From Promethearchaeota archaeon (GTDB taxonomy: Archaea; Asgardarchaeota; Lokiarchaeia; Sigyniarchaeales; SOKP01), in assembly GCA_016926735.1 (NCBI GenBank), contig JAFGOA010000197.1, positions 1 through 31,063 on the forward strand: 31,063 nucleotides of DNA, written 5' to 3'. This document shows positions 1 through 31,063 of the stretch, in pieces. A program made the position numbers and the translations under genes. The notes beneath the pieces were generated by a model. It was given only the letters and a program-made list of their open reading frames with translations. It was not told the origin of the DNA and made no database searches. Numbering within the stretch: the stretch's first letter is position 1; every line of letters starts with the position of its first letter.

Positions 1-250
1 AAAAAAAATTTTTTTTTTTTTTTTATTATTTAAATTTAGAGGTAAGAATCCTAATATTGAATTATGATATGAAAATACCCACTTTTTCTCCATATTTTTC
101 TTTCTAAGTTAAGTTATTTATAAAGATACTTAAGAAGTATTATTTTAAAATATTAAACCCTTTTTATTTAATGATGTTCTTAAAAAGAAATAAAATTAAA
201 AATAAAAAGAAATAGAAATTTCTGTAAAAAAATATATTCGTTATACTATA

Positions 251-448
251 CTACTCTTCTAAGATTGTTATTGCCTCTTCAGGGCATTGGGTTTCACAGG
301 CTCTGCATCCAACACAATCTTCTCTGTTTTCTTCATTAATTTTTACTTTACCGCCTTCAGGTTCGTCAAAGCATTCAGAAGGACAAACCTCATAACATGT
401 TCCACATCCTGTGCATGCATCCTTATCAATTTCAATTCCAAATGACAT
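251..448 (-). CDS. 2x[4Fe-4S] ferredoxin
   Basis: Two CxxCxxCxxxCP motifs (CTGCGTCYEVCP; CVGCRACETQCP), acidic, 65 aa; GGAG Shine-Dalgarno-like motif upstream on the minus strand. Confidence 0.95.
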   Translation of the reverse strand: MSFGIEIDKDACTGCGTCYEVCPSECFDEPEGGKVKINEENREDCVGCRACETQCPEEAITILEE

Positions 449-644
449 TTATGTTATTCTCCTTTATATTTTTATAATAATTTTTAATGTTTTGATTTTT
501 TTTTCAAAACTCGATTTTTTATAATTTTTTTAATTATATAAAAAATAAAAACTTCTTGATTAAAAAAGGAAATTTTGCGTTATTTTTAGTTTTTAAAAAT
601 AAGAAATTTGTTAATTTATATTATTCTCATTTTTATTAAAAATC

Positions 645-830
645 ATAAGACTCATTCAACCTTTTTATTAAGAATTATTCAAATAATAATATAAAAGCAT
701 CTGAAGTCTTATCGAGTCTGATAGATTTGATGAAAAGTAGTCGGAGATGGTTTTATTCAAAATCAATCCGATAGAGGTTGTTGGTTTCAGCCCGTGCGAA
801 TAAGGGACATGTTCCAAACTTCGTATAAAC
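645..830 (+). ncRNA. Candidate structured non-coding RNA of unknown class
   Basis: About 39% GC over 701-830 (hand count) in very AT-rich intergenic DNA; several stems whose G-U pairs work only on the + strand; no credible ORF. Confidence 0.35.
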
Positions 831-1227
831 AATTTTTATTAAAATCAGTTACAATTTCTTAACACTTTTAATAATTTTGATAACCTAATAATGAATATAT
901 AAATCATTCAGAAAATATCTAAAGGGAAAAAATATAAGAAAGAAAAAATTATAAAAATAAAAAAAGTGGTAATTTAATAATTTAAGCAAACTAATCGAAA
1001 TTTACTTTTTATTTATTTTTTTCAACCACCTTCATTTTTTTTTTTATTAACAAGGTAACTATTTATCTAGAAACCCATTATAATATTAATCACCTAGATA
1101 TAAAAATGTTTGGTTTTTTAATTATTTAAATATATACTAAACAATTTTCAGATAATTATTTTTTTAATAAACATTTTTATGAGAAATGATGTATTGTTAG
1201 AAAAATATTCTTTTAGATCTAATCTTT

Positions 1228-2367
1228 TTACCATAAAAGGATACGTTGGCAATTCTTACAAATACCCTCATTGACTTGCTGATTTATGCATTGTTCATGA
1301 TAAGGAATACCACATTCTTTACATTTATAAATTTTATTAGTATACTCTAAAAAATCATATCCACAATATATACATTTACTTCCAAAGGAGAAATCTGAAC
1401 TGTTTTTGTCTATTTCTACTATTTGAGACGTAGTTGTTAAAGAAACATTGCTATTTTGATCTATAGAAGAAGGATTTAAGTAATTATTATTAGATTGAGG
1501 TGTTACCCATTGTTCCTCTAAAGGCTTTTGATTTTGAGATGGGTGAGGGGTTTCTTCCCAACTACTTATATATCCTTGATTTTTTTGTTGAATGCCTAAT
1601 TTATTTGATATTTTTTCATCCAAGATATTAGTCAGAATCATTGCAGAAGCATATTTCCCTTTTATTCCTCCCTTTTGTAAATGAGTATGTGATATCATAT
1701 GTATTACTTTTCCACCTTTTTTGCCATAATTAAAGTAAACAAGAACAGCTCCTTCACCCCATTTTTTTTTTATTTCCCAAGAATTAATCAGAATTTTAAC
1801 TTCGTTATAGTTCAACACTTCTATTGGAAATGAACGAGTTTCTAACCACCATTTGAATTCATCATTTTTAGTATCATTAGACTTGTATTTACTTTGTTGA
1901 ATTTCTCCTAATACACCTTCTAAAAAAGGATGATTTGTTTCTAATATTTGACATGGGACTACTGCATCAGCAGTTCTTTGTCTATTCCATTTAATATATC
2001 CTGGAAAAATAGGTTCTATGATACTTTGAATTGCCCAATCTGTAGTGATTAAATAATTACCGTTTAAAACAAAATCCCTTATTTTTGAAAATACACTAGT
2101 AGGAATATCCTTACCTGAACATCCTATTAATAAAACATCAAAATCATTAAAATCAATAGATCTGATTTTTTTTGTTATCATCTTTCTTTTTATAACAATT
2201 TTTTCTGCTGCATACATATGTTCAATTATTTTTTGAGGTTTTTCATATTCACCTTCAATAGCTAAAATTCTTCCATGTTTTTCAACCGCTTTTACTACAT
2301 CCTTTTTATTTAATGCTTCCATTTTACGCTTTCTAACTTCAGAATAAAGATTTTTCCAATCACTCAT
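1228..2367 (-). CDS. Hypothetical protein: N-terminal alpha/beta (GATase-like) domain, low-complexity linker, C-terminal C4HC3 PHD/RING-like zinc finger
   Basis: DVLLIGC and YLITTDWA motifs; Q/N/S-rich linker; C-x2-C-x13-C-x2-C-x4-H-x2-C-x9-C-x2-C at the C-terminus. Confidence 0.7.
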   Translation of the reverse strand: MSDWKNLYSEVRKRKMEALNKKDVVKAVEKHGRILAIEGEYEKPQKIIEHMYAAEKIVIKRKMITKKIRSIDFNDFDVLLIGCSGKDIPTSVFSKIRDFVLNGNYLITTDWAIQSIIEPIFPGYIKWNRQRTADAVVPCQILETNHPFLEGVLGEIQQSKYKSNDTKNDEFKWWLETRSFPIEVLNYNEVKILINSWEIKKKWGEGAVLVYFNYGKKGGKVIHMISHTHLQKGGIKGKYASAMILTNILDEKISNKLGIQQKNQGYISSWEETPHPSQNQKPLEEQWVTPQSNNNYLNPSSIDQNSNVSLTTTSQIVEIDKNSSDFSFGSKCIYCGYDFLEYTNKIYKCKECGIPYHEQCINQQVNEGICKNCQRILLW

Positions 2368-2459
2368 TTATAAGTCTCTCACATTAATATTAAATACAAT
2401 TTAGTGTTATCTTATTTTATAAATAATAAATAATAATGAATATATATATTTTCAGAACA

Positions 2460-3956
2460 ATGTTGGAATTAAATAATATTGGAACACCCAAAGAATTTTG
2501 GCATTATTTTTTTGAAATTTGTAAAATACCTCGTTGTTCTGGAAATGAAGAGAGCATTAGAAATTTTATAGAGAATAATGCCCTAAATTTCAATTTTATT
2601 TTTAAGAGGGATAAAATAGGGAATTTGGTTGTTATAGTTCCTGCAAGTCAATCTGAAAAAAAACCAATTAAAATAGCTTTTCAATGTCATATGGATATGG
2701 TTTGTGAGAAGGATTTTAATAAAAAACATGATTTTTCTAAAGATCCAATTGATATAGAAATTATTAAAATCGATGAGAAATATTGGATAAAAGCAAAAGG
2801 AACAACTTTAGGTGCTGATAATGGTGTTGGAATTGCATATTGTTTAGCATTAATGGATATGATTTTTAACAAAAAATTAATAATTCATAAAATCTCTCTT
2901 GAATTTTTATTTACAGTTCAGGAAGAGAAAGGATTATCTGGTGCTTTTAATATTAGCGACGATTTCATCAATAGTGATTATTTAATCAATCTTGATTCAG
3001 AAGAAGATGATAAAATTACAATTGGGAGTGCTGGAGGTATAAATACAATTGGAAGTATAAATCTTAATATTAAAGAAAAGATTAGAGATGATATTAAACT
3101 AAAACCAATAAAATTATCGATTACAAATTTAAATGGAGGGCATTCTGGCATTGATATCAATAAGGGAAGAGGAAATGCATTAAAAATAATTTCTAAAATA
3201 TTATGGAAGATAAATAATAGATATGGTATATATCTTAATTCTATTTTAGGGGGAAATTTACCAAACGCTATCCCTAGAGAAGCAGAATCTATATTTTATG
3301 TAGAAGAAGAAAAAAGTAATGAAATCTTTTTATTTATAGACCAAATCATTTCTGAAATAGAATTAGGAATAAAAAATATTGAAAAAGATATGAAGATAAG
3401 ATATGAAGAACTAAAAAATTATAATATTGAAAACATATATCCAAAAACTACCAGTGATAAATTGTTAAATGTACTTTATGTAATACCAAATGGTCCTATC
3501 TCAATTCACCCTAAAAAACATGATTTAGTTTATACATCTACCAATTTAGCTTCAATTAAAATAAAAGGACAATATCTTAAAATTATAACTAGTCAAAGAA
3601 GTCTTCATCATGTTTCTAAAAAAATAATATCAGAAAAGATTCAAGCTTTATTCAATCTCGCTGATATAAATATTGATCTTATTGGAGAATATCCTGGTTG
3701 GATTCCAAATTTCGAATCAAAACTATTAAAAATAGTCGAAAAAAGTTATAAAGAACTTTATAAAAGGGATCCGATTATTCAAACAATTCATGCTGGTTTA
3801 GAAACAGGGATATTGAGTAATATTTTTCCTAATATAGATATTATTTCATTAGGACCCTTAATATTAGAGGGTCATTCTCCTAATGAGAGATTACAAATCA
3901 ATAGTGTTGAAAAAATTTGGAATTTAATAATTACTATATTAAATAATTTTAATTAA
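2460..3956 (+). CDS. pepD: Aminoacyl-histidine dipeptidase (peptidase D, M20 family)
   Basis: HMDMVCEK, TTLGADNGVG, EEKGL, NLDSEE, GGHSG, IHAGLETG and HSPNE motifs; start at 2460 or 2436. Confidence 0.92.
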   Translation: MLELNNIGTPKEFWHYFFEICKIPRCSGNEESIRNFIENNALNFNFIFKRDKIGNLVVIVPASQSEKKPIKIAFQCHMDMVCEKDFNKKHDFSKDPIDIEIIKIDEKYWIKAKGTTLGADNGVGIAYCLALMDMIFNKKLIIHKISLEFLFTVQEEKGLSGAFNISDDFINSDYLINLDSEEDDKITIGSAGGINTIGSINLNIKEKIRDDIKLKPIKLSITNLNGGHSGIDINKGRGNALKIISKILWKINNRYGIYLNSILGGNLPNAIPREAESIFYVEEEKSNEIFLFIDQIISEIELGIKNIEKDMKIRYEELKNYNIENIYPKTTSDKLLNVLYVIPNGPISIHPKKHDLVYTSTNLASIKIKGQYLKIITSQRSLHHVSKKIISEKIQALFNLADINIDLIGEYPGWIPNFESKLLKIVEKSYKELYKRDPIIQTIHAGLETGILSNIFPNIDIISLGPLILEGHSPNERLQINSVEKIWNLIITILNNFN

Positions 3957-4042
3957 TTTTTAAGAAATTATAAAAAAAGAAAGAAAATATTTTAATTTTC
4001 AAATAATTAAAGATCTTAATAAAAAAAATAAATTTGTTCCTT

Positions 4043-4588
4043 ATGAGTAGTAAAGACACATCTATTAAAAAAGACGAGATCAGTGGTTCTAATACAGTAG
4101 TTGATATGATAAAAGAAAAAACTCCTTGGATATTTGGAAATAAAATCAAAAAACCAAGGATAAATTTTCCAGATCTAACAGCTGGACATAAAATTAATCT
4201 ACCAACACCATCAAAAGCAGTTGGATTGATTCTTATATATATAATGCTTTTTATTTTACAAGCAGGATTTTTATATGTTATTTATCGAAATCCACCAGCC
4301 CTCGGAGCAAATGAAGAGGGTGAAGCAGTTTTCTTTTATCCAGGAATTCATGATCAATATATTATAGAGGGGGTTGTTGCATCTATTGTAATATTTCTTG
4401 CTTCTACAGGATATATCTTTCTTTATCAAGCATCAAAGTATATTTATGATAGGAATATGGCATTGAAAATAGTAGCAATTGGATTTTTACTAATTATAAT
4501 TACTTTTATAATACTCCAAATAATGCTCTCAATAAAAACACAACAACTAAGAGAATTTCTCCAAAACTTATTGAATGTATATGGATAA
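4043..4588 (+). CDS. Oligosaccharyltransferase subunit, OSTC/DC2 (OST3/OST6 C-terminal family) homologue
   Basis: Three TM helices; PTPS...YRNPPALG...QYIIEGVVAS resembles the eukaryotic DC2 pattern (PPSVG...QYIMEGLAS); start at ATG 4043 or TTG 4034. Confidence 0.8.
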   Translation: MSSKDTSIKKDEISGSNTVVDMIKEKTPWIFGNKIKKPRINFPDLTAGHKINLPTPSKAVGLILIYIMLFILQAGFLYVIYRNPPALGANEEGEAVFFYPGIHDQYIIEGVVASIVIFLASTGYIFLYQASKYIYDRNMALKIVAIGFLLIIITFIILQIMLSIKTQQLREFLQNLLNVYG

Positions 4589-4640
4589 ATATTAAAATAA
4601 GATATTATATCTTATTTTTTCTTATCAAGTTTAATAATTT

Positions 4641-5777
4641 CTATTCTATTTCAATTATTCTAATTTCATCATAATCAATAATTATTTTATAAAATCCTTT
4701 CATTTTATTATCCAAAATAGTATTTCGAGTATCTATTTTTAATTTATGATCGGTAATATTTTCTAATTTATACTTTGTTGATACTATTATAATATTTTCA
4801 ATACCAATTTTTTCTAAAACTTTTGATGAAATTTGTAAATTTCCTCTTCCAAATAAGAAGCCTTGCCTTCCTATAGGCGAGACTATAATCTTTATTGGTT
4901 TCCTACCGATTAAATTCAATATTTTTTCTTCGTTTAAATCGAGAGTTATTATTTTTTTATTTAATAAGAGGTCTACACCCAGAATAGTTTTTTTTTCATT
5001 TAAAAAATCTGTGATTGCTTTTATTGTTGTGCCTGGACCTAATAAGTAATAAATATTATTTTTCATATCTTCAATTATTCTTTTTGCTATTCTTTCTTGA
5101 TTATTTGCATCAGAATTAGGAGAAATCATTTTAGATGATTGTAAACAATCAGGTTCAAAAGGAGTAATTAAAGAACCAAAATATTTTGATACTAATTTTC
5201 CATCTCTATATTGTTGTTCATCAATATCTAACACATCTGATTCACGTAAAGGAATTTCATCCCATAAATATTTTATAATTAAATCAGCAGTAAATTTTGG
5301 ATTTTTAGCAAAAACATTTGAATAAATTTTTACACCAGCAGGAAGACCTATGCAAGGTTTTTGTATATTTATAACCTCTTGAACATCCCTTGCAGTACCA
5401 TCTCCTCCAACAAAAATCAGTAGTCTTAATTTTTCATTTTCAATTAATTTTTTCACAATTACCTTTGTATGTTGAGCTGTTGTGTCATAAATGTCATTAT
5501 AATTATTAAAAATGGAATGGTTTATTACTTCATAATCAAATCCTAAATCATTTAAAATATATTCACCCATGAATTTTGGACAAGTTAAAAATTTTATTTT
5601 TTTCTTGATTGAATTTAGACCTGTAAGCAATTCTTTTATTCTCTCATAGGAATTAGGTTTAGCACCTAAAGATAATGCTTTATTGAGAATTTCTTTTCCA
5701 TCAGTTCCTTTTAATCCTACAGTTCCACCCATACCAGCGATAGGATTTACAATTAGACCTAATAAAAATCGATCCAT
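4641..5777 (-). CDS. ATP-NAD kinase family protein
   Basis: NPIAGMGG-x-VGLKGTDG, GGDGTARD, PAGVK, GRGNLQ motifs. Confidence 0.88.
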   Translation of the reverse strand: MDRFLLGLIVNPIAGMGGTVGLKGTDGKEILNKALSLGAKPNSYERIKELLTGLNSIKKKIKFLTCPKFMGEYILNDLGFDYEVINHSIFNNYNDIYDTTAQHTKVIVKKLIENEKLRLLIFVGGDGTARDVQEVINIQKPCIGLPAGVKIYSNVFAKNPKFTADLIIKYLWDEIPLRESDVLDIDEQQYRDGKLVSKYFGSLITPFEPDCLQSSKMISPNSDANNQERIAKRIIEDMKNNIYYLLGPGTTIKAITDFLNEKKTILGVDLLLNKKIITLDLNEEKILNLIGRKPIKIIVSPIGRQGFLFGRGNLQISSKVLEKIGIENIIIVSTKYKLENITDHKLKIDTRNTILDNKMKGFYKIIIDYDEIRIIEIE

Positions 5778-5838
5778 AATTTGAAAACACTTGAAAAAAA
5801 AGAAAAATTTTGATAAATTTAAAGAATTTAAAAATAAA

Positions 5839-6255
5839 TTATAAGGAAGCTAAGAAATCCTTATATTCACTTGCTGTGAGTAGATTGCTCTTTTCATTAT
5901 CTAAATTGGATGCATCTATAATATATAACCATCCCTCTCCATAAGGATCTTCATTGATCTTTTCAGGATTGTCTAATAAATCAGTGTTGACCTCAGTGAT
6001 GTTTCCAGAGACTGGACTGTAGATATCTCCAACCGCTTTACTAGATTCCACAGTAGCATCCAAAGGATCACTGGTTGGTTCATCCCCATCAATAATTACT
6101 TGTTCTACATCTTCACCTTCAATTGGTTCAACATCTACAAATGAGATTTCCCCCAATTGTTCAGTAGCATAAGCAGTTAATCCAACCTTACTAGAATCAG
6201 GATCATACCACTGATGTGTTTTAGTATATAATAAACCTTCTTTTACATCTGTCAT
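5839..6255 (-). CDS. gcvH: Glycine cleavage system H protein (lipoyl carrier)
   Basis: YTKTHQW, VESSKAVGDIYSPVSG with the lipoyl-lysine, INEDPYGEGWL. Confidence 0.92.
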   Translation of the reverse strand: MTDVKEGLLYTKTHQWYDPDSSKVGLTAYATEQLGEISFVDVEPIEGEDVEQVIIDGDEPTSDPLDATVESSKAVGDIYSPVSGNITEVNTDLLDNPEKINEDPYGEGWLYIIDASNLDNEKSNLLTASEYKDFLASL

Positions 6256-6385
6256 TTTAAAACAATAATTTCCTTTTTTTATATTTCAAAATTGATTTAA
6301 TAATTAAATGTAATAATATGAAAAATAAAAAAGTTTTTGATATATTTTAAATACTAAAAACAATTTCAAATTTCTTTTAATATTA

Positions 6386-6671
6386 ATGACCTACCATAAT
6401 CTAAAGGTTATGACATCCCAAAAGTACGCAACTGCTCCTACTACAAGTTGGTCTGTTTTTCGTAGAAAACTATTCCATTGCATTAGGAATGATTCCTCGT
6501 TCACGGAGGGTTCATGCAATAAGAAATTGATGTTTTATTTCTATTAATTTCTCTTCTGATATATAGAAATAAGAAACTTAAAAATAATATAAGTGTTATG
6601 ATTCATTAATAAGTAATATTTTACTCAATTCATCACTTCCTTAAAGGGAGTTGTCCTCTTAAGTAACCATG
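6386..6671 (-). mobile_element. Non-autonomous, internally deleted IS200/IS605-family element (PATE/MITE-like)
   Basis: 6386-6530 is homologous to 30788-30930; subterminal hairpins at both ends; TTTAT immediately outside the inferred left end and TCAT at the right end (minus strand). Confidence 0.75.
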
Positions 6672-6731
6672 ATAAAAAAGTTAAAGATTATTTTCGCAAT
6701 TTATGGATTATATTGGAAATTGAGGTTTTAA

Positions 6732-7574
6732 ATGACAGAAAAAAACAATATTGCTCTTAAAATAGGTTTTTATCAAGAATTTCAAAATATATACAGAAAT
6801 ATTGCAGAAATTTTTGATTTTAATCCCAAAAAAGATAAAGCAGCTAAAATAAGACTTTCAGAAATACTATCAGAAAAGGGAGCTAATTGGGATATTGATG
6901 ATATATTAATTTTATTTCAAAATTTAATAACAAAAAAAAAAAATATATTTATTTTTGGTTGTGGACCTTCATTGGAAATTTCAATTAATACAATTATAAG
7001 GGATTTAGGTAAAAATTTCTTTAAAACATCTGTTAATTTAGTTGCTGATGGAGCTTCAGTGTTGTTAAAACAATTGCAAATTCCAATTGATGGTTTATTC
7101 ACAGATTTAGATGGAATTGGTCATAATGAATTCAATTATACTAAATTTATTATCGTTCATGCGCATGGAGACAATTTAAAAAAACTAGAATTTTTCAAAG
7201 ATGATATTATAAACTTTAATAATTTAATCGCTACAACACAAATAGAGCCTAGTAAGAATATAATCAATGCTGGAGGATTCACTGATGGAGATAGAATTTT
7301 ATATTTTATAAGAAATTTAATCTTACCTTCGCAAAATATTTTTCTTTTTGGAATGGATTTTGGTAAAATTGTAGGAAGATTCTCTAAACCACAGTTAGAT
7401 TCTAATGAGAATGCTTCAATGATAAAAAAAAAAAAGTTGGAGTTTTCAGTAAAATTATTAGAATATTTATTAAAAAACTTTAGCAATAAAATATATTTTG
7501 TTAATTCGGATAAAATATCTAAACACTTTTCATATTTAACATTAAAAGATTTTAAAAAAGAATTTAAATCTTAA
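6732..7574 (+). CDS. mptE: 6-hydroxymethyl-7,8-dihydropterin pyrophosphokinase, MptE-like (DUF115)
   Basis: GCGPSL, ADGA, TDLDG, VHAHGDN, GGFTDGDR, GMDFG motifs. Confidence 0.85.
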   Translation: MTEKNNIALKIGFYQEFQNIYRNIAEIFDFNPKKDKAAKIRLSEILSEKGANWDIDDILILFQNLITKKKNIFIFGCGPSLEISINTIIRDLGKNFFKTSVNLVADGASVLLKQLQIPIDGLFTDLDGIGHNEFNYTKFIIVHAHGDNLKKLEFFKDDIINFNNLIATTQIEPSKNIINAGGFTDGDRILYFIRNLILPSQNIFLFGMDFGKIVGRFSKPQLDSNENASMIKKKKLEFSVKLLEYLLKNFSNKIYFVNSDKISKHFSYLTLKDFKKEFKS

Positions 7575-8361
7575 AATCTTTTATCCCTTTACTGGTGATC
7601 TCATATAAGATTCTCATCTCAGGTATTTTTTCAGAATTAACTATATGAGCATAATATTTTTTATCTTGTTTTTTGTATAAATATATTATTTCTGAGAAGA
7701 AATGATTAAGATATTGAATTGCAACGGGTAATTCTTTAATAAAAGCATCTTCAATAAAGTTGGGTGTAATTTGAGCAGTAATTATAGTTATTAGATTGAA
7801 TTTTTTTGTAATATAATTTATTATATCCAATATCCTTAAAAAATCATCTTTTGTCTTACTATAAGAAATCTCTTTTTCACCCTTTTCAAATCTATAGTGA
7901 TGATTAATACTATCTACTAAAAATAATCCTACTGAGTTTTTTTGAATTATCTCTTTTATAGATTTTAAAGAAAGTAATAATGTAGGATTACTACTTATTC
8001 TAGAGACAAATATATTTTTTAATACTTCTTTATGATTTAGATTATAATATTTACATAATTCTGTTATTCTCTCAGGTCGAAATGTATTTTCTGTATCAAA
8101 ATATAATATTGATTTTTGATTTTTCAGAAAAAGTTGATATGCTCTAACTGAGACTTGATGACATAATTGAGTTTTTCCAGAGCTATTACCCCCAAAAAAT
8201 AGATATATAGAGCGAGAATGAAATCCCCCATTTAGAATTTTATCAAAATTAATAGCTTCTAATGATAATTTGAACTGTTTTTTATCTATTGTTTGATTTA
8301 AAATGCCATTATAATCATAGATTTTTTTTTTATCAATATCTAATAAATCTAAGTTATCCAT
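7564..8361 (-). CDS. RadA/Rad51-family recombinase paralogue (ATPase core only)
   Basis: Walker A GGNSSGKTQLCHQ, DTENTFRPERI, Walker B LFLVDS; no N-terminal HhH domain. Confidence 0.85.
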   Translation of the reverse strand: MDNLDLLDIDKKKIYDYNGILNQTIDKKQFKLSLEAINFDKILNGGFHSRSIYLFFGGNSSGKTQLCHQVSVRAYQLFLKNQKSILYFDTENTFRPERITELCKYYNLNHKEVLKNIFVSRISSNPTLLLSLKSIKEIIQKNSVGLFLVDSINHHYRFEKGEKEISYSKTKDDFLRILDIINYITKKFNLITIITAQITPNFIEDAFIKELPVAIQYLNHFFSEIIYLYKKQDKKYYAHIVNSEKIPEMRILYEITSKGIKDFKI

Positions 8362-8852
8362 GAAGAATTATTATCTTATTATTATTTTTGTATATTATAA
8401 ATATAAAAAACACTAAATATGTTAAAGTTTGTTAAGTGTTTTTATTAAAATATATTCATTATAATCATTTTTTATTAACTATTAACAAAGGAATAATCTT
8501 TTATAATTTGTTAAAATTTTTCAATAACTATCAGATTAAGTAATCAATTAAAATATATTTTTACATCTATAACTAAAAATTATAAAATGATTCTATGATT
8601 TAAAATAAACAATATTCCCCCATTTCTTTTATATTTTTTATAGGAAAATAGAAGATATTAAGTTAATTATGATGGAAGTTGAAAACTGAAATTTTTATTC
8701 AGAAAAGAAAATTTTTTTTAAAACCAAAAATTAATTTTTGATTATTCATAAAAATAGAATTATAATAAAAAGATTAAATACAATCCTGAAATATAATTAT
8801 TTTTAATCTATCTCAATTATTACTTATTATTTTCCTATAGGAGTATAATTAA

Positions 8853-9470
8853 ATGGCAAAAAAAAAAAAAGAAGAATGCCCTTATTGTGGTGATTGGTTT
8901 ACCTACCTCAGTCGACATAAATGTAAAGTCCAAGCAAGAATTGAAAATAAGGAGGATGAAAAATCCGCTACAGAAAGAAGAATTGAAAGAATTGAAGAAA
9001 GAAAGCATTTATTAAATCGAGATCTAAGCAAAGAAGAAACTAATATTCTTAAGATTATTGATAGAAGGCAGAATTTATTTTTTGATGAACTAACTAACCT
9101 GGTAGACTTTGAAAGAAATAGATTAGAAGAAATAATAGATATCTTAGCACTCCAATCCAAAATTAAAGTGAAAAGAGAGTTAATAAACGCTAGCTGGAAT
9201 AAACATATCTTTGCAATAGAGGATTTAGAGAAGGAAATATCAGTTAAAGAAATTAAAGTCGATCAGAGCAAATTAGATTGGATTTGGAGTCAATTTGGTA
9301 ACCAACCTTGTTTTATATGTCCTTTTACAGAACAATGTAGTGATGATAATCCTGATATTTACAATCCACATCATTGTCCTTGGTTGACAGGATGGATTGA
9401 AGCATCATTAGAAGGAAGAGAATACATTGTGAATTTTGAAGAGATTCAAGAAGAAATGTATGAGACTTAA
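8853..9470 (+). CDS. Rpc34/RPC39/TFEbeta-like transcription factor (zinc-finger-like N-terminus, winged helix, C-terminal Cys cluster)
   Basis: C-terminal PCFICP-x4-C...P-x2-CPWLTGW matches the Fe-S motif pattern of RPC39/TFEbeta; central HTH-like segment; N-terminal CPYC...HKC. Confidence 0.7.
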   Translation: MAKKKKEECPYCGDWFTYLSRHKCKVQARIENKEDEKSATERRIERIEERKHLLNRDLSKEETNILKIIDRRQNLFFDELTNLVDFERNRLEEIIDILALQSKIKVKRELINASWNKHIFAIEDLEKEISVKEIKVDQSKLDWIWSQFGNQPCFICPFTEQCSDDNPDIYNPHHCPWLTGWIEASLEGREYIVNFEEIQEEMYET

Positions 9471-9474
9471 GTTA

Positions 9475-10113
9475 TTATTTCTTTTTTATTCCAATAAGAT
9501 AGATTTCATTACTTTTTTTTTTTGATGCTTTAGGTTTGTAGGATTTAGTAATATGGAATTCTTTTTTGAAATCATCAAAAAAGATTTTAAAATCTGAACC
9601 TTGAAAACATTTTAAAACTAATATTCCCTTTTTTTTTAATATTAATTTTGTCAAATTTAATATTTCATAGCATAATCTTATTTGATTTAGATGATCTGTG
9701 AATTTATCTCCTCTCTTTTTTATAGATGCATCTGAGAGAATCAAATCAAGTTTATCATCAAAATAATCTATAATCCTCTTTTTTATATCTGTGTCGGTAA
9801 TATTAGATTGTATGATTTCAATAGATTCTATTGGAGTTACATGTTTTATATCAATTCCCATTATTTTATACTCATTTCTGCTGTAATATTGATCATCATA
9901 TTTTTTTAAATTCTTTATTGCTTGTTCTTTTGCTATTTGTAACCATGATCCTGGAGCGCAACCAATATCCAATATATAAAAAGCTCTTTTAAAAATATTA
10001 AATTTATGATGAATCTCTTGTATCTTATAAACTGAGCGGGCTCTATATCCTTCTTTCTTAGCTCGATTATAATATGTGTCTTTGTTATGTATAGAGAAAT
10101 TATTTATAGGCAT
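9475..10113 (-). CDS. rlmE: 23S rRNA Um2552 2'-O-methyltransferase (RlmE/FtsJ)
   Basis: AKKEGYRARS-x-YK, LDIGCAPGSWLQ, ILSD, KCFQG, KPKAS...SNEIY. Confidence 0.93.
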   Translation of the reverse strand: MPINNFSIHNKDTYYNRAKKEGYRARSVYKIQEIHHKFNIFKRAFYILDIGCAPGSWLQIAKEQAIKNLKKYDDQYYSRNEYKIMGIDIKHVTPIESIEIIQSNITDTDIKKRIIDYFDDKLDLILSDASIKKRGDKFTDHLNQIRLCYEILNLTKLILKKKGILVLKCFQGSDFKIFFDDFKKEFHITKSYKPKASKKKSNEIYLIGIKKK

Positions 10114-10124
10114 ATTAAATCATT

Positions 10125-11354
10125 TTACTTATTATTATATTCATTTAAGATCTTTTCTAATGATTTTATGTCCATATTTGTTTTAATTGACAAAAAATCA
10201 AAATGGGTTCTAGATACCTTATACCCTTTCTCGCTAATAATGTCTATTAATGTTTGGATTTTGGGGATATTACCAAAATTATTTTTTTTACTAATTTTAT
10301 GTAAATTATAATAATTAGAAGGCATATCTATCTCATTTTTACATATATTTATTATTTTTTGAATTTTATTTTTATTTTTATAGTCTGATTCATAATTTAA
10401 AATAAGAATGCTATTAAGGAATTCTAATTGATGAATCTTATCAAGCCATAATGGCCCCGCATAATTAAGATTGTTATTGCTTTTACATAATTCACATATT
10501 TTAATATGTGTAATATCTTTATTTTTTAAAGCGAATCTATTTCCACATTTTTCACAATAAAAAATATATCCATAATTTTTTATATTTTTAATAATTTGAT
10601 TCTTATTTTTAAACGTTTTTACAAATACCCTTATGAAATGATTTGAGTAGAATGATAAAAGAGGGAGAATACCCATATTATTTATATTAGCAATTCTAGA
10701 TATAAAGTACAATAAGATACGTGTTCCAATTTCTTTACAAAATTCATTATGTAATGGTTTTGCCATATATTTTCTTAAACATACATCTGATTTTACTCCA
10801 AAAAGAACGGCAGTATCTGTTGCGGTTATGCACATTAATCCGTTATCTTTTATAATAGTTTTAAAAGCAGAGTTAATATAACAATTAGGTGTCCCCCATG
10901 GATCGATTGAAATTACATTTGGTTTTTTAAATTTAGATTTAAAAGCAATTTTATTGAATAAAAAATTCGCGTCATAATTTTTAACTTCAATTCTTAAATT
11001 ATTTTCACTAAAATTATTCAAGATAAGATTTTTATAAATTAAATCTTTTGCAACGGGATTTATATCATTTATATAAATTTTTTCTATATTCTTACATTCT
11101 TTTAACAGCCTTATAGATCCTACCCCAGATCCTGCCATTGAATCAACTATAATTAGATCATTTTTAGCATATAGATTGTAATATGATTGAATTGCTAAAC
11201 TGGAGATATCACGATTAATTTCCATCTTCTTATTATAGAATACACTCATAGATTTAGAAGGAATTGCATTTAAATCATTGTTATAGATATATATTTTTGA
11301 TCTTCCTTCTTTAATTTGTTTTAATGTATTGTTTTCAATATTCTCCTTTGACAT
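10125..11354 (-). CDS. trm1: tRNA (guanine26-N2)-dimethyltransferase
   Basis: VFYN...NRD, IDPWG, TATD, zinc-ribbon Cys pairs, AGPLW, SRTHF. Confidence 0.93.
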   Translation of the reverse strand: MSKENIENNTLKQIKEGRSKIYIYNNDLNAIPSKSMSVFYNKKMEINRDISSLAIQSYYNLYAKNDLIIVDSMAGSGVGSIRLLKECKNIEKIYINDINPVAKDLIYKNLILNNFSENNLRIEVKNYDANFLFNKIAFKSKFKKPNVISIDPWGTPNCYINSAFKTIIKDNGLMCITATDTAVLFGVKSDVCLRKYMAKPLHNEFCKEIGTRILLYFISRIANINNMGILPLLSFYSNHFIRVFVKTFKNKNQIIKNIKNYGYIFYCEKCGNRFALKNKDITHIKICELCKSNNNLNYAGPLWLDKIHQLEFLNSILILNYESDYKNKNKIQKIINICKNEIDMPSNYYNLHKISKKNNFGNIPKIQTLIDIISEKGYKVSRTHFDFLSIKTNMDIKSLEKILNEYNNK

Positions 11355-11398
11355 ATTTAGCAGATATATAGATATTTTAGTATTATAAATGAATATTA

Positions 11399-12091
11399 TT
11401 ACTGTTTAGAATTTTGGATTATAAATCCATTACTATTCATTTTTAATTTAAATTCCAAGATATTCTTTTCTAAAGAATCACTGAAAATAAATTTTCTTTC
11501 ATTTAATATATGAGTTCTTTCAATTTTAAATGATTTTAAAATCCAATAATTCATAACTTTCCCACCACTTTGAATTTCAATTGTAGAATTATTCTGATTA
11601 TTTTTACTTGCTTCATTGATGATTAATATATCGACAGAATATTTTTTATTAAGATATGTAAGGTTAGCTAATATCTGATTTAATTGATAATTTCGATGTA
11701 TATTTTTTTCTTTTTTATTAGGAATTAGAACTAAATTATATAGATCTGTTAGAGAATCAATAATTATGAGATCAAGTTTTTTTTTTATTTTTTTAAATTC
11801 TATTAATAAATATTCAATTTTAAAACTAATTTTATATAATTCATCAAAATCTTTTATCTGAATTATATTAAAATTATCACTAGGTATCATTTTTATAGAT
11901 TTGAAAATTTTTTTAATTTTATCAGTAGGAAGATTGGGTTTTGTATAGAAATAAAGAACATTTTTTTTTTGTTTAATTGTATTTAATGCAACTTGTAGTG
12001 TATATGTTGTTTTGCCAACTCCAAAATTACCCCATATGGAAAAAAGTCCAATATTATGGAATTTACTAAATTTAGGACTTGGAAGAAACAT
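11399..12091 (-). CDS. RadB-like RecA-family ATPase
   Basis: GNFGVGKT, LIIIDSLTDLY, SGGKVMNYW; short core-only protein. Confidence 0.75.
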   Translation of the reverse strand: MFLPSPKFSKFHNIGLFSIWGNFGVGKTTYTLQVALNTIKQKKNVLYFYTKPNLPTDKIKKIFKSIKMIPSDNFNIIQIKDFDELYKISFKIEYLLIEFKKIKKKLDLIIIDSLTDLYNLVLIPNKKEKNIHRNYQLNQILANLTYLNKKYSVDILIINEASKNNQNNSTIEIQSGGKVMNYWILKSFKIERTHILNERKFIFSDSLEKNILEFKLKMNSNGFIIQNSKQ

Positions 12092-12144
12092 ATTTACTAT
12101 TTTTTATCTAATTTTTAATCTTATGATTAATTTACTATTATAAT

Positions 12145-13017
12145 TTGAATAAAGTTAAAATTTTTGTTATTACAGATAATTCTAAATTCTTTTATAACAT
12201 AAATAAAATATTAACTGAATTAAAGATTGACTTTAAGATAATTGGAATTAATGATAAAATTCCAAGAATTCCTTCAATAATTCTCAGTACTTTTGAAGAA
12301 TTAGAATTATTAGATAGTAAGATTGATAGAAGTAGAATAATAATCTTACCTTATAATAAACAAGATAACTTTAACAAATATATTTTTAATTTTACAAAAA
12401 TATATTATTGCGGAAAAGAGACATATTCTAATGTCTTATTTTCGATTGATCCAGGAAATACGATAGGTTTAGCGATTTTTTTAGATGGACATTATTTTTA
12501 TTCTAAATCAATTTATGAAGAGAAGATTTTATTTTCAGATATAAAACAATGTATTGAAAATTTAATGGAAAATAACAAATATCCTCTGAATATAATATTT
12601 AAATTTGGAATAGGAGTATTCAATCAAACCAAAGTTCTCATTTCAAAAATTTATAGTATATATAATAAAAAGAAGAATATAAAAGTATATTTAGTTGATG
12701 AATCAAAATCTTCCAAATTTAAATTTCATAAATTATCAAAAAATATATCTAAACATGAAGCATCTGCAATTATATTAGCACTTAGAAGGGGTATTGAAGT
12801 AGATCAAGAGAATTATTCAAATTACTTCAATCTAAGGAAATCAAATAAAGATGTGAAAAAAAAAATCGAAGCAGAATTAGATAATATTTCTTATTTAGAA
12901 AGACATATTGAATTGTTAAAATCTTTATTTAAAGAGATGATTAGCTATAAAATAACGATTAATGATGCTCTTGTTATAATAAAAGAAAGAAAAATTTTAG
13001 AAATTATGAATGAATAG
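12145..13017 (+). CDS. Hypothetical protein with an RNase H-like (YqgF/RuvX-like) domain
   Basis: SIDPG-x2-IGLA, LVDE-x2-SS, H-x-ASAIILA pattern; TTG start. Confidence 0.55.
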   Translation: MNKVKIFVITDNSKFFYNINKILTELKIDFKIIGINDKIPRIPSIILSTFEELELLDSKIDRSRIIILPYNKQDNFNKYIFNFTKIYYCGKETYSNVLFSIDPGNTIGLAIFLDGHYFYSKSIYEEKILFSDIKQCIENLMENNKYPLNIIFKFGIGVFNQTKVLISKIYSIYNKKKNIKVYLVDESKSSKFKFHKLSKNISKHEASAIILALRRGIEVDQENYSNYFNLRKSNKDVKKKIEAELDNISYLERHIELLKSLFKEMISYKITINDALVIIKERKILEIMNE

Positions 13018-13057
13018 CATGTATCAAAAATATTTTTTTTATAGATTTTTATGTTTT

Positions 13058-14230
13058 TTAATAATCAGGATAATTTTGAAACGTTTTACCCCAATCAGTT
13101 TTCATAAATTCTCTAATTCTTTTTTTACCAATTGTAGGATACCAAAACATATCATGATAAATTAAAGAACCAAGAATTGGTAGTCTCATAAATAGTTTAT
13201 TGTGCATCAAAGGTTCTAAAAAACTTAATTTACCTTTTCTTACCATTTGATCTCCCCATATTACAATACTTCTTTTAACCGAGAATTTCCAATTTATATT
13301 GGAGATATCTTCTTCAATTATTTCAATTTGATCAAAATCGCCACACCCAAGGCCTTCATCATGAGCTAATTTTATTGCGGGTAATTTTAATGGATCAAAA
13401 CCAAGCATTTTAGCAACGACTGTATCAACAGCTACTTGATCATATCCTGCTAAAAGATAATTTTTTATTCTTGGAATCATAGTCCTTGGACCCGCTCCAT
13501 CCCCACAAACCGTACCATCAACTATCGCCATTATTTCTGGATGGATTTGTTTTTGAATAATGAGCAAATCAACTATCACTTCAGACATGTATTGATGACT
13601 AAAATGTCTTCTTTTTGTTAGAAGTCCACCAAAAGCATTTTTCATAGCACAAGTAATTCCACCATTTTTTTGTAATTCATTTGTATTATTCAGAGATCCT
13701 CCAATAGCCCCAGTATGACCGTGAGTTTTCATAGTAGGTAAATGTATAATTGGTTTTCCTATATAAAATTCAGGTATTTCAAATCCATTTGGAAAGATCT
13801 TCGAATCTAATACATGTAATTCTTTATTTTTTAAATTCTTAAATTTAGTTCTCAAAATTTTATTATAAGGAACATATGGTATTTTAGTTAATGGAACAAA
13901 CCATACTCCATACTTTTTTATTATAGGATTCCATTTATTACCTTTTAATCCTTTTGCAATATTAGTTACTACTGTGCGATTTTCAGCAGTAAATAATTTT
14001 TTTGGATCAAACCCATCTTCAACCATTGTTTTTAATACTCCTTCAACTTGCCAAGGAGGACTACTGCAAGAAGGAAAAAATTTTGACCAACTTAGATTAA
14101 GTTTAATTAGAGTTTTATTATTTTTTGGAATATATTTTTGATATTCTGATAAATGCATTAACCTTTTATAATCTTCCAAAATCGTTTTTGGAGTTGTTTT
14201 AATAACAAAAATTTGAGGTTTTGCTTTCAT
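13058..14230 (-). CDS. DUF362 family protein
   Basis: LIKLNLSW, LPTMKTHGH, AMKNAFGG, DQVAVD, GLG; start probably ATG 14230 (track uses 14251). Confidence 0.85.
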   Translation of the reverse strand: MKAKPQIFVIKTTPKTILEDYKRLMHLSEYQKYIPKNNKTLIKLNLSWSKFFPSCSSPPWQVEGVLKTMVEDGFDPKKLFTAENRTVVTNIAKGLKGNKWNPIIKKYGVWFVPLTKIPYVPYNKILRTKFKNLKNKELHVLDSKIFPNGFEIPEFYIGKPIIHLPTMKTHGHTGAIGGSLNNTNELQKNGGITCAMKNAFGGLLTKRRHFSHQYMSEVIVDLLIIQKQIHPEIMAIVDGTVCGDGAGPRTMIPRIKNYLLAGYDQVAVDTVVAKMLGFDPLKLPAIKLAHDEGLGCGDFDQIEIIEEDISNINWKFSVKRSIVIWGDQMVRKGKLSFLEPLMHNKLFMRLPILGSLIYHDMFWYPTIGKKRIREFMKTDWGKTFQNYPDY

Positions 14231-14510
14231 AATTATTTTAGTTAAACGCAACTTCCTTTTTTAATTTTTTATCTAAATTATAAGAAAAGAATTATACTAA
14301 ATCTACTATATCTAAATCATATCATTTCAACTAATAATCAGAATCTTATAAAAATATTTAAAAATAAATAAAATAAAAAGCCTTATACTCTCTCTGGCTT
14401 GACTAGCATTTTTTTCTTTAATAAAATCATCTATTATTTTATAAATAAAAAGTCGCTTGTAACTAAACACTATTGAATGGTTAACTTTCTCAATACAGAA
14501 TTTTTTAATA

Positions 14511-15431
14511 TTAGGTGAATAAACCTATGAAATAACTTTTATAAAAAGAATAAAATAGAATCAATCCCATTAATAACCCTGCTATGATTATTCCTTTATC
14601 AAGAAAAGCTTTCTCAGTATTTCTAGCAATTTCAGGTTCTTCTGTAGTTAAATACATATATCTCATAAGAATATAAATCATTATTGGTATTGAGATGACA
14701 ATTATATAATCAGTAAATTCTGAAAAAGGCGTAAATTTATCAAAAATATAAAGACTATATGTAATAAAAATAGAAGCAGCAATAAGATTGTGAAAATTAT
14801 CTAACATTCTGAGATTATAAACATTATATACTTTCTTATGTTTAATAGCTTGTTCTTGTGATTCAAATGCTAATAAGTCTCCTTTTCTTTTTGCAATGAC
14901 CAGAAAAAGAGCAACCTCAAAAATAGATAATAATAACCAAGTAGATATTGACTGATGAATAATAAAACATCCAGCTAAGGTTCTCCATAGATATCCTGTT
15001 GATAAAAGGAGAATATCTATAAAGGCATAATTTTTTAATAAATTGCTATATAATTGCCCAGTTACCAAGATAGCAATTAAGAGTAATATAAAACTTAGGT
15101 CAGGAATGATAAAGATAAGACTTAGAATGATACAAATAATTAGTCCAAAGATTAAAACTATAGCAAATGTAATAGATAATTCTCCTGATGCAAGAGGTTT
15201 TTTATATAACTTTTCTTTATGTTCCTTATCATTTTCAACATCAATAATATCATTTATTATATAATTTATAGATGATGTTAAACACAATAAAATAAACCCT
15301 ATAATTAGAGGAAAATAATATTCTGTTTCAAAAAATGTTTGGCTAAAAAATAAACCTACAAATATTAGAACATTCTTATAGTATTGTCGTATTCTCAATA
15401 AATATAATATATTTTTTATAGTTTTTGTCAT
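14511..15431 (-). CDS. UbiA-family polyprenyl-phosphate phosphoribosyltransferase-like membrane protein
   Basis: LLRIRQYYKN, YIINDIIDVEND-x2-H, KPLASG, KRKGD motifs. Confidence 0.85.
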   Translation of the reverse strand: MTKTIKNILYLLRIRQYYKNVLIFVGLFFSQTFFETEYYFPLIIGFILLCLTSSINYIINDIIDVENDKEHKEKLYKKPLASGELSITFAIVLIFGLIICIILSLIFIIPDLSFILLLIAILVTGQLYSNLLKNYAFIDILLLSTGYLWRTLAGCFIIHQSISTWLLLSIFEVALFLVIAKRKGDLLAFESQEQAIKHKKVYNVYNLRMLDNFHNLIAASIFITYSLYIFDKFTPFSEFTDYIIVISIPIMIYILMRYMYLTTEEPEIARNTEKAFLDKGIIIAGLLMGLILFYSFYKSYFIGLFT

Positions 15432-15462
15432 TGTTATTTCATAAACCTTAATTAAATCCTAT

Positions 15463-17973
15463 TTATTGATATAAATATTTTTGGGGTTTTAATTTTTTTA
15501 TAATTTTATAACTTAATTTTGATAGAATTGTTTTCTCAGATTTTAATTGAATTATACCTGTTTCATAATTAAATCCTATCAAATCAATTTGTTCTAATGG
15601 AACAATTATTGGTTTATTAAATATATTATCAATAGATAAAGTAATTTCATCTCTTTTATTGGCATTTTTTTTCTGATTGTTTGTAGTAGATATAGGCTTT
15701 TTAATAATTTCTTTTAGATACCCAATTTCAATGTTATTAACAGCTTTTTTTAAATAGAAGAAAGTACGTAAATTTTTCTTTTCAATCCAATCTAATAATT
15801 CTAACTCAAAAGGTTTATTCTTTAAACTTGTTATAGGAGAATAAATACTATATGGCGTGATTATTGTATCTTTTAGATTTAATTCTATGAATTCATGATT
15901 ATTATTAAATAATTTTATGATATAATCTTTTCCATCATTAGGAGAATCTACTTCTAAACATTTTAATATTCTCAGATCTCCTTTAGATTTAAGAAATACC
16001 TCTTTTCCCTTGAAGGAGCGTATTAGATCACTAGAAAGAGGTAAATTTGTTTTTTTTATTTCTTTATAAATCTTCTTTTGATTTTTATCAATGAATATAT
16101 AATATCCATTATTTCTCTCTTGATTTAATTCAATATCATGTAATTTTAGTTGTTCTTCCTCTTTAAAATAATAAGTTTGATTAAGGAAAACGATTATTTT
16201 TGAATATAGAAGAGAATCAAGATATTCTATTTTATTATTTTTAAGATTACTTATTTTATATTGAAAATTATTAGAGATATCTTCATTAACCTCGATATCT
16301 ATTAAATTTCCAAGAAGATATTCATCAGTAATATGATTCTTAAATAAATAATTTTTACCAAATTCATAAGAATATAATTCTTTGATCTTAAAACTTTCAA
16401 GTAAATTGGAAATGCTTTCAATTTTAAATAATTCTTTGAATTTTTTATTGGATATTTGCTTGAACTCTTTTATTTGATTTTCAAATTTTTTAGCATATTT
16501 TTTTCGTTCTGAATTTTTAACACATAATAAAGGAAGGATAGCTTCTTTATATGGTCCTATATCATCACCTAAAATGGTAGCTATTCTGTGATAACTTGGA
16601 GGATGAGAATTAAGGAAATTACTAAGTAAAGATAACTTTGAAGGTTTTATCATAGAGCTATTTAGATATTTTGCTGTATCAATGTAATCCAATATCTGGT
16701 TATCTCTTGTTATTTTCTCATCACATAGTAACATCGTGTTTAAACCCGTTTCTCTACCAGAAGCATAGAAACTTTCTAGATTATATAATGCTTTAGTGAG
16801 TTCTATTTTATATCCTGCTTCTTTTGTTCTTAGATCCGCATATCCTTCAAGAATTCTCACTAAAAAATACAATATAATATAGATCCCAATATTAATTATA
16901 ATAAAGTATATTAAATCAATATTTGGATGCCCAAAAGTATAATCATAGAATGTTGCTGGAAATCCAAGAATCCATCTTATAATTAAATCACCTATTTGAA
17001 TGAATGTAAGTATAAGAATGTGATTTCCTTTAGTATGAGCTAATTCATGAGCAATAATTCCTTTTAATTCATCTTCTTTGATATTTTCAATATCGTTTGC
17101 AATAATAGCAATTCTACGATCAAAAAAGGGGCCATATGCTTGAGCATTTAAAATAGGATATTTTCCAAATCCCACCTTTACTTTACCCTTAATACCTATG
17201 GCATTTTTTACTTCCTTAACAATATTTAATAATTTTTCATCTTTTACTTCTTTTATTCCTAGTAATTTATCTATCATACTTCCAGAGATAAAATATATAA
17301 TAATATTTACAACAATTAATATAGGATAGATTTGAGCATAAAAATTAAAGGGTAAATGGAACAATTCATTTAATATCTGATTTAGAAATACTACAAACAA
17401 CCATCCAATAATATATAAAATAATAATAAGATATTGAGGACTCATAAAACGCCATACAACAAGATATTTTCTCCCAAATAATGCAAATCCTAAACCAAGA
17501 ATAATCCAAAAGGAAAAAGCAAAAGTTGTATCTAAGACTATAGATGAGGGTAAGAGACCAGTATTTTCCAAATAAGTTGAAATAAGTCCAGCTATAAAGA
17601 TTATATTATACGTTATCAAGGAAATAGTCAAGAGTTTATTTATTACAGGATATTCTTTTAATTCTATTACACCAATCCATAAATAAATTGAAAACATACC
17701 CATAAATGAAGTTAAAACATCTTTTGTAAAAATATAAATGAAAAAAAAGAAAAATGCCATCGCAACAAGATCACTAATCTCACTTCTTTTACCATTTTTT
17801 GCCCATATAAAAAATTCTTCTAAAGAAAAGAAAAATAAAATAATTAAGATAACGACTGGCCAATCAATTATTGAACTTAAATCTAAATGAAGAGTAAAAT
17901 ATAAAATAATAAAACCACTAATAAATCCAATAAAATATCCAATAAGCAAGCCATATCTAAGTATTTTATTCAT
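15463..17973 (-). CDS. M48 (HtpX/Ste24-like) membrane metalloprotease with N-terminal TM and C-terminal soluble extensions
   Basis: NAQAYG, AHELAH zinc motif, E-x-YAD, SHPP-x3-RI. Confidence 0.85.
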   Translation of the reverse strand: MNKILRYGLLIGYFIGFISGFIILYFTLHLDLSSIIDWPVVILIILFFFSLEEFFIWAKNGKRSEISDLVAMAFFFFFIYIFTKDVLTSFMGMFSIYLWIGVIELKEYPVINKLLTISLITYNIIFIAGLISTYLENTGLLPSSIVLDTTFAFSFWIILGLGFALFGRKYLVVWRFMSPQYLIIILYIIGWLFVVFLNQILNELFHLPFNFYAQIYPILIVVNIIIYFISGSMIDKLLGIKEVKDEKLLNIVKEVKNAIGIKGKVKVGFGKYPILNAQAYGPFFDRRIAIIANDIENIKEDELKGIIAHELAHTKGNHILILTFIQIGDLIIRWILGFPATFYDYTFGHPNIDLIYFIIINIGIYIILYFLVRILEGYADLRTKEAGYKIELTKALYNLESFYASGRETGLNTMLLCDEKITRDNQILDYIDTAKYLNSSMIKPSKLSLLSNFLNSHPPSYHRIATILGDDIGPYKEAILPLLCVKNSERKKYAKKFENQIKEFKQISNKKFKELFKIESISNLLESFKIKELYSYEFGKNYLFKNHITDEYLLGNLIDIEVNEDISNNFQYKISNLKNNKIEYLDSLLYSKIIVFLNQTYYFKEEEQLKLHDIELNQERNNGYYIFIDKNQKKIYKEIKKTNLPLSSDLIRSFKGKEVFLKSKGDLRILKCLEVDSPNDGKDYIIKLFNNNHEFIELNLKDTIITPYSIYSPITSLKNKPFELELLDWIEKKNLRTFFYLKKAVNNIEIGYLKEIIKKPISTTNNQKKNANKRDEITLSIDNIFNKPIIVPLEQIDLIGFNYETGIIQLKSEKTILSKLSYKIIKKLKPQKYLYQ

Positions 17974-18031
17974 AATATTCCCTTTATAACAAATTTTATG
18001 CTCAAATTTTTATGTAATTTAATGATTTTAA

Positions 18032-19396
18032 TTAAGAAGTCATATTATTTTTTTTATGTATTTGATTCCAAAAATACCTAATGGTTATTTTATACCAAAT
18101 TAAAATAATAGGTATGATTAATAATACAGAGATTAAGATATTATATGGAATTTGAATAAATCCCAAATTAAGTTCATTCAATGATAATGAAATAATAAAT
18201 CTATCAACTAAAACCAATAATATGATCATAACTACAAAAAGAACAACAATATGAATAGAAAGATCTATTATTCTTGGAAATAAAAAGAAAAATAGAATAT
18301 AAACAAAACAAATAACTATAATTAAAACCATCATTAATACATAATTTATTGATTCATTTGTCCAACGTATTAAGAATGCCGAAAAAATCGCTAGAAATCC
18401 ACATAAAAATGTTAGAATATGAAGATATTTAACTAATTGAGGTTCTTTTAATGGACCTTTTGATAATATTAATCGTGGTAAAGTAAATAATGCGTTTTTT
18501 TCCTCAGAAGCTTTTATAAAGTCATCTTTCATTAATATAATATCATCTCTAAATCTATGAATTTCAGTACTTTCAAAGAATCCTTTCGCTGAGATTATAT
18601 AATAAAAACTATTAAATATGTGTGTTAGAAGTACAATTAACGCTATAATCTCTAAACTACCAAATAAAGCTATACAGGCTATCATAGCACCCATTGAAAG
18701 CGTTCCGATGTCTCCAGGAAATACTTTGGCAGGATATTTATTAAATAAAAAGAATGCAAGAATTATTGAAAATGATAAGATTGAGAAAATAAGTCCTTCT
18801 GAAGTATTTATTATTATACTACATATCAATAAGACCCCTACAGCAATGAGACATGTTCCTGAGCCTTCTCCATTATATCCTTCTAGCATATTTACAGTAT
18901 TAGTAAAGACAGTGACAATTAAAGGAATTAAGATAGGATATATAATTGTTAATCTCATTTTACCAATAATAGGAAACGTGGGATTCTCTATGTTTATAAA
19001 TCCAAAAAAATTAGCAAAAAAGATTAATAATCCTGTAAATAAGGTCAATCCTACTTTATATCTTGATCTCAATTTGATTCGATCATCAAGATACCCTATC
19101 AATCCAGATAATAAAATAGTTAGACATATAATAATAATCTCATTTGAAAAATCGATAAAGAAAATTAATAAAAAAATTGATCCTCCCAAAAATCCAAAAA
19201 CCATACTTAGTCCTCCGGATTCAGCTACTTCAGGTTTTGAATTTTTATGAATATCTATACCTATATACCCTTTTTTTTTCATAAATCTAATAATATATGG
19301 CATAATGAAATAGGTGATCGAAAATCCTAAAAAAAAAAGTAATATTAGATAAAATATTTCTAATAAAGATAAGTTAATTTGGGTTATGAATATCAT
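18032..19396 (-). CDS. aglH: UDP-GlcNAc:dolichyl-phosphate GlcNAc-1-P transferase (AglH/DPAGT1, MraY-like family)
   Basis: GIDIHK...VAESGG, GYLDD, NTVNMLEGYNG, NKYPAKVFPGDIGT. Confidence 0.85.
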   Translation of the reverse strand: MIFITQINLSLLEIFYLILLFFLGFSITYFIMPYIIRFMKKKGYIGIDIHKNSKPEVAESGGLSMVFGFLGGSIFLLIFFIDFSNEIIIICLTILLSGLIGYLDDRIKLRSRYKVGLTLFTGLLIFFANFFGFINIENPTFPIIGKMRLTIIYPILIPLIVTVFTNTVNMLEGYNGEGSGTCLIAVGVLLICSIIINTSEGLIFSILSFSIILAFFLFNKYPAKVFPGDIGTLSMGAMIACIALFGSLEIIALIVLLTHIFNSFYYIISAKGFFESTEIHRFRDDIILMKDDFIKASEEKNALFTLPRLILSKGPLKEPQLVKYLHILTFLCGFLAIFSAFLIRWTNESINYVLMMVLIIVICFVYILFFFLFPRIIDLSIHIVVLFVVMIILLVLVDRFIISLSLNELNLGFIQIPYNILISVLLIIPIILIWYKITIRYFWNQIHKKNNMTS

Positions 19397-19440
19397 TTTT
19401 GAATCATTATGATTTAATAAATATTATTTCAATCAATGCA

Positions 19441-20541
19441 TCATCTAATATTTATTTTAACATAATTAAGACAAATTTGATTTGGATTTTCAAAATTTTT
19501 TATTTTATCTCTGAAACTCATTGTAAAGCGACCTTCACTTGGGCTTTTTTCAAGTATTTCAATTGATCTACTTACAATTCTATCAACATCTCTTATGTGT
19601 TCTAAAGGAAATCCATTATTACTCAAAAAATGCTCTTGAGGAGCTGTTTCACCTGGAAAAAATTCAATACTTGGAATATTTAATAGACTGGATTCTCTTA
19701 CAATAGTACCCCCTCCACTTATTACAAGGCCACTATAAAAGCATAAATCAACTAATTTGGGAAGATAGCGAGTTATGATTAAATTTTTATTTTGATAATG
19801 AGATTTTAGTTTATTTTTTAGAAATTTTTCTTGTTTTTCATTTCTCACCAATAAAAAGAATTTATATTCAGGAAATTTATTAATAAGAGGAGGAAAGATT
19901 CTACTGAGTGAGGTTTCATTTGGATCAAGTTTGTCAATAAAATAACATGCAGCAGAGGGTTCAGTTCTCATTATAATATATTTTCCTTTTTCAAGGTCAA
20001 ATTCATTTAATATCTCAGGATTTGGTTTAAATTCATGTAACCATGCAATTTCATCAATTCCGTTATACCGGATTATTTTTTTTGGATCTGCATAGAGTTG
20101 AATATACCATTCTTTTGGAATGCAATTGGGAGTGATTATATTATCAATAAAAGGAAACACCAATTTACATACAGGTACATTACGAGGTTCATCATTATAA
20201 CCTATAGAAGGAATTTTTAATCCATAAGCAATTCGTACTCCTTCAACAGAAGTAAATGTTATAAAGTGATCTGGAGCAAATTCTTTTACTAATGGTAATA
20301 AATCATTAAGACGTTCTATGTGATATTTTAATTTTTCATCTAATTTCTGTCCACCATGAGCACCTACCTTTATATAATCTATATCTTGATCATCTAATAT
20401 ATGAAATGTAGAATCATAGTCTCTGGCAGTAATTAAAAGATTAACACCTTCATTATTTAATTTCTTAAATAAAGAATTAAACATAATAGCAGTTTTAGGT
20501 TGTTCAACATCAATCCAAATTTTTTTTCCAGAAAGACTCAT
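19441..20541 (-). CDS. DUF354 family GT-B-fold protein
   Basis: KIWID, LITARDY, VGAHGG, YNGIDE, GGGTIVRESSLL. Confidence 0.85.
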   Translation of the reverse strand: MSLSGKKIWIDVEQPKTAIMFNSLFKKLNNEGVNLLITARDYDSTFHILDDQDIDYIKVGAHGGQKLDEKLKYHIERLNDLLPLVKEFAPDHFITFTSVEGVRIAYGLKIPSIGYNDEPRNVPVCKLVFPFIDNIITPNCIPKEWYIQLYADPKKIIRYNGIDEIAWLHEFKPNPEILNEFDLEKGKYIIMRTEPSAACYFIDKLDPNETSLSRIFPPLINKFPEYKFFLLVRNEKQEKFLKNKLKSHYQNKNLIITRYLPKLVDLCFYSGLVISGGGTIVRESSLLNIPSIEFFPGETAPQEHFLSNNGFPLEHIRDVDRIVSRSIEILEKSPSEGRFTMSFRDKIKNFENPNQICLNYVKINIR

Positions 20542-20629
20542 ATTATATCTTAAAATTCAAATTTTTGAAATTAATAATTAATTGTTATATTAAAATTTAT
20601 TATTAATGTAATCTTATTTTAAAAAAATA

Positions 20630-20702
20630 TAGCCCGGCACGGATTCGAACCGTGGTCTCAGGGTTCAAAGCCCCATATGCTTGGCCGCTACACCACCGGG
20701 CT
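20630..20702 (-). tRNA. tRNA-Gln(UUG), intronless, CCA not encoded
   Basis: Reverse complement AGCCCGG TGGTGTAGCGGCCAAGCATA TGGGG CTTTGAA CCCTG AGAC CACGG TTCGAAT CCGTG CCGGGCT A; A1-U72 pair typical of archaeal tRNA-Gln. Confidence 0.97.
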
Positions 20703-20751
20703 CTATTAAAAATAAGAACAAGAAATCTCAAAACTAATATTATAAAAATAT

Positions 20752-21378
20752 TTAAAGGTTAAAAGGTTTAAGATTTTTATTTAAGAATTCTGGATCAAGT
20801 GATTTTTGATGTATTTTTAGAAATTCAATATCATCCTCTTTATTCCTATACTTATCTGGTAACATATGAGGAATAGAATCTATGATTGGATACCATCTCT
20901 CACATTTAGAACAAAATAATAATCCATCTTTGATTTCAGTTTCAATTTTTAATTTATTTATAAAATTTAATTCGGGATAAATCTTATTTATTTTCTGTTG
21001 ATTTTGTTCATTTGAGAATTCGATTAATTTATTTTTTACTTCTTTTTTAGTTAAATTTAAGCATTTTTTACTATATGTAAATAAAGTATTATCTTTAACA
21101 TAATTCATTTCCTCTAAACTTGATTTAATCAAATCTAAATATATGTTTATAGACGTTTTCTCAATAATAATATTATCCCTAATATAATAGATTTGGTTTT
21201 TTTCTTTAAACAATTCTGGAATTTTATTATTTATGTGAAAATCAAGATCTTTTCTAAAATAATCATCTATTAACTCTTTAAAAAAGATATCGTCATTCTC
21301 ATAAGAAAAAACAATTAAATTTAAGGGGTAATGTTTACAAATTGGACATGCTAAAATATCATGAAGCCAAGGTTTCAT
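20752..21378 (-). CDS. Trm112-family methyltransferase activator with a long internal insertion
   Basis: MKPWLHDILACPICKHYPL at the N-terminus and GLLFCSKCERWYPIIDSIPHML near the C-terminus; start probably ATG 21378. Confidence 0.85.
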   Translation of the reverse strand: MKPWLHDILACPICKHYPLNLIVFSYENDDIFFKELIDDYFRKDLDFHINNKIPELFKEKNQIYYIRDNIIIEKTSINIYLDLIKSSLEEMNYVKDNTLFTYSKKCLNLTKKEVKNKLIEFSNEQNQQKINKIYPELNFINKLKIETEIKDGLLFCSKCERWYPIIDSIPHMLPDKYRNKEDDIEFLKIHQKSLDPEFLNKNLKPFNL

Positions 21379-21432
21379 AATTATTCTAATTCTCAAGTTT
21401 TATATAAAAATTTATAATAATTGAAAAAAAAA

Positions 21433-23274
21433 TTATAATAAATAATTTCTTAATTGTTGTATGTATCTATCGATAGTCCTATCAATTTTTTTACGTCGTT
21501 TAAAGAAATCATTTAGTAATTTTTCATAAGTATTTTTAGAAGGTAATTTTCCTTTTTTATATCGAGAATCTAATAGTTTTAATCCATCTTCAACCGTCTG
21601 ACGTTCTGCTTCAACAATATCTATATTTTGAACAATTCCTTCAAGTGTGGCATCCGCTTCAACAAGTACTTTCTTAAAGGGCTTTATTTCTTCTTCGATT
21701 AATTTAATCTTAGATTCATTTTTTTCAACAAGAGTTCTAAATTTCTTTTTAGGAATTTTCTTTCTTAGAAGATCTTCTTGGGTTTTTCTTATTTCAAGTA
21801 TCAATGCATTCTTTTCTTCATTCAAGGAACAATATTCTCTAATCTCACTTTGGGGCAATGTTTCAATTAATACTGCAGATGATACTCTTCTGTCTTTTTT
21901 CTTCCTTACATAAATTATATATAGTGCAGAAAGAATCGAAATTATAAGTATTAATACAATTGGTCTTAGAAGTAAATCAAATAAATTAATTGTATATGTT
22001 ATTAAAATCTCATTACTCATAATAGATATAATTCCACTATCAATAAATGTAAGGGTAGTTTTTCTGAGTGTATTTTCAATTGCTAAGGGTGATTTAGAGA
22101 TAGAATCAATACTCATACATCCATCAATAATAATTCTCGTTGTCTGCTCTCTTATTAGAAAATCTGATTTAGTTAAAAAGATATCCATTTTTATAGACTG
22201 TTGGAGCCAATTAGTTGAAAGGTAATCTCCTAAAGTTAATGTATATTTTAATGTAAAATCATAAACATCATTTTTAGTTAGAACTGCCCTATTTATATAT
22301 AGAGAAAGATTAATGAGTGTATAAGTACTAAATCTCTCTATTCTAGTTCCAGCTATATCCCCTAAGCTATCATAAGTTTGGATATTCATAGCATTTTTTG
22401 GTAAATACATAGGAAAATAATATAACTCCATCAAATCCCAATTTTTAATTGAAATATCTTCTGTTATAATCAATGTTCCCCAAGGAGATATTGATATATC
22501 TCTATTTAATCGTACAATTTCCCATAATTTAGTACTAAAATCCGTATATCTGAACCGCGCGATGGCATCTCCTCCAAGATTCTCTGAAAAAGGCTCTAGT
22601 TTATCAGTTTGATATTTAATTAAATTAAGAGTACCATTATTAGCTTCATCATTATAGATTACGTCAGTTTCTAATGGTAAATGAAAGATGGAACCAATAG
22701 AACCCTCGCATCTATAAGGTAATAGAGGATATTTGTGAGCATTGTATGTTGAATAATAATATAGTCCAGGATCGGTTTGGGACACTTGTCTTAATTCGTT
22801 TATAACTAGCCCTATATATGAATGAGTGAAAACAACTCTCTTTGTTTGGAGATGTTCTATAGGTGATTCTAAATAGATTGTTAACATTTCATATTTATCA
22901 GACATAATTAAGCCTGTTCTTTCAGCATATAAGTGATTATTAGATTCACCCATTGCATCATATGTAATTAAATAAGTTGAAAGATTCAGTGGCACTCCAA
23001 TTACAACCGCATAAATTGGATTACTACCATAATTTTTAAAATCAATTTTATCTTCAATGTTCGTAATACCTCCAAGGGTAATATCCGCATATCTCTCAGA
23101 ATGGGTTATAATTATATTTTCCACATTATCTAATATACTTGAAGATTTTGGGATATAAGGAGGATCATCTGTAATATAATTAGTACTTTGACCCGAATAA
23201 TGTATCATAGTACCTATAGCGAAGAAAATAAATATAATCGCTAATAATGTAAGAGTTTTTCTTTTTTTCAACAT
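21433..23274 (-). CDS. Ribophorin I (OST1/RPN1)-like oligosaccharyltransferase subunit
   Basis: N-terminal signal/anchor, two beta-rich luminal repeats (R-x-ISISPWG, YDSLG), single TM, cytosolic coiled-coil tail. Confidence 0.72.
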   Translation of the reverse strand: MLKKRKTLTLLAIIFIFFAIGTMIHYSGQSTNYITDDPPYIPKSSSILDNVENIIITHSERYADITLGGITNIEDKIDFKNYGSNPIYAVVIGVPLNLSTYLITYDAMGESNNHLYAERTGLIMSDKYEMLTIYLESPIEHLQTKRVVFTHSYIGLVINELRQVSQTDPGLYYYSTYNAHKYPLLPYRCEGSIGSIFHLPLETDVIYNDEANNGTLNLIKYQTDKLEPFSENLGGDAIARFRYTDFSTKLWEIVRLNRDISISPWGTLIITEDISIKNWDLMELYYFPMYLPKNAMNIQTYDSLGDIAGTRIERFSTYTLINLSLYINRAVLTKNDVYDFTLKYTLTLGDYLSTNWLQQSIKMDIFLTKSDFLIREQTTRIIIDGCMSIDSISKSPLAIENTLRKTTLTFIDSGIISIMSNEILITYTINLFDLLLRPIVLILIISILSALYIIYVRKKKDRRVSSAVLIETLPQSEIREYCSLNEEKNALILEIRKTQEDLLRKKIPKKKFRTLVEKNESKIKLIEEEIKPFKKVLVEADATLEGIVQNIDIVEAERQTVEDGLKLLDSRYKKGKLPSKNTYEKLLNDFFKRRKKIDRTIDRYIQQLRNYLL

Positions 23275-23770
23275 AAGATCTTTTTTTAATCCAAATATTA
23301 ATAATAAATTATCTAAAAATAATTAATACATCTTATAAAAATTTATTAAAAATAAACCTTGATTATTTAAAATTGATTTAAATAATAGAAAATTAGGTTT
23401 ATCTTTTTTTTTTATAATTATATTTTTTCTTTGATTTTCAATTGATGAATTTAATTTCAATTCTATTTATCAGAAAATTACAATAAATCTAAGAAGTGTT
23501 CAAAACATTTATACGGATAATATAAGATATTATAAACGTAATTTTATTTAGGAAAGTTATAATAAAAAGATCTTAAAAAGAATTTAAATAGATAAGTCTT
23601 GAATAATAGTCTACTGATATTTCTTTATTAAGAATAAGAGATTATTTATTAATTTTAAAACCATATACCTACCGAAGTATTAATATTCAAAGTTTTCCTC
23701 TAAAATAAAAAATTTTTATATGTTTTATATCATAAATATAATTTAATCAATTAAAAATTATTATTATTAT

Positions 23771-23989
23771 ATGTCAAGTGGAAAACCATCAAGGAGGAAA
23801 AAAAGAAGAAAAAGTAGTGGTGGAGGTCCTATGCCTATGGGGGGAGCAGGATTAATGCGTTTTTTTGAAGACTCCTCAATAGGAATTAAAATAGGTCCTG
23901 CGGCTACATTGATATTTTCTGTAACTTTAATCCTCATAGTGATATTGGCAAATATAGGAGTATTTGAGTTAATAATATCTCCTGCATAA
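23771..23989 (+). CDS. Protein translocase subunit Sec61beta
   Basis: Basic N-terminus, GAGLMRFFED, IKIGP, single C-terminal TM. Confidence 0.92.
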   Translation: MSSGKPSRRKKRRKSSGGGPMPMGGAGLMRFFEDSSIGIKIGPAATLIFSVTLILIVILANIGVFELIISPA

Positions 23990-24030
23990 TAAATTATTTT
24001 ATTTTATATCTTCCTTTTATTCTTCTTAAT

Positions 24031-24324
24031 ATGAGAATAGATGAATTTCAAAATCTAATGAAAACATTATATTTCCATCAAGACTTAAAAAGAGGATATG
24101 AAAAATCTTTTATATGGTTAATTGAAGAAATTGGAGAGTTAGCTTCAATATTACATATGGATATACTAGACAAAAATAAAATAAAAGAGGAGATAGCAGA
24201 TATTTTTGCTTGGATATGTTCTTTAGCAAATTTATTAGATATTAAGATAGAAGAAGCAATAAACGAAAAATATCCTGAAAAATGCATAAAATGTAATTCA
24301 AATCCTTGTAGATGTGACAATTAA
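24031..24324 (+). CDS. MazG-like nucleotide pyrophosphohydrolase
   Basis: WLIEEIGELA, EEIADIFAW, KYP-x2-CxxC-x3-PCxC tail. Confidence 0.9.
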   Translation: MRIDEFQNLMKTLYFHQDLKRGYEKSFIWLIEEIGELASILHMDILDKNKIKEEIADIFAWICSLANLLDIKIEEAINEKYPEKCIKCNSNPCRCDN

Positions 24325-24419
24325 AAAAAACTAATAATTTAATAATTATTTATTTTGTTTTATTAAAAAGGAATCTTTTATAACAATTAAAAAAAGAGAA
24401 AAGTAATTGATTAGAATTA

Positions 24420-25532
24420 TTATTTTGTATAAAAATAATTGTAATAAATTTTCTCTAATTTTTGCCCAACTTCTTTAAAAGAATATCTTTTAATGAATAC
24501 TTGAGCTTTCTTAATTAAATCATCTCTTTTATCATCATTATTTAATAGATGAATGATTTCCTTAGATAATAACTTTGGACTTTTTGGTTTTACATAAATA
24601 GCATTATCATCTAGAACTTCTTTAAAAACTGGGAGAGAAGAACAAATTACTGGGGTACCACAAGCAATTGCTTCTATTGGAGTTAGCCCAAATCCTTCTG
24701 AAGCATAAGAGTAAGTGATAAAAATATCACCTAAAGAATAATAATATGGAATCTTATCATTTGGTATAAATCCTATAAAATATATATCTTTATATTTCTT
24801 TTTCCATTGTTGATATTCTTGTTCCATTTTATAGTCAGGTAATCCACCAATCACCAAATTTAAATCAGGAACTTCCTTTTTAGCTAAATAATATGCTTCT
24901 ATAATATTATCAACACCTTTATAATGAGCAATTCTCCCAACATAAATAATACATTTTCCTTTAATTCCAAGCTTTGTTTTAATCAGATTTGCCTCTTTTG
25001 GATAGGGTTTAAATCTTTCTTCTATGGCAGAGTATAAGTTGTATATACTTTCATCGTGTAAATTATGAATATAATGATTCAATTGTTTTTTTATAATATT
25101 TGAACATGTTGTAATGAATGTGGACTTTTTAGCAATATATTTAATCATCAATTTTTCAATCGGGATTTTTGTAAATTGCGTTTCGAAGGGCCCCAAATCA
25201 TGAATTGTGGATATAAACCTCTTTTTATTTGATAAAATAACTGGTATAGTTGCTTTTGGACTATTTCCATGTATAATATCAAATTTGTGAGATTTTAGAT
25301 ATTTAATAACTCCTAAATAGAAATGAGGAATCCATAGAAATCTCTTTTTAATAATTTTAATTTGTATTATATCTGGATCATTTAATTTATTATGCCATTG
25401 TGCTGTCAATAATTTTACATTATGTCCCTGATCCTTTAAGTAGTCAAAGATTCCTCGGAAAAATTTAGCTGCTCCATCTAGAGAATCAGGAGGAATTTTC
25501 AATGAAATTAAACAAATATTCAGTTTATCCAT
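24420..25532 (-). CDS. Glycosyltransferase family 4 (GT-B)
   Basis: YVGRIAHYKG, EGFGLTPIEAIACGTPVI. Confidence 0.92.
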   Translation of the reverse strand: MDKLNICLISLKIPPDSLDGAAKFFRGIFDYLKDQGHNVKLLTAQWHNKLNDPDIIQIKIIKKRFLWIPHFYLGVIKYLKSHKFDIIHGNSPKATIPVILSNKKRFISTIHDLGPFETQFTKIPIEKLMIKYIAKKSTFITTCSNIIKKQLNHYIHNLHDESIYNLYSAIEERFKPYPKEANLIKTKLGIKGKCIIYVGRIAHYKGVDNIIEAYYLAKKEVPDLNLVIGGLPDYKMEQEYQQWKKKYKDIYFIGFIPNDKIPYYYSLGDIFITYSYASEGFGLTPIEAIACGTPVICSSLPVFKEVLDDNAIYVKPKSPKLLSKEIIHLLNNDDKRDDLIKKAQVFIKRYSFKEVGQKLEKIYYNYFYTK

Positions 25533-25563
25533 AATTAAAATTACTCTAATTTTAGTTGTTATA

Positions 25564-26544
25564 TTATGTTAATTGGGTATATCCTTCTTTAGTTATTAAT
25601 ATTGTCTCTTCAGTTTGTGCAATATATGTTCCTTTTTTCTCAGCTAAAACATAGTGAGGTCGTATCTTTTCTTGTTGTATTAATTCTTGCAGACCAAATG
25701 TAACCCCAATTTGAAATTCATTTAACAACCATCTATCAGTAAAAGGTAGAGTTTTAAAATTCTGATTTATATATCCTAAAATTCTTTTTGAACTCTTTCT
25801 TCTAAGAGGAACTCTTCCTGTATATGGATTTAATTCAAAAATACTACATGTATTAGAAGAATGAACGGATCCTACACCTGTTGAAGAAAATATCTCAATA
25901 GCAAAAATATCTCCAATCTCAATAATATCTCCACCTTGATTACCCAATTCAGGTAAGATTTTTTTACCATGAACAGTCCATCTCTCGATTTGATGTCCAC
26001 CCAATTCTTTTATTGGATTATAATTAAATCCTTTAATAATACTCTCTATTTTTTTTCCTAGTTGTTGAGTATTTATTCCTGGTTTAATCATCATTTTTGC
26101 TGCTTCTAAAGCAGTATCAGTAGCGATAATAATATTTTCTAACTTTTTATCTTCATTAAAATTAATTGAAAATGCAGTATCCACAATATATCCCTCAATA
26201 TGAACTCCTAAATCAATTTTAATAAGATCATCATTATTTATTTTCAGTCCATCATCCTTTAATGGAGATGTATAATGAGCAGCAATATTATTTAGTCCTA
26301 TGTTTACAGGGAAGGCACATGAGCCCCCTAAATCTCTAATTTTATTTTCTGTATCCGAAATAATGTCTAGAACTTTACAACCAACTTTTATTTTTGGTTT
26401 TATGTATTCTTTGACTTGTTTTGCTATTTCTCCAGCCTTTTTTAAAGATTCAAGTTTAATTCTTTCTTCTTCTTCATCCAATTTTCCTTTATCTTCATCG
26501 ATTTTCTTAATAGGTTTTTTTTTTACAGTATGTTTTTCACTCAT
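25564..26544 (-). CDS. map: Methionine aminopeptidase type II
   Basis: AFPVNI, AAHYT, KIDLGVHIEGYIVDTA, LGGH, AIEIF, AQTEET. Confidence 0.95.
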   Translation of the reverse strand: MSEKHTVKKKPIKKIDEDKGKLDEEEERIKLESLKKAGEIAKQVKEYIKPKIKVGCKVLDIISDTENKIRDLGGSCAFPVNIGLNNIAAHYTSPLKDDGLKINNDDLIKIDLGVHIEGYIVDTAFSINFNEDKKLENIIIATDTALEAAKMMIKPGINTQQLGKKIESIIKGFNYNPIKELGGHQIERWTVHGKKILPELGNQGGDIIEIGDIFAIEIFSSTGVGSVHSSNTCSIFELNPYTGRVPLRRKSSKRILGYINQNFKTLPFTDRWLLNEFQIGVTFGLQELIQQEKIRPHYVLAEKKGTYIAQTEETILITKEGYTQLT

Positions 26545-26705
26545 AACGATTAATAATTAAAAATGGATAATATTTTTTTTTAATTAAATAATAATATATT
26601 TATAAAATCTTTTTCATTATCTAAAAAAATAAATAAAATCAATATTAATATTAGTTTATAACTTGTTATAAAAAAAATAAAACAAAATTTAAGGTTGATC
26701 TAATA

Positions 26706-27077
26706 TTGAGTGAAAACATCAGTGAACTCACCGATTTGTTAAGAAACCTTGAGGCCGTTAATTCGGACATCCAAGGTAGTGCTATCGTCTCTGTCCAAGG
26801 ATTACCAATATGTTCTGCACTTTCTAGAGGTGTAAATGATGGAATTGTGAGTGCTATGAGCGCAGCAATTCTAAGTGTTTCAGAGCGTGCAGTACAGGAA
26901 CTTGCGAGGGGGAATTTACAAAGAATCTTAATTGAAGGAATAGAAGGAATTATCATTCTTTCTAGAGCAGGAGAAAATGCCATCTTATGTACATTAGCCA
27001 GACCGGATGCTAGTTTAGGTATGGTTTTTATACACATACAAAGTGTTTCAAAGAAAATTGCTGCATTATTAGATTAA
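26706..27077 (+). CDS. Roadblock/LC7 domain protein
   Basis: AIVSVQGLPI...VSAMSAAIL...ELARG...LGMV; TTG start; 123 aa. Confidence 0.92.
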   Translation: MSENISELTDLLRNLEAVNSDIQGSAIVSVQGLPICSALSRGVNDGIVSAMSAAILSVSERAVQELARGNLQRILIEGIEGIIILSRAGENAILCTLARPDASLGMVFIHIQSVSKKIAALLD

Positions 27078-27249
27078 TTTTTTTCAAATATTAACATTCT
27101 TCTGTTATCAATTATTTTTCAATATAATTTATTTAATTAATTTAATTTTTAAAAAAAATCGCTTTATTGTTAAAAAGATGAGCCTTCTTGGGTGATCAAA
27201 GATAAGTATATTTTTATTTATCTTAATAATTTAATGAAAAAAAAAAAAA

Positions 27250-28722
27250 TTAATCTCTTAAGGCTTGAATATTATCAAAAATTATATCAAATCTATTTTT
27301 TATAGAACCAATTAAACCTTCATCTTCTGAAATAACTGAATTAATAGCTGTTTTAAGTCCATAATGCCCCTCTGAGATAGATATTCGGATAGGTAATGTC
27401 AGAATTTCGCAAATTAATAAACCTATTTCTTGAAATAGTTGTATTATTTTTGGAAAATTTTCTTGTGTTTTATTTATAAGATTTTGATCTGCTTCTGATA
27501 ACAATCCATTTTCTTTGTTCTCTTTTAATTCTTCCCATACATTTTCTTTTAGTGTAGAAAAGTTTATTCCCAAATCTTCTAAAGCCATTTGAGCGCCTTC
27601 AAATAGAAAATTAATATCATCTCTACCTGAATAGTTTTTAATATTTTCAACCATTTTATTTGGAGCTAGTCCATCTAAGAAATTTATAAGTAAATTATGG
27701 TAATCTTTTACAACATCTAAGGGAATAAACAATAAAACCATGTCTTTTAGTTGCTTGAATAAATATCCAATAGCTTTTCCGATTGTTTCATTTTGTAGTA
27801 ATTTCTCTATAAATCTTCCATTTTCATTGAGAATATGAATTGACAAAAATCCAATTATTCTTATCATATCCTCTTCATAATTTCTAAAATAATCAAAAAA
27901 ATGATCTGGTTCCATATTTAATTTATCTTTAATTATAGTACCTACTTTTCTCTTGATATTTTCTAAAGGTTCATCAATTAATTCTTCCAATTTATCAAGT
28001 GAAAAGGAATCCTGTATTTGATCAATAAGATCTAACTTATTTTTTTGGAATATTTCACTTTCTTCGACTTTAGAGACAGAAATTATTTTAGATAGTGTTT
28101 TATCTTTTGCTTTTGAGATTTTTAATTCCTTCCACTCATTAAAATCATATATTTTGCATAATAATTGTAAACATTTATCACCTTTTCCTATACATTTCTT
28201 CTCTGTGATACTAATTCGATAATCATTCTGTTTGATTTTTAAAATAAAGTTAGCTACACCTTGGAGCATTCCGCATAAACCAGATGCCATTCCTTCGGAT
28301 TCTTTTCCTAATCTAGAAAGATTAAATATATCTTCTGCACATGTACCATAACTCGCACATATAGGGCAATGATTGATTTTTAATATATAATCGTTATATT
28401 TCGAATTTTTATTGTCAATTTCTTCATAATCAAGTTGTTCTAATTCTTTTCCAAAAACAACAACCCATAATAATTCAAAATAGCTTACTACTTTATCAGG
28501 GCTTCCAGGCATAAATTTAAAGATAGCAGAATGTCGTTCACATGATTCTGTTCCTGATTGTTCCCCAATCTCTCGTATAACAGAGATACTTATTTCCTCA
28601 TTTTTTGTAATATCATTAACTTCTTTTAAAATTTCTCTATAAAGCAATGAATAGAATAAAGAACTTGTATTACGACCAAATACTTTTGATACTTTCTTCA
28701 TTAACCATTGAAAAATACCCAT
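27250..28722 (-). CDS. V4R/Bet3-like domain protein with a long helical C-terminal extension
   Basis: CPIC...GLCGMLQG...E-x-KCIGKGDKC V4R signature. Confidence 0.65.
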   Translation of the reverse strand: MGIFQWLMKKVSKVFGRNTSSLFYSLLYREILKEVNDITKNEEISISVIREIGEQSGTESCERHSAIFKFMPGSPDKVVSYFELLWVVVFGKELEQLDYEEIDNKNSKYNDYILKINHCPICASYGTCAEDIFNLSRLGKESEGMASGLCGMLQGVANFILKIKQNDYRISITEKKCIGKGDKCLQLLCKIYDFNEWKELKISKAKDKTLSKIISVSKVEESEIFQKNKLDLIDQIQDSFSLDKLEELIDEPLENIKRKVGTIIKDKLNMEPDHFFDYFRNYEEDMIRIIGFLSIHILNENGRFIEKLLQNETIGKAIGYLFKQLKDMVLLFIPLDVVKDYHNLLINFLDGLAPNKMVENIKNYSGRDDINFLFEGAQMALEDLGINFSTLKENVWEELKENKENGLLSEADQNLINKTQENFPKIIQLFQEIGLLICEILTLPIRISISEGHYGLKTAINSVISEDEGLIGSIKNRFDIIFDNIQALRD

Positions 28723-29237
28723 TATCTTTTCTCCTCAATTTTATATTTAAAAATTTGTATACACGATTTATTTCCAAATGCTTTTGATTCTTGAATTTTT
28801 ATTGGTTCAATCATTAAAACTATTCTGTTTTTAGAATTTGTGTTAACAAGATTAATAAATTCGGAGATAAATCCTAGTAGTATCTCACATCCTGCAACTT
28901 TAACATCATCATATTCATATTTACATAATGCACAATCTAAATCATTGATAACCAGTAATCTATCGTTCTCCTTTAAATCAACAGAAACAGAACTTTTTAG
29001 TACCTTTTTGTATAAAGTTATAATAACATCCTTAATATTATTTATATCGATTATTTCAGCGGGAGTCCAATATTTTATGTATGTTTTAGCAATATTTCTT
29101 CCCATTCGTTGCAATCTTGCATTCAAATCATCTATCCCATTTTTGATCATAAATCGTGCAAGATGATAAATAGCATTACGTAACTGATTTATTGCTGCGT
29201 CAGCAACTAATAATTCATTTCTTGAGTAATTCATCAT
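28722..29237 (-). CDS. V4R/TRAPP-Bet3-like protein
   Basis: RLQRMGRNIA, DCALC, GCEILLGFISE, ESKAFGNKSC; TAATG stop/start overlap with the downstream gene. Confidence 0.65.
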   Translation of the reverse strand: MMNYSRNELLVADAAINQLRNAIYHLARFMIKNGIDDLNARLQRMGRNIAKTYIKYWTPAEIIDINNIKDVIITLYKKVLKSSVSVDLKENDRLLVINDLDCALCKYEYDDVKVAGCEILLGFISEFINLVNTNSKNRIVLMIEPIKIQESKAFGNKSCIQIFKYKIEEKR

Positions 29238-29580
29238 TTAATTTTGTATATTATAAATTCGTGATATTTATTGGAAAAATATAAGATATTTAAAATTTTT
29301 AATCAAATTGAAACTATTATTTGTATTGAACATTTTTATTGATTATAAAAAATGAAAATTAAATATTAAGAAAAGAATCAAAAATTAAGTGTATTATTCT
29401 TGATTAAAGACCTTTCTGAATTAATTCTTAAAAATACAAAAATTTATTGATAAGATATATAATTATATCTATTTAAAATGATGATAAGTTAAAAGAAATG
29501 AAAAAAAAGTAGACTTACGCCTAAAATTTATTCACAATTTAAAGAATTTTAATTTTCAATATTTAGATAGTGGTTTTTTA

Positions 29581-29966
29581 CTACATTTTTTCTAAAATTA
29601 ATCTCATCAGATCCTCTCCACAAGCACCAACCATTTTACCTTTTTGAACTCTTATTTCTCCATCAATTTCAATATTTTTTTCTAATAAAACACCATCTTT
29701 GAAAAATAATAATGTAGGAATTGCACTAACATTAAATAAATTACCCAATGGTCTATTTTGATCAAGATCTACTTGAATTAATTTTATCAACCCTTCATCT
29801 CGGAGTTTATGTAAGATTGGTGCGATAAACTATCATGGTGTTTAAATTATTTTTTACAACACTTGCATGGTCCACACCAAACTGTATAAATATCAATTAC
29901 AAGTTTTCCTATTTTCATTTCTTCTGTTATTTCAATACCAACATCTTTTAGGTTATCTATATTCAT
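29581..29966 (-). CDS. trxA: Thioredoxin split into two exons (29864-29966 and 29581-29831); predicted spliced product 117 aa
   Basis: Exon 1 MNIDNLKDVGIEITEEMKIGKLVIDIYTVWCGPC, junction codon K, exon 2 FIAPILHKLRDEGLIKLIQVDLDQNRPLGNLFNVSAIPTLLFFKDG...; frames are joined by removing 32 nt. Confidence 0.9.
29832..29863 (-). other. 32-nt bulge-helix-bulge (BHB) intron in the thioredoxin mRNA
   Basis: 5' strand GGAC-CAUG-CAA-GUGUU; 3' strand AACAC-CAUG-AUA-GUUU; canonical cuts CA/A and AU/A give in-frame UGC-AAG-UUU. Confidence 0.85.
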
Positions 29967-30202
29967 CTGTTTTCAATTCTTTTTTAATTTTTTTCTTTAA
30001 ATCTTTTTTTTCTAAGATTTTGATATAATTAGTCTTTTTTATATTTTAATTAATCTATCAGCCTATTTATTTTTTTTATTTTATTATAAAATTCAACAAA
30101 AATTTATATATATAACAGTAAACCACTTTCAAAAAAGAATCAATTTTTTAATTATAGAATAGTTATTATATTTAAAAATTAAGAATTATAAAAATAAAAC
30201 TA

Positions 30203-30718
30203 GTGAAAATGGCAACTATAGATTTTGGATTTAGAAATCAAATAATACAATTAGATATAGGGACTACATTAACTTATTGTTACCAATGTGCTACTTGTTC
30301 TGGTGCTTGTCCTGTATCACAAGTAACTAATGGTCGCTATAATCCAAGAAGGTTAATTTTAAAATCTTTATTGGGATTAAAAGAAAATATCTTCGGTAAG
30401 AAAAATTCATTCGAAATATGGGGATGTACTGTTTGTGATACATGTGATGAAGTTTGTCCCCAAAAGGTTGAGCTAACTGAAATTTTTACAATTCTTAAAA
30501 ATCTAAGTGTAGAACGAGGAGAAGCTCCTGAACATTATACATCCCAAGCTAGTGTAATATTAGAGAATGGAAAAGCAATTCCTATGCAAACTGCAATAGA
30601 AAGAAGACGTTCTCAATTAGGATTACCACAAATTCTCTCTCCAGATATTAAAGAAATTAAGAAATTATTAAATCTAACTAATTTAAAGAGTAAAATTCCT
30701 GAAAAAAAAACAGAATAA
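30203..30718 (+). CDS. hdrC: Heterodisulfide reductase subunit C-like 2x[4Fe-4S] protein
   Basis: CYQCATCSGACP, YNPRR, WGCTVCDTCDEVCPQKV, RRSQLGLP; start at GTG 30203 or ATG 30209. Confidence 0.88.
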   Translation: MKMATIDFGFRNQIIQLDIGTTLTYCYQCATCSGACPVSQVTNGRYNPRRLILKSLLGLKENIFGKKNSFEIWGCTVCDTCDEVCPQKVELTEIFTILKNLSVERGEAPEHYTSQASVILENGKAIPMQTAIERRRSQLGLPQILSPDIKEIKKLLNLTNLKSKIPEKKTE

Positions 30719-30787
30719 TTATTAACCTCTCGTTTATTCCTATGGAATTTTTTTTTAAGGGATAATATTACTAAAACTAGTTTTTAG

Positions 30788-31063
30788 GTGAACTACCACG
30801 TAAATGACGTGGCTTCCTACGAGTGCACAATCGCTTCTACTACGGATTGGTCTGTATATCGTAGAAAACCCTTCCATTGGTCTTGGAAGGATTCCTCGTT
30901 CACAGAGGATTGATGCGATAGGAAATCATACTTCTTTTCTTTTTTACATAATAGAAATTTAATCATAATATTGATTGCTGAGTTGAGATCTCGATCAATA
31001 TAATTTCCACAAGCGCACATAATAACGCGTTCATGAATAGAACGTTTCTTTTTTCTTCCACAT
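30788..31063 (-). mobile_element. Right end of an IS200/IS605-family element
   Basis: Minus-strand end GAAGCCACGTCATTTACGTGGTAGTTCAC: subterminal hairpin and TCAC terminus directly after the tnpB stop. Confidence 0.85.
30817..31063 (-). CDS. tnpB: TnpB (IS200/IS605 RNA-guided nuclease), C-terminal part; the ORF runs off the window edge
   Basis: Frame is open to the edge: CGRKKKRSIHERVIMCACGNYIDRDLNSAINI (zinc ribbon plus RuvC-III motif). Confidence 0.88.
   Translation of the reverse strand, partial: CGRKKKRSIHERVIMCACGNYIDRDLNSAINIMIKFLLCKKEKKYDFLSHQSSVNEESFQDQWKGFLRYTDQSVVEAIVHS

Follow-up and report, generated by a model that had tools for sequence, protein, structure and literature searches.

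A probable tRNA-type (bulge-helix-bulge) intron at the active site of a thioredoxin gene in an Asgard archaeon

How a thioredoxin can be made from a gene whose frame is broken at the active site is the question raised by this locus. The gene lies on the minus strand at 29966-29581 of the window, the whole 31,063-nt stretch of DNA that was analysed. The genome of the window (G000) is a fragmented, 99%-complete Promethearchaeota MAG of 238 contigs and 3.88 Mb. A 32-nt insert (29863-29832) breaks the frame right after WCGPC. Translated from the ATG at 29966, the exon-1 frame reads MNIDNLKDVGIEITEEMKIGKLVIDIYTVWCGPC, then ...KCCKK, and ends at a TAA inside the insert (29849-29847), giving an ORF of 39 aa. 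The exon-2 frame, read from 29829 downward, is FIAPILHKLRDEG...AIPTLLFFKDG...EKM, followed by a stop. When 29863-29832 are removed, A and AG join into a Lys codon, and 103 + 251 nt encode 117 aa and a stop. A first-pass annotation of this DNA had placed a 32-nt insert with an in-frame TAA at the WCGPC motif, with correct coordinates and sequence, and its view that the host is an Asgard archaeon agrees with the assignment of the MAG. It had also claimed that standard gene callers miss the intron, and the ORFs open to them are indeed 39 aa and 69 aa long, compared with the 117-aa protein. The three segments of the gene are as follows.

29864..29966, minus strand: exon 1, with the ATG (29966-29964), 34 codons to WCGPC, and the A (29864) of a split Lys codon
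29832..29863, minus strand: putative bulge-helix-bulge mini-intron, 32 nt, comprising nucleotide 3 of the 5' bulge, the whole inner hairpin, the intron strand (3') of the central helix and two 3'-bulge nucleotides; the same site is filled in 6 genomes and 4 distinct metagenome contigs
29581..29831, minus strand: exon 2, with AG finishing the Lys codon, 82 codons (FIAPILHK...AIPT...EKM) and the stop (29583-29581)

The two coding segments together match one thioredoxin profile. Exon 2 aligns with positions 36-87 of Pfam PF00085 at 31.2 bits (cut-off 23.5), and exon 1 aligns with positions 19-33 at 15 bits, which is under the cut-off alone but colinear. The match is colinear over the junction, and the residues left between the two exon matches are exactly the junction Lys and Phe. 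The translated sequence itself shows the CxxC active site (WCGPC) in exon 1 and the cis-Pro loop (AIPT) in exon 2. An uninterrupted thioredoxin paralogue is present in the same genome, at G000:C222, so the interrupted copy may be dispensable.

The 32-nt insert is very probably a bulge-helix-bulge (BHB, tRNA-type) intron of the thioredoxin pre-mRNA. The message must almost certainly be spliced, because an RNA shape of the EndA type is kept in the relatives by matching base changes. Unconstrained folding by RNAfold of 71 nt (window 29815-29885, minus strand) gives the strict hBHBh' motif in both the MFE and the centroid structure, with the following elements.

29870..29880, minus strand: outer helix, 5' strand, UUGGUGUG followed by GAC (Trp-Cys-Gly codons), 94-100% paired over the orthologues
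29866..29869, minus strand: central helix, 5' strand CAUG (exon), which pairs with 29837-29834 in the MFE fold and is 100% paired in six orthologues
29863..29865, minus strand: 5' bulge CAA of the MFE fold, with the predicted EndA cut at 29864|29863
29838..29862, minus strand: inner hairpin h', GUGUU/AACAC and UAAA/UUUA round an AT-rich loop, with double-sided changes at five pairs
29834..29837, minus strand: central helix, 3' strand CAUG (intron), in the MFE fold and the orthologues
29831..29833, minus strand: 3' bulge AUA of the MFE fold, with the predicted EndA cut at 29832|29831
29817..29830, minus strand: outer helix, 3' strand, GUU, an internal bulge UAU (3 nt) and CGCACCAA (Phe-Ile-Ala-Pro codons)

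The outer helix h consists of GAC/GUU, a 3-nt internal bulge, and then the 8-bp UUGGUGUG/CGCACCAA. The helix adjoining the 3' bulge is just 3 bp long (one of them G-U) before the internal bulge. Cuts after the second nucleotide of both bulges delete exactly the 32 nt whose loss restores the thioredoxin frame. The fold energy is not significant alone (z = -1.65; 15 of 200 shuffles are as stable), so the case for an intron rests on geometry, register and conservation and not on stability. A scan for the strict geometry (4 central pairs, at least 3 pairs per flanking helix, intron of 14-120 nt) over both strands of the whole genome gives 108,878 matches in ~8.3e8 position-length combinations, or ~1.3e-4 per specified position and length. 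Two registers only give the correct thioredoxin mRNA, and the strict motif falls on one of them; the other is shifted by one base, yields an identical mRNA owing to an A|A ambiguity, and has 2/4 central pairs. The canonical BHB fold described in the first-pass annotation is thus recovered with all its named helices and bulges in the unconstrained MFE structure, its outer helix refined by the 3-nt internal bulge. The annotation had further derived an intact 117-aa thioredoxin from the cut rule, and the frame is open and the profile colinear; the coincidence that it drew between structure-predicted cuts and frame-restoring deletion holds as well, at the chance rate per site and length given above.

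The Trp-Cys codons (UGGUGY; 29873-29880) are the reverse complement of the Ala-Pro codons (GCACCA; 29817-29824). Both strands of the outer BHB helix are therefore already provided by the thioredoxin gene, a possible reason why this site tolerates an intron. A self-splicing intron of group I or group II can be rejected: the insert has 32 nt, compared with a ribozyme core of hundreds of nucleotides, and an Rfam search of 29400-30200 gives no family match beyond a single chance-level one elsewhere in the searched segment. A second BHB-like candidate, 28 nt long (window 14494-14521, minus strand), is a false positive. It falls where a complete membrane-protein ORF of 306 aa, putatively UbiA-like, naturally ends, and it joins only onto a spurious 47-aa ORF.

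The tRNA introns of the genome serve as the positive control. Of the 42 tRNAs that ARAGORN calls in G000, 11 carry introns according to its calls. With the same geometry and cut rule as for thioredoxin, and one central mismatch allowed, the control returns the exact ARAGORN intron of tRNA-Thr(CGU) (G000:C69:75797-75893; first nucleotide 38, 24 nt, at the canonical 37/38). For tRNA-Ser(CGA) (G000:C133:6861-6960) it gives the same 19-nt length. The bulges are UAA and AUA in tRNA-Thr(CGU), compared with CAA and AUA in thioredoxin. Each tRNA intron has one mismatch in the central helix, U·U in tRNA-Thr and C·A in tRNA-Ser (3/4 pairs), and the thioredoxin motif with 4/4 central pairs is stricter than both of these parsed introns. 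The strict scan recovers none of the tRNA introns called by ARAGORN, and both matchable introns are recovered once one central mismatch is allowed. Strict BHB criteria thus undercount real EndA substrates.

Conservation was followed in Promethearchaeota (Loki-type Asgard) MAGs. An exon-2 protein match (E <= 1e-15) occurs in 116 of the 135 genomes of the family, and in most of these genomes the orthologue is uninterrupted, its open frame being 114-136 aa long. Inserts at the same position, which the first-pass annotation had suggested looking for in orthologues, are present in six genomes and four contigs, with a covarying BHB and variable loops. The genomes belong to three genera: G000-G003 are all four members of their genus, and G009 and G015 represent two others. 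The further distinct metagenome contigs are L105, L115, L127 and L132; L101, L130 and L134 are left out of this count as repeats of forms counted already. The MAG is fragmented (238 contigs), which could favour an assembly or sequencing artefact as the origin of the insert. That reading is the least probable of all those considered here and can be taken as excluded, because independent assemblies from different projects, as well as separate metagenome contigs, also carry the insert, with sequence differences.

The frame-restoring register is the best BHB register in 10/10 of the sequences with an insert at this site, hereafter site 2. The geometric scan finds 4/4 central pairs in seven of these ten inserts and 3/4 in the remaining three. 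The MFE fold is the same strict motif in 5/6 genome sequences, and that of G015 is relaxed. The central helix is CAUG/CAUG in five of the ten sequences. In G015 it is CUUG/CAAG, a double change (A-U to U-A) that combines a synonymous Pro-codon position with an intron base. Three sequences have CUUG/AAAG with one mismatch each, and one contig has GUGC/GCAU with the motif one base further along. The inner stem is variable in sequence yet paired, occurring as GUGUU/AACAC, AUGAU/AUCAU, CUGUU/AACAG, CAUUA/UAAUG and AGAU/AUCU. In an alignment of the six genomes, 92% of the cells are paired, compared with 28-43% when the partners are slid, and double-sided changes occur at six pairs; with six rows from related genomes, the shuffle statistics are indicative only. 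What the orthologous inserts keep is the geometry, including the two 3-nt bulges, and not any particular sequence.

The exons are maintained as well. The spliced frames of all four species of the genus are intact, with 117 codons. Pairwise dN/dS between these species is 0.09-0.25 in exon 1 and exon 2 separately, with dS from 0.09 to 1.2, which indicates that both exons are under purifying selection. The carriers of the insert have zero further frameshifts or stops. These observations bear on the possibility that a short insertion inactivated a thioredoxin copy and that the hairpin is incidental. The intact paralogue at G000:C222, the unexceptional fold energy and the end of the unspliced frame after 39 codons would all suit such a pseudogene. 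It is nevertheless very unlikely, and selection and covariation largely refute it: the exons stay open at dN/dS of 0.1-0.25 and dS up to 1.2 between species, the insert is retained in three genera with compensatory changes, and the coding sequence of the carriers is otherwise undamaged. The one-off insertion with decayed exons that the annotation had set against its own proposal is not what is seen, as the insert is shared and the exons are not decayed.

The length of the insert at site 2 ranges from 29 to 34 nt. It shifts the frame differently by lineage, and every form obeys the BHB cut rule, which argues against the idea that the insert is skipped without EndA, by translational bypassing of the T4 gene 60 type, by frameshifting, or by another RNase and ligase. 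A stop codon soon past the break and a hairpin in the gap do superficially resemble a bypass element. The codons needed for take-off and landing do not match, however; the break falls within the Lys codon (A | AG), and TTT, the first full codon of exon 2, is preceded by TAG. It is the BHB geometry with its two 3-nt bulges that is conserved, and not a particular sequence, and we give such skipping about the same slight probability as the pseudogene. A split gene is less probable still. In that case a 39-aa N-terminal fragment would associate, non-covalently, with a separately initiated C-terminal fragment. Fragments of thioredoxin cleaved close to this point are known to complement each other in vitro, and the break just past CxxC is near the classical fragment boundary. 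Against this, exon 2 offers no in-frame start until a TTG 13 codons in (29790). The ATG of the intron is out of frame and belongs to the conserved central helix, and the covariation of the BHB would be left unexplained.

Splicing of the thioredoxin pre-mRNA by the tRNA-type pathway would proceed in four steps. In the first, which rests on sequence and folds, the exon codons (Trp-Cys-Gly-Pro-Cys and Phe-Ile-Ala-Pro) and intron bases of the transcript would fold into h, the 4-bp H, h' and two 3-nt bulges. For the second and third steps we infer that a two-subunit EndA cleaves after the second nucleotide of each bulge (29864|29863 and 29832|29831) and that an RtcB-type ligase seals the exons as ...UGCA + AGUUU.... 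The intron would probably be released as a 32-nt circle, joining ...CACCATGAT to AGTGTTGT..., and the expected spliced junction is ...CCATGCA|AGTTTATCGC..., also written ...GGACCATGCA|AGTTTATCGCACC.... In the fourth step, again read from sequence and folds, the 117-aa thioredoxin (WCGPC-K-FIAPIL) would come only from the spliced mRNA, as the unspliced mRNA stops after 39 codons. A search for the spliced junction in 241 million metagenome records returned no match; this blank carries little weight, because the collection is assumed to be mostly DNA assemblies.

The genome encodes a splicing endonuclease. Two 200-aa ORFs carry both the N and C domains of tRNA_int_endo, and they represent two full-length EndA paralogues in G000. 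The first is closest to the catalytic subunits of crenarchaeal heterotetramers (3p1z_B, 3ajv_B and 2zyz_B; Aeropyrum, Pyrobaculum), and the second is divergent. Asgard archaea are reported to have a broad-specificity (alpha-beta)2 EndA (PMC5829648), and hetero-oligomeric EndA has been linked to pre-mRNA splicing (Yoshinari 2006, as cited in PMC5829648). The two paralogues in G000 fit both reports. RtcB was not found in the G000 assembly by PF01139 profile search or by tblastn, and it was found in 3/3 congeners and in 11/12 other relatives searched. In G003, which is near-identical to G000, the first 150 nt of the small contig that bears RtcB (L100:1-150) match the end of G000:C232 (5896-6045), and the other flank of RtcB there is a multi-copy gene family. 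Because the G003 contig starts with the sequence that ends C232, the absence is attributed to an assembly break, and RtcB of G000 most probably lies just beyond the end of C232.

Site 2 is one of three intron positions in the thioredoxin family. Site 1, found between D-x-Y-T-x and WCGPC, holds 30-32 nt with an in-frame stop or a frameshift. It is filled in G015 (L018:1740-1900), G050, six genomes of another genus, L122, L123, L126, L128 and L133, and the loci L086-L092 are also listed for it. Its inner stem is maintained, and compensatory differences distinguish the genera. By inspection, the frame-restoring register has a mismatched outer central pair (A·C or A·G), then CUG/CAG or CCG/CGG, and in sequence terms site 1 is a relaxed BHB. 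It is found inside a well-supported clade of intron-less genes, which implies repeated gain, loss or both. Site 3 lies inside PLGE|xFG and holds 25-35 nt in a strict BHB; the cut rule there gives G-E-K/R-F-G. The central helix of site 3 is GGUG/CACU in a 35-nt form (L132:488-528, L133:488-527 and L134:488-528) and GGCG/CGCU in a 25-nt form (L027; G013:C25:15415-15438), a compensatory change between the two. L132 carries both site 2 and site 3. G015 (L018; G015:C270, minus strand upstream of 1740) carries both site 1 and site 2, leaving a 16-nt WCGPC micro-exon, UGGUGCGGACCUUGUA. Its two motifs share exon bases, so splicing in G015 would need to be sequential. A tree of the exon-2 product (82 aa) is too poorly resolved to tell one ancient gain from several.

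One can ask whether splicing is used here and not merely tolerated. HAC1/XBP1 mRNA undergoes non-conventional splicing by Ire1 and a tRNA ligase/RTCB as a regulated switch. Thioredoxin synthesis could likewise be coupled to the state of EndA and RtcB as a stress or redox switch, a proposal that we consider improbable. Jointly with such a switch, and at the same low probability, the three filled sites round the active-site exon, including the 16-nt WCGPC micro-exon, would reflect selection and not neutral gain. The HAC1/XBP1 intron resembles the thioredoxin intron in being a short frame-changing mRNA intron without a spliceosome, with exons joined by a tRNA-type ligase (presumed for thioredoxin). 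It differs in its Ire1 endonuclease, its RNA motif and its regulated switch.

Other genes of G000 carry similar inserts. The nadE gene (G000:C143:3050-3079; L096:451-480, minus strand) has a 30-nt strict BHB insert with the central helix GGUG/CACU. Its match to Pfam NAD_synthase covers profile positions 2-143 upstream and 144-242 downstream, split exactly at the predicted cuts. A PurM/AIRS-family gene (G000:C62:12420-12448; L097:621-649, plus strand) has a 29-nt strict BHB insert, ACGU/ACGU, which joins frames of 166 and 303 codons. The downstream piece matches from AIRS profile position 43, and the upstream piece has no Pfam match; this gene is a probable third case of a BHB intron in G000. 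We also tried a genome-wide count of mRNA introns in G000 by filtering the strict BHB matches for those that merge ORFs. It yields 3,579 candidates, compared with 3,427-3,572 in shifted-cut controls, as bridges between adjacent genes swamp the signal. At high helix scores there are 54 candidates against 34-43 in the controls, a modest excess. The scan is no reliable census, though thioredoxin, nadE and the PurM/AIRS-family gene stand out.

In the searchable literature, the coding-sequence BHB introns are those of crenarchaeal cbf5 (Watanabe 2002; Yoshinari 2006; Yokobori 2009, PMC2738675). The thioredoxin intron is like them in being short, ORF-less and a BHB in protein-coding sequence, in its presumed removal by a hetero-oligomeric EndA and a ligase, and in its patchy lineage-specific distribution, which implies gain and loss. 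It is unlike them in its host gene, a thioredoxin cut at the active site, and in its phylum, Asgard/Promethearchaeota; the splicing of thioredoxin is deduced here from sequence. The thioredoxin family also has introns at three different positions, and a single gene carries at most two of them. Archaeal tRNA BHB introns have identical geometry and cut rule and similar bulges, and in both cases the exon supplies half of the motif. Unlike a tRNA, however, the thioredoxin host is an mRNA, and the half of the motif that its exons supply is made of codons on which selection acts at the protein level. Haloferax volcanii HVO_1309 has a BHB intron in its 5' UTR, and its authors name cbf5 as the only other mRNA example (PMC7714728). 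That intron, too, is an mRNA substrate of EndA, as supported by circRNA-seq and in vitro cleavage and as predicted for thioredoxin. In contrast to thioredoxin, it lies in an untranslated leader and leaves the reading frame intact, and the EndA of its host is homodimeric.

The earlier view that no BHB intron had been described in a thioredoxin or in an Asgard mRNA agrees with the searchable literature. The full texts covered report a coding-region BHB intron for cbf5 only; subscription journals lay outside this scope, and a prior report there is possible. By a term search of a 2026 preprint on Asgard tRNA introns, 'mRNA', 'cbf5' and 'thioredoxin' are absent and 'coding' is used solely for neighbouring genes. 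The mechanism is of a known kind, and the novelty lies in the host gene, its phylum and the multi-site pattern. A housekeeping redox protein is interrupted here at its catalytic motif, and the host belongs to the archaea most closely related to eukaryotes. The case gains support from the two other positions filled in this gene family and from the further interrupted genes of G000. To judge from these genes, these archaea seem to splice mRNAs routinely with their tRNA-splicing machinery, and gene callers systematically truncate such genes. The gain and loss of coding-sequence introns becomes open to study in a prokaryote, with implications for how interrupted genes could be tolerated before there was a spliceosome.

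Two further observations concern neighbouring subjects. In a congener, TGA replaces the first Cys codon of the active site (W-TGA-GPCK) in a thioredoxin paralogue (L094; G001:C174:4332-4571 and upstream). The gene is otherwise open, and it may be a selenocysteine thioredoxin. At the edge of the window, an open-ended ORF on the minus strand (30817-31062) reads ...CACGNYIDRDLNSAINI... and presumably resembles the C-terminus of a TnpB/IS605-OrfB-type protein.
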